Source: Clostridia bacterium
GTDB taxonomy: Bacteria > Bacillota > Clostridia > Oscillospirales > CAG-272
Direction of reading: 5' to 3'
DNA: 64,000 bases
Assembly: GCA_017463065.1 (NCBI GenBank)
Contig: JAFTPX010000009.1
Location: 13,256-77,255 of the forward strand
The position numbers and the translations under genes are program-made. A model generated the notes under the pieces. It saw only the letters and a program-made list of their open reading frames with translations, did no database searches and was not told where the DNA came from. The stretch's first letter is position 1, and each line of letters opens with the position of its first letter. This document shows positions 1 through 64,000 of this stretch, piece after piece.

Positions 1-83
1 GACATAAAGCCGCAAGGCAAATCTAAATCCGTATCTCTATTGTATCACAAAAATTTTGAAAATGCAATAGGAGGCATGAAAAA

Positions 84-1058
84 ATGAACAACAATTCCAA
101 TTCTTTGGTTATCACCCAACAGTACCCCGTTGAAAAATACAATTTGCTTGTATCTATGCAGACCGTCGCGGAGATCTCGGACATCCAAAAGCCCGTGATG
201 AACGTCGTTTCGATCAGCACGAACCTCAACGACAAAGAGATCTACGAGCAGGAGAAGGGCTACGGGCCTAACCCGGCGAAATACGCCATCACCAAAAAGG
301 GCCTTACGAAGCTCATGAGAGCGGCAGGGATCAAGATCGTTTCCTCCCGCCCGGTCATTCCTTCGACGTGCCAAAAGTGCGCACAGATCAACGCAAGCAT
401 CGGCAAACCCGTCAACTGCGGAGCTTGCTCCAATAAAGACGTCAAGTATGAGGTGAGAATCAGCGTACCACAGCTTACGGGCGAGAATATCGAAATCGTC
501 GCTCATAAGGAAATTTTCGTCGCAGACGTTGTAAAAGGAATGTCGGACAAGCAGGCGGCGGAATTCATCAAATTCAGAAACGAAATGTGCGAGAGCAAAG
601 CCCTCAACCGCGCATTGAGAACCGCGATGCAGATCAAGGGGACTTACCTCCTCGAAGAATTCAAAAAGCCTTTTGTGGTCGCATACCTCGTTCCCAACCT
701 CGACAACGACGCAGTAAAGGAAAGAGCAATCGATAGCTTCTTTGCTTCCAAAAACGAGCTCTACGGCGGGAACAACGATGCCGCCCGCAGAACCGTTTAC
801 GTGGAAGACGACCCGGAGGATCTCGACGGAGGCGCATACGAAGCGCATCAGACCCCGATTGAGCCCGCCGCGGCACCGGAGATCGCAGAACCTACACCCG
901 CCCCTGCACCCGTAAAGCAGAACGGACCGGCAGACCCGAACATCTGCGTAAAATGCGGCGCGAAGATCTCCAACGGCGTTTCCAACTACTCCATCGAGAA
1001 CTACGGACAGCCTTACTGCATGACCTGCCAACGCTCTATGGGAGGTGAAAAACAATGA
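84..1058 (+). CDS. Recombination-module protein with two zinc ribbons; possible Rad52/Sak-type single-strand annealing protein
   Basis: ATG preceded by AGGAGG. Cys pairs STCQKC..CGAC and CVKC..CMTC. The ESKALNRALRTA segment weakly resembles the Rad52-type SSAP motif. Lies directly upstream of the SbcCD-like nuclease. Confidence 0.45.
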   Translation: MNNNSNSLVITQQYPVEKYNLLVSMQTVAEISDIQKPVMNVVSISTNLNDKEIYEQEKGYGPNPAKYAITKKGLTKLMRAAGIKIVSSRPVIPSTCQKCAQINASIGKPVNCGACSNKDVKYEVRISVPQLTGENIEIVAHKEIFVADVVKGMSDKQAAEFIKFRNEMCESKALNRALRTAMQIKGTYLLEEFKKPFVVAYLVPNLDNDAVKERAIDSFFASKNELYGGNNDAARRTVYVEDDPEDLDGGAYEAHQTPIEPAAAPEIAEPTPAPAPVKQNGPADPNICVKCGAKISNGVSNYSIENYGQPYCMTCQRSMGGEKQ

Positions 1059-1414
1059 TTGCTATCTTATCACAGGACAGAAAGAACATCCTCAACGCCG
1101 ACTCGGTGGAGCGGATCTACGTTGATGGAAACACGATCTACGCGAAAACCCTCACCGGGACCGTTACGGAACTCGGCACATACGAGAAGACTGAAAACAT
1201 CGCAAAGGTGATGCTCTACATCGGATTCGCAAGCGCGGCGGCGAAGGACGGCGGCAAGCTCGTCGTCGTTCCCTCCGAGGAAACCGTCGGAAACGAAAAA
1301 GAGATCGCCGCGAAAGCACTTGCGGCCATGTGCAAAGATGGGACGGTCGATGTTAAGATCGCCCCGGAACTCAAAGCCTACCTCGACAAAATGAAAGGCG
1401 GTGAGGGTAAATGA
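1055..1414 (+). CDS. Hypothetical phage protein
   Basis: ATGA start/stop overlap with the upstream gene. GGAGGTG RBS 7 nt upstream. No recognisable motif. Confidence 0.6.
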   Translation: MIAILSQDRKNILNADSVERIYVDGNTIYAKTLTGTVTELGTYEKTENIAKVMLYIGFASAAAKDGGKLVVVPSEETVGNEKEIAAKALAAMCKDGTVDVKIAPELKAYLDKMKGGEGK

Positions 1415-4400
1415 GTATTAAGGTTCTTCATTCGGGGGATTGGCACATCGGGACCTACCCCGGCCCGGAAAAGAACGGCGAAAACGTGAGATTCCTCGAC
1501 ATCTGCCATTGCCTCGACGCCCTTGTAAAAAGGGCGGGCGAGGAAAACCCCGACATCATCGTTATCGCAGGTGACATATTCCACCAAGCAAAGGTTTGGG
1601 CAGATCGCGGACTCCGTGAAAACAGGACAGCGACGCACTACGTCAGACAGCTTTCAATGATCGCGCCGGTAGTGATCGTCAGAGGCACTCCAAACCATGA
1701 CTCGGAGCAACAGTTTCAGAGCCTCGAAAACACGTTCCTACACGACGACAGCGTTCACATCATCACCGAGCCGCAAGTGAAAAAGATTTATACCTACCAC
1801 GGCGGCGCGGTACAGATCGCAGGGCTTCCCGGCTTCGACAGAGGCTTCTACAGAGCAAAGCATCCGGGACTCTCCAAAGAGGAGGAAAACGAGGTATTCA
1901 CCGAGGAACTTGCCAACCTCATTCTCGGTTTGAAAGCGTCTTGCGAGGTAGGCACACCTACGATCCTCGTTTCCCACTTCACGATCCCCGGCTGTAATAT
2001 GGAAAGCGGGCAGACCCAATTCTTCTCACAGTTTGAGCCCGTTGTTTACCCCGACACCCTTATGGCGGCGGGCTTCGACCTTAACTGCTTCGGCCATATC
2101 CACAGACCCCAACAGATCAAGGAGGCGGGAAACACCTTCTACTGCGGCGCGGTATCGGCGATGAACTTCAATGACGAGGGGCAGGAACGCGGATTCTATA
2201 TCCATTTCATTGACGAAGAAAAGGACAGAGCGGTATATAGCCATTTTTATACTCTCCCTACAAGAAAATTTAAGACAATCAGCCTCGAAGATGAAGACGT
2301 GGCGGCGATAAACGAGGGAAACGCGGTCATTGCCGAGGACGTTTGCGAAAAGATCGTTCGAGTGCTTTACAACTGCACTGACGAACATAACAAGGCGTTC
2401 AACAAAGCCGCGCTCGAACAACAGCTTTACAGCGCGGGAGCGTTTTGGGTACAGGAGATCACCCCGCAGAAAATCACCGTTTCCGTGAATAAGGACAGCC
2501 TATCCGACGAAAGCGGCCCGGAAGAAAACCTCCGTCAGTATTTCGAGGAGAAGGGCTACGAACCGGCAAAGATCGCAGAGATCATCGAGGCGGCCCGCCC
2601 CTACATTTCGGAGGCTACCGAGAATACCAAGGGCGGCGCAAAAAGCGGATTGTTCACCCCGTTGCGAATCGAAGTGAAGAACTACCGCAACTACCGGGAG
2701 GAGTCTTTCGACTTCGACGGCATCCGCTTCTGCACGATCAACGGCGAAAACGGCGCGGGGAAGTCAAGCCTGTTCATGGACGCAATGCTCGACGCGCTTT
2801 ACGAAGAACCCCGAGAAGGAGATCTCACCGGGTGGATCTGCAACGATCCCGAGGTAAGAAGCGGCGCGATTCAATTTACGTTCAGCATCGGAGACAGCAC
2901 CTACCGCGTCACGAGAACCCGCCAAAAGAGCGGCAAGGCAACGTTGAACCTATCCGAACTTGTAGACGGCGAATGGCAGGACCGTTCCGCAGAGCGCTAC
3001 AAGGACACGCAGAACATCATCACGCAGACCATCGGAATGGATAGCCTCACCTTTAAGGCTTGCGCCCTTATCATGCAGGATCAGTACGGTTTATTCCTGC
3101 AGGCTGACAAAGAGGCGCGAATGACGATTCTCGGGAACATTCTCGGCCTCGGCGTTTACGAGAAAATGGAGGATCTTGCGGCCGATTCCCTAACCAAGAG
3201 AAACCGTGAGATCAGAGCTTTGCAGGACAGGGTGACGGACGTCACCGCAAAACTTCCCGACGCGGATGCCCTCGCCGCCGAAATCGAGGATGCGGAGTCA
3301 TACATCGCTCACTTTCAAGGCGCCGTAAAAGAAAAGGCGGCAGAGATCGACAGCACAAAGGTACGACTCAACACGAAGGTAGAAGCCGCGCAAAGGGCGG
3401 TCAGAATTCAAACGAACATCGCCTCCCTTTCCCAAAAGCTCGCAGGAGCGACCGCCAACAAGACATCGCAGACGCTTATAGCTAACGGGGCCATGGCAGT
3501 ATTGAGCGAGGAGGCGGCGATCAAGGCAGGCGTGGCGGAATATGAAGCCCTGCTCGAAAAGGAAAAGGCCCTCATCTCTGCAAGGGACCGCCGGGACGAT
3601 CTACGAAAGCAAAAGGACAAGCTCGCCGCAGAAATGCAAGCCCTCGACGGGGACCTGACGAAAATTGTATCGGATATGTCGGAGGCCGTAAGAGCCTTCA
3701 ACAGAATCGAAGACCTCCTCGCCGGTGAAGAATTCCTCAAAATGAAACACGACGAATACCACGAGGCGTCCGACAAGTTGGAGGAGCTTCAAGCGGCATT
3801 CCCCGAATACACCGATCTCGTTAGCAAGCACAACGCCGCTATGATGGCATTTGCAGACTTGGACAGCAAGACAGCCGCAGAGCGCAAAGCTCGCCTCGCT
3901 GAGATCAAGGCGCTCACGCAGAGAGTGGAGCTCCTCGAAAACAGCGGGTGCCCGATCTCGGAGAAAGCGTCTTGCAGATTCCTTGCAGATGCACTCGAAG
4001 CAAAGGCCATCCTCCCCGAAAAGCACAAAGAGTACGATCAATTCGAGGCAGACGCCGCGCAAAGCGTCGCAAGAGCGCGCGAGAGCGTTGATTTGACGCT
4101 GAAAGCGGTACAGGCAAACAAGTACACCCCGGAGGGGGTTGCGCGTTTGCAGAGCCTTGTGGAGCGTTTGAGAGCGCATGAGGATAAATACCTCGCCCTC
4201 GACCGGGAAAAGGAAAAGGCGGCAGAGCTGAAAAAGAAGATCGAAGATCTCAAGGAACGGGCAAGCACCACCGACGGAAAGATGAAAGCGGTGGAGACGG
4301 AGTACGTTGCGGCTTGTGAAAGCCTCGCCACGGCGGAAACAGCCGCAGAGGGATATGACCTCCTCGCCGTTCAGATCAAGAACGCCCGTGTGTGGCTCGA

Positions 4401-5256
4401 CAAAGAAAAGGATCTTCCCGTCGCCCGTGAAAGACTTACGGCGGCTACGGCCCGAATCAACGAACTCGATGCCGAAATCGCACAGATCGAAGCGGAAATC
4501 GCCGAAAAGAAAGCGGAACACGCCCACGAGAAGCAAACCTCGGAGGGCGCAGAGGAATTGAGGGGTTATGTATCGCAGGAAGAAACCGCTATCGCCTATT
4601 GGCAGGAAGAAATCAGAAAACAATCCATGAAGCTCGGCGCATTGCGAAAGCAGGAGGAAAACGCCGCCGCCGACAGAGCGACGGTTGCGGAGCTTATGGA
4701 GCAGACCGAAAGTATCGGCAAGCTTGCCGCGATTGACGACGACCTCAAAAAAGCATTCTCGCAGGACGGCATCCCGCACAACGTGATCCGCTCCATCATC
4801 CCGATCTTCGAGGCAACGGCAACGGGCATCCTCGGGCAGATGAGCGGCGGTAAAATGAGCGTTGAATTTGTTACCGAAAAAGTCTTGAAGTCCAACAACA
4901 AGAAAGAGGTAACGACCCTTGACATCATCATCAACGACTGCAACACCGGGCGACTGCCTTACATGAGCAGGAGCGGCGGCGAAAGAGTGAAATCCGCGCT
5001 TTCAGTTATCCTTGCACTCTCGGAGATCAAAAGCACAAAAGCCGGAGTACAACTCGGATTCTTATTCGTGGATGAACCTCCGTTCTTAGACGGGCAAGGC
5101 GTACAGGCATACTGCGACGCATTGGAAGCGATTCAGAACCGCTACTCGACGTTGAAGATCATGGCGATCACTCACGACCCGACCATGAAATCGAGATTCC
5201 CGCAGAGCGTAACGATCTACAAAGACGCGAATAGCAGTCACGTTATGATGGATTAA
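1411..5256 (+). CDS. Fused SbcD/Mre11-type nuclease and SbcC/Rad50-type ATPase (single 1281-aa polypeptide)
   Basis: N-terminal phosphoesterase motifs GDWHIG, GDIFH, GTPNHD, GHIHRP. From ~aa 405: Walker A NGENGAGKSS, a long coiled coil, signature SRSGGER, Walker B FLFVDEPP and H-loop ITHDP. Confidence 0.85.
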   Translation: MSIKVLHSGDWHIGTYPGPEKNGENVRFLDICHCLDALVKRAGEENPDIIVIAGDIFHQAKVWADRGLRENRTATHYVRQLSMIAPVVIVRGTPNHDSEQQFQSLENTFLHDDSVHIITEPQVKKIYTYHGGAVQIAGLPGFDRGFYRAKHPGLSKEEENEVFTEELANLILGLKASCEVGTPTILVSHFTIPGCNMESGQTQFFSQFEPVVYPDTLMAAGFDLNCFGHIHRPQQIKEAGNTFYCGAVSAMNFNDEGQERGFYIHFIDEEKDRAVYSHFYTLPTRKFKTISLEDEDVAAINEGNAVIAEDVCEKIVRVLYNCTDEHNKAFNKAALEQQLYSAGAFWVQEITPQKITVSVNKDSLSDESGPEENLRQYFEEKGYEPAKIAEIIEAARPYISEATENTKGGAKSGLFTPLRIEVKNYRNYREESFDFDGIRFCTINGENGAGKSSLFMDAMLDALYEEPREGDLTGWICNDPEVRSGAIQFTFSIGDSTYRVTRTRQKSGKATLNLSELVDGEWQDRSAERYKDTQNIITQTIGMDSLTFKACALIMQDQYGLFLQADKEARMTILGNILGLGVYEKMEDLAADSLTKRNREIRALQDRVTDVTAKLPDADALAAEIEDAESYIAHFQGAVKEKAAEIDSTKVRLNTKVEAAQRAVRIQTNIASLSQKLAGATANKTSQTLIANGAMAVLSEEAAIKAGVAEYEALLEKEKALISARDRRDDLRKQKDKLAAEMQALDGDLTKIVSDMSEAVRAFNRIEDLLAGEEFLKMKHDEYHEASDKLEELQAAFPEYTDLVSKHNAAMMAFADLDSKTAAERKARLAEIKALTQRVELLENSGCPISEKASCRFLADALEAKAILPEKHKEYDQFEADAAQSVARARESVDLTLKAVQANKYTPEGVARLQSLVERLRAHEDKYLALDREKEKAAELKKKIEDLKERASTTDGKMKAVETEYVAACESLATAETAAEGYDLLAVQIKNARVWLDKEKDLPVARERLTAATARINELDAEIAQIEAEIAEKKAEHAHEKQTSEGAEELRGYVSQEETAIAYWQEEIRKQSMKLGALRKQEENAAADRATVAELMEQTESIGKLAAIDDDLKKAFSQDGIPHNVIRSIIPIFEATATGILGQMSGGKMSVEFVTEKVLKSNNKKEVTTLDIIINDCNTGRLPYMSRSGGERVKSALSVILALSEIKSTKAGVQLGFLFVDEPPFLDGQGVQAYCDALEAIQNRYSTLKIMAITHDPTMKSRFPQSVTIYKDANSSHVMMD

Positions 5257-5322
5257 AACAAAAGCAAAAACGGTCCGCCGGGGAGAGTCCCTCCCCGGCA
5301 ACCGAGAAACGGAGGTGAAGCA

Positions 5323-6201
5323 ATGGGACGACCAAAAAAACAAACGGTTGATTACTTCCCGCATTTTGTGGAAGGAACGCGCCGGACTCTTTTCGTTTTG
5401 GAAGAGGAATGGAGAAACGACGGCTACGCTTTTTGGTTCAAGCTGTTGGAGCTGTTGTGCAAGAGCGACGGCCACTATTTCGACATATCTTCCCCGGCAG
5501 ATCAAAAATACCTATGCGCCTTTGCAAAGGTCCCGCAGGACACAGCGACGGAAATACTCAACACCCTTGCAGAGCTCGGTAAAATTGACCGGGAGTTATG
5601 GGAGAACCGAAAGATCATTTGGTGTCAATCCTTGGTTGACAATTTGAAAGGGCTTTACGACAAACGCACCACGCAGATGCCTACAAAGCCCGTTTTCGAG
5701 GAGATAAAACCCGAAAACGAAACAAAAAATTCCGAAACGGAAATTTCCGACACGGAAACACCGCCGAAGCCCGCAGAACCGCCGGAGCCCGCAGAGCCGC
5801 CGAAACCGAAAGGTCCAAAGCAATCCGTTTCGAAAGCAGACATAGACGCATTCTTTGAACACCTTTGGAAACTATACCCCGTAAAAAAAGGCAAAGGGCA
5901 AGTTTCCGATGCGGCCAAAAAAAGACTCTTCTCCATAGGCAAAGAAGAAATGGAAAGAGCGATTGAGCGATATTTGAAAGAGCTGAAAAAGGACAGCGAA
6001 TGGCGCAAGCCTCAAAACGGAAGCACATTCTTTAACTCGGGATATATAGACTACCTTGATGCCAATTTTACACCGCAAGAAGAGGCGGGAAAGAACGGAG
6101 GTGCAGGCGATCATGGGCAAACTGAAACACCTACGGGTAATAATGGATCAACAGCATACGGAGGATTCAAGCCGTCAACAGGATTCAAGCCGAAATTCTA
6201 A
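5323..6201 (+). CDS. Replisome organizer / replication initiator (DUF4373-like N-terminus, DnaD-like C-terminus)
   Basis: The N-terminal GRPKK..DYFPH..FWFKLLELL pattern is typical of Lin1244/DUF4373 phage replication proteins. The C-terminal FFEHLWKLYPVKKGKG..TFFNSGYIDYL is organizer/DnaD-like. GGAGGTG RBS. Followed by a DnaC-like loader. Confidence 0.6.
   Translation: MGRPKKQTVDYFPHFVEGTRRTLFVLEEEWRNDGYAFWFKLLELLCKSDGHYFDISSPADQKYLCAFAKVPQDTATEILNTLAELGKIDRELWENRKIIWCQSLVDNLKGLYDKRTTQMPTKPVFEEIKPENETKNSETEISDTETPPKPAEPPEPAEPPKPKGPKQSVSKADIDAFFEHLWKLYPVKKGKGQVSDAAKKRLFSIGKEEMERAIERYLKELKKDSEWRKPQNGSTFFNSGYIDYLDANFTPQEEAGKNGGAGDHGQTETPTGNNGSTAYGGFKPSTGFKPKF
5691..5805 (+). repeat. Cluster of short repeats inside the organizer gene: GTTTTCG/CCGAAAAC inverted pair, 12-bp palindrome CGGAAATTTCCG, and an 18-nt tandem x2.5
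   Basis: cgttttcg at 5691-5698 and ccgaaaac at 5711-5718. Perfect palindrome cggaaatttccg at 5738-5749. ccgccgRagcccgcagaR tandem at 5761-5796 plus a partial third copy. Confidence 0.6.
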
Positions 6202-6250
6202 TAACGACGGTTTCATATCCTCTGTTGATGCGATCAGACGCGGAGTCCCG

Positions 6251-7075
6251 ATGAAAACAGAGCCCCCGCCTCCCGATGTATGTCAGTTTTGCGGGAAAGA
6301 ACACCCGCGAAACGGCGTATTGCTTTGGGGTTGCGTCGTATCTTGGCAACCGTTCCCGGAACGCTGTAACTGCCCGGAGGCCGTGAAGTATTGGGAGCAA
6401 TACGACGCGGATCAGCAAGAGGCAGAAAAGGCAGAACGGGAAGAAAACGAACGCAAGGCAAAGCGGGAGAAGATCGAGAAGCTACTCGGCAAGAGCGGCA
6501 TCAAAAAGCGATTCCGGGGCAGGACCTTCGAGAACTTTATAACAGACACACCGGGACGCACCCGGGCATACAAGATCGCCCGCCGATACGCGGAAACATT
6601 CTCGGAGCGGTACGCAAACGGCGACGGGCTTTACATCGAGGGGACGAACGGGACCGGCAAGACTCACCTTGCAGGAGCTATCGCGCTCCACCTCATAAAC
6701 AAGGGCATCCCCGTCGTATGCAAGACTGCGGATGATTTACTGCACGACATCAAGAAAGCATACGAAGACGAACACACCAAAGAGAGCGCGGTGCTCGACG
6801 CATACAAAAGCGTTGATTTGCTTATCATCGACGATCTCGGAAAAGAGCAATGCTCCGATTGGGGAATAACGAACCTATACACGATCATAAACGACCGCTA
6901 CGAAGACATGAAGCCCACGATCATCACGACGAATTACAGCACCGAGGATCTCAAAAGAGCCTTGACACCCAAGGGCTTTGACAGCGGGAAAATCGCGGCG
7001 ATCATCAGCCGGTTGTGGGAAACCTCGACCGTTATCACAATGGCGTGGGAAGATGCAAGACTCACGCAGAAATAG
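6251..7075 (+). CDS. DnaC/IstB-like helicase-loader AAA+ ATPase
   Basis: Walker A GTNGTGKTH and Walker B LLIIDDLG. N-terminal Cys cluster CQFC..CNC. Start chosen at ATG 6251 (GGAG upstream). The track ORF extends to 6056 across the upstream gene. Confidence 0.8.
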   Translation: MKTEPPPPDVCQFCGKEHPRNGVLLWGCVVSWQPFPERCNCPEAVKYWEQYDADQQEAEKAEREENERKAKREKIEKLLGKSGIKKRFRGRTFENFITDTPGRTRAYKIARRYAETFSERYANGDGLYIEGTNGTGKTHLAGAIALHLINKGIPVVCKTADDLLHDIKKAYEDEHTKESAVLDAYKSVDLLIIDDLGKEQCSDWGITNLYTIINDRYEDMKPTIITTNYSTEDLKRALTPKGFDSGKIAAIISRLWETSTVITMAWEDARLTQK

Positions 7076-7086
7076 GAGGAACGCAA

Positions 7087-7404
7087 ATGTTCAAGAATTT
7101 AACGCAACTAAAGAAAGCACTTGTCCCCGGCGCAAAGTTTGAGATCATCGCCCATTGCCGCCCCGAGTGCGTAGGACAGCACCGCATGGTGAACATCGCA
7201 AATACAATGGGCTTTTACAGCATCATTCCCGACGAACCCCAAAGCAAGGTCACGAACGCGAATTGCGGGAAGGGATCTTGGCTTGGTTGGAGCAAATCCG
7301 CGTATTGGGAATTCGACGGCGATACCGCCACCCTGTACGACAACGACGAACTCCACACCGAGGACCGCTTGATCATCAAGATCAGAGTGGAGGGCGCGGC
7401 ATGA
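7087..7404 (+). CDS. Hypothetical phage protein
   Basis: ATG 7087 with AGGAGG RBS. No recognisable motif. Confidence 0.55.
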   Translation: MFKNLTQLKKALVPGAKFEIIAHCRPECVGQHRMVNIANTMGFYSIIPDEPQSKVTNANCGKGSWLGWSKSAYWEFDGDTATLYDNDELHTEDRLIIKIRVEGAA

Positions 7405-7754
7405 CACCCGAAGCCCTAACATACAGTCAGCGAATACACAAAGAATACTGCGAAGAGCACCCGAATTATTTCGCTTGCGGATCGCGTAGCGTCCCAACGT
7501 TGGTAAAAAAAGCAGAAGAGGAAGCGGCGCAAATACTCAAAGAGTTTTCAGTCTTTTACCGCGGGGATATTGGCATAAAGATAGAGCCAAAATTCCATGA
7601 ATTGTGTTACAGCATCACGGCTACGCTCACAGTCAACGGAGAGCCGGTAATGACGGAAGACCCCTGCGACCTTTTGTTTCTGCATTTGAACGAAATCATG
7701 CTGAACCGAATGATACAGTTAGGATTCACTCGGCAAAAAGGAGGCAACACATGA
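7401..7754 (+). CDS. Hypothetical phage protein
   Basis: ATGA overlap with the upstream stop. The in-frame upstream extension in the track overlaps the previous gene. Confidence 0.5.
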   Translation: MTPEALTYSQRIHKEYCEEHPNYFACGSRSVPTLVKKAEEEAAQILKEFSVFYRGDIGIKIEPKFHELCYSITATLTVNGEPVMTEDPCDLLFLHLNEIMLNRMIQLGFTRQKGGNT

Positions 7755-8326
7755 ACCACAGATACCTCAAAGGATCAGAAAACAGCGTAGAGCGCGTGGA
7801 GCTCGATATCGAGAAGCCGAACGGCGACACCGTCGCATGTACGGTCAACGTCGATTTGCTTCTTTGCGGCGTTTACATCTTCCCTTGCGAGGATGGGACG
7901 GACGCAAAACTGACGCTCGAACAGAAGCGGGATATCCTCGTTCTCGTTACCGAGGAGCGGGAGAAGATCATCAACGAGGTCACGATTAAATCACGACAGA
8001 GTTGGCACGACAGCGGCCTCGGGACCTTCAATGAATATTTCTTACCGGGAGACACGGTTGCGGAAGATGTTGTTGACTATTTCATGGACATCGTTCCCCC
8101 GGTAGTTTTGAGAAAAAACCTCCTGCAAGTCGGGGAAGCACACAACTACGAGTTTGACCCCGAAAAAGGCAAGATGCGAAGCACCTTTGCGACGTTCTAC
8201 AAGGCGGAGGGCGAATGGAAATTTGCAGGGTACTGTTTCCTTGGCGAAACGAAAAACAGGGTTACAAGGCCCGGTAGGATCGCCGAGAAGCTCGCAGAGG
8301 TGGAACACCTCATTCAAAAGAAATAA
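7751..8326 (+). CDS. Hypothetical phage protein
   Basis: ATGA overlap with the upstream stop. 191 aa. No recognisable motif. Confidence 0.55.
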   Translation: MNHRYLKGSENSVERVELDIEKPNGDTVACTVNVDLLLCGVYIFPCEDGTDAKLTLEQKRDILVLVTEEREKIINEVTIKSRQSWHDSGLGTFNEYFLPGDTVAEDVVDYFMDIVPPVVLRKNLLQVGEAHNYEFDPEKGKMRSTFATFYKAEGEWKFAGYCFLGETKNRVTRPGRIAEKLAEVEHLIQKK

Positions 8327-8351
8327 AAAAGACATCGTAAGGAGAACAACC

Positions 8352-9404
8352 ATGAGATTATTTTCCACAGAACAAGTATCAAAGTACCATCCCGATAAGT
8401 ACGCGGATCAGATCAGCGACGCGATCCTCACCGCTTGCTTGCAGGAAGACCCGGACAGCCGTGTAGCCTGCGAGTGCATGGTGAAAGGCAAAACCGTCAT
8501 TCTCGCCGGAGAGATCACCACCAACGCAAAGATCAATTACGGCGACATTGCTTGCCGCGTCGGAAGCAAGCTCCGTTACCCCGTCCGCCAAGTGCTGACC
8601 TACATCGAAACGCAGTCACCCGAAATCGCAGGCGGCGTGAAGAGCGGAGAAGATCTCCGCGCCGGGGATCAAGGCATCATGTTCGGCTACGCTTGCAATC
8701 AGACCGAAAGCGGCTTACCGTATGCGTTCGATTTGGCGAACAAGATCATCGCCCTCATCGAAAACGATTCAGAGCAACCGAGATCAGCCCTCAAAGGCGA
8801 CGCAAAATGCCAAGTGACCGTTGACCTCGACAAGCCCGCAGACAACCGTAGCCTCGTGGAAATCCTTATCAGCGTATGCCACAAAGAGGAATACAGCCTC
8901 GAGGAGATCCGCAAATACGTTGAGGGGCTTGTGGTATTCAGCGGCACCGGCATCGGAGAAGCAACGCTCAACATCAACCCGGCAGGAAGATGGACCATCG
9001 GCGGTCCGACGGCAGACTGCGGACTCACGGGAAGAAAGATCGTGTGCGATCAGTACGGCGGCTTTTGCCCCGTAGGCGGCGGAGCGTTTTCGGGCAAAGA
9101 CCCCTCAAAGGTTGACCGCTCGGCGGCTTACATGGCAAACGTGATCGCCCGCGACCTCGTGGAGAACCACGACCTCGAATGGTGCGAAGTACAGCTCGCT
9201 TACGCCATCGGGGAAGCACAGCCCATGAGCGTAACCGTCAAGAGCAACAGACCGCGCATCGACAGCAAGCTCGCAGAGGCCGTGAGAGAAACCTACGACC
9301 TCACTCCCTACGGGATCATCACTTACCTCGATCTCCTCAACGTGGACTACGAGAAGCTCGCAGAGGGCTGTCACTACCGCATGGAGCTCCCGAAAAGAGG
9401 GTAG
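8352..9404 (+). CDS. metK: S-adenosylmethionine synthetase (methionine adenosyltransferase), phage-encoded, ~350 aa
   Basis: MetK hallmarks HPDKYADQISDAIL, AGDQGIMFGYA, GGPTADCGLTGRKIV and GGGAFSGKDPSKVDRSAAY. ATG 8352 with GGAGAA RBS. Confidence 0.9.
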   Translation: MRLFSTEQVSKYHPDKYADQISDAILTACLQEDPDSRVACECMVKGKTVILAGEITTNAKINYGDIACRVGSKLRYPVRQVLTYIETQSPEIAGGVKSGEDLRAGDQGIMFGYACNQTESGLPYAFDLANKIIALIENDSEQPRSALKGDAKCQVTVDLDKPADNRSLVEILISVCHKEEYSLEEIRKYVEGLVVFSGTGIGEATLNINPAGRWTIGGPTADCGLTGRKIVCDQYGGFCPVGGGAFSGKDPSKVDRSAAYMANVIARDLVENHDLEWCEVQLAYAIGEAQPMSVTVKSNRPRIDSKLAEAVRETYDLTPYGIITYLDLLNVDYEKLAEGCHYRMELPKRG

Positions 9405-9408
9405 GCAC

Positions 9409-10287
9409 ATGAGAATAGGATTGATCGATGTAGACAGCCACAATTTCCCCAACCTCGCACTCATGAAGTTGTCCGCACATCATAAAGCCAACGGAGACAC
9501 GGTTGAATGGTACGATCACAAAAAGCATTACGACATCGTATATCAGTCAAAAGTCTTTGATAGCACCTACAGCAAAGACATTACATTCACACCAAACGCG
9601 GACACAGTAATAAAGGGCGGCACCGGCTATGGGTTAGATAACGCCCTCCCGGACGCAGTAGAACACATCATGCCCGATTACTCGCTATATGGGATCACAG
9701 ACACGGCATACGGATTTTTGACACGCGGTTGTCCGCGGCATTGCGAATTTTGCATCGTCGGGGACAAAGAGGGCTTGCGAAGCGTAAAGGTTGCGGATCT
9801 TTCTGAATTTTGGAACGGACAGCAAAAAATCGAACTACTCGACCCAAACCTCTTGGCTTGCAAAGACCGCATGGAGCTTTTGGATCAGCTCATCGAAAGC
9901 CGCGCAATCGTAAACGTCAACCAAGGATTCGACATTCGCCTCGCCAACGAAGAAATCGCAGAAAAACTCGGTAGAATGCGGATCAAGCGCGTTCACTTCG
10001 CGTGGGACAATCCACATCAGGACTTGACGGAGCATTTCCGCCGATTCGCAACGGCTTACAGGCGCAAGGCTGTCAGCACCAAGGTGGTATACATACTCGT
10101 CAATTTCAATTCCACGATGGAGGAAAACCTACACCGCATTTACACGGTACGAGACCTCGGCTACGACCCGTATGTTATGGTTTACGACAAACCAAACGCC
10201 CCGCGCGAAATAAGAAAATTGCAACGGTGGGTGAATAACAAAATCATATTCCGAAAATGCCACCGATTCGAAGATTACGAGGTATAA
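9409..10287 (+). CDS. Radical SAM enzyme 1 (Rossmann/B12-binding-like N-terminal domain)
   Basis: CPRHCEFC (CxxxCxxC) cluster motif. The N-terminal RIGLIDVDSHNFPNLALMKLSAHHKANGDTV resembles the N-domain of class B radical SAM enzymes. Starts 4 nt after the metK stop. Confidence 0.8.
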   Translation: MRIGLIDVDSHNFPNLALMKLSAHHKANGDTVEWYDHKKHYDIVYQSKVFDSTYSKDITFTPNADTVIKGGTGYGLDNALPDAVEHIMPDYSLYGITDTAYGFLTRGCPRHCEFCIVGDKEGLRSVKVADLSEFWNGQQKIELLDPNLLACKDRMELLDQLIESRAIVNVNQGFDIRLANEEIAEKLGRMRIKRVHFAWDNPHQDLTEHFRRFATAYRRKAVSTKVVYILVNFNSTMEENLHRIYTVRDLGYDPYVMVYDKPNAPREIRKLQRWVNNKIIFRKCHRFEDYEV

Positions 10288-10288
10288 A

Positions 10289-11302
10289 ATGGAACACGCT
10301 AAAATCATTCACGGCGATAGTCTCGAAGTCTTGAAAACCCTCCCCGACTGTTCGATCGATTGTTGCGTTACCTCTCCTCCTTACTACGGACTGAGAAACT
10401 ACGGGAGCGACGGGCAAATCGGTTTAGAGGAAACCCCGGAGGAGTACATACAGAAACTTGTTGAGATATTCAGAGAGGTACGACGCGTTCTTAAGGACGA
10501 CGGCACGCTATGGGTTAACATCGGCGACAGTTACGCAGGAAGCAGAAAAGGGTTGATGAAAAACGGGACTCATTCCGCAGGACCATCGAAGTCAGACAAA
10601 CACCTCGCGAAAATAACCGGACTGCAACCGTGCAAAACACCGGGGATAAAAAGAAAAGACCTCATCGGTATACCGTGGCTTCTCGCATTCGCTTTACGGC
10701 AAGACGGTTGGTATTTACGGCAGGACATTATTTGGAACAAGCCCAACGCGATGCCGGAAAGCGTCAAGGACCGTTGCACAAAGAGCCACGAATACATTTT
10801 CCTTTTTAGCAAATCGGGACGGTATTTTTTCGACCACGAGGCAATAAAAGAACCTTGCGTAGGATACGACAATAGACCGCCTGCAGGAAGCAACGGGACG
10901 TTGAAACCCAATTCTCGAAAGAGGAAAGGCAATGCAAAGTCATTCCGAGGGGGAGGCGCATATACGTGCGGCAGATCCTTCGAAAACAGCGCAAACGTCG
11001 AAAGACAGACACACGGTAACACCCCCAATGAAAAGGGAACGCGGAACAAGCGGAGCGTTTGGAGCGTAGCTACACAGGGGTACAAAGGAGCGCATTTTGC
11101 AACTTTCCCCGAAAAGCTTGTTGAGCCTTGTATATTGGCAGGATCAAAACCGGGCGGAACGATCATCGACCCGTTTTCGGGGAGTGGGACAACGGGCGCA
11201 GTCGCAATAAGAAACAGCCGCAAATACATCGGGATTGAAATAAATCCCGAATATGTAGAACTATCATCAGACAGACTCGCAAAGGAGGAGGAGAAAAAAT
11301 GA
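10289..11302 (+). CDS. DNA methyltransferase, beta-class N4-C/N6-A (SPPY type)
   Basis: Motif IV SPPY lies near the N-terminus (CCVTSPPYYGLRNY) and motif I FSGSGTTG near the C-terminus. Starts 1 nt after the upstream stop. Confidence 0.85.
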   Translation: MEHAKIIHGDSLEVLKTLPDCSIDCCVTSPPYYGLRNYGSDGQIGLEETPEEYIQKLVEIFREVRRVLKDDGTLWVNIGDSYAGSRKGLMKNGTHSAGPSKSDKHLAKITGLQPCKTPGIKRKDLIGIPWLLAFALRQDGWYLRQDIIWNKPNAMPESVKDRCTKSHEYIFLFSKSGRYFFDHEAIKEPCVGYDNRPPAGSNGTLKPNSRKRKGNAKSFRGGGAYTCGRSFENSANVERQTHGNTPNEKGTRNKRSVWSVATQGYKGAHFATFPEKLVEPCILAGSKPGGTIIDPFSGSGTTGAVAIRNSRKYIGIEINPEYVELSSDRLAKEEEKK

Positions 11303-12003
11303 AACCGATCTACGTTCCGAAAGGCAAAGCCAAAGAATACGGAGATTACGCCCTCAACATCTATACGGGCTGTCCTCACCGATGTTTTTACTGCTTTGCA
11401 CCGAATGTTTTGCGCCGGGAAAAGGAACAGTTTCACGCGGTTGTAAAACCCCGGGAGAACATCGTTGAGGAAACGAGAAAGCAGATCGAGAAAGAGGGCA
11501 TCACGGGGAAGCTCATTCACCTGTGTTTCACATGCGATCCATACCCCCTCGGCCACGACACAACGGTTACGCGAGAGATTATATCCCTGCTCAAAAGCAC
11601 CGGGAACAACGTGCAAATCCTTACCAAAGGCAATGGCCGCCGCGACTTCGATTTGCTCGGACCGGAAGATTGGTACGGCATAACCCTCGACGGCGGGCTC
11701 ACCTTCAAACATGAAGTTGCTTCTTTCCCCGTTACAAGAGCGGAGACGCTACGAGAGGCTCACGCAAGAGGGATAAAAACTTGGGTGTCGTTTGAGCCTG
11801 TTCTTAACGCAGAAACCGTGCTGAAAAACATCAAATACGTCGCAGAATTTGTAGATAAGGTGAAAATCGGCAAACTCAACTACCACCCATCGGATATTGA
11901 TTGGGCGGAATTTGGAAGGAAAGCCGAAAGCCTATGTCAGAAACTCGGACTCGACTACTACATCAAAGAGTCTCTCCGGGCGGAAATGGAGGCGGCAAAA
12001 TGA
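11299..12003 (+). CDS. Radical SAM enzyme 2 (small, SplB/COG1533-like)
   Basis: CPHRCFYC CxxxCxxC motif close to the N-terminus. ATGA overlap with the methyltransferase stop. Confidence 0.75.
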   Translation: MKPIYVPKGKAKEYGDYALNIYTGCPHRCFYCFAPNVLRREKEQFHAVVKPRENIVEETRKQIEKEGITGKLIHLCFTCDPYPLGHDTTVTREIISLLKSTGNNVQILTKGNGRRDFDLLGPEDWYGITLDGGLTFKHEVASFPVTRAETLREAHARGIKTWVSFEPVLNAETVLKNIKYVAEFVDKVKIGKLNYHPSDIDWAEFGRKAESLCQKLGLDYYIKESLRAEMEAAK

Positions 12004-12404
12004 GCAGAGAGATTTTATTCCGGGGGAAGCGAACCGACAAAGACGAGTTTGCCGAAGGATATTTCGGAGTGTTCAAAGGTGTGCCACAAATTTATGTTCC
12101 TTTTACAGAGAAAGAGGAAAAAGAAAACGAGGGGCACATCTTCTCTGCGATAGGCGGCCTTTGGCACAAAGTTGTCCCCGAAACCGTGGGCCAGTACACG
12201 AACCGGGACGCGGCGAACGGAAAGATCTTCGAGGGGGACATCTTGCAGAGTCCCAAGGGAGAGATATTGGTAGCCGCATACGCCGGCACTCAATTCACCT
12301 TGCGACAGCTTAACGGCAGGGCGAAAACATGGCTACACGCAAATTCCTATAGGATCATCGGGAATAAATTCGATAACCCGGAGCTTTTGGAGGTCCGCAG
12401 ATGA
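12000..12404 (+). CDS. YopX-family protein (copy 1)
   Basis: N-terminal ILFRGKR and C-terminal IIGNKFDNPELLE are typical of YopX. ATGA overlap with the upstream stop. Confidence 0.7.
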   Translation: MSREILFRGKRTDKDEFAEGYFGVFKGVPQIYVPFTEKEEKENEGHIFSAIGGLWHKVVPETVGQYTNRDAANGKIFEGDILQSPKGEILVAAYAGTQFTLRQLNGRAKTWLHANSYRIIGNKFDNPELLEVRR

Positions 12405-13003
12405 AAATTACTGAATCAGCACCCATTATTTGCGCGACGTGCGAAAAGGTGTTTTACGGAAAATATGCTTCTTATTGCCCCGAATGCCTGCGGAAGTTAT
12501 CAAGCGAAAGAGCAAAACGGATTGGACTCAATAAGTTGGGAAACGAAGCATATTCAAAGAAAACAAGCGGAAAGGAGCAAAGGATGAGCAAGATTGATTG
12601 GGACATCATAGACAGGCTCACACGAGCGTTTCCGAACGGCTTTATAAACGGACAGGGCGAATTCGTCGCCCACAGGACAGGCGAGTATTTCATTCTCCGA
12701 AACTGCGAAACAGAACTCGACATCAAGTGCAAGGTTTTGGAGTGGTTTTCGCGGGCGGCGTATAAGACCGAGCCGTACGGAAGCAAGGAGAAAAACGACG
12801 AATTCCACGCATTTATGCTCCGCGGCATAAATTTATTCCTCGGGACGCGCTTTACGCAGGGGGATATGGAGTACATATACACCTACCTCGGAAACGCCAT
12901 AAATCACGAAAAAACGGTTGAATTCATTACCGAGGCTCAATACAATATGGGATTTTTCCAACAGTTTGAAAACAGGAGGGCTACCGATGGAAAAGCAGAT
13001 TGA
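12401..13003 (+). CDS. Hypothetical protein with N-terminal zinc ribbon
   Basis: CATC..CPEC at the N-terminus. ATGA overlap with the upstream stop. Confidence 0.55.
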   Translation: MKITESAPIICATCEKVFYGKYASYCPECLRKLSSERAKRIGLNKLGNEAYSKKTSGKEQRMSKIDWDIIDRLTRAFPNGFINGQGEFVAHRTGEYFILRNCETELDIKCKVLEWFSRAAYKTEPYGSKEKNDEFHAFMLRGINLFLGTRFTQGDMEYIYTYLGNAINHEKTVEFITEAQYNMGFFQQFENRRATDGKAD

Positions 13004-13292
13004 GGAAATGGCTTGGGATTTGTGCGATATTCCGAGACACCCGAGCATCAAATCGTGTGAACAATGTGGCAACAAACATTGTCACGCTATGTATTATGCA
13101 GAACGGGCTTGCAACGCAGGCTACCGCAAGCAGAAAGAAGGGCATTGGATAACACGTGCCGCTTCTTACGAGTGTTCGGAATGTGGCGAAGAGATTGATG
13201 TAGACAATCCCGAAGATTACGACCCTGTCAGCGATTATGATTTGCGTTTCTGCTCCAGTTGCGGGGCGAAGATGAAAGGCGGTGCGGAGTGA
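12987..13292 (+). CDS. Hypothetical zinc-ribbon protein
   Basis: ATG 12987 with AGGAGGG RBS. CEQC..C.., CSEC and CSSC motifs. Confidence 0.55.
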   Translation: MEKQIEEMAWDLCDIPRHPSIKSCEQCGNKHCHAMYYAERACNAGYRKQKEGHWITRAASYECSECGEEIDVDNPEDYDPVSDYDLRFCSSCGAKMKGGAE

Positions 13293-13591
13293 TGGCACGA
13301 TACATTAGTGCCAATGAATTAACTGCATTGATACAAGAAAAGTTAAACGAAAACCAAGAACTCAAGGGGACCTTCGGGTATTATGCAGTTGAGACATTTA
13401 AGGAAATTCTTGAGAAAGCGCCCGCCGCCGATGTTGTTCCCGTCGTCCGCTGTAAGGATTGCAGAAACTGTGAGCTCATATACCCCGAAAAGAAAATCGG
13501 GGAAGAGCCCGTGGTTGTTTATTATTGCGAAGCCATCAAAGGAAGCAGAACGCCGACAGATTTTTGCAGTTACGGGGTGAAGAAAGAATGA
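13292..13591 (+). CDS. Hypothetical Cys-rich phage protein
   Basis: ATG overlaps the upstream TGA. CKDCRNC motif. Confidence 0.55.
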   Translation: MARYISANELTALIQEKLNENQELKGTFGYYAVETFKEILEKAPAADVVPVVRCKDCRNCELIYPEKKIGEEPVVVYYCEAIKGSRTPTDFCSYGVKKE

Positions 13592-13707
13592 CAGAAGCAA
13601 CAGAGTTAGCTCTCCAATTGGCAAGTTTCGGAGCCTGTGCGATTGCGCTTAGTGCAGTCAGCGCATTCCTTGCGGTATTACTTTTAGAGGTTTGGAGAGG
13701 ACGGTAA
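13588..13707 (+). CDS. Small (39 aa) hydrophobic protein
   Basis: ATGA overlap with the upstream stop. One predicted TM helix (FGACAIALSAVSAFLAVLLL). Confidence 0.4.
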   Translation: MTEATELALQLASFGACAIALSAVSAFLAVLLLEVWRGR

Positions 13708-13712
13708 CAGCT

Positions 13713-14432
13713 ATGACATACGATCAGATCATTAAGGCATTGCATTGTTGTTCAGAGTATGAAGAATGTTGCAGATGCCCGTGTAAAAACGAATGCGGTG
13801 ATTTAGGGGTGCTGACGGGCAATGCCCTTGACCTCATCACCCGCCAAAAGGCAGAGATCGAGCGGTTGACCGCAGAGCTCAAAGGCAAAGACATCACAAA
13901 AGAATTACGGAGGGACACCATGGCAAAGGTAAAAATTGAAGCAAAAGACGTACCCGGCTTCGGGGGGATCTGTTTCGAGGCAGAGGGCCAAGAAAGTTTC
14001 GTTGCAAGAGAGCAGAACGATTTCTTTTTGATCCTCGACTCGATCCAAGAGGCTGTAACGGGGCCCACGATTATCCTGCGCCCCGTGAGCAAAAAAACAG
14101 ACGATAGGCGGGCAAGAGGGCAAGTCCCCGAAATCAAGCGCACAGACGTCCTCAGAGACGCTCTTGCCACCCTTGGGTTAATGTATCAAAGCGACAGGGC
14201 AATCGAGGAAATGAGCGAGCTCACAAAGGCGATCTGCAAGGAACGCCGGGCGATTACCGAAAGCGAAATCTCAAAGGCACGAGAGAACATCATCGAGGAA
14301 CTCGCAGACGTTTACATCACGCTACGGCAGTTGTTCATCGTTTACGGCGGAGACGCGCTTCAGAGAGCCGTAGATGAAAAGATCGGCCGCCTCGCACAGA
14401 CGTTACAGAAAGCACACAAGGAGGGAAAATGA
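13713..14432 (+). CDS. Cys-rich N-terminal domain fused to a MazG-like NTP pyrophosphohydrolase domain
   Basis: N-terminal CCSEYEECCRCPCKNEC plus a coiled coil. The C-terminal AIEEMSELTKA...IIEELADVYITL matches the EExxE / E..D metal-binding helices of MazG-type enzymes. Confidence 0.65.
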   Translation: MTYDQIIKALHCCSEYEECCRCPCKNECGDLGVLTGNALDLITRQKAEIERLTAELKGKDITKELRRDTMAKVKIEAKDVPGFGGICFEAEGQESFVAREQNDFFLILDSIQEAVTGPTIILRPVSKKTDDRRARGQVPEIKRTDVLRDALATLGLMYQSDRAIEEMSELTKAICKERRAITESEISKARENIIEELADVYITLRQLFIVYGGDALQRAVDEKIGRLAQTLQKAHKEGK

Positions 14433-14435
14433 ACC

Positions 14436-14843
14436 ATGAATGAGTGTAATTTCACAGGAAGAATTTGCGACGATTTGGAGCTGAAAAAGACCCAAAACGG
14501 AGTCAGCGTATTATCGTTTACCCTTGCTGTAAAGCGACGCCGTGTGAAGGACGTTACGGACTTCATTCCGTGTGTAGTTTGGCGGCAGAGCGCGGAATAC
14601 CTTTCCATGTATGCCCGCAAGGGAGACATGATAGAAGTTACGGGATCTCTCGAAAGCCGCAAGTGGGAAGACCGGGACGGAAACAAACGGACCGCGTGGG
14701 AGATCCAATGCGAAAAGGTAGGGTTCCTCGCTTCCAAGGGTGCAAAGCAGGAAGCGCAGGACACCGCTCCCTCGTACAGTAACGCGGGCGCTCCGGGCTG
14801 TTTTGAGGATCTCGGCTACGACGACGAATTACCGTTCAATTAA
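14436..14843 (+). CDS. ssb: Single-stranded DNA-binding protein
   Basis: OB-fold pattern (NFTGRICDDLELKKTQNGVSVLSFTLAV...WEDRDGNKR) and an acidic C-terminal tip DDELPF. Confidence 0.9.
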   Translation: MNECNFTGRICDDLELKKTQNGVSVLSFTLAVKRRRVKDVTDFIPCVVWRQSAEYLSMYARKGDMIEVTGSLESRKWEDRDGNKRTAWEIQCEKVGFLASKGAKQEAQDTAPSYSNAGAPGCFEDLGYDDELPFN

Positions 14844-14854
14844 GGAGGGACGAC

Positions 14855-15034
14855 ATGAAAAATATTCTTTGCAAACTCGGATTCCACAGACAGGAAAAGG
14901 ACTTCTATTTGAGAGTCACCCGCCACCACAAGAATGGCATGGCGTACCACAGAAACTATGTTGTGTGTAAGAGGTGCGGGAAACGCCTCGCCACTTTAGC
15001 AAAGCAGAAGACAGGAGGGAAGAACGATGGCTAA
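14855..15034 (+). CDS. Small (59 aa) basic protein, below the ORF-track cutoff
   Basis: Read by hand: MKNILCKLGFHRQEK...VVCKRCGKRLATLAKQK. Fills an otherwise empty gap. Its stop overlaps the next ATG. Confidence 0.35.
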   Translation: MKNILCKLGFHRQEKDFYLRVTRHHKNGMAYHRNYVVCKRCGKRLATLAKQKTGGKNDG

Positions 15035-15299
15035 AAAGAGAAAATGCAGATACACCCCGGAGGAGCTTGCGATCCACGACGAAGCGGTTAGACTTCGCAA
15101 GATGACCGACGCACAGCTCGTGCAGGCGTTCAGAGAGGCCGCAGAGCCTCCCTGCGCCGCTTTTGAGGAAAGCCCTACCGAGAAGACCAACCCCGTGAAA
15201 AAGCTGATTGAGGGGCTTTCAAGAGGCGATTGCAAGGGGGTCAAGGGCGCAACCGTCTACAAGATCGAACAGTACGCCGCGGAGGTGGGGCTGATTTGA
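15027..15299 (+). CDS. Hypothetical phage protein
   Basis: ATG with GGAGGGAAG upstream. 90 aa. No motif recognised. Confidence 0.5.
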   Translation: MAKKRKCRYTPEELAIHDEAVRLRKMTDAQLVQAFREAAEPPCAAFEESPTEKTNPVKKLIEGLSRGDCKGVKGATVYKIEQYAAEVGLI

Positions 15300-15808
15300 G
15301 GGACAATGCGCAACACTACAAAGCCGTTATTAGCGGGAGGAGAAGCAGGGAGGCCGGGGAGTTTTGGGAAAACGTTATAGACGCGACCTGCGAATATTAC
15401 AGCCGCATCGGGATAGCGGAAATCCAAAAGACACCGGAGCCCATGAAGCCGATCAGACCGCTCGGCAACGGCAAATTTATTGCTCACTACGAGAAAAGAG
15501 CACAGCCGGATTACAAAGGCACCTGTGCCGGAGGCAGATCAATTGTATTCGAGGCAAAGCACACAGATGCCGACAGGCTTTTACAGAGCGTTGTTTCGAG
15601 TGAGCAGGAGAAACGACTCAACAAGCACGAAAAGCTCGGCGCGGATTGCTTTGTGTTGGTTTCCTTTGGATTCAAGGAGTTTTTCAAGGTCCCGTGGGCG
15701 GTCTTTCGGTCCATGAAAGAGATCTACGGGCGCAAGTACATCAAGCCGGAGGATCTTCGGGAATACCAAATCCGCTACACGGGAGGCGTACTTAAATTTT
15801 TAGACTAA
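15296..15808 (+). CDS. RecU-like Holliday junction resolvase
   Basis: PDYKGTCAGGRSIVFEAKHT matches the RecU D..(G)..FEAK nuclease core. Start assigned to TTG 15296, which overlaps the upstream TGA; this start is uncertain. Confidence 0.65.
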   Translation: MRDNAQHYKAVISGRRSREAGEFWENVIDATCEYYSRIGIAEIQKTPEPMKPIRPLGNGKFIAHYEKRAQPDYKGTCAGGRSIVFEAKHTDADRLLQSVVSSEQEKRLNKHEKLGADCFVLVSFGFKEFFKVPWAVFRSMKEIYGRKYIKPEDLREYQIRYTGGVLKFLD

Positions 15809-15833
15809 TTCTATACTTACGGGAGGACACAGG

Positions 15834-16082
15834 ATGAAGATATTTCAAAAATGGCGGGCATCGAAACACCGCGACGAAGTCGAAGCGACGATTGAGAACT
15901 ATAACGAGGCAGTCACGAACCTCGGGGAAGCGGCAGATCAGCTTGGAGCGATGCTGAAAAAGTGCGGGATCGAGTCGGAAAACATCACCGCATCGATTGA
16001 GCGCATGAAAGAATTGGCGGATATCGCACTTATCACCCCGGAGGATTTGCAGAGAGGAGGAAACAGCAATGGGAAAAGGTAA
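15834..16082 (+). CDS. Hypothetical phage protein
   Basis: ATG after GGAGGACACAGG. 82 aa. Confidence 0.45.
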   Translation: MKIFQKWRASKHRDEVEATIENYNEAVTNLGEAADQLGAMLKKCGIESENITASIERMKELADIALITPEDLQRGGNSNGKR

Positions 16083-16731
16083 AGGTGAGGACTTACAAGC
16101 GATCATACAAGCGGCGGTTACAGCGGCTTTTGAGGTCGCAGAGAAGAACATCGAGGAGAAACTGCAAGCGGCGGTAGAACTCGGGACGAAGATCGGCGCG
16201 GCCATCGGTGCGGAGATCGGAGCGAAATCGGCGGTGAAAGCCGTTGAGCGCGAAAAAAAGAAGTTTCGGGAGCAACAGTACGACCGGAGATTCCACAACA
16301 CCAAGCTCCTTTTGCAGAACTACCGACACCTCAACGAGCATTTCAAGAACGCTATTTTTGAGATCGAACAGGCGGAGGAATACGACGAAACCTTTGTTGA
16401 CATCATGGAGCTTATGTCAAGCAGAGGCTACGGCGACAATTTATGCGTGGAAAGCATCAAGAAATCCACCGTCCACACCAAGATCATCATGACCCATGTA
16501 AACCGCATGATCGACGTATACGGGATCATGTGCGAGAGGTCGTCCCGGGCAGACGACAAGAGGCACTACCGCATACTGAAAGCGATGTACCTCGACGAAC
16601 AGCCAACGTCCGCGCTTGCCATCGCAGAGCGCGAACACATCGACAAACGCACCGTTTACAAGGATCTCGACGCGGCGGCCACGTGCTTGACCATGCTTCT
16701 CTACGGAATTAGCGGAATCGAAAAGATGTGA
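16069..16731 (+). CDS. Putative late-gene transcription regulator (sigma-70 region-4 / ArpU-like HTH)
   Basis: The C-terminal ILKAMYLDEQPTSALAIAEREHIDKRTVYKDL looks like a sigma region 4 HTH. It sits immediately before the packaging/late genes. Confidence 0.45.
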   Translation: MGKGKGEDLQAIIQAAVTAAFEVAEKNIEEKLQAAVELGTKIGAAIGAEIGAKSAVKAVEREKKKFREQQYDRRFHNTKLLLQNYRHLNEHFKNAIFEIEQAEEYDETFVDIMELMSSRGYGDNLCVESIKKSTVHTKIIMTHVNRMIDVYGIMCERSSRADDKRHYRILKAMYLDEQPTSALAIAEREHIDKRTVYKDLDAAATCLTMLLYGISGIEKM

Positions 16732-16756
16732 CGCGTTTCGGGGCAAAAAGAGGGCA

Positions 16757-16785
16757 TTTACAAGGCGATAAGAAAAATGTATAAT
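16757..16785 (+). promoter_or_regulatory. Sigma-A-type promoter (TTTACA - 17 nt - TATAAT)
   Basis: tttaca at 16757-16762 and tataat at 16780-16785, with exactly 17-nt spacing, in a 190-nt non-coding gap. Confidence 0.6.
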
Positions 16786-16835
16786 ATAGGCTGTAAAATC
16801 GTGTACCACCTTAACGGATTTTGCATAACAAGCAG

Positions 16836-16877
16836 AAGCAGGCCGCCTTATCGAAAGATCGAGGCGGCTTGCTTTTT
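16836..16877 (+). terminator. Intrinsic terminator about 50 nt downstream of the promoter and upstream of the next gene
   Basis: aagcaggccgcct (16836-16848) pairs with aggcggcttgctt (16862-16874; 13 bp, one G-U). An inner atc-GAAA-gat extension follows, then a T run (gctttttgc). Confidence 0.7.
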
Positions 16878-16921
16878 GCACACCAACGACCCAAAACGGG
16901 GCATTTTGAGAAGGAGGCGTT

Positions 16922-17428
16922 ATGTTTTACATAATCATCGGACAAAGCGGATCGGGGAAAACCACATTCGCAAAAACGAATTTCCTTTCCGAGCCGATTG
17001 AGATCATAGAGGACATCATCCCTTACAGCAAATGCTCAAACGGGATCATCGCCCTCGGCAGATACGGAATCGGCAAGCGCACCGAGGGGACGGACACGCT
17101 CTCTTACAGCGCAAAGAACAACATCAAGAAGCTCCTTCGGAAGCTCAAACACGAAAACGTCCTCCTCGAAGGCGACAGGATCAACAACAAAGAGATATTC
17201 GACTTCATAGCCTCCCTCGGGGTTGGCGTTAAACTTTACCTCGTGACCTGCAGTTTGAACACGTCCATGAGACGGTTAAGAGCCGCGGGAAGCACGATTA
17301 CACCGTCGTTCGTGAAAATGACAAAGACAAAATCGAAGAGAATGTTTTTGGAATACGGACAGCGATTCAATGGAGAAATCATAAACACGGAGGAACAGGA
17401 CAATGCAAACAGCCATAATGAAACTTAA
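16922..17428 (+). CDS. P-loop NTPase / small kinase-like protein
   Basis: Walker A GQSGSGKT at residues 7-14. 168 aa, the size of a nucleotide-kinase fold. GGAGG RBS. Confidence 0.65.
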   Translation: MFYIIIGQSGSGKTTFAKTNFLSEPIEIIEDIIPYSKCSNGIIALGRYGIGKRTEGTDTLSYSAKNNIKKLLRKLKHENVLLEGDRINNKEIFDFIASLGVGVKLYLVTCSLNTSMRRLRAAGSTITPSFVKMTKTKSKRMFLEYGQRFNGEIINTEEQDNANSHNET

Positions 17429-18050
17429 AGACATTCGCCCGGCGGCATACAATCCACGTGTAGTATTAAAGCCGGGTGACGCAGAGTGGGAGTCACTCAA
17501 AAACAGCCTCGGGAAATTCGGGCTTGTAGAGCCTTTGGTCTTTAACAAGACAACGGGGAACCTCGTCAGCGGCCACCAACGCCTCAATGTATTGAAAACA
17601 AGCGGCGCAGAGGAGGCAGAGGTCGTTATCATCGAAGTTGACGAGGAGAAAGAAAAGCTCCTTAACATCGCTTTGAACAAGATCGACGGCGATTGGGACT
17701 ACAAAAAGTTGGAAGCCCTTTTCGATGAAATCGACTCCGAAGACATCAAATTCACGGGCTTTACACCGGATGAATTATACAACCTTTTCGACGGCGAAAT
17801 TCCGGAAGACGAGGACGACGACGAAGAGGAAAGTAACGGATCTACCGACAGCGGCGAGAAAGACAGCAAAGAGGCAGACCCGGAGAACCCTCCCGAGCTT
17901 TTGAAGGAGTTTCACATCTTTTTGTCATTCCCGACGAAGGATCTTGCGGAGAAATGGCTGAAAGACAGAGGCGTAGAGGCCGAATACCAAGGAATGGCCC
18001 GCAACATCACGATCAGAATGGAGGGAATCGACTATGGTACAGGAAATTAA
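17403..18050 (+). CDS. ParB N-terminal-domain (ParB/Srx-like) protein, paralogue 1
   Basis: LKDIRPAAYNPR...LVEPLVFNKTTGNLVSGHQRLNVL has the ParB-N GxxR-type core. An acidic DEDDDEEE linker and a small C-terminal domain follow. Confidence 0.75.
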   Translation: MQTAIMKLKDIRPAAYNPRVVLKPGDAEWESLKNSLGKFGLVEPLVFNKTTGNLVSGHQRLNVLKTSGAEEAEVVIIEVDEEKEKLLNIALNKIDGDWDYKKLEALFDEIDSEDIKFTGFTPDELYNLFDGEIPEDEDDDEEESNGSTDSGEKDSKEADPENPPELLKEFHIFLSFPTKDLAEKWLKDRGVEAEYQGMARNITIRMEGIDYGTGN

Positions 18051-18618
18051 GGTTGAACTGCTCAATGCGGCACCGTACAACCCCCGTATTACGTTAGAGC
18101 CGGGAATGCCCGAATGGGAAAAGCTGAAAAACAGCATCGAGATCTTCGGCAACGTAGAGCCGATTGTTTGGAACAAGCGGACCGGCAACGTCGTAGGCGG
18201 CCATCAGAGACTCTCCGTGCTGAAAAGCATGGGTTACGACACCGTACCGTGTTCCGTCGTAGACCTCGACGACAACGACGAAAAGCTGTTGAACATCGCC
18301 CTCAATAAGATCAAGGGCCAATGGGACTACGACAAACTCGAAGACATTTTGAAAGACTTCGACCACGAAGTAGCGACGGCATCCGGCTTCTCTGCGGAGG
18401 AGATCGCCGTCATTCTCGCAAACAACAACGAACTGCTCGACGACGATGATTTCAGCGATTGGGACGACGATCCCGAGGAGATCACGGTAGGCGGCAGTTT
18501 TGTCGTTACACTCGTATTCCAAAGCGAGGGGCTTGCGCAGGAGTGGGCCGAAAACGAAGGATACAAAGACCAAATCCGCGAGGGATCAAGCTCGACAGTC
18601 ATACGAATCGAAGAATAG
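18034..18618 (+). CDS. ParB N-terminal-domain (ParB/Srx-like) protein, paralogue 2
   Basis: NAAPYNPR...VEPIVWNKRTGNVVGGHQRLSVL...LLNIALNKIKGQWDY aligns along its whole length with the upstream gene. Confidence 0.75.
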   Translation: MVQEIKVELLNAAPYNPRITLEPGMPEWEKLKNSIEIFGNVEPIVWNKRTGNVVGGHQRLSVLKSMGYDTVPCSVVDLDDNDEKLLNIALNKIKGQWDYDKLEDILKDFDHEVATASGFSAEEIAVILANNNELLDDDDFSDWDDDPEEITVGGSFVVTLVFQSEGLAQEWAENEGYKDQIREGSSSTVIRIEE

Positions 18619-18629
18619 GGGGCGGCAAA

Positions 18630-19943
18630 ATGGAAAAAGACACATTGAAACAGGATTACCAATCACCCCGTTGGAGCATGGAGATCCCCGACTGTTCAAT
18701 GCCCATGACAATGGACACTTACAGCAAGTGTGCATACAACTGCCTTTACTGCTTTTCGTATTTCCAAAAGAGCCACACGCTCGACGGGTACATAGGCGGC
18801 GGACAGCCTCGGTGCGTCAACCCGCAAAAGGTTATCGACCTCTTTGAAAGCGCGATGAAGAACGACACCGCGGCAGTCACGAAATATTATTTGCAGTTCT
18901 TCCCATACATTCAGAACCGACGCATCATGCAATGGGGAGGCCTCGCAGACGAATTCGACGAATGGGAACGCAGACACGGCGTAACGCTCGAACTGCTCAA
19001 ATATTTCGATAAGATCGACTACCCGCTGTCATTCAGCACAAAAGCCGCATGGTGGACGCAGGACGAAAGATATATGTCATTGTTCCGCAAGCACGCCCAT
19101 AATTGGCACGTCAAGATCTCCATCATCACGGCAGACAAAGAGAAAGCCCGCAAGATCGAAAAAGGCGTACCGTCGCCGGAGGAGCGCATCGCGGCAATCA
19201 AGCGGTTGGCGGACATGGGCATCCACGTTACCCTCCGTTTGAGACCGTTCATCATTGGCGTTTCTTCCGACTTCAAGCAACTAATCAGCATGGCATACAA
19301 AGCCGGAGCGGACAGCGTAACGACGGAATTCTTCTGCATGGAATCAAGAGCGGACGAAAACCTCAAAAAGCGATATGCCGAAATGAGCAAGATCGCAGGG
19401 TTCGACATCCACAAGTATTACATGGAGAACAGCAAGCAACACGGCTACAAGCGGTTGAGCAGAGGCGTAAAAGCACCGATCATTCACGAAATGAGGGACT
19501 ACGTTCACAGCCTCGGTATGCGTTTCCACGTCAGCGACGCTTTTTGCCGGGAATGCAACGACGCTTGCAACTGTTGCGGCGTTCCACCGGAGTGGGGCGT
19601 AAGTCAGCAGGGCAACATCGGACAGGCGATCATCACCGCCCGCGAAAAAGGGCAGGTGCACTTCTCCGACATTTCGGAGGGCATCAACAAGTATTTCTCG
19701 TTCCCGTGGTGCGGCGCGGCAGGGTACAACACAGGTAGCAACAAAGCCCGAGCACTCAACTACGACACGACAATGGCGCAGTTCCTACGGGAGAATTGGA
19801 ACACCCCAAGCAAGGGAACAAGCCCCGCCAAAGGCTACGGAGGAATCCTACGGCCCATCGGAAGGGACAGCAACGGCGACATAGTTTATAAATATGCACT
19901 CAAAGGAGAGGAGGAAAATGGCAGGAAGGAGCAAAAGCATTAA
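18630..19943 (+). CDS. Radical SAM enzyme 3 (437 aa, SplB/COG1533-like)
   Basis: CAYNCLYCF CxxxCxxC motif ~35 aa from the start. ATG 18630 follows GGGGGCGG. The track ORF extends upstream in frame. Confidence 0.75.
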   Translation: MEKDTLKQDYQSPRWSMEIPDCSMPMTMDTYSKCAYNCLYCFSYFQKSHTLDGYIGGGQPRCVNPQKVIDLFESAMKNDTAAVTKYYLQFFPYIQNRRIMQWGGLADEFDEWERRHGVTLELLKYFDKIDYPLSFSTKAAWWTQDERYMSLFRKHAHNWHVKISIITADKEKARKIEKGVPSPEERIAAIKRLADMGIHVTLRLRPFIIGVSSDFKQLISMAYKAGADSVTTEFFCMESRADENLKKRYAEMSKIAGFDIHKYYMENSKQHGYKRLSRGVKAPIIHEMRDYVHSLGMRFHVSDAFCRECNDACNCCGVPPEWGVSQQGNIGQAIITAREKGQVHFSDISEGINKYFSFPWCGAAGYNTGSNKARALNYDTTMAQFLRENWNTPSKGTSPAKGYGGILRPIGRDSNGDIVYKYALKGEEENGRKEQKH

Positions 19944-20418
19944 GTCTTGGGAACGTCAACCCAAGGAAAGTGTGCAAGCCTACGAAGCCTTTTCCCTCTA
20001 CCTCGAATTGGGGTACAAACGCACTGTGCGAAAAGTGGCACAGGACTTGAACAAATCCCTGTCGCTCATAGGCGGATGGAGTAGCACGTGGAATTGGCAA
20101 CAAAGAAGCGCGGACTACGACGCAGAATTGAAGCGGCAGGAGTTTGAGGAAGCCAAAAAAGCGATCAAGAAAATGCAGGAGCGGCACATACAAACGGCCA
20201 TGCTCCTGCAAAAGAAAGCGTTGCAGGCCCTCGAAAAGAAAGACATCGAATCTTTCACCCCGCAAGAGATCCTACGCTTCATAACCGAGGGCGCGAAACT
20301 CGAAAAAGCGACCCGAGAGGAAGCCAACCCCGCAACGGAGAACGCCAACGGCCCGGGCAGTCTTGCCGACACGATCATAGCGGCGTATGAGAAACGGAGA
20401 GGAGGCGGCGGTGAATGA
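19918..20418 (+). CDS. terS: Terminase small subunit (putative)
   Basis: Lies directly upstream of terL with an ATGA overlap. N-terminal HTH-like YEAFSLYLELGYKRTVRKVAQDL. GGAGAGGAGG RBS. Confidence 0.65.
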   Translation: MAGRSKSIKSWERQPKESVQAYEAFSLYLELGYKRTVRKVAQDLNKSLSLIGGWSSTWNWQQRSADYDAELKRQEFEEAKKAIKKMQERHIQTAMLLQKKALQALEKKDIESFTPQEILRFITEGAKLEKATREEANPATENANGPGSLADTIIAAYEKRRGGGGE

Positions 20419-21830
20419 GTTTAAGTCAAGAAGCCATCCTCTATTACGCAGATCACCCCGTCCACTTTGTTGAGGATCTCATAGGGGCAACGCCGGATGA
20501 AAAGCAAGCGCAGATCTTGCAGAGCGTTGCGGACAACCCCATGACCTCAGTACGCTCGGGACACGGTATCGGAAAGAGCACGGTTGAGGCTTGGACGATC
20601 ATTTGGTTTATGGCGACAAGGCCGTTCCCGAAGATCGCTTGCACCGCACCGACACAGCATCAGTTGTTCGATATCCTTTGGGCGGAGATTAGCAAGTGGT
20701 TGAGAAGCGCCCCCGCCCTCGAAAAAGAGTTCGTTTGGACGAAAGAGAAGGTGTACCTCAAAGGCTACCCGGAGGAATGGTTCGCGGTAGCACGAACGGC
20801 CACAAAGCCGGACGCATTGCAGGGCTTCCACGCTGACGACATTCTATACATCATCGACGAAGCAAGCGGCGTTAAGGACAACATCTTTGAACCCGTCCTC
20901 GGTGCGCTGTCAACACCGGGCGCAAGGCTTTTGATGTGCGGAAACCCGACACAGCTTAGCGGATTCTTTTACGAGAGCCACACGAAGAACAAAGCGTCGT
21001 ACAGCGCATTCCACGTAGACGGGAGATCAAGCAAGCGCGTCTCGCAGGATTTCATCAATACGATCATCCGAATGTACGGTGAAGACAGCGACGTATTCCG
21101 TGTTCGTGTTGCAGGGGAGTTTCCAAAGGCGGAGGCGGACGTATTCATTCAGCTTTCCCTCGTGGAGAGCTCTATTATGACAGAGTTTTACCCGCGAAAG
21201 ATACCTGCGTCAATCCGCATCGGTTGCGACGTGGCACGCTTTGGCGACGATAAGACCGTAATAGGCTCGAAGGTGGACGAAAAGGTTACGCTCGAAAAGA
21301 AGCGCAACGGGCAGGACACCATGAAGACGGCGGATGACATCGTTCTCCTTTACTACGATCTGCTGAGGAAATACCCAGACTACAAAGACGATATAACCGT
21401 CTGCGTAGACGACGGCGGCGTGGGCGGCGGCGTAGTGGACCGTTTGCGTCAAATGAAGAAAAACGCGCCGGAGCGGCTTGGGCAGATGAACATCGTGCCG
21501 ATCACCTTCGGACAGCGGATCAAGCATAAGTATTACCACGACTCAACCACGTACATGATGGCAACGGTCAAGGCCTTGCTATCACCATTCGACGAAGACG
21601 GAAACCCGAAACCCGTCGAACTGATACTCCCGAACGACGACGACCTCGTAGCACAGCTTTCGGGCAGAAAGTACGGCTTGACGGACAACAGCAAGATCAA
21701 GGTCGAGAGCAAAAAAGACATGAAGGAACGCGACCTCCCCTCCCCCGACGAGGCGGACTGCGTTTTGCTTTTATGCGTCCCGATCAGACAGAAGAAAAAG
21801 AGCGGAAACGAAAAGAAGCAGGGCAGATAA
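20415..21830 (+). CDS. terL: Terminase large subunit
   Basis: Walker A SGHGIGKST and Walker B ILYIIDEASG. C-terminal nuclease-type acidic residues. 471 aa. Confidence 0.9.
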   Translation: MSLSQEAILYYADHPVHFVEDLIGATPDEKQAQILQSVADNPMTSVRSGHGIGKSTVEAWTIIWFMATRPFPKIACTAPTQHQLFDILWAEISKWLRSAPALEKEFVWTKEKVYLKGYPEEWFAVARTATKPDALQGFHADDILYIIDEASGVKDNIFEPVLGALSTPGARLLMCGNPTQLSGFFYESHTKNKASYSAFHVDGRSSKRVSQDFINTIIRMYGEDSDVFRVRVAGEFPKAEADVFIQLSLVESSIMTEFYPRKIPASIRIGCDVARFGDDKTVIGSKVDEKVTLEKKRNGQDTMKTADDIVLLYYDLLRKYPDYKDDITVCVDDGGVGGGVVDRLRQMKKNAPERLGQMNIVPITFGQRIKHKYYHDSTTYMMATVKALLSPFDEDGNPKPVELILPNDDDLVAQLSGRKYGLTDNSKIKVESKKDMKERDLPSPDEADCVLLLCVPIRQKKKSGNEKKQGR

Positions 21831-21999
21831 CCCCACGGACATTCGCTTACGCTCTATTTCGGCGTTTTAAGGCTCTTTTTCGGCAAAGGGCAAGCAAGTA
21901 TACCCCAAAGGCAGAAAAAGCCGTCAGAGAGGCTTTGAGAACGCCACACGGTCACATTATCGCCATCGGAGGCGATCACAACACAAAGGAGAGTCAAAA

Positions 22000-23559
22000 A
22001 TGGCAAAGAAATCACAGGGATACAGAGCGCGGATCATCAAAGCATCCACGCCCAAGCCTGTCAGCAAGTCGGACAAAAGCGAACAGCTCGACGCACGGGA
22101 GGATCTCGCCGTAGCGGAATGGATCTCGCCGCCTCTTGATATGCGGGGCCTCGAAGAGCTCGTATCGCATTCCTCGATCCTGCCGCAATGTATCAGAGCC
22201 TACAAGAACAACATCGCGGGCTTTGGCATTGGCATCAGATACAGGGAGGACATCGACGAAACCCCGGAAATGGCCGCAGAGTACACCCGCGCGGAGGAGA
22301 TCCTCGAGCTTCTCTCTTTCGATCAAGACACGAAAGAGATATTCGAGGACGTTATCGAGGCCCGCGAGACTTACGGCATCGCATACATCGAAGTCATGCG
22401 CAACGTCGGCGGCGAAGTCGTTGAGATCAAGTTCGTAAAGGACACGTACACCATAGAAAAGACGCGGGAGTTGGAGCCGCACGTAGAGGCAAAGTTCTTC
22501 CACAAAGGGAAGGAGCACGAGCGAAAGAAGAAATTCCGTAAGTACCGGCAGACCATCGCAGGGCAAACGGTATATTTCAAGGAGTTTGGCGATCCCCGCG
22601 TTATGGATAAGCGGGACGGCAGATACGCCGGTGAAGGAGATACGATTGACCTCGATAACCAAGCAAACGAGATCTTGGAATTCGCCATCGGTACGAAGCC
22701 TTACGGTGAAGTACGGTGGAGTGGTCAGATCCTCGGCGTAGATGGAAGCCGCAGGGCAGAAACCCTCAACAACAACTATTTCAGAAACGGCAGACATACG
22801 CCGCTGATGATCATTGTTAAGGGCGGAACGCTCACGGATGACTCTTACAACAAGCTCACGCAGTACATGGACGGCATCAAGGGCGAAGCCGGGCAACACG
22901 CTTTTATCGTGTTGGAATCCGAAACCGCCGACAATACCGCCGCATTCGAGGGAGAGAAAAAGGCAGACATCGAGATCAAGGATCTCGCATCCGTATTGCA
23001 ACGGGACGAACTCTTCCAAGACTACCTCGACAACAACCGCCGCAGGGTTCAATCCTCTTTCCAGTTACCCGACCTTTACGTCGGCTATACGACGGACTTC
23101 AACAGAGCAACGGCGCAGACGGCGCAGGAAGTCACGGAGGAGCAGGTATTTCAGCCGGAGCGTAAGAGCCTCGCATGGGCGATCAACAACCGCCTGCTCA
23201 ACGAGTACAATTTCAAGTACGTTGAGGTTTACTTCAAGGAGCCGGACATCAACAACCCGGACGACGTTGCGAAGATCCTCAACATCGTAGAGAGAGCCGG
23301 CGGCCTCACGCCGAACAAGGCGAAAGAGGTTGCGTACACAGCCCTCGGTGATAGCTACGAGCCGTTTGAGGGCGAATGGGCGGAAACACCCCTTGTCTAC
23401 GCAAAACTCATGCAGACCCCGGCCCCGAACGTTCCCGACCTCACGGCACAGCTTGAAAAGCAGATCACCAAAGCCGCCGGAGCAAAGGACGATGCGGTGG
23501 TGGCGGTCATGAAAGAGGTTCGCTCCTTGCTACTGAAAATGAGCAAGGAGGGCGAATGA
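22000..23559 (+). CDS. Portal protein
   Basis: 519 aa, immediately after terL. The composition and order are those of PBSX/XkdE-type portals. Confidence 0.8.
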   Translation: MAKKSQGYRARIIKASTPKPVSKSDKSEQLDAREDLAVAEWISPPLDMRGLEELVSHSSILPQCIRAYKNNIAGFGIGIRYREDIDETPEMAAEYTRAEEILELLSFDQDTKEIFEDVIEARETYGIAYIEVMRNVGGEVVEIKFVKDTYTIEKTRELEPHVEAKFFHKGKEHERKKKFRKYRQTIAGQTVYFKEFGDPRVMDKRDGRYAGEGDTIDLDNQANEILEFAIGTKPYGEVRWSGQILGVDGSRRAETLNNNYFRNGRHTPLMIIVKGGTLTDDSYNKLTQYMDGIKGEAGQHAFIVLESETADNTAAFEGEKKADIEIKDLASVLQRDELFQDYLDNNRRRVQSSFQLPDLYVGYTTDFNRATAQTAQEVTEEQVFQPERKSLAWAINNRLLNEYNFKYVEVYFKEPDINNPDDVAKILNIVERAGGLTPNKAKEVAYTALGDSYEPFEGEWAETPLVYAKLMQTPAPNVPDLTAQLEKQITKAAGAKDDAVVAVMKEVRSLLLKMSKEGE

Positions 23560-23560
23560 T

Positions 23561-24520
23561 ATGCACGACTGCACAAAACTTCTTGAAGCCATCGAACGCT
23601 ACATCGCCAAGGCAGACGACGACCTTGCGGACGTTCTCGCGGAGGAGGGCTTCTTAGAGCCGGAAAAGACGGTCAAGTGGGCTTCCAAGATCGAAGACGC
23701 GATCACCGAGGCGTTGGAGGAGGAAACGGAGCTGTTCATCACGACCGCCGAAACCGCTTTTGACGTTCAAGAGTTTGCGGACCGTATATGGCCCGGAGTC
23801 AAGATCGACGACCAAACCGCGGAAAAGCTCAAAGAGATCTTCCAAGAGAAATTTCAAGAGCTCATGCCGGAGCTTATAGAGCCTTACCTGCAACAGACGG
23901 ATAAGGATCTCACCCTCACCTCCGTATCGAAGAAAACCACGGCGTGGGTGGAGAGTTGGAGCGGACAGCTCGGATCCTTGATGAAGCTCACCTCCCACAC
24001 GACGTTGGAGAACATTCTAAAAAAGAACCTCGAAGCCGGGAACGGCATACAGTCGTTTATCCTCGACATTCAAGACAGCGGCATACGTTCGGAACGCTAC
24101 CGCGCCCGCATGACCGCGATCACCGAGGCACTACGCGCTCACAGCGTAGCGCAGGAGGAGTCCATACAGCAATCCCCGTCGGTTGAGGATAAAGAATGGG
24201 TACACACGGGAGCGTACAGAAACGACCCCCGCCCGAATCACCAAGCGATCAGCGGGCAGATCGTGAAGAAAAACGAGCCGTTCGTGCTGATCGGCGCCGA
24301 CGGTAGCACCTACTACCCGCAATACCCCCGCGATCCCTCCCTCCCCGCAGGAGAAAGCATCCATTGCCATTGCATACACCGGGGAATCGTATCAGAGAAG
24401 ATCCTCGGACTCCCCCTCGAAGAGCGGAAGCGCCTGCAGGCAGAGGCAGTCGCCGCAATGGACGACGCTTGGGAAGCGGAACTGAACGCCCAAAACAGGG
24501 CAAAAGCCGGGATTGAGTAA
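23561..24520 (+). CDS. Head morphogenesis protein (SPP1 gp7 / Mu F-like)
   Basis: The C-terminal NHQAISGQIV...PAGESIHCHCIH is typical of the gp7/F family. Lies after the portal gene. Confidence 0.8.
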   Translation: MHDCTKLLEAIERYIAKADDDLADVLAEEGFLEPEKTVKWASKIEDAITEALEEETELFITTAETAFDVQEFADRIWPGVKIDDQTAEKLKEIFQEKFQELMPELIEPYLQQTDKDLTLTSVSKKTTAWVESWSGQLGSLMKLTSHTTLENILKKNLEAGNGIQSFILDIQDSGIRSERYRARMTAITEALRAHSVAQEESIQQSPSVEDKEWVHTGAYRNDPRPNHQAISGQIVKKNEPFVLIGADGSTYYPQYPRDPSLPAGESIHCHCIHRGIVSEKILGLPLEERKRLQAEAVAAMDDAWEAELNAQNRAKAGIE

Positions 24521-24542
24521 ATCCCACGAACAACTAAAAAAC

Positions 24543-24558
24543 AAGTGAAATTTCACTT
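24543..24558. repeat. Perfect 16-bp palindrome AAGTGAAATTTCACTT nested inside a longer AT-rich inverted repeat (24529-24587)
   Basis: Read directly from the sequence. The outer arms are aacaactaaaaaa / ttttttaagttgtt (one bulge). CACTT is repeated three times next to it. Confidence 0.6.
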
Positions 24559-24659
24559 CACTTATTGCACTTATTTTTTAAGTTGTTGAATCACGGAAAA
24601 GCGGCGCGGAAATGCGCCTCTTTTTATACCTCATTATGCACTTGAAAGGAGGTGAAAAA

Positions 24660-25919
24660 GTGAAAAACGTGCAAAAATCTTACGCAATTACCGACGCGAA
24701 AATCTCGTTTGTTTCTCTTGTTGACAAGGCCGCAAACAAACGTCAATTCCTCATTACGAAAGCGGAAGACGGTCAAGCACAATTCGCCACCTACGGACGG
24801 ATTTTGAAGACCGACGCAGAACATCATTTCGTCACGGGCGTAGTATACGAGCCTATGACCGAGGACGCACACGGCAACCACATGAGCGAGGAGGAGATCA
24901 CCAAGGCCGCCTATTGGTTCGCAAAGAACGGGGACGGCGTGGATCTCCAACACAGTTTTGAGACGCTTGAAAAGGCGGCTGTCGTGGAGAGTTGGGTCGC
25001 AAAGGCTGATTTCGAGCTTGGCGGCGAAACCGTTAAGAAGGGATCTTGGCTTATGACCGTTGAGATCACCGACGAAGCGGTATGGGACGCTGTTCAGAAG
25101 GGAGAGCTCACCGGCTTCTCTATGGGCGGCGTAGGGCTTTACAGTACGGAGGACGAAGACTTGACCGAAGTTAAGAAGAACGACACCCCCAACAAACAGA
25201 CCGAGCACAAGGGGATCTTGAAGAAGCTTGCCGAGATGTTCGGCTTTGACGTAGTTGAAAAGGGCGCGGTGGCTGACAGGTACGCAGAAAGCTCCAAAGT
25301 ATCGAACTTTTGGAACGCCTTCTACGCCTTGGAAGACACCCTCTACCGATACAACTACGCCACGGGCACTTGGGATTACGAGAACGACGAAACCGTGATC
25401 AGAGAGGCTTTGACGGACTTCTCCAACATCATCACCGATATTCTCGCGGGCTCGGAAATTGCGAAATCCCTTGCTGTCGAAAAATCCGGCAAAACATTGA
25501 GCGCAAAGAACAAGGAATCGCTCACCAACATTTACAACAACCTCGGCGCATTCCTTGCTGAGGTAGAAGACGAAAAGGAGGAAAAGGACATGACCAAATC
25601 CGAAATCGAAAAGATCGTAGCCGATGCCGTCGCAAAGGCTATGGCACCCGCGCAGGAGGAAGCTCCCGCCGCACCCGACGCTCCTGCGGAGATCACCGTA
25701 GAGGGCGTACAGAAGATGGTTGAAGATGCCGTCGCAAAGGCCCTCGCACCCAAGGAGGAAGCAGTCACCCCCGAGAATGTCAATGACATCGTGGAAAAGG
25801 CGGTCAAGAAGGCCATCGAGCCTATTTTGAAGTCCCGCGCTCTTTCCACCGCTCTCGGTGACGGCGATGCTGAACCCGTGGAAAAGGGTGAGGCTCACTA
25901 CCTCACCGGAATCCTTTAA
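24660..25919 (+). CDS. XkdF-like prohead protease domain fused to a scaffolding-like C-terminus
   Basis: ISFVSLVDKAANKRQFLITK is typical of the XkdF/S78-like family. The C-terminus is Ala/Glu/Lys-rich and helical. GTG 24660 follows AAAGGAGGTG. Confidence 0.7.
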   Translation: MKNVQKSYAITDAKISFVSLVDKAANKRQFLITKAEDGQAQFATYGRILKTDAEHHFVTGVVYEPMTEDAHGNHMSEEEITKAAYWFAKNGDGVDLQHSFETLEKAAVVESWVAKADFELGGETVKKGSWLMTVEITDEAVWDAVQKGELTGFSMGGVGLYSTEDEDLTEVKKNDTPNKQTEHKGILKKLAEMFGFDVVEKGAVADRYAESSKVSNFWNAFYALEDTLYRYNYATGTWDYENDETVIREALTDFSNIITDILAGSEIAKSLAVEKSGKTLSAKNKESLTNIYNNLGAFLAEVEDEKEEKDMTKSEIEKIVADAVAKAMAPAQEEAPAAPDAPAEITVEGVQKMVEDAVAKALAPKEEAVTPENVNDIVEKAVKKAIEPILKSRALSTALGDGDAEPVEKGEAHYLTGIL

Positions 25920-25947
25920 TCAATAATCAAAACAGGAGGAAAAAACT

Positions 25948-26871
25948 ATGCCTACCAACAGACAGATTGTGAAAGACACGATCACTACCGCAACCGTAAC
26001 CAACGGCTTGCTGAAACCCGAACAGTCTCGCCGCTTCTTGCAACAGACTTTCGACGCTACCCCTTTGCAGGGCCTCATTCGCCATGAGCTCCGCACTTCC
26101 ACCACCGGCGAGATCGACAAGATCGGTATCGCTTCCCGTATTCTGCGTAAGAAGACCGAAAACGCAGACGACGGCTACCGTGCAAAGCCCAACTACGGCG
26201 CGGTTGAGTACGCTTGTACTCCCGTTCGCTTGCCTTGGGAAATCACTGAGGAAACCCTGCGTCAGAACATCGAGGGTCAGAGCCACGAAGAAACCATCGC
26301 CAACCTCATGACGAGACAGGTTGGTATTGACACCGAAGACCTGTACCTCAACGGCGACGTTGCCACCGCAGACACCGATCCCGATTATGCGTTCCTCTCC
26401 ATCAACGACGGTTGGATCAAGCAGATCAAGAACGGCGGTCACATCTTCGACGCGTTGGCCAAGAACGCCGGCGCAATGACCCTCGACACCTTCTACGGCG
26501 CGTTGAAGGCCATCCCCAACAAGTACAACAACGGCAGACTCCGTTGGCTCATGTCCCCCGCAAGAGCGCAGGAGTGGGAACTGTACTTGATGAACAAGGT
26601 CATCGACGCAGGCGGCGCTGTTCCCGACAACGTCTACACCTCCCCCGCCCGCATTCCTACCGTCGAAGTGCCTAACATGCCCGACGACTGCATCCTGCTC
26701 ACCGACCCCAAGAACCTCATCGCGGTCAACTCTTATAACATGGTTATCAGAAAGACCACCGAGGGCAAAGAGGCGGTCATGCAGGACAAGCGTTTCTACG
26801 TCGTGCATTTCGACTTCGACGCGATCATCGAAGAGCTCGACGCAACCGCGGCAATTACCGGCCTTGCATAA
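25948..26871 (+). CDS. Major capsid protein
   Basis: 307 aa, after the protease/scaffold gene. Strong AGGAGGA RBS and a hairpin directly downstream. Confidence 0.8.
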   Translation: MPTNRQIVKDTITTATVTNGLLKPEQSRRFLQQTFDATPLQGLIRHELRTSTTGEIDKIGIASRILRKKTENADDGYRAKPNYGAVEYACTPVRLPWEITEETLRQNIEGQSHEETIANLMTRQVGIDTEDLYLNGDVATADTDPDYAFLSINDGWIKQIKNGGHIFDALAKNAGAMTLDTFYGALKAIPNKYNNGRLRWLMSPARAQEWELYLMNKVIDAGGAVPDNVYTSPARIPTVEVPNMPDDCILLTDPKNLIAVNSYNMVIRKTTEGKEAVMQDKRFYVVHFDFDAIIEELDATAAITGLA

Positions 26872-26876
26872 GAAAA

Positions 26877-26895
26877 AAGGGGCTTCTCGCCCCTT
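26877..26895 (+). terminator. Hairpin after the capsid gene (possible partial terminator)
   Basis: aaggggc-ttctc-gcccctt forms a 7-bp stem. The downstream T tract is poor (tcccgtctt). Confidence 0.4.
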
Positions 26896-26930
26896 TCCCG
26901 TCTTGCAAACCAACAAGGAGGTGAAAGGAT

Positions 26931-27635
26931 TTGTATAAGATCCTAATTTGGAAAGACCATTATACCAACATGGAGAACACCTATGTTGCAAGGCAAAACA
27001 ACAACGGGACGATCACCCTCACCCCTGCGGGTCAAGTCATTCAGCAAGGCACGAGCATGAGCGCGGAGAACTTCAACAACATGGAGTGCGGAATCCTCGA
27101 TGCCGATCTTGCGAACCGGCTCCTCCTTTTACTCACGAGGAACAACGCCACCGAAATCGCCAAGATCAAAACGTCCACGGGCCAAGCAGTCGGCGTTGTA
27201 ACGTACATGAACGGGGCGCAAACCGGGTCAATCGAAGCGGCAGAACCCCTTATGATCGAAGCCGGTAACGGCATCGGCGCGACGGTCCAAAACGGCAGAG
27301 TTATCCTTGGCGTTGATGTAACCACCGCCCCCGAGTCGATGAAAGGCGGTTCGAATTTCATTGCTGACACCGTCACTTTGGAAACCGCCAAATGGACGCA
27401 AACAACCGCAGACGGCTTGATGTACGAAATGCCTTTCGAGGGCGTTTTGGCAGACCCCACGAAGTGCCTTGTTTTTTGCGCCGTCGTTCCCAATGATGCC
27501 GCAATGGAGGCAGAGTGGGCGCGGTGCGATATCCGTTGTGTTACGCAAGGGGACGGCTACATTAGGTTCAGATCACGGAGCGGAGAGACACCCACCATCG
27601 ACATCAACGTTTCCGTAGCCGTATTTACGAAGTAG
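26931..27635 (+). CDS. Fibre-like protein; its N-terminal domain is paralogous to the product of 45283..45552
   Basis: TTG start after AGGAGGTG. In YKILIWKDH...QQGTSMSAENFNNMECGILDADLANRLLLL, 44 of 67 residues are identical to the start of the tail-fibre-adjacent protein. Confidence 0.5.
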   Translation: MYKILIWKDHYTNMENTYVARQNNNGTITLTPAGQVIQQGTSMSAENFNNMECGILDADLANRLLLLLTRNNATEIAKIKTSTGQAVGVVTYMNGAQTGSIEAAEPLMIEAGNGIGATVQNGRVILGVDVTTAPESMKGGSNFIADTVTLETAKWTQTTADGLMYEMPFEGVLADPTKCLVFCAVVPNDAAMEAEWARCDIRCVTQGDGYIRFRSRSGETPTIDINVSVAVFTK

Positions 27636-27647
27636 GAGGGAAAGCGT

Positions 27648-28007
27648 ATGCCAATCATCAATATCAACCCTACGAAGAAAGATGATTCCACCGCCGCCAC
27701 CGTTTACGTGGTCGGGAATCCCGTAGAATTCGTCCTGTCGAAGGACCTTTGGAACGGGACGATCTACACGATCACGACAACCGAATACGGCGAGGTGGGC
27801 GCTCTGCAACTCGGAATCCCACCTACATCAAGCATGGCCAACGCCAACCGCCTCATTCGGTGCGCTTTGACGATCCCGCAGATCACAAACACGAGGATCG
27901 ACACGGACGGCGACGACGTAAAAGAGACCAACCAAGCTACGATCACCATTTCCGCAGTAACAGCCCCCGACGAAGACGTGACCGTGGCGATTTGGGGGCT
28001 GATCTAA
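27648..28007 (+). CDS. Hypothetical structural-module protein
   Basis: AGGAGGG RBS. 119 aa. No motif recognised. Confidence 0.5.
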   Translation: MPIININPTKKDDSTAATVYVVGNPVEFVLSKDLWNGTIYTITTTEYGEVGALQLGIPPTSSMANANRLIRCALTIPQITNTRIDTDGDDVKETNQATITISAVTAPDEDVTVAIWGLI

Positions 28008-28684
28008 TGAATCAGTTGACCCACCTTGCAGTCATCGCGGACGGGAACGGCCGTTGGGCGGAAAAGCGGGGGCTTACCCGTTCAGAGGGCCACGAACACG
28101 GTCTGCATAAGATCGACGATCTGCTTCATTGGTGCGTGGATCTCGGCATCCCTTTTCTTTCCGTTTACGTTTTCTCTACCGAGAATTGGAACAGACCGAA
28201 AGAGGAGGTTGACGCCTTGGGAGAGCTTGCGGACAAATATTTCGACCGTCACCGGGAATTCAAGGAAAGCAATGTGCGTGTACTCATTTCCGGGTGCGCG
28301 GACAATTTGAAGCAAACAAGCCTCGATAAAATCGCACATCTGCAAGAGGAAACAAAGGACTGCACCGGGCTGACGTTGAACCTCTGCGCCAACTACGGAG
28401 GGCGCAGGGAGATTGTGGACGCCATCGCCAAAGGCGCAAGGACGGAGGAGGAGATCACAGCCGCTCTCTATCACCGATTACCGCCGCCGGACCTCATTCT
28501 ACGGACGGGCGGGCATCAACGGCTCTCCAACTTTCTCTTGTGGCAATCAGCTTATGCGGAGCTCCACTTCACCCACACGCTTTTCCCGGATCTTTCCTTC
28601 GGGGAAGTCAAACACATCAAAAGCGCATTCGAGCGCGAAACCCGAAAATTTGGAGGTGTGATCATTGACAAGCGGACAGTATAG
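28007..28684 (+). CDS. uppS: Undecaprenyl-diphosphate synthase homologue (cis-prenyltransferase), 225 aa
   Basis: All family hallmarks are present: VIADGNGRWA, FSTENWNRP, ANYGGRREI, LRTGGHQRLSNFLLWQSAYAELHF and RKFGG. The ATG shares its A with the upstream TAA. Confidence 0.9.
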   Translation: MNQLTHLAVIADGNGRWAEKRGLTRSEGHEHGLHKIDDLLHWCVDLGIPFLSVYVFSTENWNRPKEEVDALGELADKYFDRHREFKESNVRVLISGCADNLKQTSLDKIAHLQEETKDCTGLTLNLCANYGGRREIVDAIAKGARTEEEITAALYHRLPPPDLILRTGGHQRLSNFLLWQSAYAELHFTHTLFPDLSFGEVKHIKSAFERETRKFGGVIIDKRTV

Positions 28685-29564
28685 TTATTTGCTTCTCAAA
28701 CATATGCAAAAGTACGTTTCTTGTTCCGAGCCGTGGGTACGCGTATATCTCTACAACTTCTACGGGAGCATTTTCAACGACCCCTCCGTGGTGGTTGACG
28801 AGGCAAGCTATTTGCGGTTCAAAGAGCTCATGGACGCAGAAATGGAATATTGCGCTCAAAAGGGATTGCACAGCATGGAAGACGTTTACTACGACGAAAA
28901 CTTCGGCGAGTCCTACACCCTTTTGGAAGATGCATTTGGGACGCTTGGGATCACTATGGAGATCACGAAAAACTCGGACGGCCACCCGCAAACGCTCATA
29001 TTCACCTTGCCTTCCGGGGAGCAAAAGATTCTCGAGTGTTACAACATGTGCTTTAACGGCTGTACGCCGTATGTGCGGGCGCGATTGGGCGTGACAGACA
29101 CCTACCTCGAACAGATCCGCTCCTATTACCAACTCGAAGAAATCGAGAGGTGCGACTTGGAGGAAGACGGTTGCAACGTGGCGGGGAACGGCACCTGGTG
29201 GACGCATGACGAAGCGACAGGAACGCTTGAAATCACAGGCGAAGGATCTCTCGTAGAATCCATCGTGTGGGGCTACGTCGGGATCGAATTGGAAACGGTC
29301 TCGACGATGATCGTCGGCGCCGGGGTGAAGGTTTTCGACGACTACTCTCTGAGCTTTGAAAATGTACCTACGGTGAACATCGTCACGCTTCACGGAGAAG
29401 CTGACGAACTGACGCTTGGCGAGACGGTTTTCGGATCCTTCAAATCAGAAAGAACCGTCATTCTCTACACGGATAACACGGCTTTGATGGATTACTTGGC
29501 GGCAAACTACGCGGGGACAATCGACTACTTCGAGATCCACAGCCTTGCGGAATGGGAGGGATAA
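28665..29564 (+). CDS. BspA-type leucine-rich-repeat-like protein
   Basis: The C-terminal GTWWTHDEATGTLEITGEGSL...MIVGAGVKVFDDYSLSFENV...LGETVFGSF resembles LRR_5/BspA repeats. TTG start after GGAGGTG. Overlaps the uppS end by 20 nt. Confidence 0.5.
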   Translation: MTSGQYSYLLLKHMQKYVSCSEPWVRVYLYNFYGSIFNDPSVVVDEASYLRFKELMDAEMEYCAQKGLHSMEDVYYDENFGESYTLLEDAFGTLGITMEITKNSDGHPQTLIFTLPSGEQKILECYNMCFNGCTPYVRARLGVTDTYLEQIRSYYQLEEIERCDLEEDGCNVAGNGTWWTHDEATGTLEITGEGSLVESIVWGYVGIELETVSTMIVGAGVKVFDDYSLSFENVPTVNIVTLHGEADELTLGETVFGSFKSERTVILYTDNTALMDYLAANYAGTIDYFEIHSLAEWEG

Positions 29565-29565
29565 C

Positions 29566-30132
29566 ATGAAGGTATACGAGATCGGCTTCTCGCAGGTAGC
29601 CGACGCAATGAAAGAGATCACGCAGACCGGCGGGGAGGGGCTGATCGTTGAGATCGCCGCAGACCCTTGGCTTGCGACGGGAAGGATCGACGGCACCTAC
29701 TCGGAAGAGGCGCGGCAAGATCTTGGCATTCCCCTTTTCCACGCAAAGCACTACGGAGGCACCTGCGTCGTATTTCCCGGAGACCTATCTCTTTGCGAAA
29801 TGCGCTTGACACAGAGCGACTTCGGCAAACGTGCAATCCACGCCGTGAAAGAGTTTTTGAAAAGCCTCGGGCTTCACGTTGCGCTTGACGGAAACGACCT
29901 TATGCTTTACTCCCCGGAAGAAAACGAAAAATTCAAAGTTGCGTCCTACGGTTCGGGGAGCTTCGGCGGCGGGCATTACCAAACGGTTGTGCACGTTTCC
30001 ATTGGCATGGACGAAGAACTCGTAAAGCGCCTATGCACAAAGAATCAAAAAAAGAAACCGAGAGGGCTTGACCGTTACGGCGTGACCGCGCAGGCGGTTT
30101 ATGAAGTTATAAAACCCCTTATAACAGTTTGA
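29566..30132 (+). CDS. Lipoate/biotin-protein-ligase-fold (LplA-like) protein, divergent
   Basis: HAKHYGGTCVVFPGDLSL aligns with the LplA RRSSGGGAVFHDLGN. DGNDLML....KFKVASYGS aligns with GRNDLVV...RKVSGSA, so the lysine is retained. HYQTVVHVSIGMD aligns with HHGTLLLNADL. Confidence 0.5.
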   Translation: MKVYEIGFSQVADAMKEITQTGGEGLIVEIAADPWLATGRIDGTYSEEARQDLGIPLFHAKHYGGTCVVFPGDLSLCEMRLTQSDFGKRAIHAVKEFLKSLGLHVALDGNDLMLYSPEENEKFKVASYGSGSFGGGHYQTVVHVSIGMDEELVKRLCTKNQKKKPRGLDRYGVTAQAVYEVIKPLITV

Positions 30133-30143
30133 GAGGCTAAAAA

Positions 30144-30449
30144 ATGAAACTTCGGCTTATTTTACTCTACGTGTTCAACATCATCGACACGATCACCACG
30201 CTGTACTTGACGCAGATCATCGGCTTGGAGGAGGCGAACCCCGTGTGCCGTTTCCTTTTGTCCGTTGGTCCCGTTCTTTTCGTGGTAGTAAAGCTCGCAG
30301 TCGTCACCTTCTGTTGTTGGGATCTTTGGCGGCTCCGGGACGAAAAGCTCGCCCAAATTGCAACGTGGATCCCCTTCACCGCATACGGGCTTTTGGTGGC
30401 GTACCACGGCTTTATTTTTTACATTTTATTTCGTTTGAATTTGATTTAA
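30144..30449 (+). CDS. Small integral membrane protein (3-4 TM, DUF5658-like EANP motif)
   Basis: Hydrophobic throughout. LEEANPVCRF motif. Confidence 0.55.
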   Translation: MKLRLILLYVFNIIDTITTLYLTQIIGLEEANPVCRFLLSVGPVLFVVVKLAVVTFCCWDLWRLRDEKLAQIATWIPFTAYGLLVAYHGFIFYILFRLNLI

Positions 30450-30465
30450 GAAAGAAGGTGAGAAA

Positions 30466-31911
30466 ATGGAAATTCAATATTTGAGCATTAGAGACGCGGC
30501 AGGCGAAATCGTCTTCACAAAGATCCCCATTAGGCAACCCGGACAGGAGGGCGAATTTGTAAAAGTAAGAGACGCCTACGGGGATATCGTCGAAATCGAA
30601 GCGTGTATGTGCGGGCCCCACCTGCACACGATCAGCGACATCAACGCTTTGCAAGAAACGCTCGACAAAAAGCCAGATGCTTACCACGCCGTTCTGCAAC
30701 CCTTTGATTGGGTATTCGACGGCACTCTCGAAGGGAAAGAAACTATTCCTATCGGTGGAACTCCGGAATTAATGGCCTACCTTGTGAAAATCACAGATCT
30801 CGTCCCGACGATAGAGGAGTTTAAGGCAGGAACTGCCACAATAAGACCTTTAGGCACCGATGAAACTATGACTTTCGCCATTTCCGAGAATGTGATTAAC
30901 GTTATTCATGGAGGGTACTATTTTGGAATTGTTCATGTCGACCAAATCAACTATATTGCGCTCGTCACGAACAATACAAACGCCGGGTACCTTTCAGGCA
31001 GTTCTCCCATTGATGGGAAGGATGTTTCTACGGGCGTATGGGCTACTGTTTTTTGTCTCAAAGACGACAGCGAGAAAATAATCTTCGGGCCTAAAGAGAT
31101 ATATTTCCCTTCCATTGCAAAAGCCCCGGCAAAGAAACTCGACCCCGCTCTTGTGGACGCCGAGTGGATGCCTCGGAGGGAAAAGGGCGCCGGCCCGCTG
31201 ACCGTCTCCTTCGACGGGGATTTGAGCAGGCATCCGCACACCTGGATAAGTGGATTTGATCAAATCGTTTGGATTAAACTTTCCGATCTTATACCTACGA
31301 ATGAGCAAATTAACGCAGGAAAGGGAACCTATACCACTATCGACGGTTCTGTCCACGAATTTACAGATGCCGGACGTTTTAACGGTTGGGAGAATGAGGC
31401 CTTGGGCTCCCCTGGGTTATATTTTGCCTTTGACGCCTACCATGAAGAGCTATCCCCTTGGAAATTCACCTTCCAAATACCCGACGTAGATGGGGCAGGC
31501 ACGCCCGTGAAAATTCCGGAAGAGTTCCTGCCCGACTACGTTGCGGATCTTCCGGCTGAGGTTGAAATGGCCAAAGACGAGGCATACCAAAACAAGATCG
31601 TTCGTTTTTTATTTAATCCAACCAATAATACCGGTTCATACTATTTACAAAATTCATTCTCCTCAACTATTGTTACCGCCGCCGAATTGGAAGCACTGGG
31701 TTATGTAAGAAAAAACGACACCATGGACTACCGCATGGTTAGAGGCCCCTTAATTATATCCGTCGGTGGGGGGCCGGAGTTCCTCACCGCTGTTGCGGTT
31801 AAACAAATGGATGACCTCGCGGGCTCCCCGTTCTGCGTAACTGTTATCAACAGCGAGGGGGAACCGATCAAGCTCTACACCGCCGAATACACACTCGAAG
31901 CAACTGAATAA
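30466..31911 (+). CDS. Fibre-like structural protein
   Basis: HLHTISDINALQETLDKK matches the H-x-H..D(I/V)xGLQxxLxxK motif common in phage fibres. 481 aa. Confidence 0.45.
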   Translation: MEIQYLSIRDAAGEIVFTKIPIRQPGQEGEFVKVRDAYGDIVEIEACMCGPHLHTISDINALQETLDKKPDAYHAVLQPFDWVFDGTLEGKETIPIGGTPELMAYLVKITDLVPTIEEFKAGTATIRPLGTDETMTFAISENVINVIHGGYYFGIVHVDQINYIALVTNNTNAGYLSGSSPIDGKDVSTGVWATVFCLKDDSEKIIFGPKEIYFPSIAKAPAKKLDPALVDAEWMPRREKGAGPLTVSFDGDLSRHPHTWISGFDQIVWIKLSDLIPTNEQINAGKGTYTTIDGSVHEFTDAGRFNGWENEALGSPGLYFAFDAYHEELSPWKFTFQIPDVDGAGTPVKIPEEFLPDYVADLPAEVEMAKDEAYQNKIVRFLFNPTNNTGSYYLQNSFSSTIVTAAELEALGYVRKNDTMDYRMVRGPLIISVGGGPEFLTAVAVKQMDDLAGSPFCVTVINSEGEPIKLYTAEYTLEATE

Positions 31912-32008
31912 AACCATAAACGTGCATTTTTGGTTACAAGATGCACGTTAGCCCCCGAAAAATCAAAATTAAAACCAAATACAAAACCAAAAGAAGGAGG
32001 ATTCCAAA

Positions 32009-32389
32009 ATGTTTAAGGTCAAACTTATCAAGGGTCTTTCGTACAACGGCGCGGTCCGAGTCACGAAAGCAAACCCCTACGCAGAGGTCGAGACAAAGGA
32101 AGCCGCAGACGCGCTCGTAGCTACCGGCTACTTTGAACTCGTCGAAGTCGTAGAGCCCGCCGCACCCGCCGGAGAGCCCGCAGAAGGCAATAAGAACGAC
32201 GAAACCGCCGCACCCGAGGCAGAAGCCGTAGTGCCCGAAGCACCCAAAGCAGAGGAACAGGCGGCTTCCAAGCCGGCCAAGAAGGCAAAGGGCAAAAAGG
32301 CAGAGACCGCCGCAAAGGTCGATGAAGCCGCTCCCGCCGCTGAACCCGAACCCGCCGAAGGCGAAGCTGACTACGGCGAGGGTGAGTAA
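32009..32389 (+). CDS. Hypothetical head-associated protein with an Ala/Pro/Glu-rich tail
   Basis: AGGAGG RBS. Globular ~45-aa N-terminus followed by a low-complexity AEP-rich region. Confidence 0.5.
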   Translation: MFKVKLIKGLSYNGAVRVTKANPYAEVETKEAADALVATGYFELVEVVEPAAPAGEPAEGNKNDETAAPEAEAVVPEAPKAEEQAASKPAKKAKGKKAETAAKVDEAAPAAEPEPAEGEADYGEGE

Positions 32390-32391
32390 CC

Positions 32392-32778
32392 ATGCCGGCG
32401 AGACCTTGGGTAAGGCCCGCAGACGTTCAAGCCTACTCCGAGTATAAGTCCGTCAAGGAACGAAGCGAAGCAAAGCTCGTGGTGGATATCCTGCGGGCAG
32501 AGAACTACGTTATTTCGTACACCAACAACGATTTCAAGGATCTTGAAGAGATCCCGGAAAGCGTCAAGACCGCGATCATCATCGTAGCGGAGGCTTACGG
32601 GTACAACGCTTGCCTCGCCGCAAGGGAAATGAAGTCGGAGCAGTTCGACGATTATTCCTATACGGCGGCAGACGCGCATCCGATTGACATCGGATCTCTT
32701 GACATCGCTTCCCTGCTCGACGAGTACGCGAAGCCGGAGGCGCGGAACGGCGTTACCCTGCGCATGAGAAAACTTTGA
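32392..32778 (+). CDS. Head-tail connector (gp6-like DNA-packaging/connector protein)
   Basis: The N-terminal pattern VRPADVQAYSEY...AKLVVDILRAENYVISYTNNDF is typical of gp6-like connectors. Position is as expected. Confidence 0.6.
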   Translation: MPARPWVRPADVQAYSEYKSVKERSEAKLVVDILRAENYVISYTNNDFKDLEEIPESVKTAIIIVAEAYGYNACLAAREMKSEQFDDYSYTAADAHPIDIGSLDIASLLDEYAKPEARNGVTLRMRKL

Positions 32779-32791
32779 GGAGGGACAGGCT

Positions 32792-33163
32792 ATGAGCATT
32801 GCGGAATTCTTCGACCACTCTTGCGACATCTACCATTTGACCGAGGACAGCAAAAGCCCCGGTTTCAACTTGCCCTCCTCCCCCACCCACGACTACCCCG
32901 CAGAAGCCTCTCTGAAAGGCGTTGAGTGCCATTTTACCGTGAGGGTAGGCAACAATACCAACCTCACCCAAAACGAGCCTCAGAACGATTACGCGGCGCG
33001 AACAAAGCTGAACTTACCCGTTGGGACAGAAATCGGTCTGAACGATAAAGTCGTTGACTGCGATACAGGGCTTTCGTATACCGCCGTAACCCCGCCCCGG
33101 AACATTCGCGGGCATCACATCATCGTTTACGTGGAGCGTACAAGGGAGCAAAAGGCACTATGA
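32792..33163 (+). CDS. Head closure / head-tail joining protein (putative)
   Basis: Position between the connector and the gp10-like gene. Size 123 aa. Confidence 0.45.
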   Translation: MSIAEFFDHSCDIYHLTEDSKSPGFNLPSSPTHDYPAEASLKGVECHFTVRVGNNTNLTQNEPQNDYAARTKLNLPVGTEIGLNDKVVDCDTGLSYTAVTPPRNIRGHHIIVYVERTREQKAL

Positions 33164-33672
33164 AGCACGTAGAGATCGACACATCGGAGGCAAGGCGTTT
33201 CTTTGACGCAGTAGAAGCCGCCGCAAAAGGCGGGTTGCGCAAGGAAATGGAGCTTTGGTTGGAGGCGTTGGGCGTTGAGTTTTTGCGGATCGTTCAAGAC
33301 GAGATCATACGCCGCAAGGTTATGGATACCCGCCTTTTGCTTGCGTCCTTTCATAAGGGGAACGACAACAGCGTGTGGGAGCTTTCCGACGGCGGGCTGA
33401 CGCTCGAAGTGGGATCTACGCTTAACTACGCATCATACGTCAACGACGGGCATTGGACGAACCCCAAAGGCGTAGAGAGGCGTTTCGTTCCCGGGTATTG
33501 GGAAGGTGACCGCTTCATCTATGATCCGTCCGCAGAGGGCGGCATGGTTCTGAAACAGAAATGGGTGGACGGCAAGCCCTATTTCGAGTCTGCGCTCCGC
33601 ATCCTCGAAAAGATGATGCCCGGCTTCCTCGACGCAAAAATGCAAGAGTGGATCGACAACTATTTTCAGTAA
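33160..33672 (+). CDS. HK97 gp10-family tail-component protein
   Basis: The N-terminal ...FFDAVEAAAKGGLRKEMELWLEALG... pattern is typical of the gp10 family. ATGA overlap with the upstream stop. Confidence 0.6.
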   Translation: MKHVEIDTSEARRFFDAVEAAAKGGLRKEMELWLEALGVEFLRIVQDEIIRRKVMDTRLLLASFHKGNDNSVWELSDGGLTLEVGSTLNYASYVNDGHWTNPKGVERRFVPGYWEGDRFIYDPSAEGGMVLKQKWVDGKPYFESALRILEKMMPGFLDAKMQEWIDNYFQ

Positions 33673-33687
33673 AGCGGAGGTGCGACA

Positions 33688-34239
33688 ATGCTTGAACAGG
33701 AGATCGCAAGTATTATCAAATTCACCCTCGACACGGCAGGAAACCCCGCGCCGTACTATTGGGAGGTGAAAGAGAATTTCGTTGTGCCGTCCTGCTATTT
33801 TCCCTCGCCGGAGATAGACACCGACGGCGAAACATTCTCTACCTACCGTTTGCGGTACAGTTGGTTTATCAAATTCTTTCACAATACCACGGAGGGCGCG
33901 TATGCTTTGGCACAACGCGTCCTCTTGGCGTTGAAGGGATTGAGAAACTGCGTACCGCTTATCGGTGAAGACGGCAAGCCCACGGGCGAAAAACTGCGGT
34001 TGCGCGACCCGTCGATCAAGAAGATCGACAGCGGCGTGTATCAGCTCGTTTTAGAGTGGGACAGCCGCAGGCCGTACAACGACCCGGAATATCTGCTCGC
34101 GCAGAATTTCACAATAGAGAGTTGGAGCAAATCGGAGCTTTACCGAATGAAAGAGTTTTCCGCAGATGTGCTGTCGCAAGTCGAACAGTATGTAGGAGAT
34201 CTTTCGGAGGAGGGCCCCGAGGAAGCGTCAACCGAATAA
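33688..34239 (+). CDS. Tail completion / sheath-terminator-like protein (XkdJ position)
   Basis: Gene order only; it precedes the sheath gene. Confidence 0.4.
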   Translation: MLEQEIASIIKFTLDTAGNPAPYYWEVKENFVVPSCYFPSPEIDTDGETFSTYRLRYSWFIKFFHNTTEGAYALAQRVLLALKGLRNCVPLIGEDGKPTGEKLRLRDPSIKKIDSGVYQLVLEWDSRRPYNDPEYLLAQNFTIESWSKSELYRMKEFSADVLSQVEQYVGDLSEEGPEEASTE

Positions 34240-34257
34240 AAACAAGGAGGCTTCTCT

Positions 34258-34476
34258 ATGGCAACCAAGGAAAAGAAAACCGTCGAACCCACGGGTGCGC
34301 CCGTGTTCGGCATCGAGAAGCTCCGGGCAAACTGCGTTACGCTTTTCGGCGTGACTACCAGCACGTTTGACGGGGCGACTCACGGTCTCGAAGGGGAATT
34401 CACCGTTGAGGCCATGAAGCAGACCATTGAAGAATGGAAAAACAAAAAGATCAGCAACAAAAAGGAGGCTAATTAA
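34258..34476 (+). CDS. Small hypothetical protein
   Basis: AGGAGG RBS. 72 aa. Confidence 0.45.
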   Translation: MATKEKKTVEPTGAPVFGIEKLRANCVTLFGVTTSTFDGATHGLEGEFTVEAMKQTIEEWKNKKISNKKEAN

Positions 34477-34478
34477 CA

Positions 34479-35810
34479 ATGGCAAGCGGAAGATTTGACA
34501 AACTTGCAGGCAAGGTTCGCCCCGGTACTTACGTCAACTTCGAGAGCACCAAGGTCGGTACTGTTGGTGTTGGCGAAAGAGGCATCGTTGTGATCCCCTT
34601 CATCGGGCATTCCTACGGTCCTGCAAAGGAATTCATCACCATCACCAACGCCGCACCCGACGCGGCCCGCGCAAAGCTCGGTTTCAGCGTGTTCGACGAC
34701 AATCAGAATATGCTGTTGGTCCGTGAGGCTTTGAAAGAAGCGGCAACCGTGATCGTATACATCACGGCAAGCGGCACCACCGCAAAGGGCACCGGCGGCG
34801 GCCTTACCGCAGAGGCGGTATACGGCGGCCTGCGCGGTAACGATCTCGCATACTCCGTTGTGGCGAACCCCCTCGGCGGCTTCGACGTTACCGTTACCCT
34901 CGGCGGCGTGACCGTCGGCTTCTACGAGGGCATGAAGACCGCGGCAGAGGTTATCGCAATGAATAACCCCTACATCAAGTTCGCGGCATCCGGTGACGCG
35001 CTCACCGCTGTTGCAGGCGTGAACCTCACCGGCGCAACCGCAACCGAGAACACCAACTCCGACGTTACCGACTTCCTCGACGCGGTGGAGGGCGTGAAGT
35101 TCAACGCTTTGTGCTTCCCCGTTTCCGACGAAACCTTGAAGACCGCGTTCGTGAGCAAGATCAAGTATCTGCGCGAGAACGTCGGCAAGTGCGTGGTCGG
35201 TGTTGCGGCAGACCTCGACGCGGACTACGAGGGCATCACCAACGTCACCAACTCCGTTATCGTGGGTGACAAGGAGCTCACCAAAGAACAGGCAACCGCA
35301 TGGGCGGCAGGCGCATCCGCGGGCGCGTCCAACGTCCAGTCCAACACCTATAAGACCTACGAAGGCGCAACGGGCATCGTAGGCGTGAAGACCCATGAGC
35401 AGGCTGTCGCCGCCATCAAGAACGGCGAATTCTTCTTCTCTGTTTCCGAGGAGGGCAACGTCATTGTAGAATATGACATCAACAGCCTTGTGACCGTTCC
35501 CGCCGGGAAGGACGCAAGCTACAAGAAGAACCGCGTGATCCGCGTGTTCGACACCTTCAGCGAGAGCCTGCAACTCAATTTCCCGCCCAACAAGTACCCC
35601 AACAACACCACCGGGTGGAACATCATGGAGGGCGTTGGCCGCTCCATTCTGAAAGCGTTTGAGGACGCGGGCGCGATCAAGAACGTGGACTACGAGGCGG
35701 ATTTCGTGGTGGACCGCGAGGCTTCCACCGGCGATCAGACGTTCTTCAACGTCGGTCTCGAACCCGTAGACTCCGCAGAAAAGCTCTACTTCACCGTAGC
35801 AACGAGATAA
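34479..35810 (+). CDS. Contractile tail sheath protein (XkdK-like)
   Basis: 443 aa. N-terminal GRFDKLAGKVRPGTYVNFES... is typical of sheath proteins. Followed by the tube gene. Confidence 0.85.
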   Translation: MASGRFDKLAGKVRPGTYVNFESTKVGTVGVGERGIVVIPFIGHSYGPAKEFITITNAAPDAARAKLGFSVFDDNQNMLLVREALKEAATVIVYITASGTTAKGTGGGLTAEAVYGGLRGNDLAYSVVANPLGGFDVTVTLGGVTVGFYEGMKTAAEVIAMNNPYIKFAASGDALTAVAGVNLTGATATENTNSDVTDFLDAVEGVKFNALCFPVSDETLKTAFVSKIKYLRENVGKCVVGVAADLDADYEGITNVTNSVIVGDKELTKEQATAWAAGASAGASNVQSNTYKTYEGATGIVGVKTHEQAVAAIKNGEFFFSVSEEGNVIVEYDINSLVTVPAGKDASYKKNRVIRVFDTFSESLQLNFPPNKYPNNTTGWNIMEGVGRSILKAFEDAGAIKNVDYEADFVVDREASTGDQTFFNVGLEPVDSAEKLYFTVATR

Positions 35811-35826
35811 GAAGGAGGCGTGAACC

Positions 35827-36255
35827 ATGGAATACAACAAGAGTCCTATTTCCTTGCGTGAAGGCAAGGTATTCATCGACGGCGTAGAGGTCATGGACAG
35901 CGTGAAGTGCAACATCAAGTTCACTCCCGAAGTTTGGTCCGGCAAGCAACTCGGCGAAAAAACCCCGAGTAGCCGCTACCTCGGCTACACCATCACGGGT
36001 AGCATCACCCGCCGCCGTTCTACCCCTTGGCTGAAAGAGAAGATCGCCGCGTACATCAAGACCGGCAAGACCCCCGAGTTCACCATCCAAGGCGTCATGA
36101 ACGACGAGAACTCCGACTACTACGCGGCAAACGGTGAAGACACCTGCACCTGCGTAGGATGCGTTCTCACCGGCGATATGAATTTGATCGACCTCGACAG
36201 CGCAGGCGACGTTGTTGACGACGTTATCAACTTCAACGCAAAAGACATCGTATAA
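35827..36255 (+). CDS. Tail tube protein (XkdM-like)
   Basis: 142 aa. REGKVFIDGVEV...KFTPEVW... has the XkdM-type pattern. Lies after the sheath gene. Confidence 0.8.
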   Translation: MEYNKSPISLREGKVFIDGVEVMDSVKCNIKFTPEVWSGKQLGEKTPSSRYLGYTITGSITRRRSTPWLKEKIAAYIKTGKTPEFTIQGVMNDENSDYYAANGEDTCTCVGCVLTGDMNLIDLDSAGDVVDDVINFNAKDIV

Positions 36256-36262
36256 CTAACCG

Positions 36263-36303
36263 GCCCCTCTGCCAAAAGCGGAGGGGCAAATTATTTATTT
36301 TTT
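36263..36303 (+). terminator. Intrinsic terminator-like hairpin after the tube gene
   Basis: gcccctc (36263-36269) pairs with gaggggc (36281-36287). The T-rich tract aaattatttattttttc follows. Confidence 0.6.
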
Positions 36304-36322
36304 CAGAAAAGGAGATACCACA

Positions 36323-36796
36323 ATGGCAAAAGATTTGAGCTATTTTATGCGCGAACAGAAAGAGGAGATCATCACCGTTCCCGGCCCCGCGTCCTTCAAG
36401 GACAAAGACGGCAACGTGATCGAATTCGAGATCCGCGTCCTCGATAATGCAACCATTCAGAAGATCAACGACAGCTACCGCAAGCGCGTCATGGCCGTCG
36501 ACAAAAAGGGTCAGCCCTATATCTCAAACGGCTTCGTCGTGCTCAAAGAGGAAAACGACAGCAAGAGAGCAGTCCGCCACATCATCGCGGAGGCGTTGGT
36601 ATATCCCAACCTCAAAGACGAAAAGCTCATGGAATACTACGGCTGTCACGACATCACCGAAATGCCTAACAAGGTATTCCGCAAGGCAGACGAATTCGCG
36701 CACGTTTCCCGAATCGTATTCGCCGCGCTTGGGATCGGCTCTTTCGCCGATGAAGACGGCGGCGCAGACTCCGACGTAGAAGATGCAAAAAAATAA
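36323..36796 (+). CDS. Tail assembly chaperone (XkdN-like, gpG equivalent)
   Basis: Lies between the tube and tape-measure genes. Ends in the slippery run GCA AAA AAA TAA. Confidence 0.7.
   Translation: MAKDLSYFMREQKEEIITVPGPASFKDKDGNVIEFEIRVLDNATIQKINDSYRKRVMAVDKKGQPYISNGFVVLKEENDSKRAVRHIIAEALVYPNLKDEKLMEYYGCHDITEMPNKVFRKADEFAHVSRIVFAALGIGSFADEDGGADSDVEDAKK
36787..36793 (+). other. Candidate -1 programmed frameshift site (A AAA AAA)
   Basis: A heptanucleotide A-run occupies the last two sense codons of the chaperone gene. The -1 frame is open for 52 further codons. Confidence 0.5.
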
Positions 36797-36951
36797 TTTC
36801 CTGCAAGGGATCCGCGGCGCATTGGGCGCACGTTCTTTGGCAAAGGCACAACCTCCGCCCGGAGGAATTCGAGGCTATGCCGTTGCGCAAAAAGGCGTTT
36901 TTCATAGCCTCGGAACTCAAAGAAGCCGAAGAACCTTGCAGGAGATTTTAA
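36793..36951 (+). CDS. -1 frame extension of the chaperone (gpGT-like product)
   Basis: Hand translation: IISCKGSAAHWAHVLWQRHNLRPEEFEAMPLRKKAFFIASELKEAEEPCRRF, stop at 36949-36951, just before the tape-measure RBS. Confidence 0.45.
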   Translation: MISCKGSAAHWAHVLWQRHNLRPEEFEAMPLRKKAFFIASELKEAEEPCRRF

Positions 36952-36969
36952 GATAGGAGGCGGGCACGA

Positions 36970-39900
36970 TTGGCTACACTTTCAGCGAAATTTAGGCTCA
37001 TTGATGAAATGAGCGCAAAGCTCGACCACATCGCGCAGAGTGGTCAAAACGCCCTATCGCAATGGGAAAACGCGGGAGCCGCGATAGACACCGCCTTTGG
37101 CAACGCGGGAGTTACCACGGCGCAAACGCTCGATAAGATCGACACCGCAACAGATCAAGCGGCAAGTGCCCTTGACGACTTCGACAACGCGGCAAAAAAG
37201 GCGGAAAACGGCGTTGACGACCTCGGTGACACCATCGACAGAACCCGCAGGGAAACCGAGGACTACGACGAACAGAACCGAGAGACGACCGATGGCTTAC
37301 GGGATCTCGAAGAACTTCTCGTCGCCGCCGGGATCGTAAGAGGGCTCGAAGAGATTGGCAGGGCCTTAGTTTCCACCGTTGAGGACGCTATCGAATTTGA
37401 GAGCGCGATCACAGGTGTTTACAAGACCGTTGACGGAACGCCGGAACAGCTTGCCGCCATTTCGGACGGGGTAAAGGATCTATCGTTGGTGATCCCGTCA
37501 ACCACAACGGAGATCGCCGCCGTTGCGGAGGCCGCAGGTCAGTTAGGTATCGCCACAGAGAACATCATGGGATTTACGGAGGTTATGATAAACCTCGGAG
37601 AATCCACCAACCTAACCTCCGATGAAGCGGCATCCTCTCTTGCGAAATTCGCCAACATCACGAAGATGAACGCCGCCGAATACGAGAATTTAGGTTCGAC
37701 AATCGTTGCTTTGGGTAACAACTTTGCGACGACGGAGGCGGACATCGTCGCCATGGCAACGCGCATGGCTTCTGCGGGATCTCTCGCAGGGCTTACCGAG
37801 GCGGAGATCCTTGCACTCGCGGCAAGCGTTTCGTCCGTCGGCATCGAAGCTGACGCGGGTGGTTCTTCTATGTCTACCCTTATGTCGAAAATCACGCTTG
37901 CGGTAGAGACCGGGAACGAAAGCCTCGAACAGTACGCCTCTGTAGCGAATATGACCGCAGAGGAATTCCAACGCGCATGGGGCGAAAGCGCGGTAGACGC
38001 TCTTTACGCCTTTATTGCAGGTTTGAACGACACGGAGCGAAACGGCGCGTCTGCAACCGCGATCCTCGACGAAATGGGGATCACGGAAATCAGACTTTCC
38101 AACGCCGTAAAAGCCCTTTCTGCAAACCACGAAGGATTGCGGGACGCGGTAGACCTCGCAAGCGGCGCATGGGACGAAAACAATGCCCTCGCAACGGAGG
38201 CAGAAAAGCGATACGCCACCCTCGAAAGCAAGCTCGCCATGACGGAGAACGCCTCCAAAAACCTCTCTACGGCCATCGGTGAAGTGTTCACGCCTACCGT
38301 ATCGGCAGGTTCGGACGTTCTTTACGACCTCTTGAACGGCCTTACAGGGTTCGTGAAAGAAAACCCCGCCGTAGTAAAGGGACTCGCGGCGCTCACCGTT
38401 GGCTTGGGCACTTTCGTCGCCGGCATAACGGCATACGTAGCGATCACGAAGGTTGCGACAATCGCTACGACGGCGCTTAAAGCGACTTTTGCGTCGCACC
38501 CCTTGATGTTGTTCGTAACGGCTGTTACGAGTGTTGTTGTTGCTCTTGGCACATTGGCAGTTACCTTGAATGACACTGAGGACGAAATGGAAAGCCTCAC
38601 CGCGACTTCAAGGAAGCAAGCGAAAGAGCTTGAAGCCCTCGAAGCAGAGTACGACAGGGTGTGCGATGCTTACGGAGAGAACTCATACGAAGCGTGGGTT
38701 TTGAAGCAGGAAGTGGACGAAGCAACCGCGTCGTTCGAAGCCAACAGGCAGACCGCAGATGAACTCCAAGCAGAGTTAGACGGAGTAACGAACTCCTTAA
38801 TCGAAGCACGAGAGGCGTATGAGGAAGCAACCACCGAAATCGAAAACGAATACGAGAGCTCGATTTCGCTTATTGCAAAGCTCGAAGAATTAAGCTCCTC
38901 CTCGGAAAAAGCGGCAACAAATCAAGCGTTAATAATCCCCATTGTCGATGAATTGAACAGCCGTTATGAGGATCTCGACCTCACTTTCGATAAACTCACG
39001 GGCAAGTTTAATTTAACTGCCGCGGAAATTCGAGAAATAGCAAAGGCAGAGGCGGAGTTAAAACAAGCGGGAATAGACTACGATAGGTACGTTGAAGCGA
39101 TTGGCGGCGAAAGCTCTTCTAAAACCAAGCTCGACAAAGCCAAGGCGGAATTGGAGTTAAGGGAAAAAGAATTAGAGGCGGCAACACTTGCTTATAACGA
39201 CGCGGTTGAGCTTTATCAATATTCCGATCCTTTAACACAGGCGTTCATGCTGTGGGAGCCGGGGGATGCACTAACCGAAGCGGAAGACGCCTACGAGACG
39301 GCAAAAGCCAACGTAGGTGAATTGCAAACCGAATACGATGACCTCATCAACACTATACAAACGTTTGAGAAGGCTTACGGCTATACGGGAGACACGGTCG
39401 AAGATACAACCGACGGCATGATCACGTATAAGGACGCTGTATCGAACGCACTTTCTTCCGTTCAAGAGGAAGTCAACGAACTTTGCGCCACCTACGACGA
39501 AGCCTACGCCGCCGCGAGAGACAGCATCGACGGACAGATCGGGCTGTTTGACAAAATGGTCGTCGAAGCAGAGCTTTCCGTTGAGGAAATGCAGGGCGCG
39601 TGGGAGAGTCAGATCCAATACCTTATCACGTACAAAGAAAACCTCGAAAAAGCGATGGAGTACGGACTCGACAAAGATCTGATTTCCCAACTGTCCGACG
39701 GTAGCGAGGAGAGCATGGCAAACCTCGACACCATCATCGGCAAGGTTGAGGAGCTCGGCGGCACTACCGAGGAAGCAAAGAAATTTGTAGACGGTTTCAA
39801 TGCCAAATTCCAAGAGGTCGAAACTGCGAAAGATCAATTTGCCGGGACCGTAGCCGACATGGAAACGGACTTCACGGAAAAGATGCTCGAAATGGAAAAG

Positions 39901-40485
39901 CAACTCGGCAAGAGCATCGACAACATGAACATGGAGGACGATGCGGCGAAAGCGGCAAAGGACACCATGAGCGCGTATGTGCAGGAGATCATCGCCGGAG
40001 GCAATTCTGCTGTCACGGCGGCAGAGAACGCGGCGGCGAAAGTCGCGGCGGCGCTCAACGGCGAGAAGGCCGGAACGGCAAAAACCGGCAGAGGCGGCGG
40101 ACTGTCCTCCGGCAGAGGATTGGCCGGCATTTCTGTTGCTTTGGACGCATACGCAAGCGGCACGGAATACGCCGCACCCGGTGTTGCAGTCGTCGGCGAA
40201 GACGGTCCCGAGCTCATTCAATTTGGCGGCGGCGAAAGAGTATACCCAGCAGACGAAACCTCCCGTATTCTTGCGAACGCTCCCGAGAACTTCGGCAACA
40301 CCGGAGGAAAGAGCGACAGCAAGACAATCCACATCGACATCAACGGTAGCGGCGCAATCGCTGTTGACGGCTCCATGGATGAAGAAACCGTCGTCGGCAT
40401 CCTCTACAACCACATCAAACCTGTTCTCACAAGCATCGTGAAACAGGAGATCTTCGAGGAAGGGGACCTTGCCTATGACTACTAA
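36970..40485 (+). CDS. Tail tape measure protein
   Basis: 1171 aa, helical and Ala/Glu-rich, with central hydrophobic segments. Lies after the chaperone gene. TTG start after AGGAGG. Confidence 0.85.
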   Translation: MATLSAKFRLIDEMSAKLDHIAQSGQNALSQWENAGAAIDTAFGNAGVTTAQTLDKIDTATDQAASALDDFDNAAKKAENGVDDLGDTIDRTRRETEDYDEQNRETTDGLRDLEELLVAAGIVRGLEEIGRALVSTVEDAIEFESAITGVYKTVDGTPEQLAAISDGVKDLSLVIPSTTTEIAAVAEAAGQLGIATENIMGFTEVMINLGESTNLTSDEAASSLAKFANITKMNAAEYENLGSTIVALGNNFATTEADIVAMATRMASAGSLAGLTEAEILALAASVSSVGIEADAGGSSMSTLMSKITLAVETGNESLEQYASVANMTAEEFQRAWGESAVDALYAFIAGLNDTERNGASATAILDEMGITEIRLSNAVKALSANHEGLRDAVDLASGAWDENNALATEAEKRYATLESKLAMTENASKNLSTAIGEVFTPTVSAGSDVLYDLLNGLTGFVKENPAVVKGLAALTVGLGTFVAGITAYVAITKVATIATTALKATFASHPLMLFVTAVTSVVVALGTLAVTLNDTEDEMESLTATSRKQAKELEALEAEYDRVCDAYGENSYEAWVLKQEVDEATASFEANRQTADELQAELDGVTNSLIEAREAYEEATTEIENEYESSISLIAKLEELSSSSEKAATNQALIIPIVDELNSRYEDLDLTFDKLTGKFNLTAAEIREIAKAEAELKQAGIDYDRYVEAIGGESSSKTKLDKAKAELELREKELEAATLAYNDAVELYQYSDPLTQAFMLWEPGDALTEAEDAYETAKANVGELQTEYDDLINTIQTFEKAYGYTGDTVEDTTDGMITYKDAVSNALSSVQEEVNELCATYDEAYAAARDSIDGQIGLFDKMVVEAELSVEEMQGAWESQIQYLITYKENLEKAMEYGLDKDLISQLSDGSEESMANLDTIIGKVEELGGTTEEAKKFVDGFNAKFQEVETAKDQFAGTVADMETDFTEKMLEMEKQLGKSIDNMNMEDDAAKAAKDTMSAYVQEIIAGGNSAVTAAENAAAKVAAALNGEKAGTAKTGRGGGLSSGRGLAGISVALDAYASGTEYAAPGVAVVGEDGPELIQFGGGERVYPADETSRILANAPENFGNTGGKSDSKTIHIDINGSGAIAVDGSMDEETVVGILYNHIKPVLTSIVKQEIFEEGDLAYDY

Positions 40486-41137
40486 AAACAAGTACCAAAT
40501 TTGGATCACGTTCAACGGGGAGAAAGAGAAACTCCGCCTCCCCGTTCTCCCCGAGACAATCAAGGTCTCGATGGGTACGAACGATCAGAGCGTCGATATA
40601 GCGGGGCTTGGTGAGATCCTTGTAGCCCAAAGCCGCCCGGCAACCGAATTCAGCTTTTCGTCTTTCTTTCCGAAAGCGGCATTCCCCGGTATTGCGGTCA
40701 AAACGATCACCAATCCGACCACGTTGAAGAACCGCCTCACGAAATGGAAGAACAGCGACAAGCCTGTTCATTTCATCGTCACCGGCGCGGGCATCGACGT
40801 GTATTGCCGCATTACGAAGTTTGACCCGAGCGAAAGCGGCGGCGATGTCGGGACCATTGCTTACGACATCACGCTCAAAGAGTACAGAGAACCGAAGGTG
40901 CGCAAGGTGAACGTGAAAAACGGAAAAGCTACCGTATCAAGCAACAACTCCCGCGTCGATAACACCACGGCACCGCAAACCTACACCGTCAAAAAGGGAG
41001 ATTGCCTTTGGAGCATCGCGAAACGGTTCTACGGTAGCGGCTCGAAGTACAAGATCATCAAAGAGGCAAACAAGAGCATTATCGGCAATTCCAACTACAT
41101 CTACCCCGGGCAGGTGTTTGTTATCCCGAAAATATAA
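40475..41137 (+). CDS. LysM-domain tail protein (XkdP-like)
   Basis: C-terminal LysM domain: YTVKKGDCLWSIAKRFYGSGSKYKIIKEAN...IYPGQVFVIP. ATG 40475 preferred over the track TTG 40469. Confidence 0.8.
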   Translation: MTTKNKYQIWITFNGEKEKLRLPVLPETIKVSMGTNDQSVDIAGLGEILVAQSRPATEFSFSSFFPKAAFPGIAVKTITNPTTLKNRLTKWKNSDKPVHFIVTGAGIDVYCRITKFDPSESGGDVGTIAYDITLKEYREPKVRKVNVKNGKATVSSNNSRVDNTTAPQTYTVKKGDCLWSIAKRFYGSGSKYKIIKEANKSIIGNSNYIYPGQVFVIPKI

Positions 41138-41149
41138 GGAGGTTGCGAC

Positions 41150-42439
41150 ATGGCAAAAGGCATCGAACTGATTCTCTTTAAGGGAACGCAGGGCTATGAC
41201 ATCAGCGATCTCGTTATTCAGATCAAGTGGGCCGGGAGGAAAGGATCTTCCTCCCGTACCGTCGAAGCGACCTTGCTTGACGACGAAGCGCGGGCAAGCT
41301 CCCGGGCCGGGATCAACGTGGAGGAAGGCCAGCAGATCATTTTCAGCCTCGACGGCCAAGAGCTTCACCAAGGGATCATCATGTCTCAAAAGCATACGGA
41401 GAAAAAACAGCTCACTTTCAAAGCCTACGACAACGGGATCTACCTTGCAAACAACAAAGACACCTTTGTTTACAGCAACAAGAGCGCGTCCCACATCTTC
41501 CGCGACATTTGCAAGCGGTTCGGATTGCCGACTTCGACGGTTACGGAGACGGTTTACAAGATCCCGGAGCTCGTGAAGCCAAAGACAACGGCATTCGACG
41601 CGCTCTGTGACGCTCTGAGCCAAACTTTCCGTGCCAAGGGACACAGATACTACATCGACTCCAAAAAAGGCAAACTGCGCCTTCTGAAGCGCAAAGAGAA
41701 TATTCTGCAATGGGTGTTGGAGATCGGTCAGAACATTATTTCCTACAACAGCACCGTCAGCATCGAAAAGGTGAAGACGCGGATCAAGTTGCTGTCCGAC
41801 GAAGGGACCGTGTTGGCCGAAAAGAAAGATACGGAGCTCGAAAAGAAAATCGGCATCATGCAGGACGTTGACGAGCCGGACGAAACCCTCAACAGCGCAC
41901 AGCTTGACGAACTCGTGGCGGCCATGCTCGACGAGAGCAAACAGCCGGAGAGATCGCTCAAATTGACGACCCTCGGAATCCCCGACGTTGTTTCGGGGGT
42001 TGGCGTGGTTGTCATTATTCCCGCGCTTGGGATCTCCAAGACCTTTTACGTGGACGAAGACACGCACATCTTCAAGGACAACTACCACACGATGTCGCTC
42101 ACCCTCAACTACGCTTTCGACGCGGAAGACGCTTTCACGCAAAAGGAAAAGTCAAAGTCTACGGGAAGCGGAAGCGGGAGCACCGATAGCAAGGGCGACT
42201 CCTACGGCGGCTTTTCTGTTGGCGATACCGTCTATTTCAACGGCGGCGATCAGTACGCTACGTCGGGATCTTATTCTCCCGTCGGGAGCAAAAGGACAGC
42301 CGGCCCCGCAAAGATCACCCGCATAGCGAAGGACGCAAAACACCCGTATCACCTTGTGGGTGGAAAATACAACAGCTTGGGCGGCGACTGCAACGCATAC
42401 GGTTGGTTCGACGCAGGCACATTCACGAAGGAGGGATAA
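41150..42439 (+). CDS. XkdQ/YqbQ-like baseplate hub-associated protein
   Basis: The N-terminal pattern ...ISDLVIQIKWAGRKGSSSRTVEATLLDD... is typical of the XkdQ family. Gene order agrees. Confidence 0.6.
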   Translation: MAKGIELILFKGTQGYDISDLVIQIKWAGRKGSSSRTVEATLLDDEARASSRAGINVEEGQQIIFSLDGQELHQGIIMSQKHTEKKQLTFKAYDNGIYLANNKDTFVYSNKSASHIFRDICKRFGLPTSTVTETVYKIPELVKPKTTAFDALCDALSQTFRAKGHRYYIDSKKGKLRLLKRKENILQWVLEIGQNIISYNSTVSIEKVKTRIKLLSDEGTVLAEKKDTELEKKIGIMQDVDEPDETLNSAQLDELVAAMLDESKQPERSLKLTTLGIPDVVSGVGVVVIIPALGISKTFYVDEDTHIFKDNYHTMSLTLNYAFDAEDAFTQKEKSKSTGSGSGSTDSKGDSYGGFSVGDTVYFNGGDQYATSGSYSPVGSKRTAGPAKITRIAKDAKHPYHLVGGKYNSLGGDCNAYGWFDAGTFTKEG

Positions 42440-42442
42440 AGC

Positions 42443-42760
42443 ATGGGAGATCCGAACAGCTTAAAGGCGCTTATTCAAGAGCTTATTCCCGATCCTTGCG
42501 GGATTTTCCAAGGGCGGGTCGTTTCCACTTCCCCGTTGAAAATACAGGCTTTGAACGACGAAAAACTCATTATCTCTGCTTTATCGATGATCGTGCCGAA
42601 ACACCTCACGGACTACACCGCGGAGGCAGAGTTTTCGACGGGCGATTCCGTCACGGGCGGGACGATCACGATCCGCAACGGGCTGAAAGCCGGAGAGAAG
42701 GTACACCTGCTTTCCCTCAACCACGGAAAAAAATACTACGTTTTGGATAGGGTGGTGTAA
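42443..42760 (+). CDS. XkdR-like (DUF2577) baseplate protein
   Basis: Size, gene order and the G.V.S.SPLKIQ pattern. Confidence 0.55.
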   Translation: MGDPNSLKALIQELIPDPCGIFQGRVVSTSPLKIQALNDEKLIISALSMIVPKHLTDYTAEAEFSTGDSVTGGTITIRNGLKAGEKVHLLSLNHGKKYYVLDRVV

Positions 42761-42762
42761 TC

Positions 42763-43170
42763 ATGGATTCAGTATTTATTCCGTTACCCGTCAGCGAGGT
42801 AACGGAGGAACAGGAACAGCCGTCCCGCACCTACAAGCTCGATCTTGAAAAAGGCAGAATCGTAGGGACCGTGGACGGCATCGAAGCAGTAAACCAAGCC
42901 ATTCACAAAGCGATCATCACTCCCCGCTTTAAGTGCTTGATTTACGACAATCAATACGGTAGCGAGATACAGGAGGCGATCATAGCGCAGGACGCTACGC
43001 CGGAGTATACCGAGGCCGTAATCCCCGGCTTTATAGAAGACGCGCTGAAACCCGATACCCGCATATTGAGTGTTTACGACTTTCAATTCGAGTTTAGGGA
43101 AGACGGCGCGTACATCTTTTTCAGAGCCGATACCATTTTCGGCGAAACGGTATTTGAGGAGGTGATTTAA
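42763..43170 (+). CDS. XkdS-like (DUF2634 / gp25-like) baseplate wedge protein
   Basis: SRTYKLDLEKGRIVGTVDGIEAVNQAIHKAIITPRFKCLIYDNQYGSE is typical of the family. Confidence 0.6.
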   Translation: MDSVFIPLPVSEVTEEQEQPSRTYKLDLEKGRIVGTVDGIEAVNQAIHKAIITPRFKCLIYDNQYGSEIQEAIIAQDATPEYTEAVIPGFIEDALKPDTRILSVYDFQFEFREDGAYIFFRADTIFGETVFEEVI

Positions 43171-44261
43171 TGTTTTCCGAAGAATACACATACGAAAAAC
43201 TGTTGGAGGACGTGTTGGAGAACGCCCCGCCGGGCATCGACACCCGCCCCGGCAGTATTTATTACGACGCGATCTCGGGCGTATTGTTCAGAATCGCGCA
43301 ACTCTACGCAGACATCGACATGGTAGGCGATCTGATTGCGATTGACACCGCAACGGGTGAATACCTCGAACAGAAAGCCGCCGAAAAGTCCATTTACCGC
43401 TTGCCCGCCACGAACGCCTGCTATTACGTCACGTTTGAGGGCACTCAGCCGGAGGTCGGAGAACGATTCTACCACGACGGCCACTATTTTGTGCTCCGGA
43501 AGGACTCAGACGGAGATCTGTATCTCGAAGCGGAGGAAGCGGGAACGGTCGCGAACGGCATTTACAGCGGCACACCCGCGATCCCCGTCAATAACATTCC
43601 CGATCTGACCGCCGCCACCTTTGGCGAGGTTATGGAAGCGGGCGCGGAGGAGGAAAGCGACGACGACCTGCGGGAAAGACTGCGAGAGAAAATGTCGGGC
43701 CCCGCAGAGAACGGAAACAAACAGCACTACCGCACATGGTGCGAGGAGGTTGAGGGCGTAGGCAGAGCGCGGATCATTCCCCTTTGGAACGGCCCGAACA
43801 CCGTCAAGGGGATCATCATTGACCCCAACGGCATTCCCGCAGGGGACGCGGTTATTGAGCGCGTACAAGAATACGTTGACCCGGACACGGATGGAGACGG
43901 GGAGGGCGACGGACTCGGCGAAGGGGCCGCAAACCTCGGAGCGCATTTTACCGCCGCCGCGCCGGAAAGCCTTGCTGTCAACGTCTCGTTCAACGCCGTC
44001 TTGAAGGTAGGAGCAACAGAGGCGCAGGCAGTAGAGGAAACCACCGCGGCGGTCACGGCGTATTTGAAAAAGCTCACGCTCGACACCCCGGACGGCGAAG
44101 ACATCGTTGTGAGAATTTCGGCTGTCGGCGCGATCATCAACGCGCTTCCCTCTATCCTCGACTATAACAGCCTTGCATTCAACGGCGAATCCGCAAACAT
44201 TCAGCCGGGCAACGAGGCTGTCGCAGTTTTGGGGGAGGTAACGGTCAATGTTTCACAATAA
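43170..44261 (+). CDS. Baseplate J-like protein (XkdT-like)
   Basis: N-terminal YEKLLEDVLENAPPGIDTRPGSIYYDAISG...YLEQKAAEKSIYRLPAT has the baseplate J pattern. 363 aa. Confidence 0.8.
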   Translation: MFSEEYTYEKLLEDVLENAPPGIDTRPGSIYYDAISGVLFRIAQLYADIDMVGDLIAIDTATGEYLEQKAAEKSIYRLPATNACYYVTFEGTQPEVGERFYHDGHYFVLRKDSDGDLYLEAEEAGTVANGIYSGTPAIPVNNIPDLTAATFGEVMEAGAEEESDDDLRERLREKMSGPAENGNKQHYRTWCEEVEGVGRARIIPLWNGPNTVKGIIIDPNGIPAGDAVIERVQEYVDPDTDGDGEGDGLGEGAANLGAHFTAAAPESLAVNVSFNAVLKVGATEAQAVEETTAAVTAYLKKLTLDTPDGEDIVVRISAVGAIINALPSILDYNSLAFNGESANIQPGNEAVAVLGEVTVNVSQ

Positions 44262-44937
44262 TGGCTTTGAAAACAGCTACGAAGAGTTGATCTCCTACTA
44301 CCCTGCGTTTTACCGGGACGTTCTCGAAATGAGAGCGATCCTCGAAGCAGAGGGAAGATTGCTTGACGGGTGCATCGGCGCGGCCAACGCTATGTTGGGG
44401 AACGCTTTCGTTATGACCGCCAATGAGGAGATGATAGCAAGGCTCGAAGCATTCCTCGGAATCGAAAAGGACGATAACCGTACTTTAGAGGAGCGCAGAA
44501 GCCTTGTATACTCGTTTTACGTTGGGTTCGGGAAGTTATCAGCCTCCAAGCTAAGAGCCTCCATAGGGGCTTTCACGGACGAAGCGGTCAGCATCAAGCT
44601 CGAACGGATAGACGCAGAGGGGAACAACGCCCTCGTCGTTCGCATTCCCCGAGGGAAGAAAAACGTGTTCAATTTCAAGGACACGTTGACCGTCTTGGAG
44701 AAAATGATCCCCGCCCACATCGCCTACGCTGTATATTTCACGTACAGCATTCCCGTTGCGGTGTCGTGCAAACACGCGAACCACATTTACGACATGAAAC
44801 TCTGCGGGTTGGAGCCGGAGGCCGCAACGGTATGTAGCTTGCAAGAGGCGGACACCGTAACAGAGACCGACGAAGCCGCAACGAACTACGTTAAGAGCTT
44901 TACCCCCTGCGGCACCGCCGTAGCGGGTGCTCTGTAA
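44248..44937 (+). CDS. XkdU-like (DUF2313) tail protein
   Basis: The YYPAFYRDVLEMRAILEAEGRLLD pattern. Lies after the baseplate J gene. Confidence 0.6.
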   Translation: MFHNNGFENSYEELISYYPAFYRDVLEMRAILEAEGRLLDGCIGAANAMLGNAFVMTANEEMIARLEAFLGIEKDDNRTLEERRSLVYSFYVGFGKLSASKLRASIGAFTDEAVSIKLERIDAEGNNALVVRIPRGKKNVFNFKDTLTVLEKMIPAHIAYAVYFTYSIPVAVSCKHANHIYDMKLCGLEPEAATVCSLQEADTVTETDEAATNYVKSFTPCGTAVAGAL

Positions 44938-44966
44938 GAACCACCACTACGACAGGAGGTAACACA

Positions 44967-45269
44967 ATGTTTTGGCAAGAAACATTTCTCGCAAAGCGGC
45001 GTTCCGAATGGCTGAAAAGCATCGTCAAATTCCAGTATTTCAGCAACGGATCATGGAAAGACGCGGTTATCACCGAAAAGACCGTTGACGGGAACGCCCT
45101 CAAAATCAAAACCACCATGGCAGACGACGGGACCACGGAAACCATTGCCGCCGTCAGAATCCTCGACAGAGACGGCGACGTAGCCGGGCAGATGTCTGAG
45201 CGAATCGTAAAAAAAGCTACGCAAGGGCTGTTGACCTTGTGGGAATTTCCTTTATACGAAGTAACATAA
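44967..45269 (+). CDS. Hypothetical tail-module protein
   Basis: AGGAGG RBS. 100 aa. Confidence 0.45.
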   Translation: MFWQETFLAKRRSEWLKSIVKFQYFSNGSWKDAVITEKTVDGNALKIKTTMADDGTTETIAAVRILDRDGDVAGQMSERIVKKATQGLLTLWEFPLYEVT

Positions 45270-45282
45270 GGGGGAACAGAAC

Positions 45283-45552
45283 GTGTACAACATCCTCATT
45301 TGGAAGGACCATTGCGTAGAGCCGGGCAACACTTACATTGCCAAGAACAACGCAGATGGAACTGTTACCCTTACCCCCACGGGGAAGATCTTGCAACAGG
45401 GAACGAACCAAAGCGCGACCAATTTCAACAATATGGAGGCAGGCATCCTCGACGCACATCTCGCAAATTCCCTGCTCCTCCTTGCGTTAAGAGATCTTTC
45501 CTCCCGGCTTGAAGCCGCAGAGAAAGCAATCGCAACGCTCCAAAGCACATAG
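45283..45552 (+). CDS. Short fibre-anchor-like protein (paralogue of the N-terminus of 26931..27635) with a coiled-coil tail
   Basis: GTG start after AAGGGGGAA. YNILIWKDH...QQGTNQSATNFNNMEAGILDAHLANSLLLL. Confidence 0.5.
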   Translation: MYNILIWKDHCVEPGNTYIAKNNADGTVTLTPTGKILQQGTNQSATNFNNMEAGILDAHLANSLLLLALRDLSSRLEAAEKAIATLQST

Positions 45553-45574
45553 TAAACGATAAAGGAGAATGAAC

Positions 45575-46636
45575 ATGAGCAAATTTAACCTTACGAGCCT
45601 TGCGCTCGAATCTGCATTTTCCCCCAACACCCTCATTTACGACGATCTAGGGCTTCCGTCGGTTATGGTGTACGTCCCCAAATTCAAGATCAGCGACGTA
45701 ATCCCCGGCGGGAGCGACAGCACTCACCCGGCGTTCATCGTTGACGGTGTGGAAAGAGACGGCATCTATATTTCAAAGTATCAGAACGTAGTCCTCAACG
45801 GCAGAGCTTATTCCATTCCCTGCGAAGATCCTGCCGTTAGCGTAAGTTTCACGGCGGCGGTTGATTATTGCGCGGCAAAAGGCGAGGGGTGGCACATCAT
45901 GACCGCCGCAGAATGGGCGGCAATCGCTCTTTGGTGCAAAAAGAACGGGTTCCTGCCCTACGGAAACAACAACTACGGCAAGGACACAAGGGAAACCGAT
46001 TACAAGGCGATCCCGACAGCAAAAGATGCCGACGGCAGGACGCTTCGCGTAGCAACAGGCACAGGACCTCTTACGTGGAGCCACAACAATATGCTCGACG
46101 GCATTTACGACCTCAACGGTAACGTATGGGAGTGGAACGGCGGTATGAGGCTTGTTTACGGCGAACTCCAGATCCTCGAAAACAACAACGCCGCCAACAG
46201 CGATGCCTCGCAGGCGGCCTCTTCCGCGCAATGGAAGGCAATCGACGGCACCACAGGAGAGCTTATCACCCCGGATGGAAACGGCAAGACGAAGAACAGC
46301 CTCAAACTCGACCTTTTGAACTCCGTTTGGACGTGGATCACCGGGACTGTCACAGCAACCGCGACGTTCACTTCGAGATTTAAGGAAGTCACCACCGACG
46401 GAACCGTCAGCGACGCGGCAAAGGCGATCCTGCAGGCTCTCGCCATGCTCCCCCATGACACCGGCGATTACGGAGACGACGACTTCTACATCGACCCCAC
46501 GAAAGCGGACTTTATCCTCTATTCCGGAGGGGCACAAAGCACCGGCGTTAGCGCCGGAGTTTTCCGCAAGGCTTTTTCCGCATTGAGAGCTTTTGCGGCA
46601 TCGACAGTCGGTTTCCGCGCCGCTTACTACGAGTAA
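45575..46636 (+). CDS. Tail fibre / receptor-binding protein with an FGE-sulfatase (SUMF1, C-type-lectin-fold) domain
   Basis: GEGWHIMTAAEWAAIALWC and LNGNVWEWNGG match the FGE-domain signatures GWRLPTEAEWE and GNVWEW. ATG 45575 preferred because of its spacing to AAAGGAG. Confidence 0.65.
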   Translation: MSKFNLTSLALESAFSPNTLIYDDLGLPSVMVYVPKFKISDVIPGGSDSTHPAFIVDGVERDGIYISKYQNVVLNGRAYSIPCEDPAVSVSFTAAVDYCAAKGEGWHIMTAAEWAAIALWCKKNGFLPYGNNNYGKDTRETDYKAIPTAKDADGRTLRVATGTGPLTWSHNNMLDGIYDLNGNVWEWNGGMRLVYGELQILENNNAANSDASQAASSAQWKAIDGTTGELITPDGNGKTKNSLKLDLLNSVWTWITGTVTATATFTSRFKEVTTDGTVSDAAKAILQALAMLPHDTGDYGDDDFYIDPTKADFILYSGGAQSTGVSAGVFRKAFSALRAFAASTVGFRAAYYE

Positions 46637-46655
46637 CCGAAAGGGGGACACCGCA

Positions 46656-47057
46656 TTGGAAGCATTAGAAGCGATCAAGACCGTAGCAACCACCATCACC
46701 GCCTTATTGGCGGTTTTGGCGGTTGTCTACGCTGTTATCAAATGGTTTCAAAAGCAGGGACAGCAAACTGTTGACATCGAAGCGCTGAGGAAACAGCACG
46801 ATGAAGACATCAAGCGACTTGAAGAAACTCACAAAAAGGACATCGAGGAATTGCGGAGTTATCACGACAAGGACATCAAGACGATCCGCGATGAACATTC
46901 CAAGGCGTTAAGAGAGATCAACGAGGAATTGTGCATTTTGAGCTACGCTATGCTTGCAACCCTAAACGGCCTGCAACAGCTTCACTGCAACGGCGACGTT
47001 ACGAAAGTATACGACAGATTGGAGAAGCACCTCAACCAAAAAGCACACGGGCAATAA
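46656..47057 (+). CDS. BhlA/UviB-like holin-type protein (N-terminal TM helix plus coiled coil)
   Basis: TTG 46656 follows AAGGGGGA. TM segment TTITALLAVLAVVYAVI, then a charged heptad region. Lies before the holin and endolysin genes. Confidence 0.5.
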   Translation: MEALEAIKTVATTITALLAVLAVVYAVIKWFQKQGQQTVDIEALRKQHDEDIKRLEETHKKDIEELRSYHDKDIKTIRDEHSKALREINEELCILSYAMLATLNGLQQLHCNGDVTKVYDRLEKHLNQKAHGQ

Positions 47058-47077
47058 CCGATAGGAGGCGATCTACC

Positions 47078-47338
47078 GTGAAAAAACCCGGAGTAATGGA
47101 TATTGTCCTCATTTTCATTGCCGTTTCTCTCGTTGTTTTTACGGTGGTTATGATACGGACCTTTTGGCTTTACGGAGCGATCCCGGACACCCTATGCACC
47201 TGCGTGTTCGGTGTACTCGGGACGGAGTGCGGCGCAATGGCGTGGATCAAAACCACAAAAGAGCGCCGCCGGGAACGCAAGTGGGAGCTCGAAGACCGCG
47301 ACCACGAAGAAAAACGAGAGGATAACAAAAAACAGTAA
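47078..47338 (+). CDS. Holin (two TM helices, highly charged C-terminus)
   Basis: GTG 47078 follows AGGAGG (alternative ATG at 47096). C-terminal tail KERRRERKWELEDRDHEEKREDNKKQ. Directly upstream of the endolysin gene. Confidence 0.6.
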   Translation: MKKPGVMDIVLIFIAVSLVVFTVVMIRTFWLYGAIPDTLCTCVFGVLGTECGAMAWIKTTKERRRERKWELEDRDHEEKREDNKKQ

Positions 47339-47350
47339 AGGAGAGATATT

Positions 47351-48208
47351 ATGGCAGGAAAGATCACTACCGCCGCTCAACTCGCCCAAAGAGCGAAAGA
47401 AGTGGCACTTTACTACAAGACATTGTACGTCAAAGGGTGCTTCGGCTCACCTATGACGAGTGAAAACAAAGACCGCTACACACGAAACCACGAATACAAT
47501 ATGCAGACCGTCAGAACCGCGATGATCAAGGACGCAAGCTCCAATACCTTCGGCTTCGACTGCGTTTGCCTTATCAAAGCCTTGTTGTGGGGTTGGATCG
47601 GCGACAAATCCGCAAGATACGGCGGCGCTACCTACAAGAGCAACGGCGTTCCCGACATCAACGCAGACGCTATGATCAAGGTGTGCAAGGACATCAGCAC
47701 CGATTTCTCCTCCATCGAGGTCGGTGAAGCGTTATGGAAGCCGGGCCACATCGGCATTTACATCGGCAACGGCCTTGCCGTCGAATGCACTCCCGCATGG
47801 AAGAACGGCGTACAGATCACCGCTTGCAACTGCACCAAGAGCGGCTACAAGCGTCAGAATTGGACGAAACACGGGAAGCTACCCTATGTAGAATACAGCG
47901 TTCCTGCGTCCTCTGACGCGCCCACAGCCGCCGCAAAGACGGTTGAGGAGATCGCAAAGGAAGTCCTCGCCGGAAAGTGGGGCAACGGATCTGACAGGAC
48001 CAAGAGGCTGACCGCCGCAGGGTACGACCCGAAGGAGATCCAAAAGGCCGTCAACGCAATGTGCAAGCCCACCCAAAAGAGCAACACCGAGATCGCCAAA
48101 GAGGTGATCGCCGGAAAGTGGGGCAACGGATCTGACAGGACCAAGAGGCTGACCGCCGCAGGGTACGACCCGAAGGAGATCCAAAAGCTCGTAAACAAAC
48201 TGCTGTAA
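47351..48208 (+). CDS. Endolysin: NlpC/P60-like cysteine peptidase domain plus two CW_7 (Cpl-7-type) cell-wall-binding repeats
   Basis: FGFDCVCLIK (Cys) and GHIGIYIG (His) in the catalytic domain. Two copies of IAKEV.AGKWGNGSDRTKRLTAAGYDPKEIQK.VN. Confidence 0.85.
   Translation: MAGKITTAAQLAQRAKEVALYYKTLYVKGCFGSPMTSENKDRYTRNHEYNMQTVRTAMIKDASSNTFGFDCVCLIKALLWGWIGDKSARYGGATYKSNGVPDINADAMIKVCKDISTDFSSIEVGEALWKPGHIGIYIGNGLAVECTPAWKNGVQITACNCTKSGYKRQNWTKHGKLPYVEYSVPASSDAPTAAAKTVEEIAKEVLAGKWGNGSDRTKRLTAAGYDPKEIQKAVNAMCKPTQKSNTEIAKEVIAGKWGNGSDRTKRLTAAGYDPKEIQKLVNKLL
47967..48187 (+). repeat. 80-nt perfect direct repeat, period 141 nt (47967-48046 = 48108-48187)
   Basis: Base-by-base comparison of the two CW_7-encoding segments. 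Confidence 0.9.
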
Positions 48209-48220
48209 AGGAGATCACCC

Positions 48221-48679
48221 ATGAAAGAAATGATTTTCGACGCACTCCAACTCATCATCACCGCCGCCGTTTCCGTCGGGACCGCTTACCTCGTAGCCTT
48301 CCTCAAAAAGAAGGCGGCACAGGCGGCGGTACAGACCGAGAACGAAACCGCAAAGCGTTATATCGAAGAGATCGAAAACGCCGTCACCACGGCTGTCATT
48401 GCGACCTCGCAGACCTACGTAGACGCGCTGAAAAAGGAAAACGCATTTACCCCCGAAGCACAGAGCACAGCATTGAAGAAGGCGTACAACACGGCCCTCG
48501 CAATGCTTTCCGCTTCGGCGATGGATTTCGTGAAGAACGTTTACGGCGATCTTGACGAATTCTTGACGGCAAAGATCGAAGAAGCCGTCCGCGTACAAAA
48601 GCAGAGCGAACCCCTCTTGCTTTCCGAAGTACCCGCATTGCCTTGGGCGATCTTTGAATCATCCGAGGAAGCAGAATAA
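48221..48679 (+). CDS. LL-H-family-like holin / membrane protein (putative)
   Basis: An N-terminal TM helix (LQLIITAAVSVGTAYLVAFL) is followed by a long helical tail ending in ..IEEAV, as in LL-H holins. Position after the endolysin gene. Confidence 0.45.
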   Translation: MKEMIFDALQLIITAAVSVGTAYLVAFLKKKAAQAAVQTENETAKRYIEEIENAVTTAVIATSQTYVDALKKENAFTPEAQSTALKKAYNTALAMLSASAMDFVKNVYGDLDEFLTAKIEEAVRVQKQSEPLLLSEVPALPWAIFESSEEAE

Positions 48680-48684
48680 CGCAA

Positions 48685-48723
48685 GCCCCTCTATCATCAC
48701 GGTAGAGGGGCTTTTCTTTTTTT
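48685..48723 (+). terminator. Intrinsic terminator ending the late operon
   Basis: gcccctcta pairs with tagaggggc (9 bp), followed by ttttcttttttt. Confidence 0.85.
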
Positions 48724-48950
48724 GCCTAAAACGCAGAACACGCACGACGCGCTGAAACGCCCTGCAAGCGATTTTTGTTTCCAACGGACAAGTTTAAGGG
48801 CAGACCTCGAAACGCGCCGCAGACACGCCCAAGCGACGCAAGGCGGGGCAGAGCAGGCGCAAGAGAGACCTCGATGCCGATTTTCGTGATATTTTGCGCC
48901 GAAAATGAATCTTTGTGGTAGATTATTGGCAGTATACTTGGAGGTTAAGC

Positions 48951-49349
48951 ATGAAAAGATTATTTTTCCTTTTTACAATCGCCCTTTTGTTGGTTTCGCT
49001 ATGCTCCTGCGGAGGAAAGCCGGAGAACACGAGCGACGCCATGTATCAGATCGGACTGAACGCCCTTTCCGTCGCAGACGAATACATCAACGGAAAGATC
49101 ACAGCAGACGAGGCTCACAGCCGGTTGAAAGATATAGAAGAACTTGCGGACGCGCAGTACGAGAGGTGGTGCGAGGAATTCGGGACAGAAACCCTCGTCG
49201 GAACGAAGTACGAAAACGACTCCGGCATATATTTTGAAATAGCGATACTCGAATTAAAAATCATGGGGGCCAAGCACTCGTTCGACACTACCCCATTATC
49301 CGAAATCATCGAAGCCCGCGACGATCTCGAAGAGCAACTCGGGAAGTAA
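48951..49349 (+). CDS. Putative secreted lipoprotein (moron-like)
   Basis: Signal peptide MKRLFFLFTIALLLVSLCSCGG with a lipobox-like Cys. Bracketed by its own terminators. Confidence 0.65.
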   Translation: MKRLFFLFTIALLLVSLCSCGGKPENTSDAMYQIGLNALSVADEYINGKITADEAHSRLKDIEELADAQYERWCEEFGTETLVGTKYENDSGIYFEIAILELKIMGAKHSFDTTPLSEIIEARDDLEEQLGK

Positions 49350-49397
49350 GAGCACCCGGGACGCGCCTTAGGAACAAACAATACCATAAATGCCCCC

Positions 49398-49431
49398 AAC
49401 CGCCCCACATAAACGGGCGGTTTTCTTTTTT
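49398..49431 (+). terminator. Intrinsic terminator
   Basis: aaccgccc (49398-49405) pairs with gggcggtt (49415-49422), followed by ttcttttttg. Confidence 0.85.
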
Positions 49432-49538
49432 GCTCCGATCCGCGTCACACAAAAGCAACATATTTTCGTATTTGCGGGGTTATTTACCATTTTTCGGCAA
49501 AAAGTTTGAAAAAAGTTGAAAAATTTTTCCAAAAGGGG

Positions 49539-49567
49539 TTGACATTGCCCCAAAAAGGGGCTATAAT
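49539..49567 (+). promoter_or_regulatory. Consensus sigma-A promoter (TTGACA - 17 nt - TATAAT) with an A/T-rich upstream tandem AGTT(T)GAAAAA x2
   Basis: ttgaca at 49539-49544 and tataat at 49562-49567. The -35 element is flanked by the repeated element aaaagggg. Confidence 0.8.
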
Positions 49568-49622
49568 ATAGTCAAGAAAACAGAAACGACCCAATACGTG
49601 ACACACGAAAGGAACACAAAAG

Positions 49623-49787
49623 ATGAAAAAGAATGCGAAAAAGATGGGTTACAAGGTAATTGATGAATTCGGTATTGATATTGCTTCGATGGTATACGTC
49701 GAATGCGAAAACAATGAAGTGGTACGGGTTATCGACGAATTTGATATCGACATTACAAGACGTGTTCGTATCGAACGTGCATATTAA
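49623..49787 (+). CDS. Small (54 aa) protein with an internal duplication (VIDEFGIDI / VIDEFDIDI), below the track cutoff
   Basis: Hand translation: MKKNAKKMGYKVIDEFGIDIASMVYVECENNEVVRVIDEFDIDITRRVRIERAY. First ORF after the consensus promoter. GAAAGGAA RBS. Confidence 0.4.
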   Translation: MKKNAKKMGYKVIDEFGIDIASMVYVECENNEVVRVIDEFDIDITRRVRIERAY

Positions 49788-49816
49788 GCCAACCGACGAA
49801 GAAAGGAACAACGGAA

Positions 49817-50113
49817 ATGAAAAGAGAAATCAGAAACGCAATCGCAAAGGCAATCAAGGACAGCGAGCTCAACGGCTACAAGTGGACGATCACCGAGAAC
49901 GGACTCCGTTGGTCTTACCTTTCGGAGAACGACGGGGAGTTCACCTTCGACGAAAATTATGAGGCCGAGTTCTTGGTCGTTCACGGACCCTATTGCAAAA
50001 TGGCCATGATTTGGTTCAGCGAAAACGACCGCTTCGCAGACTGCAAGACACTTACCGACGCTTACTACTTGGCAACCAAAGCCACCATTCGCAAAGCCAA
50101 CAGCATTTATTGA
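49817..50113 (+). CDS. Hypothetical protein
   Basis: 98 aa. AAGGAACAACGGAA upstream. Confidence 0.5.
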   Translation: MKREIRNAIAKAIKDSELNGYKWTITENGLRWSYLSENDGEFTFDENYEAEFLVVHGPYCKMAMIWFSENDRFADCKTLTDAYYLATKATIRKANSIY

Positions 50114-50125
50114 GGAGGCGCAAAG

Positions 50126-50446
50126 ATGAAATACGAAATCAATTTTGACAACAACGCGGCAGAAAAAACGTTCCTTGACTTGTACCACAGCATCGCGTGG
50201 TCAGAGCGCAACTTCGAGGACGGCGATCTCGTTAGGAACGTCGGGTGCACCGCAACCTTCGAGGCTCACGTACAATTCCTTAGAGCATACGGAGCAAAAA
50301 CAGAAACCGGCACGTACAATGACAACGGCTTCCTTAGAATCGGTTACGCAAGCATCAACGGACACGAGTTCGTGAAGAACGGCAAGCTCAACGCAAAGGA
50401 ATTAAAGGACGCGCTTTGGGAAATCGCACACCCCGAGGGCAACTAA
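50126..50446 (+). CDS. Hypothetical protein
   Basis: GAGGAGG RBS. 106 aa. Confidence 0.5.
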   Translation: MKYEINFDNNAAEKTFLDLYHSIAWSERNFEDGDLVRNVGCTATFEAHVQFLRAYGAKTETGTYNDNGFLRIGYASINGHEFVKNGKLNAKELKDALWEIAHPEGN

Positions 50447-50463
50447 AAGAAAGGAAACGGGAA

Positions 50464-50985
50464 ATGGAACTTCAATTCATCAAGATCGATAAGAACGGCA
50501 CGAAGATTTACCACGATTGGACTTGCCCCCGCTGTGGAGGCGCCGGGGAAAGCGAAGCGTGGGCGCACACGGGCCGCACTTGCTACGAGTGCGAAGGAAG
50601 CGGCAGACGTCACAAGCCCGCAATCGTTAAGCATTACACCCCCGAACACGAAGCGAAATTGAATGCCAAGAGAGAAAAGCGGATTGCCGAAAGAATCGAA
50701 AAGGCAAAAGTCGAGGACTACCCCAAAGCGTTGAAGAGAAACGGCTTTGGCGAGGACGGAGTCGGATATGTCTACACGGGCAACACATTCGCTATCAAAG
50801 ACGAATTGAAGGCGGGTGGCGCAAGATTCAGTTTCGCCCTCCATTGGGTAAGCCCGAAACCGATTGCCGATTTCCCTTGCATTGAGATCCGGGCAACAGA
50901 TGTTATAGATTGGTTTCACAGCCGTTACGATTTGAGCAATCCGAAGTGCGAAGCGTGGCTCGCGGAACACGGCATTGAATTTTAA
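50464..50985 (+). CDS. Protein with a DnaJ-type CxxCxGxG zinc-finger pair
   Basis: CPRCGGAG and CYECEGSG in the first 55 residues. ATG 50464 follows GGAAACGGGAA. Confidence 0.55.
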   Translation: MELQFIKIDKNGTKIYHDWTCPRCGGAGESEAWAHTGRTCYECEGSGRRHKPAIVKHYTPEHEAKLNAKREKRIAERIEKAKVEDYPKALKRNGFGEDGVGYVYTGNTFAIKDELKAGGARFSFALHWVSPKPIADFPCIEIRATDVIDWFHSRYDLSNPKCEAWLAEHGIEF

Positions 50986-51042
50986 GCAGGAAAAGAAAAA
51001 GGGGCGGGGAAACCCGCCCACAATGAAGAAAGGCACGTTGAC

Positions 51043-51273
51043 ATGAAAATCGAAATTTACAATGTGCACTTTTGGGCGACGCAAAGGCAAGGAAACGGCA
51101 AGGAGCGCAGAACGCTCCAAACGGTACACATGCCGCGGTTCGACGCGGTAACCCGCAAGCACATCACGGAAGAACAACGCATCGAGAAAGGCACGCAGGC
51201 GCTCACAGCCGAAGGCTTCTACGACATCGAATACGGAAGCACAGTAGCAGACGAATTGATCGTCACTCATTGA
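51043..51273 (+). CDS. Hypothetical protein
   Basis: 76 aa ORF. Confidence 0.45.
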   Translation: MKIEIYNVHFWATQRQGNGKERRTLQTVHMPRFDAVTRKHITEEQRIEKGTQALTAEGFYDIEYGSTVADELIVTH

Positions 51274-51299
51274 AAAGAAAGGAAGGAGAGGTAAGCAAA

Positions 51300-51521
51300 A
51301 TGGAAAATAAACTCAAAGCACTTGAAGGTAATTGGTACGGCAAGCTGAAGGACATCTTTGCAGAGCTCAACGAAATGGGAGTTGACTTTTACGAAGTAAA
51401 CAGCGAATACATAACAGCCGGATATAACGACGGCGACGAAGCGGTGCGACTGCTGATCAGACTCGGCGGCACTCCGAACACGATCATCATCAACTCGGTA
51501 GAGGAAGTTTACAGAGGGTAA
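51300..51521 (+). CDS. Hypothetical protein
   Basis: ATG 51300 follows GGAAGGAGAGG. 73 aa. Confidence 0.45.
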   Translation: MENKLKALEGNWYGKLKDIFAELNEMGVDFYEVNSEYITAGYNDGDEAVRLLIRLGGTPNTIIINSVEEVYRG

Positions 51522-51532
51522 GGAGGCACACC

Positions 51533-51934
51533 ATGACCTACATGGAAATTCAAAACGAGGTCGTTAAGAAGTACCGCATCGACCTCTGCGACGGGACAAG
51601 ATGCAAAGACGGAGATTGGAGCAGAACGCACGCACACGTCAAGAAGCGCAGAGTTTGCAAATGGAAACAGGCGAACAGCATTCAATCCACGTTTACCCTG
51701 TTTCATGAGATCGGGCACATCGAAGCAAACATGTCGTGGATGCGGCGGGCGGAGCAAGAGTACAGCGCAACCGCTTGGGCGATTGAGGAGTGCAAGAAAT
51801 ACGGCATCGAAGTCCCCGATAAAATCATCGAAGCGTACCAACGTTACATCGACGATGAAAAGGCAAGAGGCATACGCCGCGGAGGTAGCGGCTACGCAAA
51901 ATTGAACCTCAGAACATATTACGCAAAAAAATAA
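51533..51934 (+). CDS. Small HExxH zinc-metallopeptidase-like protein (ImmA/IrrE-like?)
   Basis: LFHEIGHIE motif with downstream Glu residues (AEQEYSA). AAGGAGG RBS. Confidence 0.5.
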   Translation: MTYMEIQNEVVKKYRIDLCDGTRCKDGDWSRTHAHVKKRRVCKWKQANSIQSTFTLFHEIGHIEANMSWMRRAEQEYSATAWAIEECKKYGIEVPDKIIEAYQRYIDDEKARGIRRGGSGYAKLNLRTYYAKK

Positions 51935-52022
51935 CGGCGATTCTTCCCCTACCACAGATCGGAATCGCCGTTATACCACAACGCTCACGCCCGGACGCTA
52001 TGTCCGGCAGAGCTTTATTGCG
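51925..52022 (-). ncRNA. Candidate ~95-nt minus-strand small RNA, the only convincing minus-strand transcription unit in the prophage
   Basis: A minus-strand promoter TTGACG-17-TATAAT, an internal hairpin ccggac/gtccgg, an 11-bp terminator stem aacggcgattc/gaatcgccgtt and A+T7. No ATG-initiated ORF lies inside. The ends are approximate. Confidence 0.5.
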
Positions 52023-52028
52023 ATCTGC

Positions 52029-52057
52029 ATTATACCGCAAAACGGAGATCCCGTCAA
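52029..52057 (-). promoter_or_regulatory. Sigma-A-type promoter on the minus strand (TTGACG - 17 nt - TATAAT)
   Basis: The complement of cgtcaa at 52052-52057 and of attata at 52029-52034. The spacer is exactly 17 nt. Confidence 0.6.
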
Positions 52058-52137
52058 GCAAGAATTTGGGAAATCGCAAAATATCGTCAGTTTGCACAAA
52101 ACCGATAACGATATCGAAAAAATATTCGGCACAATTA

Positions 52138-52166
52138 TTGACATTCGCCCGTACAATAGTTATAAT
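52138..52166 (+). promoter_or_regulatory. Consensus sigma-A promoter (TTGACA - 17 nt - TATAAT), divergent from the minus-strand promoter
   Basis: ttgaca at 52138-52143 and tataat at 52161-52166. Confidence 0.8.
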
Positions 52167-52184
52167 TAACTCACGCTCGAGTGA

Positions 52185-52400
52185 ATGAAGCCTACACAGA
52201 GAGGAGGTGCGATCATAGAAGCAAAAAAGAAAATGGGACGACCTACAGAGAACCCCAAGACCCGCCGTTTGGAAATCAGACTTTCGGAGAGCGAAAACAA
52301 GATGCTCGACGAATGCGCCGAAAGAGCCGAAAAGAGCCGGACGGAGATCATCGTTCTGGGCATCGAGTTAGTCCACAAAGAAGTACATAAAACGAAATAA
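52185..52400 (+). CDS. Ribbon-helix-helix (CopG/MobC-like) DNA-binding protein
   Basis: GRPTENPKTRRLEIRLSESENKMLDECAERAEKSRTEIIVLGIE has the RHH pattern. The alternative start is ATG 52233; the start is uncertain because the transcript start is predicted at ~52173. Confidence 0.55.
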   Translation: MKPTQRGGAIIEAKKKMGRPTENPKTRRLEIRLSESENKMLDECAERAEKSRTEIIVLGIELVHKEVHKTK

Positions 52401-52542
52401 CGGATAACCCCGCGCTCCCAAAGCAAAGATTATCCGTTCCACCGGAACGCTCGGATGAGCGTCACCAATTTCATCATATCTCAAAACGGATCGTTTTTCA
52501 AGAGCGACCGTTACATCTTGTAACATCGAAAGGAGTATCCCT

Positions 52543-52815
52543 ATGCAAAGAAACAACGACGTTATCATCAAAGCAAGCGAAAGAGAGGCACACGCCATCG
52601 CAGACAGCCCGCAGGCTGAAACAATCAAGGATCAGATTGACATTTCGTCTTTAGACGAAGCGGAAACAGAATTTGCGGATCTGCTGAAACAGATCCCGGA
52701 CGCGGACCTTCGCCATAAATTCGATATGGCCGTAGGGAGAATTTCATTCGCATACGAAAGACTTGGATTTGTGCAAGGATATATTTCAAATCGCTTGCTC
52801 AACTGCAATACATAA
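52543..52815 (+). CDS. Hypothetical protein
   Basis: AAAGGAG RBS. 90 aa. Confidence 0.45.
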   Translation: MQRNNDVIIKASEREAHAIADSPQAETIKDQIDISSLDEAETEFADLLKQIPDADLRHKFDMAVGRISFAYERLGFVQGYISNRLLNCNT

Positions 52816-52917
52816 TTTTTTTACGCAAACGCGACGCAAGGCGGGTCAATCCCGTTCCACGTGAAACGCAATTTGACCCGTATCGAAACCAAACCACACC
52901 TACAAGGAGGAATAACA

Positions 52918-53349
52918 ATGAACAGCTACACCACGATGAAAAAGAAGCACCAAGAGGAGGTCAACGCTTTCCCAATGTTCTTTGCATTCAGCAAGGAACA
53001 GCTTTACGAGGGAATGGAAAAACTCGGCCTCGACAAAAAGGATACCGACAAACTCGGTAGCATCGGCGCAGGCGGTTACATTCGCAAGGCCGATAAGGAA
53101 AGCTTCAAAGCAATGTTCGCCCGCCACGAGGAAGAACGCCAAGCCGCAATTCAAGCAGACAGCACCGGGGACGGGTTCATCTTCGATATGTTCCTATGCG
53201 AGCTTGACGATCACGAATACGGGTACATAGGCGACATCGAGGACACCCTCAACGCGCTTGGAATCACGGAAGAGGATTTCGTGAACAACCCGAGGCTCGT
53301 CCACGGGCTCGAAGCCGCCGCGACAGCAATCGATAGCAGGAGGTATTGA
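52918..53349 (+). CDS. Hypothetical protein
   Basis: ATG 52918 follows CAAGGAGG. 143 aa. Confidence 0.5.
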   Translation: MNSYTTMKKKHQEEVNAFPMFFAFSKEQLYEGMEKLGLDKKDTDKLGSIGAGGYIRKADKESFKAMFARHEEERQAAIQADSTGDGFIFDMFLCELDDHEYGYIGDIEDTLNALGITEEDFVNNPRLVHGLEAAATAIDSRRY

Positions 53350-53350
53350 C

Positions 53351-54019
53351 ATGGAGATCAAGATCACAGTAGAACGCCGCAGAGCGTCCGTCACGCAGGG
53401 AGAGGCGGTAGTCCTTATAAACGGGACACCCGCCGCCACCTTCGGCGATACAATCGAAATGGTTGCGCCCGGCGAAAAATACTACGGGGAGCTCATTGGC
53501 AATTGGGCGAGTAAAACGCCCGACACGCAATTCATTCTCGGCCTTCTCGCTCACCCTTACGAAGAGATCTACAAGCTGTGCGAAAAGGCCCATGAGATTA
53601 TCGAAGACGAAAAGAAATGGGAGGAAGCGGGCGCAAAGGTCGCCCCTACCCCGCTTGAAGCGATTGCACAGAAACACGGGTGGCCCATGAAGATCAAGGC
53701 CCGCGGAGAGATCGCATACCTCTTCGGCGTTCAGCCGCTCGTGGACGGGCTCGAAGATCCGATCTACCGCTTCCCCGGTGGCGACAGCATTGTGGGCAGA
53801 GACGAAATGATACCGTACACGGGACAGGAGAAGAAACCGGCCGTAACAAACTACGAAAAAATTGCGTCTTTCAGCCTCGACGAAATGCACGAATTCCTTG
53901 TATCGATTTACGCAAGATTGAGCACGCGAGGAGAAATACTGAATTTACCCTGCGTACACGGGCTTTCTTACAATGAAACGATCAAAGTGTGGCTCGAAAG
54001 CGAGGCGACGCAGGAATGA
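53351..54019 (+). CDS. Hypothetical protein
   Basis: 222 aa. Starts 1 nt after the upstream stop. Confidence 0.5.
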   Translation: MEIKITVERRRASVTQGEAVVLINGTPAATFGDTIEMVAPGEKYYGELIGNWASKTPDTQFILGLLAHPYEEIYKLCEKAHEIIEDEKKWEEAGAKVAPTPLEAIAQKHGWPMKIKARGEIAYLFGVQPLVDGLEDPIYRFPGGDSIVGRDEMIPYTGQEKKPAVTNYEKIASFSLDEMHEFLVSIYARLSTRGEILNLPCVHGLSYNETIKVWLESEATQE

Positions 54020-54165
54020 AAAAATATGCAGTATACGGGAAAGACTCGGCCGGGGAAATGGTCCTCCTCGCAAGGGATCTTACGACCGTTGAAGCGAAAA
54101 GAACAGCCGCGGCGCATTGGGTGAACACCGGGCGCACCGCCGTCATAGTAGAACAGGAGGAATGA
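54016..54165 (+). CDS. Small (49 aa) hypothetical protein, below the track cutoff
   Basis: Hand translation: MKKYAVYGKDSAGEMVLLARDLTTVEAKRTAAAHWVNTGRTAVIVEQEE. ATGA overlap with the upstream stop. Confidence 0.35.
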   Translation: MKKYAVYGKDSAGEMVLLARDLTTVEAKRTAAAHWVNTGRTAVIVEQEE

Positions 54166-54167
54166 GC

Positions 54168-54323
54168 ATGGTAATAGGAGAAGTAGTTGAAATTTTAATC
54201 GGTATGCGGAAACGCCGGGACGTACTGAGCCGGGAGGAGGAAGCGATCATCGAGGCTTGCAACCTCCTCGACCGCCTCCCACGTTTGGCAGAGGCTACGA
54301 CCTACGAACCGCGGCAGAAATAG
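54168..54323 (+). CDS. Small (51 aa) hypothetical protein
   Basis: ATG 54168 lies 7 nt after AGGAGG. Confidence 0.35.
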   Translation: MVIGEVVEILIGMRKRRDVLSREEEAIIEACNLLDRLPRLAEATTYEPRQK

Positions 54324-54580
54324 TTTCCGAGGATTTCCGGGGAGAAAAGGTTGGTTTTCGGGGAGAAAAAGACCGAAAACGATTTTTAGAGCAAAAACCG
54401 CACGTCATTTTCACCATCATGCGCATCATCAATGACATCATTTCACTCAAAAAGACGTTATGCAGAAATTTCGTTTTCGACCCGAAAACCCCTCCTCTGC
54501 GGGATTTCCGACCCGAAAACCCATGTTTCCGGAGAGAAAAAACCCGAAAACTCCACGTCAACGGGATTTCCGGGGAGAAC
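54322..54580. repeat. Iteron-like array: 6 copies of CCGAAAAC (either orientation) and 5 copies of TTTCCG (3 within GGATTTCCG)
   Basis: CCGAAAAC or its complement occurs at 54354, 54373, 54473 (7/8), 54482, 54513 and 54544. GGATTTCCG occurs at 54331, 54502 and 54564. TTTCCG also occurs at 54324 and 54526. Inverted pair gttttcg-acc-cgaaaac at 54473-54489. Confidence 0.75.
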
Positions 54581-54585
54581 CGGCC

Positions 54586-54655
54586 GTAAAGTAAAATAAT
54601 AGTAATAGTAATAGTAAATAATAAAAAGAAAAATGTAAAAAGAAAAAGGATCACG
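54586..54655. repeat. AT-rich tract with (TAATAG)x3 directly after the iteron-like array
   Basis: taaagtaaaataatagtaatagtaatagtaaataataaaaagaaaaatgtaaaaagaaaaagg. Confidence 0.7.
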
Positions 54656-54659
54656 AAAG

Positions 54660-56396
54660 ATGAGCAATTTGACAGTTTCCAAAATTACCGAGCAGGACAA
54701 CCAATTCTACCCGACCCCCGACTCTTTTTTGGAGAAGATCGGTATAGACTTCAACAGCCAAATCAAAAGCTTCTGCAAAGAGCACCGATACGATATCCGC
54801 GTCCTTGAACCGAGCGCAGGAAAAGGAAACATCGCAGATCACCTCAAAACATGGGGCGGGTACAGTTTCAGCACCACGCCGCGGTGCAAAGTGGAGTGTG
54901 TGGAACTCGACCCCAATTTGAGAATGATCTTGAAGGGGAAGAACTACCCCGTCGTGCACGATGATTTCCTCACCTTCGACACGTACACGAATTACGATCT
55001 GATCTTTATGAACCCGCCGTTCGAATCCGCAGATAAGCACCTTTTGAAAGCGATCTCCATGCAGGAACGGTACGGCGGGAGAATCCTCTGTATTTTGAAC
55101 GCAGAGACCTTACGAAACCAGTACACGAGAAGCAGAACGGAGCTTGTCGAAAAGCTACACTTCTACAACGCCGTCGTGAAGTTTTATTCCGATGCGTTTG
55201 CCGCAGAGGACAGCGAAAGAAAAACCAACGTCGAGGCCGCAGTCGTTTGGATCGACGTTCCCGCCCCGGCGAGCCTTTACAATTCCGCGATCTTCGACGA
55301 ACTCGACAAGGCAGAGCAAGCCCAATTTGAGGAAGTGCATCAGACCGAGGAACAGCAAGCCTTGATCAACATGGGCCTCGATTGGGTACACGCCTACGTA
55401 AAGGACTACAACGACCAAGTGAAGTCAGCCGTAGCATTCCTCCGAGAATACACCGCCTTTGTAACCGAATACGATGCAAGGTTCGGAAGCATCGAGGGGG
55501 AAGCAAGTACATACAACAGAGCATTTTCCCTCGAAGTCAGAGGAGAGAAGAACGGGAGCATAAATCATTTCCTTTTGGTCACGAGAAGACTCTATTGGAA
55601 AGCCCTTTTCGCAAACCCGAAATTCACCGGCAAGCTCACAAACCGGCTACAAGATGAATTGCGGTCCCGATTGGACGACATGGCGAACATCGAGTTCAAC
55701 GCGAAAAATATCCTGCTTCTCATGGAGGAAAACATGAGAGCAACGGCAAAGGGCATCGAAGCGGAGATCCTCGACCTTTTCGACGATCTGACAAAACATG
55801 CGCAGTATGACGGGTGCGACAACGTCCACTACTACAACGGGTGGAAAACGAACAGCGCACACAAGCTGAACAGAAAGATCATCATTCCGTTCTACGGGGT
55901 ATGGAAGCAAGAAACGCGCTATAAGTGTCGCGGGACATATTGTTACCGCGACGGCTACGAGTACCGCCTCGACAAATACGGGTCGATCAGAAAGCTCACC
56001 GACATTTCCAAAACCTTGAACTACCTTGCAAAAGGGATCTGCGGCTTGGAAGACATGGAGCACTTGGGGGCGGTTATCGAACGGAATTTCGACGCCGGGA
56101 ACGCAAAGAACATCGAGACCGAGCATCTGATCTTGACGTTCTACAAAAAAGGCACTTGCCATTTGAAATTCAAGAACGAGGATCTGTTGGAAAAATTCAA
56201 TCTGTTCGCCTCGCAAAGAAAAGGTTGGTTACCGCCTTCCTACGGAACCAAGGACTACAAGAACATGACCCAAGAGGAACAGATCGCCATCGACGAATTC
56301 CAAGGGGAGGCGGCTTACAACAGGATCATGGAAAACAAGGCGGCATTCATCGTGGGCGCTCCCGATCTGTTGATGCTTGGAGGAGCGAGAGAATGA
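54660..56396 (+). CDS. N6-adenine-type DNA methyltransferase (NPPF) with a DUF4942-like C-terminal domain
   Basis: Motif I VLEPSAGKGNI and motif IV IFMNPPF. The C-terminal YYNGWKTNSAHKLNRKIIIP ... FYKKGTCHLKF ... KGWLPPSYG is typical of DUF4942. Confidence 0.8.
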   Translation: MSNLTVSKITEQDNQFYPTPDSFLEKIGIDFNSQIKSFCKEHRYDIRVLEPSAGKGNIADHLKTWGGYSFSTTPRCKVECVELDPNLRMILKGKNYPVVHDDFLTFDTYTNYDLIFMNPPFESADKHLLKAISMQERYGGRILCILNAETLRNQYTRSRTELVEKLHFYNAVVKFYSDAFAAEDSERKTNVEAAVVWIDVPAPASLYNSAIFDELDKAEQAQFEEVHQTEEQQALINMGLDWVHAYVKDYNDQVKSAVAFLREYTAFVTEYDARFGSIEGEASTYNRAFSLEVRGEKNGSINHFLLVTRRLYWKALFANPKFTGKLTNRLQDELRSRLDDMANIEFNAKNILLLMEENMRATAKGIEAEILDLFDDLTKHAQYDGCDNVHYYNGWKTNSAHKLNRKIIIPFYGVWKQETRYKCRGTYCYRDGYEYRLDKYGSIRKLTDISKTLNYLAKGICGLEDMEHLGAVIERNFDAGNAKNIETEHLILTFYKKGTCHLKFKNEDLLEKFNLFASQRKGWLPPSYGTKDYKNMTQEEQIAIDEFQGEAAYNRIMENKAAFIVGAPDLLMLGGARE

Positions 56397-56929
56397 GAAA
56401 ACACAGATTCAAAGGATTCCATCGGGACGAAAACGGTCAAGATCAAATTTTCCTCAACGGAGAATGGATCTTCGGGCGATGGGTAGAGGGGTATTATACT
56501 TGTTTCAACGGGACGGAGCACAGGATCTATTCGGGATATGCGGAAATCGATTGCGGGGATTATTACCCCGATTATTGGACGGTCATTCCTGAAACGGTCT
56601 GCGAATGCACAGGCATCTTCGACCGAAACGGCAAGGAGATTTTCGAGGGAGATATATTAAAGGCGTCGTTTAAGATTGCGGGGCACGAAAACGGCTGTTA
56701 TGCAAAAGGAGTTGTCATTTACGAAGGGGACGGCTTCAAGGTGCGAGTGACGGTTTCCCATAATGCAAAAAAGCACGCCGAATATACAGACAAAGAACAG
56801 ACGGCGTATTATATCGTTCATAATTTCGTGGAACGCAATTACTCGATTGAAGTCGTCGGCACCACCTACGACAACCCGGAACTGCTGAAATGTGAGACGA
56901 AAAGAAAAAAGGCACAAAACAAGGCATAG
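56393..56929 (+). CDS. YopX-family protein (copy 2)
   Basis: C-terminal VVGTTYDNPELLK and central TGIFDRNGKEIFEGDIL are typical of YopX. ATGA overlap with the upstream stop. Confidence 0.7.
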   Translation: MRKHRFKGFHRDENGQDQIFLNGEWIFGRWVEGYYTCFNGTEHRIYSGYAEIDCGDYYPDYWTVIPETVCECTGIFDRNGKEIFEGDILKASFKIAGHENGCYAKGVVIYEGDGFKVRVTVSHNAKKHAEYTDKEQTAYYIVHNFVERNYSIEVVGTTYDNPELLKCETKRKKAQNKA

Positions 56930-56961
56930 AAAAAGCCAAAAACCGGAAATTTGACCGATAA

Positions 56962-57384
56962 CATAGTGGAACGAAAGAGCTGGCGCATTTGGAAATGATC
57001 GGTGCCATCGTTTACCAGCTCACCCGCAACCTCACCACGGAGGAGATCCAAAAGTCCGGTTTTGACGCCTATTTCGTGGATCACACCACGGGGATCTACC
57101 CCGTTTCTGCCGCAGGCGTGCCCTTCACCGCGGCCTATCTCCAATCCAAGGGCGACCCCATCACCGACATCTCCGAGGACATGGGGGCGGAGCAGAAGGC
57201 CCGCACCACCTACGACAACATCCTGCGCTTCTGCGATGATGCCGACGTCCGTGATCCCATCCGCTTCTTAAGAGAGCGTGAGATCGTCCACTTCCAGCGC
57301 TTTGGGGAATGTATGCGCATGATCCAGGACGACCTGGACTACAAGAATTTCTACGCCTATAACCCCAGTTTTGACAAGAGATAA
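56962..57384 (+). pseudogene. 5'-truncated manganese catalase (CotJC-type); the N-terminal ~65-70 codons are missing
   Basis: GTKELAHLEMIGAIVYQL...AAGVPFTAAYLQSKGDPITD...FLREREIVHFQRF aligns with the CotJC/Mn-catalase region from ..GTEEFAHLEMI.. onward. An in-frame TAA lies at 56959-56961. No start or RBS. Confidence 0.8.
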
Positions 57385-57397
57385 ACGCACAAAAGAG

Positions 57398-57427
57398 AGA
57401 GCAGGTGGGTTCCCCATCTGCTCTTTT
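57398..57427 (+). terminator. Intrinsic terminator after the catalase fragment
   Basis: A ~12-bp stem (57398-57409 / 57413-57424), followed by tttt. Confidence 0.6.
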
Positions 57428-57471
57428 GACGCTTTCGCAACTGTTATGAGCTGTAAAGCACCAAAAAGCCC

Positions 57472-57500
57472 TTGACTATCCCGCGGGAAACGGTTATAAT
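57472..57500 (+). promoter_or_regulatory. Sigma-A promoter (TTGACT - 17 nt - TATAAT) for the YD-repeat gene
   Basis: ttgact at 57472-57477 and tataat at 57495-57500. Confidence 0.7.
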
Positions 57501-57535
57501 GAAAATACCAAAATCGGAGTTAAGGAGGATTTTCT

Positions 57536-58720
57536 ATGAAAAAGAAGCTCTTGATCGCCCTGATCGCCCTTGTGTTAGCCGTGGTCCTTATCGTTGCGGC
57601 GGCGGTGCTCCTGCTTCCGCAGTATCATTATTCCCGCGCGCTTTCGCTGATGGAAGAAAAGAACTACAACGAAGCATACGTACATTTGAAAAAATGCGAG
57701 AATTTCAAGGACAGCAAAGAGCTCCTTGAGAACTTCGTGACCATTTACGACGCCTACACCGTTACCAACGGCGCCGGGGAGATTCAATCCAAAAAGGAAT
57801 ACACCTACGACGAAAACGATAACCTGATCCTTGAGCAAAGTTTCGGAAAAGACGGTGCCGCCGGATCCAAAATCGAATATGCGTATGACGAAAACGGCAA
57901 CGAGATCCTTTTGATCATCTACGATAAAAACGGGAATATTACCACCAAATCCGAACGGGAATACGACGAATACGGAAATATGATCCTGTCAAAAGGCTTT
58001 AAAACCATCGATCATGTTGTCACCAATTCCACCTCCAAACACGAATACGAATACGATTCAAACGGCAACGTGCTTCAAGAAACCACTTATGATGAAAAGG
58101 ATCGGTTCAAGAGCCGCTACAGATGCGAGTACGACGAGAATAACAACAAAACCCTTGTGATCTACTACGACGAAGAGGGAGAAGCTGAGTCCCGCACCGT
58201 ATACGAATATGACGAAAACGGCAACGTGACCTTTGAAATCCACTATAACAAAAACGATGCAGTGACCACCAGCCACGAATGGGAATACGACGCAAAAGGA
58301 AATCTCACCCTTCGCGTGAGCTATGACAAAAACGGAAAGATCACGAGCAAAACCGAATACACGTACACCGAAGACGGCTGGGAGTCCTTCTCCATCACTT
58401 ACGCCGATGCCCCCCAGTATGACGATCTTACGCTCGAACAAAAGTACGACAAAAACGGCAACGAGATCCTTTCGATCAGCCGTAACGACGGCAACCTTAT
58501 GTTCCACGGCGAGTACGAATACGACGAACACGGCAACATGACCCTTGAAACCGGCTATGATGAAAACGGTAACGTTGGATATCAGTTTAAATTCGAGTAC
58601 GAATACGACGAATACGGTAACATGACCCTTAAGATCGAATACGACAACGACGGCAACGTGAAGGCCAAAACCGAATTCACCAACCCGAGATTTACTTACA
58701 GGCCCCAAGAAGACGAATAA
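57536..58720 (+). CDS. Membrane-anchored YD-repeat (RHS-type repeat) protein
   Basis: An N-terminal TM helix, then about 15 copies of the YxYDxxGN motif. Confidence 0.75.
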   Translation: MKKKLLIALIALVLAVVLIVAAAVLLLPQYHYSRALSLMEEKNYNEAYVHLKKCENFKDSKELLENFVTIYDAYTVTNGAGEIQSKKEYTYDENDNLILEQSFGKDGAAGSKIEYAYDENGNEILLIIYDKNGNITTKSEREYDEYGNMILSKGFKTIDHVVTNSTSKHEYEYDSNGNVLQETTYDEKDRFKSRYRCEYDENNNKTLVIYYDEEGEAESRTVYEYDENGNVTFEIHYNKNDAVTTSHEWEYDAKGNLTLRVSYDKNGKITSKTEYTYTEDGWESFSITYADAPQYDDLTLEQKYDKNGNEILSISRNDGNLMFHGEYEYDEHGNMTLETGYDENGNVGYQFKFEYEYDEYGNMTLKIEYDNDGNVKAKTEFTNPRFTYRPQEDE

Positions 58721-58745
58721 GCGCTTTCGGCACAACATAAAAAGC

Positions 58746-58779
58746 AACCAAAAAAAGACCCGAGGGTCTTTTTTTGGTT
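58746..58779. terminator. Bidirectional intrinsic terminator between convergent genes
   Basis: aaccaaaaaaagacc-cgag-ggtctttttttggtt forms a 15-bp stem with A/T runs on both sides. Confidence 0.8.
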
Positions 58780-58929
58780 TGGGGTTTTGGGGGGATTATC
58801 ATTACGGAGAAAAAGGGGGAGAAATCTCCGCAATGTGTAAAATCAGGGAGGATCCATGCGGAAAAACCGCAGACTCTTGCATCCTCTACCTTAGATTTTA
58901 CACACGAACCTTAATTCAACCTTAAAAAA

Positions 58930-59754
58930 TCAAAGGCAGGATTCGATCAAAGTTTTCGCCTTATTGATGTCTTCGATCTGACGGTCGCCGGAGATCTCAC
59001 GCTCGATGACGTAAGCGCCTTCGTAGTTCAGCTCCTTCAGCTTGGCGATGATGCCGGGCACGTTTGCCTTGCCGTCGCCCAGAGCAACCTCGTGACCCAG
59101 CTCGTTGCCGCAGGTGGGATACAGGCCGTCCTTGAAGTGGGTGTTACGGACGTACTTGCCGAACACCTCCAAAGCGTCCACGCTGTTTGCCTTGCCGTAA
59201 AGGATCAGGTTTGCGGTGTCGAAGTTGATGCCCAGGTTGCCGGTGCCTACGGTCTCGATGTAGCGGAGCATAGCAACGGGGGTCTCCTGGCCGGTCTCGA
59301 ACAGGAACCACAATCCTCTTGCCTTGTAGGCCTCGGCGATCTCCTTGATGGCGTCTGCCACAGGCCGGAAATTGGGATCACAGGGGGATTCGGGCAGGAA
59401 GCCTGCGTGGGTGATGATGTCGGTAACCCCCAGCCATTCTGCGAAGTCAGCCGCCTTGATAAGCTGGCGGACACGCATTTCACGGTATTCTGCGGGGACG
59501 ATGCCCAGGGTTGCGGGGCCTTCGGTGAAGTTCCATGCGGCGGGACCTGTCCAGCCTGCCCAAAGGGCGGTGATCTCAATGCCGTACTTGGCGGAAGCAG
59601 CCTTTGCCTCCTCTGCTTTTTCGGGGGTGAACATATTCTCCACGTCCCATACGGAAAGCTGACAGCAGTTCAAGCCCAGTGCCTTAAATTTAGAAAATGC
59701 TGCGTCGATGTCTGTTTGGGTTCCGTAACCCAGAAGTGCGCCGATTTTTGCCAT
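58930..59754 (-). CDS. Sugar phosphate isomerase/epimerase (xylose-isomerase-like TIM barrel)
   Basis: Family-typical segments: DIITHAGF, LFETGQE and GINFDTANLILYG. Confidence 0.75.
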   Translation of the reverse strand: MAKIGALLGYGTQTDIDAAFSKFKALGLNCCQLSVWDVENMFTPEKAEEAKAASAKYGIEITALWAGWTGPAAWNFTEGPATLGIVPAEYREMRVRQLIKAADFAEWLGVTDIITHAGFLPESPCDPNFRPVADAIKEIAEAYKARGLWFLFETGQETPVAMLRYIETVGTGNLGINFDTANLILYGKANSVDALEVFGKYVRNTHFKDGLYPTCGNELGHEVALGDGKANVPGIIAKLKELNYEGAYVIEREISGDRQIEDINKAKTLIESCL

Positions 59755-59770
59755 GATGTGTATTCCTTTC

Positions 59771-60568
59771 TTATTCGTATATAAATCTCGTTGCTAAGTC
59801 TACCCATTCCGCCACGGGAAGGGGGTTGCCGAAGGGCATGGCCTGGGTGACGTGATCTCCCAAGCACAGTCCGTGATCCCCGTCTCTCCAGATATGGAGC
59901 TCGTAGGGGATACCCTGCTTCGCCAACGCAGAGGCGAAATCCAGGGAGCAGGTTGCGGGAACGGCTCCGTCTGCGGAGGTAGCCCACAGGAAGGCAGGGG
60001 GCGTTTCCCCGTCCACCTTGGGAGGCAGGTTGAACCTTTCCAGGAAGTCCTCGGGAACCTCCGTATTGCCGTAAAGGTTCTGCAGGCTGCCGTGGTTGCC
60101 ATCCTTGCCCCCCCGCATCACGGGGTAGCAAAGGATCAGCTTGTCCGGGCGGTGGTAAGCGGGGTCGCCTTCAAAGAAGCCCTCTCCCTTGTTCCAAAGG
60201 ACGCCCGTGCAGGCGCACAGATGTCCGCCCGCAGAAAAGCCGCAGGTGGAAACGTTGTGAGGGTCGATGCCCCATTCCTCTGCGTGGTCTCGCACGTAGG
60301 CGATGGAGGCGAAGGCCTGCTTTTGGGCGTGGGGATAGGCGGAATCCGCCGTGTCCGTGCAGGTGTAGTCCAGCACGAAGGCACAGATCCCCCGGGCGGC
60401 AAACCGCAAAGCGATGGGCTCCCCCTCTCCCTCGTAGGTGAAGTAGTAGCCCCCGCCGGGGAAAATGATCACCGCAGGGCGCTTGCCCTTATAGTAAGCT
60501 CTCTCCGTTCCGTCGGGGATGTACCCGCGGAAGGGTCTGCCCATAAGCTCCGTCGTGATATATTTCAT
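59771..60568 (-). CDS. Alpha/beta hydrolase (esterase/lipase-type)
   Basis: IFPGGGY oxyanion region and the GFSAGGHL nucleophile elbow. ATG at 60568 (MKYITT) follows GGGGGAG. Confidence 0.75.
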   Translation of the reverse strand: MKYITTELMGRPFRGYIPDGTERAYYKGKRPAVIIFPGGGYYFTYEGEGEPIALRFAARGICAFVLDYTCTDTADSAYPHAQKQAFASIAYVRDHAEEWGIDPHNVSTCGFSAGGHLCACTGVLWNKGEGFFEGDPAYHRPDKLILCYPVMRGGKDGNHGSLQNLYGNTEVPEDFLERFNLPPKVDGETPPAFLWATSADGAVPATCSLDFASALAKQGIPYELHIWRDGDHGLCLGDHVTQAMPFGNPLPVAEWVDLATRFIYE

Positions 60569-60581
60569 AGCCGCTCCCCCA

Positions 60582-61619
60582 TCATTCCGGGATCTGGGAG
60601 AACAGTCTGATCTGGGTCCTTGCACGGATCAGATTGTGCCCGGGGAACAGGGTCTTGTAATAGGTGTCCCCGTTTAAGTAATCCGTCAGGAAGCGCATAG
60701 CCTGCTCGTACACGATGACACGGGCGCCCAGCATCAGGTTATCCACCTCTGCGGGGATCAGGATCCCGCCGCAGGCTTCCACGAAGCCCTCCTTGAAGGC
60801 CTTGCAGTTTTCGGAAACGAAGTTCATTCTGTCCAGCTTGGGCTCGTCCTCCGCCGCAGACGCCGCACCGCTTCTGATGGCGTCGCCGAAGTCGTACAGC
60901 ACCGTACCGGGCATGACGGTATCCAGGTCGATGACGCACACCGCTTCTCCCGTCTCGTCGTCCAACAGCACGTTGGAAAGCTTGGTGTCGTTGTGGGTCA
61001 CACGCAAGGGCAATTTCCCGGATTCCAGCATGGCCACGATACTGCCCGCCAGCTCTTCCCGCTCCTTGAGGTATTGGATCTCACGATCCACCTCGCGGGC
61101 CCTCCCTGCGGCGTCCTTTTCCACCGCCTCCAAAAAGGCTTCAAAGCGTTTTTTGGTGTTGTGGAAGTTGGGAAGCACCTCCGCAAGGGAGGATGCGGGG
61201 AACCCGTCCGTCAGACGGACGAACTCGCCGTAGCCCTTTCCCGCATGGTAAAGAAGCTTGGGATCCGTGACGTGGACGTGAGCGGTAGCCCCTTCGATGA
61301 GCTTACTGCAACGCCAATAGCCGCCGTCCTCTCCTTGGTAGAGGTAGCCTCCCTCCGTGGTCTGCAGGAACAGGGGAACGCATCTGTCGGAGCACTTTCC
61401 CTCCTCTGCCAAACGCTTCCGCATCCAATCGGTGACGGACACGGTGTTGTCCATCACCGCAAAGGGATCGGGGAACACGTTGGTATTCACCTTTTGCAGG
61501 ACGTACCGCTTACCGTCTTCATCTCTGACGGAAAAGGTGGTATTGATGATTCCTTCCCCCAAAGGGGCAAGGCTTGCGAGATCCCCATGGGGGAGAAACG
61601 CACGTAAGATCTTTTCCAT
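60582..61619 (-). CDS. APH-fold phosphotransferase (NahK / N-acetylhexosamine-kinase-like)
   Basis: LGEGIINTTF nucleotide loop, catalytic HNDTKLSNVLLD and IDLDTV. Confidence 0.65.
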   Translation of the reverse strand: MEKILRAFLPHGDLASLAPLGEGIINTTFSVRDEDGKRYVLQKVNTNVFPDPFAVMDNTVSVTDWMRKRLAEEGKCSDRCVPLFLQTTEGGYLYQGEDGGYWRCSKLIEGATAHVHVTDPKLLYHAGKGYGEFVRLTDGFPASSLAEVLPNFHNTKKRFEAFLEAVEKDAAGRAREVDREIQYLKEREELAGSIVAMLESGKLPLRVTHNDTKLSNVLLDDETGEAVCVIDLDTVMPGTVLYDFGDAIRSGAASAAEDEPKLDRMNFVSENCKAFKEGFVEACGGILIPAEVDNLMLGARVIVYEQAMRFLTDYLNGDTYYKTLFPGHNLIRARTQIRLFSQIPE

Positions 61620-61638
61620 AAAAAGTCTCCTGTTTGTT

Positions 61639-62508
61639 TTACAGCAATTCCCGCAGTCTCACCGCCGCGTCGTAAAGTTCCCGCTTGGGCAACACCTTTT
61701 CCGACGCCAGGAGGGCAACCGCTTCCTTGGCGGAGATGCCGTCCTTCACCATACGGTCCACCAAAAGGGCCTCGGGAGAGAGCTTTTCCTCTTGGGCTTC
61801 CGTTTCCGATCTGCGGTTTTCCAGCAAAAGGACGTATTCCCCTTTGCCTGCGTTGGGATTGCTTTTCAATTGTGAGAGCACCCGTTCGGGGGTTCCCCGA
61901 TAGATGCGCTCAAATTTCTTGGTCAGGTCGTTGCAGACGCAAACTCTGCATCCGGGGAGCACCTCCCCTACCAGCTCCACCGTATCTATAATACGGTTTG
62001 GCGACTCGTAAAACACGGAAAGGGGGGAATACTCCTTCTCCACACGGCGAAGCACCTTGCGGATATCCCCTGCCGTGCGGGGCAAAAAGCCGTAGAAGGC
62101 GAAGGACAAAGCGTTGAAGCCGGAAACGGCCACCGCCGTCACCGCCGCACAGGGGCCGGGAACTGCCGTCACGGGGATCCCCGCCTCCACGGCGGCCTCC
62201 ACCAGCAGATACCCGGGGTCGGAGACGCAGGGCATCCCCGCATCCGTCACCAGTGCAATGTTTTTTCCCTCCAGCAGGTCTCGCACAAAGCCTGCCGCGG
62301 CGTTTTGCTCGTTGAATTTATGGTTGGGCAATACCTTTGCCCCCGTAATGCCGTATTTTTCCAGCAGCATGGCGGTGGTACGGGTATCCTCCGCCGCAAT
62401 GAGATCCGCATTCTGCAAGGTCTCCAGGGCGCGGGGGCTCATGTCCCCCAGGTTGCCGATGGGGGTTCCCACCAGGGACAGGGTTCCCTTTACTTCCGCC
62501 GATTCCAT
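61639..62508 (-). CDS. rsmI: 16S rRNA (cytidine1402-2'-O)-methyltransferase
   Basis: LSLVGTPIGNLGDMSPRALETLQNADLIAAEDTR and the overall size are typical of RsmI. Confidence 0.85.
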   Translation of the reverse strand: MESAEVKGTLSLVGTPIGNLGDMSPRALETLQNADLIAAEDTRTTAMLLEKYGITGAKVLPNHKFNEQNAAAGFVRDLLEGKNIALVTDAGMPCVSDPGYLLVEAAVEAGIPVTAVPGPCAAVTAVAVSGFNALSFAFYGFLPRTAGDIRKVLRRVEKEYSPLSVFYESPNRIIDTVELVGEVLPGCRVCVCNDLTKKFERIYRGTPERVLSQLKSNPNAGKGEYVLLLENRRSETEAQEEKLSPEALLVDRMVKDGISAKEAVALLASEKVLPKRELYDAAVRLRELL

Positions 62509-63983
62509 AAGCCCAAAAATCCTTTCTTCTTGGGGGCCTCTTCTGCTGCCTCTTCTTCCTCCTCGGGCTCACGGAGATCCTGCATAGCCGCCAGAGCGGA
62601 CAGCAGATACCGCCAGGTGCTTGCCACGGATTCCACGGAAAGTCTTTCCGCGGGGGTATGGATATCCGCCATATCGGGGCCGAAGGAAACGGCGTCCAGC
62701 CCGGGGATGCCGCCCGCAAACAGGCCGCATTCCAGCCCTGCGTGGATGGCCTCCACCTTCATCTCCTTGCCGAAGGAATCCTCGTACACCTTCACCATCA
62801 GGTCACGCAAGGGAGATTTCTTGCGGTATTCCCAGGCGGGGTATTCCCCTTCCGTCACCGCAGAACCGCCGAATGCGGTTGCAATCTCCGCAACGAGAGC
62901 GTTCAGCGCCGTTTTTTCCGCTTCCACGGAGCTTCTCACGGAATAGGTGGCAATAAAGGCGGATTCCTTAGTTTCCAGAATGCCGATGTTCAGAGAGGTC
63001 TGCACCAGACCCTCGATCTCGCAGCTCTCCGCCTGCACGCCGTAGGGGGCTTTTCTCAGATAGCCGCCCAGGTCGGCGGAAACCACCTCTCCCCCGTTTT
63101 CATGGAGGGTCTCCACGGTGAGGGTGATCTTCTCCTCGGGGTAGCGTGCGCGGAACTCCCCTTCACAGGCTTTGGCGGCCTCTTCTGCGCCCTCGCCCAA
63201 AACCTCCAAGGTCAAAGAGGACATGATGGCGTTGTCCGCACTGCCGCCCACGGCGGAGATCACCTTGCCGCCCCATTTACCCAGGAATTCTCCTGCCAGC
63301 ACGGCGGCGTTGGCACGGCCCTTGTGGATCTCTGCACCGGAGTGACCTCCCAAAAGGCCGGAGAAGGTGATGCGGGAGACCTTGCCCTGCTCAAAAGAAC
63401 GGGTGAAGGGCAACGTCACGGTGGTCATGGAGCCTCCTGCGCAGGAAACGGTCAAGATCCCTTCGCTTTCGGAGTCCAGGTTCAACAGGAATTTACCCTT
63501 GAGACGGCTCATATCCAGAGCCTTGGCGCCCAAAAGGCCGATCTCCTCGTCGGAGGTGAACACCACCTCCAGGGGTGGATGGTCAAGATCGTCGGAGGCG
63601 AGGATGGCCAGGCCGTAGGCCACGGCGATGCCGTTGTCTCCGCCTAAGGTGGTGCCGTTTGCGGAGATCCAGCCCTCCTCCAGGCGCAGATCCAATCCAT
63701 CCTTCTCAAAATCGTGGGTGCTTTCCGCCGTTTTGGCGCAAACCATGTCCGTATGTCCCTGGAGGATCACCGTTGCGGCGTCCTCGTAGCCGGGAGTGGC
63801 GGGCTTGCGGATGATCACGTTGTTGGCGTGGTCACGCTCCCATTCCAGCTGGCGCACCTTTGCGAAAAAGCAGAGGTAATCTGCGATCTTCTTCACGTTC
63901 CCCGAGCCCCGGGGAATGGCAGAGATCTGCTCAAAATAGTAAAATACCTTTTCGGGGTTCAAATCTGCAAGAATTCCGGGCAT
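62490..63983 (-). CDS. pepD: Aminoacyl-histidine dipeptidase (M20C, PepD-type)
   Basis: FEQISAIPRGSGN, LQGHTDMV and FTSDEEIGLLGA are PepD/M20 hallmarks. 497 aa. Confidence 0.85.
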   Translation of the reverse strand: MPGILADLNPEKVFYYFEQISAIPRGSGNVKKIADYLCFFAKVRQLEWERDHANNVIIRKPATPGYEDAATVILQGHTDMVCAKTAESTHDFEKDGLDLRLEEGWISANGTTLGGDNGIAVAYGLAILASDDLDHPPLEVVFTSDEEIGLLGAKALDMSRLKGKFLLNLDSESEGILTVSCAGGSMTTVTLPFTRSFEQGKVSRITFSGLLGGHSGAEIHKGRANAAVLAGEFLGKWGGKVISAVGGSADNAIMSSLTLEVLGEGAEEAAKACEGEFRARYPEEKITLTVETLHENGGEVVSADLGGYLRKAPYGVQAESCEIEGLVQTSLNIGILETKESAFIATYSVRSSVEAEKTALNALVAEIATAFGGSAVTEGEYPAWEYRKKSPLRDLMVKVYEDSFGKEMKVEAIHAGLECGLFAGGIPGLDAVSFGPDMADIHTPAERLSVESVASTWRYLLSALAAMQDLREPEEEEEAAEEAPKKKGFLGLWNRRK

Positions 63984-64000
63984 AAAAAGCCTCCTCGTTA

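Follow-up and report, generated by a model that had tools for sequence, protein, structure and literature searches.

The window analyzed here, that is, the whole 64-kb stretch of DNA, very probably contains, judging by its sequence features, a genuine gene for a non-coding RNA of ~97 nt that opposes the prophage genes. We denoted this RNA sRNA1. By analogy, it is best read as a cis-antisense countertranscript of the P22 sar and pMV158 RNAII kind. Our overall reading, to which we assign a probability of roughly 0.55, is that sRNA1 is a self-contained, solo small RNA gene of a wider family and would silence transcripts that cross the junction between an HExxH gene and a ribbon-helix-helix (RHH) gene. 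The preliminary description of this DNA had proposed a separately transcribed minus-strand non-coding RNA; this proposal gains comparative support from a homologue in the related phage contig L012, from a covarying family, and from a strand signature of G-U pairs, whereas transcription itself is predicted from these features. The locus includes the following elements:

51533 to 51934, plus strand: HExxH (HEIGH) gene from the ORF list, encoding 133 aa and converging on sRNA1
51925 to 52024, minus strand: predicted sRNA1 transcript, ~92-100 nt (about 97)
51931 to 51974, minus strand: sRNA1 intrinsic terminator hairpin, with an 11-13-bp stem, an 18-nt loop, and apical CUGUGGUAGGGG
51977 to 52022, minus strand: sRNA1 5' hairpin (predicted fold) with a CCGGAC/GUCCGG core
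52029 to 52057, minus strand: sRNA1 promoter, TTGACG (52057-52052), 17-nt spacer, TATAAT (52034-52029)
52138 to 52166, plus strand: RHH operon promoter, TTGACA-17-TATAAT, sigma-70-type
52185 to 52400, plus strand: CopG/Arc-like RHH gene, matching RHH_1 and phrog_876

The preliminary description had reported the minus-strand promoter and, at ~80 bp and facing away from it, the perfect promoter of the RHH operon; both are present as claimed, with 11/12 and 12/12 consensus matches, respectively, and they stand back to back, with 80 bp between the -35 boxes. At a threshold of 11/12 consensus matches, the whole window contains only five promoter sites, and the single one on the minus strand is that of sRNA1, which is followed within 140 nt by a hairpin and a T tract. 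Transcription would start at 52021-52024 and end within the U tract at 51925-51931. The RNA is, as previously described, free of ORFs and contains the CCGGAC/GTCCGG hairpin, with no ATG between 52022 and 51925. A small coding ORF was rejected, the sole GTG frame being 5 codons long, and tRNA and tmRNA identities were considered and rejected as well. In silico folding, a check that the preliminary description had suggested, gave a two-hairpin structure of -43.8 kcal/mol for the 101-nt sRNA1 (z = -4.07 against dinucleotide shuffles). The region ranks second in stability among 1,897 minus-strand 91-nt segments; the stability gap between the minus and plus strands (-5.8 kcal/mol) is within the background of the A-rich coding strand. 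The terminator hairpin, which has UGG in its apical loop and is preceded by the short G/U-rich spacer motif UUGUGGUAU, is formed by a 13-nt inverted repeat (51931-51943 and 51962-51974, 100% complementary, 18-nt loop) and followed by a U7 tract (51931-51925), the entire terminator element including the U tract spanning 51974-51925. It was correctly described as a stem followed by A and seven T on the minus strand and as located at the HExxH stop codon, the TAA (51932-51934) of which lies inside the stem base. The absence of a T tract on the plus strand was also noted, and indeed, the hairpin is followed there by ATACCAC. The HExxH stop codon together with the last two Lys codons makes up the A tract that corresponds to the U tract of sRNA1. 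The remaining sequence statements, including the plus-strand orientation of the other phage genes, all hold.

The hairpins could instead function on the plus strand, as a 3' stabilizer or weak terminator of the HExxH mRNA, with the minus-strand promoter present by chance. On that strand, the second hairpin, which is the complement of the sRNA1 5' hairpin (-17.6 kcal/mol), is followed by TTTATT (UUUAUU), a feature overlooked in the preliminary description, and might weakly terminate HExxH transcription. By our own estimate, chance alone would yield ~0.35 sites with at least 11/12 matches per strand in 64 kb. Against this explanation, the U tract is exclusive to the minus strand, and the sequence downstream of HExxH gene relatives in IMG/VR is unrelated and lacks such an RNA unit.

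Comparison with the related phage contig L012/L013 bears directly on the strand. The promoter-to-terminator unit recurs in this contig as a discrete block, 84% identical to sRNA1 (E = 1e-13). The block runs from the promoter to the U tract, and its gene context differs. The L012 promoter (TTGACA-17-TATACT) and the homologous terminator are spaced as in the window. The two differences in the terminator stem (A-U to G.U and C-G to U.G) pair on the minus strand only and are A.C mismatches on the plus strand; the L012 5' hairpin, with a different sequence and a GCAA loop, likewise includes a G-U pair whose plus-strand counterpart would be an A.C mismatch. The conserved promoter position and these mismatches argue against the plus-strand element, as does the 28 to 5 excess of G-U over A.C cells in the family alignment discussed below. 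In L010, the only natural variant of sRNA1 encountered (52008 C>T) destabilizes the 5' hairpin of the minus strand and leaves plus-strand pairing intact, in favor of the plus-strand explanation, which we nevertheless consider quite improbable.

L012/L013 is the sole independent homologue of sRNA1 itself. A DNA similarity search in phage and plasmid records produced no match, and a search of relatives and 400 family genomes with the sRNA1 DNA query and covariance model R1 (built from the window, L012, and three other sequences, and too narrow for diverged groups) retrieved only the two copies from the window; two further matches were rejected as ordinary host terminators. Exact-pattern scans of viral, metagenome, and genome collections for a conserved 25-mer of sRNA1 found none, and 13 matches to a shorter pattern were dismissed as chance, with none recognized by model R2 (see below).

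A second unit of the same build is located behind the RHH gene:

52389 to 52501, minus strand: sRNA2, with promoter TTGAAA-17-TATGAT (52501-52473) and an RNA of ~78 nt

In sRNA2, a 5' hairpin precedes the terminator hairpin (52438-52399), and the tail UAUUUCGUUUU adjoins the RHH stop codon (52398-52400); the unit is also conserved downstream of the RHH genes of L012, L014, and L015-L020. By this placement, sRNA2 is the canonical sister copy, and sRNA1, the displaced or solo copy. Both the position of sRNA2 and the exception that sRNA1 makes to the RHH rule had been overlooked in the preliminary description.

These two units belong to a wider family. Units of the same build are found behind homologous RHH genes in L012, L014, and L015-L028 and in more than 113 IMG/VR contigs. 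In 55 of the 115 pattern matches, the RHH stop codon is 70-91 nt from the promoter motif, and most of the other RNA-like units inspected in IMG/VR likewise face RHH-like ORFs. The next genes are usually of antirepressor types (Bro-N, ANT, Rha, ORF6N, or AntA), which the RNAs would normally gate. The family occurs commonly among phages that infect Firmicutes and Fusobacteria of the gut and mouth, and its terminator hairpin retains a conserved UUGG apical loop across very different phages. In the family alignment (17 sequences), 82% of the cells are paired compared to 61% in shuffles, changes on both sides occur in 12 of the 13 pairs, and the covariation score is 0.63 compared to 0.29 in shuffles (none of the 500 reached 0.63) and 0.13-0.18 in slid controls. 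The strand signature consists of 28 G-U versus 5 A.C cells, and the promoter strand folded better in all 13 units tested. An anti-Shine-Dalgarno switch is predicted in the antirepressor-linked members L014, L021, L024, L025, and L027; the copies in the window and in L012 gave no such prediction. The family also includes a subgroup with a CCGCCAAG loop, and stacked promoter-RHH-antisense RNA cassettes exist elsewhere.

Rfam contains no such family. The Rfam covariance-model search suggested in the preliminary description was run on the window and showed no match to sar or to plasmid countertranscripts: the sar model (RF00262) reached its gathering score nowhere in the window and gave nothing at E <= 10 in 51700-52600, and ctRNA_pT181, pND324, pGA1, and other plasmid countertranscript families had no match in the window. 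Related units at 15 other loci were also without a match to the Rfam plasmid countertranscript families.

The membership of sRNA1 was assessed with model R2, which was built without any window or L012 sequence. With filters off, R2 ranked sRNA1 (51925-51981, minus strand) first in the whole window, with 26.6 bits (E = 0.035, rough calibration), followed by sRNA2 (52389-52448, minus strand) with 18.2 bits (E about 1), and gave 33.8 bits for the L012 copy of sRNA1 (E = 0.002-0.02); the negative control, 127 kb of unrelated viral DNA, yielded nothing. In a larger search, the window sRNA1 drops out of the R2 list at E <= 0.1. Like the family, sRNA1 has a near-consensus sigma-70-type promoter that faces against the flanking genes and precedes an intrinsic terminator by 60-100 nt, and under R2, it has a 5' hairpin, a G/U-rich spacer (UUGU...), and a long UUGG-type terminator hairpin. 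It deviates in the apical motif (CUGUGGUAGG versus the family consensus CUUUGGUCGG), and its U tract adjoins the stop codon of the 133-aa HExxH gene and not, like that of sRNA2, the end of a converging RHH gene.

These deviations could indicate that sRNA1 is an orphan remnant of a former promoter-RHH-antisense cassette in which the RHH gene was replaced by the HExxH gene, perhaps still transcribed but with no regulatory role of its own. In line with such an origin, the inspected IMG/VR members face an RHH gene whereas sRNA1 does not and its L012 copy faces no gene, the apical motif is off consensus, and the sole SNP observed strikes the 5' hairpin. A dead remnant, however, would be expected to lose its promoter, hairpins, and U7 tract. 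The promoter still matches at 11/12 in both the window and L012 despite diverged flanks, and neither has lost a hairpin or the U7 tract, the stem changes being pairing-compatible. This weakens the remnant explanation, which we regard as rather unlikely.

A trans-acting role, with the single-stranded UUGUGGUA and CUGUGGUAGG motifs serving as seeds for phage or host mRNAs or as protein-binding sites, also merits consideration. Each RNA contains the G/U-rich motif twice, with both occurrences differing in the same way between the window (UGUGGUA x2) and L012 (UUUGGU x2), and the apical loop motif is kept across very different phages, a conservation that pure cis pairing does not require. Yet, among 15 local translation-initiation regions, the best predicted duplex (-39.9, shuffle mean -39.2) was no better than those of shuffled RNAs, and the pairing of sRNA1 with the sRNA2 target was not significant; we consider a trans-acting sRNA improbable. 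A convergent small RNA over the 3' end of a protein gene is also the layout of txpA/RatA-type toxin-antitoxin loci, in which case sRNA1 would serve as an antitoxin that overlaps a toxin mRNA at its 3' end. The ORF list shows no small hydrophobic ORF in either orientation. The product of the converging gene is a soluble HExxH protein of 133 aa, and family members lie opposite RHH repressor genes rather than toxins. We regard this explanation as highly implausible.

The HExxH protein matches the phrog_87 metallo-protease (E = 5.5e-4) and scores below threshold against Peptidase_M78 (ImmA/IrrE-like; 13.8 bits, cut-off 22). Regulation of the right-arm genes, possibly in concert with the RHH protein and the ImmA-like peptidase, is a hypothesis of the preliminary description. 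The RHH protein matches RHH_1 (E = 0.0037) and the phrog_876 transcriptional repressor (E = 1e-15), with CopG as its best solved relative (E = 0.028). Single-sequence searches with the RHH protein and the 90-aa protein encoded downstream recovered almost no relatives; a three-sequence RHH profile recovered a family of 1,780 clusters. An ATA at 52217, placed behind a GAGGAGG Shine-Dalgarno sequence and aligned with the ATG of relatives, may be the conserved start of the RHH protein. The RHH operon promoter is 81% identical to the operon promoter of L017-type relatives. Downstream of sRNA1, this promoter and the RHH gene follow, with no antirepressor-type gene, and downstream of sRNA2, the 90-aa protein, a DUF7659 protein, and a 222-aa protein are encoded, none with an antirepressor domain. 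The RHH/antisense module of the window is located after the lysis cassette.

sRNA1 is complementary to transcripts that cross the HExxH-RHH junction, and from this arrangement, we infer its target and the outcome. The strong housekeeping-type promoter would start sRNA1 constitutively near 52022, and the RNA would pair with plus-strand transcripts over the junction, either the 3' UTR of the operon whose transcription starts at 49539 or its read-through products. RNase III could cut the perfect sRNA1-mRNA duplex and/or the mRNA fold could change; the distal HExxH message would thereby be destabilized and read-through kept from the RHH operon. That operon would then rely on its own promoter alone, presumably repressed by the RHH protein. 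A search of sequencing runs found the phage in three DNA runs only, with no RNA run containing it. Because sRNA1 is not behind an RHH gene, the function of the family may not transfer to it.

More speculatively, and in our view doubtful, the antisense unit could be a portable gate that works without an RHH partner, a mobile post-transcriptional insulator of phage operon junctions. Two paralogous countertranscripts would then bracket the CopG-like repressor gene, and the solo copy would couple the upstream mRNA, which ends in the ImmA/IrrE-like HExxH peptidase gene, to the repressor module and shield this module from late or read-through transcription. Should this be the case, the RNA family would be a general insulator rather than a dedicated antirepressor control. 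If the two sRNAs are made, a prophage of an uncultured gut Oscillospiraceae bacterium pairs two antisense RNAs with a CopG/Arc-like repressor, a control that would act on a block of early-type genes. The solo copy poses the question of whether such a unit needs its repressor partner and usual target or can serve any operon junction. Cataloguing the family would aid phage annotation and flag antirepressor (induction-control) modules.

Among the analogies drawn in the preliminary description, P22 sar is apt, whereas P1 c4 and P4 CI fit less well because both are processed, trans-acting RNAs. The txpA/RatA and bsrG/SR4 loci of Bacillus prophages encode convergent transcripts with overlapping 3' ends and a two-hairpin sRNA; sRNA1 resembles these type I loci in all these respects and in its prophage location, but its locus lacks a toxin peptide ORF. 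In position relative to the HExxH gene, the nearest match is lambda OOP/cII. OOP is a 77-nt RNA directed against an operon, with its 3' part over the 3' end of the upstream gene (cII), and causes RNase III-dependent mRNA decay (PMC12197685). OOP overlaps about 55 nt of coding sequence compared to only about 10 nt for sRNA1, and the two RNAs differ in host group and show no sequence relationship.

Closer to the family is the copG-rnaII-repB dual-control region of pMV158/pLS1, where CopG is the closest solved relative of the window RHH protein. RNAII is complementary to the intergenic region between the copG stop codon and a point shortly before the next gene's translation signals and terminates at an intrinsic terminator (PMC4485353), a geometry shared by sRNA2 and the family. 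RNAII measures 48 nt and consists of one hairpin plus a 5' tail of 17 nt, whereas the family RNAs add a 5' hairpin and a long stem with the conserved UUGG apex. Unlike pMV158, the window element is a phage without a Rep gene, and unlike RNAII, sRNA1 is upstream of the RHH promoter rather than downstream of the RHH gene.

The P22 immI module (the "ant moron," Pant-arc-ant plus sar), a moron beside late genes (PMC2629481), combines, like the family, a gene for a small RHH repressor with a convergent antisense RNA of 60-100 nt behind it. As in the family, sar has its own promoter in the intercistronic region, and as in the wider family, antirepressor genes are downstream; sar represses without affecting the repressor gene (PMC12197685). 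No match in sequence or structure to Rfam sar was detected in the window, and sar covers the ant ribosome-binding site, whereas the family RNAs start upstream of the ribosome-binding site. sRNA1 further differs from the P22 arrangement in having no RHH gene in front and no recognizable antirepressor behind.

Directly downstream of the HExxH gene (a weakly metallopeptidase-like gene) of the prophage, whose contig belongs to an incomplete metagenome-assembled genome from the gut, a predicted minus-strand transcription unit, denoted sRNA1, faces away from the promoter of the RHH (CopG/Arc-like ribbon-helix-helix) operon. A similarly built unit, sRNA2, lies behind the RHH gene, which is thus bracketed by two minus-strand units. 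The features concerned are the following.

51533-51934: HExxH gene, 133 aa, with its TAA stop codon inside the stem base of the inverted repeat
51931-51943 / 51962-51974: perfect 13-nt inverted repeat with an 18-nt loop
52057-52029, minus strand: sRNA1 promoter, TTGACG-17-TATAAT, 11/12 consensus match
52138-52166, plus strand: RHH operon promoter, TTGACA-17-TATAAT, 12/12 consensus match
52438-52399, minus strand: long hairpin of sRNA2, preceded by a 5' hairpin and followed by the tail UAUUUCGUUUU
52501-52473, minus strand: promoter-like site of sRNA2, TTGAAA-17-TATGAT

Both promoters of the divergent pair claimed in the preliminary description are thus present, as is its terminator hairpin abutting the HExxH stop codon. 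The repeat is followed by A and T7 on the minus strand and by ATACCAC on the plus strand, in agreement with the claimed absence of a T tract in that direction, and the predicted RNA (about 52022 to 51922) contains no ATG, as expected of the open reading frame-free stretch of about 95 nt. The folding proposed in the same description predicts two hairpins (-43.8 kcal/mol, z = -4.07 against dinucleotide shuffles). Only five sites in the 64-kb window reach at least 11/12 matches to the promoter consensus; the single minus-strand one is the sRNA1 promoter and is followed by a hairpin and T tract, in a region that ranks second in stability among 1,897 minus-strand 91-nt windows. The promoter-site count and this rank rule out a chance pairing of promoter with terminator. 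No tRNA, tmRNA or Rfam family accounts for sRNA1.

The preliminary description had made its reading depend on conservation in related elements. Copies of the same phage from other samples are identical to the window or differ by one base. In one of them (L010), C>T at 52008 is the sole difference in 4.7 kb between the phage copies of two samples; it falls within the 5' hairpin of sRNA1, weakening the minus-strand pairing and keeping the plus-strand pairing, so that this sole natural polymorphism is evidence against sRNA1 as a minus-strand RNA. Close relatives of the RHH protein are scarce; one, at 66% identity, is encoded on the contigs L012/L013 of a related phage. There, the promoter-to-terminator unit is conserved (L012 200-315): blastn aligns L012 201-264 with window 51925-51986 (84% identity, E = 1e-13) in a block that begins exactly at the U tract, and a promoter (TTGACA-17-TATACT, 11/12) stands at the same distance as in the window, whereas the 5' hairpin upstream of the shared block is different and has a GCAA loop. 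The terminator stem differs at two places: on the minus strand, A-U is replaced by G.U and C-G by U.G, substitutions that become A.C mismatches when read on the plus strand. In L012, the homologue is flanked by another minus-strand unit and, on the other side, by a 185-aa gene lying before the RHH gene, and the HExxH gene is not adjacent to it; thus, what is conserved is the promoter-to-terminator unit itself. DNA downstream of HExxH relatives in IMG/VR is unrelated to the sRNA1 region, and sRNA1 has a single independent homologue (L012/L013), which counts against it.

The flanking unit in L012, in tandem with the sRNA1 homologue, is a third, unrelated minus-strand unit (L012 86-189; also L017 1628-1739 in another related phage). 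Its promoter reads TTGCCT-17-TGnTATAAT, the 5' hairpin is long and the terminator measures 11-12 bp. In related phages, the first gene of the same operon encodes 46 aa, and the unit overlaps that gene's stop codon.

sRNA2 is about 78 nt long (predicted fold -32.4 kcal/mol, z = -3.7), and its tail adjoins the RHH stop codon (52398-52400). Upstream in that gene (region 52199-52235), the spacing of the Shine-Dalgarno sequence GAGGAGG fits an ATA at 52217 that aligns with the ATG start of RHH relatives (MESTKKKMGRP / MEATKKKMGRP); no good Shine-Dalgarno sequence stands before the in-frame ATG at 52185. Judged by sequence, the RHH gene may start at a non-canonical ATA or its mRNA may have a short leader. 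Between the divergent promoters, four WWATCG boxes (52071-52117), including the palindrome CGATATCG, form a candidate operator for the RHH protein.

Searching with a profile built from three RHH proteins yielded 1,780 clusters, and loci of several of these were examined. Behind the RHH gene, L014, L015-L020 and L021-L028 carry an opposite-strand near-consensus promoter for a 60-90-nt RNA with a 5' hairpin and a terminator U tract abutting the RHH stop codon. In L015-L020, the RHH proteins are 61-69% identical to that of the window and the promoter is TTGACA-18-TGgTATAAT (12/12); in L021-L028, the next sense-strand genes encode Bro-N, ANT or Phage_pRha domains. One RHH cluster, located ahead of a terminase gene (L029-L032), lacks the promoter and has a bidirectional terminator alone, so the link between RHH gene and RNA is frequent, not universal. 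The 18-mer GATATAATRGATTTATCA, which in L014, L021 and L025 spans the -10 box and the start of the transcribed sequence, matches more than 113 IMG/VR contigs. Among the matches listed, a converging ORF fitting the RHH profile has its stop codon 70-91 nt from the motif in 55 of 115, and most other RNA-like units inspected face RHH-like ORFs of other subfamilies; sampled downstream genes encode Bro-N, Rha, ORF6N and AntA. The distinct terminator hairpins (n = 34) share the apical motif YUUUGGUCGG or UUGGCG, except for one subgroup with the complementary apex CCGCCAAG. No family unit examined matches Rfam.

The CCGCCAAG subgroup (L037, L038, L041, L043 and comparable IMG/VR loci) shares its promoter and initial transcribed sequence with the other members, and its apex complements their UUGGCGG motif, like strand-swapped loop-loop partners. 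After the RNA unit, the intergenic region of L015-L020 contains an imperfect palindrome, GTTCCACGTGAAAC, conserved ahead of DUF7659-side genes; the window copy (52854-52867) lies inside the hairpin GGGTCAA...TTGACCC. This motif possibly serves as an operator or leader structure. In L016 (2282-2629, NCBI assembly), a related RHH/DUF7659 block ends beside Mn-catalase/CotJB genes.

For the structure analysis, 17 members were aligned and 13 pairs modelled; window and L012 sequences were left out. Paired cells amounted to 82% (shuffles, 61%, 0/500 reaching the observed value; slid controls, 42-50%), 12 of the 13 pairs had changed on both sides (shuffle mean, 9.3; slid controls, 5-9), and the covariation score was 0.63 (shuffles, 0.29, 0/500; slid controls, 0.13-0.18). 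An A.C cell on one strand is a G-U on the other. The pairs include 154 Watson-Crick, 28 G-U and 5 A.C cells, and this excess of G-U over A.C identifies the promoter-bearing strand as the RNA strand. That strand also folds better in 13/13 tested units, by 3.5-13 kcal/mol; the background of this difference on the A-rich coding strand is -1.4 +/- 5.5 kcal/mol, so the value for sRNA1 itself, -5.8, is not distinctive.

A covariance model, R2, was built from these 17 members and run over both strands of the whole window with filters off; its E-values are rough. The hits were as follows.

51925-51981, minus strand: sRNA1, 26.6 bits, E = 0.035, first in the window
52389-52448, minus strand: sRNA2, 18.2 bits, E about 1, second in the window
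L012: sRNA1 homologue, 33.8 bits, E = 0.002 (E = 0.02 in an 824-kb search)

The two best of 128,000 positions are both sites predicted beforehand, and 127 kb of unrelated viral DNA yielded nothing at E <= 1. sRNA1 fits the consensus in the spacer (UUGUGGUAU), stem and apex; the apex is CUGUGGUAGG, versus the family form CUUUGGUCGG in L012. sRNA1 is a solo member of a widespread, uncatalogued RNA family, and the core claim of a small minus-strand regulatory RNA is, as a prediction from comparative evidence, well supported.

sRNA1 departs from the family in context. Members inspected are preceded by an RHH gene, whereas sRNA1 is preceded by the HExxH gene and its L012 homologue by none. The HExxH protein is weakly peptidase-like (phrog_87, E = 5.5e-4; Peptidase_M78, 13.8 bits against a cut-off of 22). 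Instead of an antirepressor gene, the RHH operon promoter comes after sRNA1; this promoter is homologous to the operon promoter of L017-type phages. The genes after sRNA2 (encoding a 90-aa protein, DUF7659 and a 222-aa protein) contain no antirepressor domains.

In modelled sense mRNAs of antirepressor-linked members, the antisense -10 region lies within a predicted hairpin whose 3' arm complements the following gene's Shine-Dalgarno sequence; in L014, L021, L024, L025 and L027, the antisense -10 box after the RHH gene is flanked by an inverted repeat that covaries. Blocking the RNA-complementary part lowers the predicted unpaired probability of the Shine-Dalgarno sequence (e.g., 0.57 to 0.16 and 0.57 to 0.09) and would move the anti-Shine-Dalgarno arm to where ribosomes bind on the antirepressor-side gene. 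This modelled folding suggests a switch. No such effect is predicted for the window (0.67 to 0.67) or L012 copies (0.49 to 0.62), and hence we infer a simpler cis-antisense mode for sRNA1. sRNA1 could pair without mismatch with the final ~95 nt of any plus-strand transcript leaving the HExxH gene; such a transcript could end at a weak plus-strand hairpin with UUUAUU near 52018 or run on into the RHH gene. By analogy with lambda OOP/cII, the duplex may be cleaved by RNase III and decay; alternatively, it may block read-through. A search of local start regions detected no trans target, and sRNA1 showed no significant pairing with the sRNA2 target.

Two other elements were noted in the window.

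16757-16880, plus strand: promoter TTTACA-17-TATAAT (11/12) in a 190-nt gap between two plus-strand genes, followed about 50 nt on by a GC-rich hairpin, GCAGGCCGCC...GGCGGCTTGC, and a T tract
51002-51019, minus strand: 7-bp all-GC hairpin, then CTTTTTCTTT, between two plus-strand genes

The former may encode a plus-strand small RNA of ~85 nt or serve the gene at 16922 as a leader/attenuator. The latter, with no minus-strand promoter nearby, is a terminator directed against antisense transcription.

Tests against the Rfam sar and ctRNA families placed the family in neither; in kind, the family, solo sRNA1 included, is that of the known sar and RNAII RNAs. In layout and gene content, the nearest system is P22 immI (arc, sar, ant) (PMC2629481, PMC12197685), and lambda OOP is nearest to the position of sRNA1 itself. 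The nearest in geometry is copG-rnaII-repB of pMV158, where RNAII, which ends in an intrinsic terminator, complements the stretch between the genes, from the copG stop codon as far as a point shortly before the repB translation signals (PMC4485353). Among relatives with a solved structure, CopG is also the one nearest to the window RHH protein.
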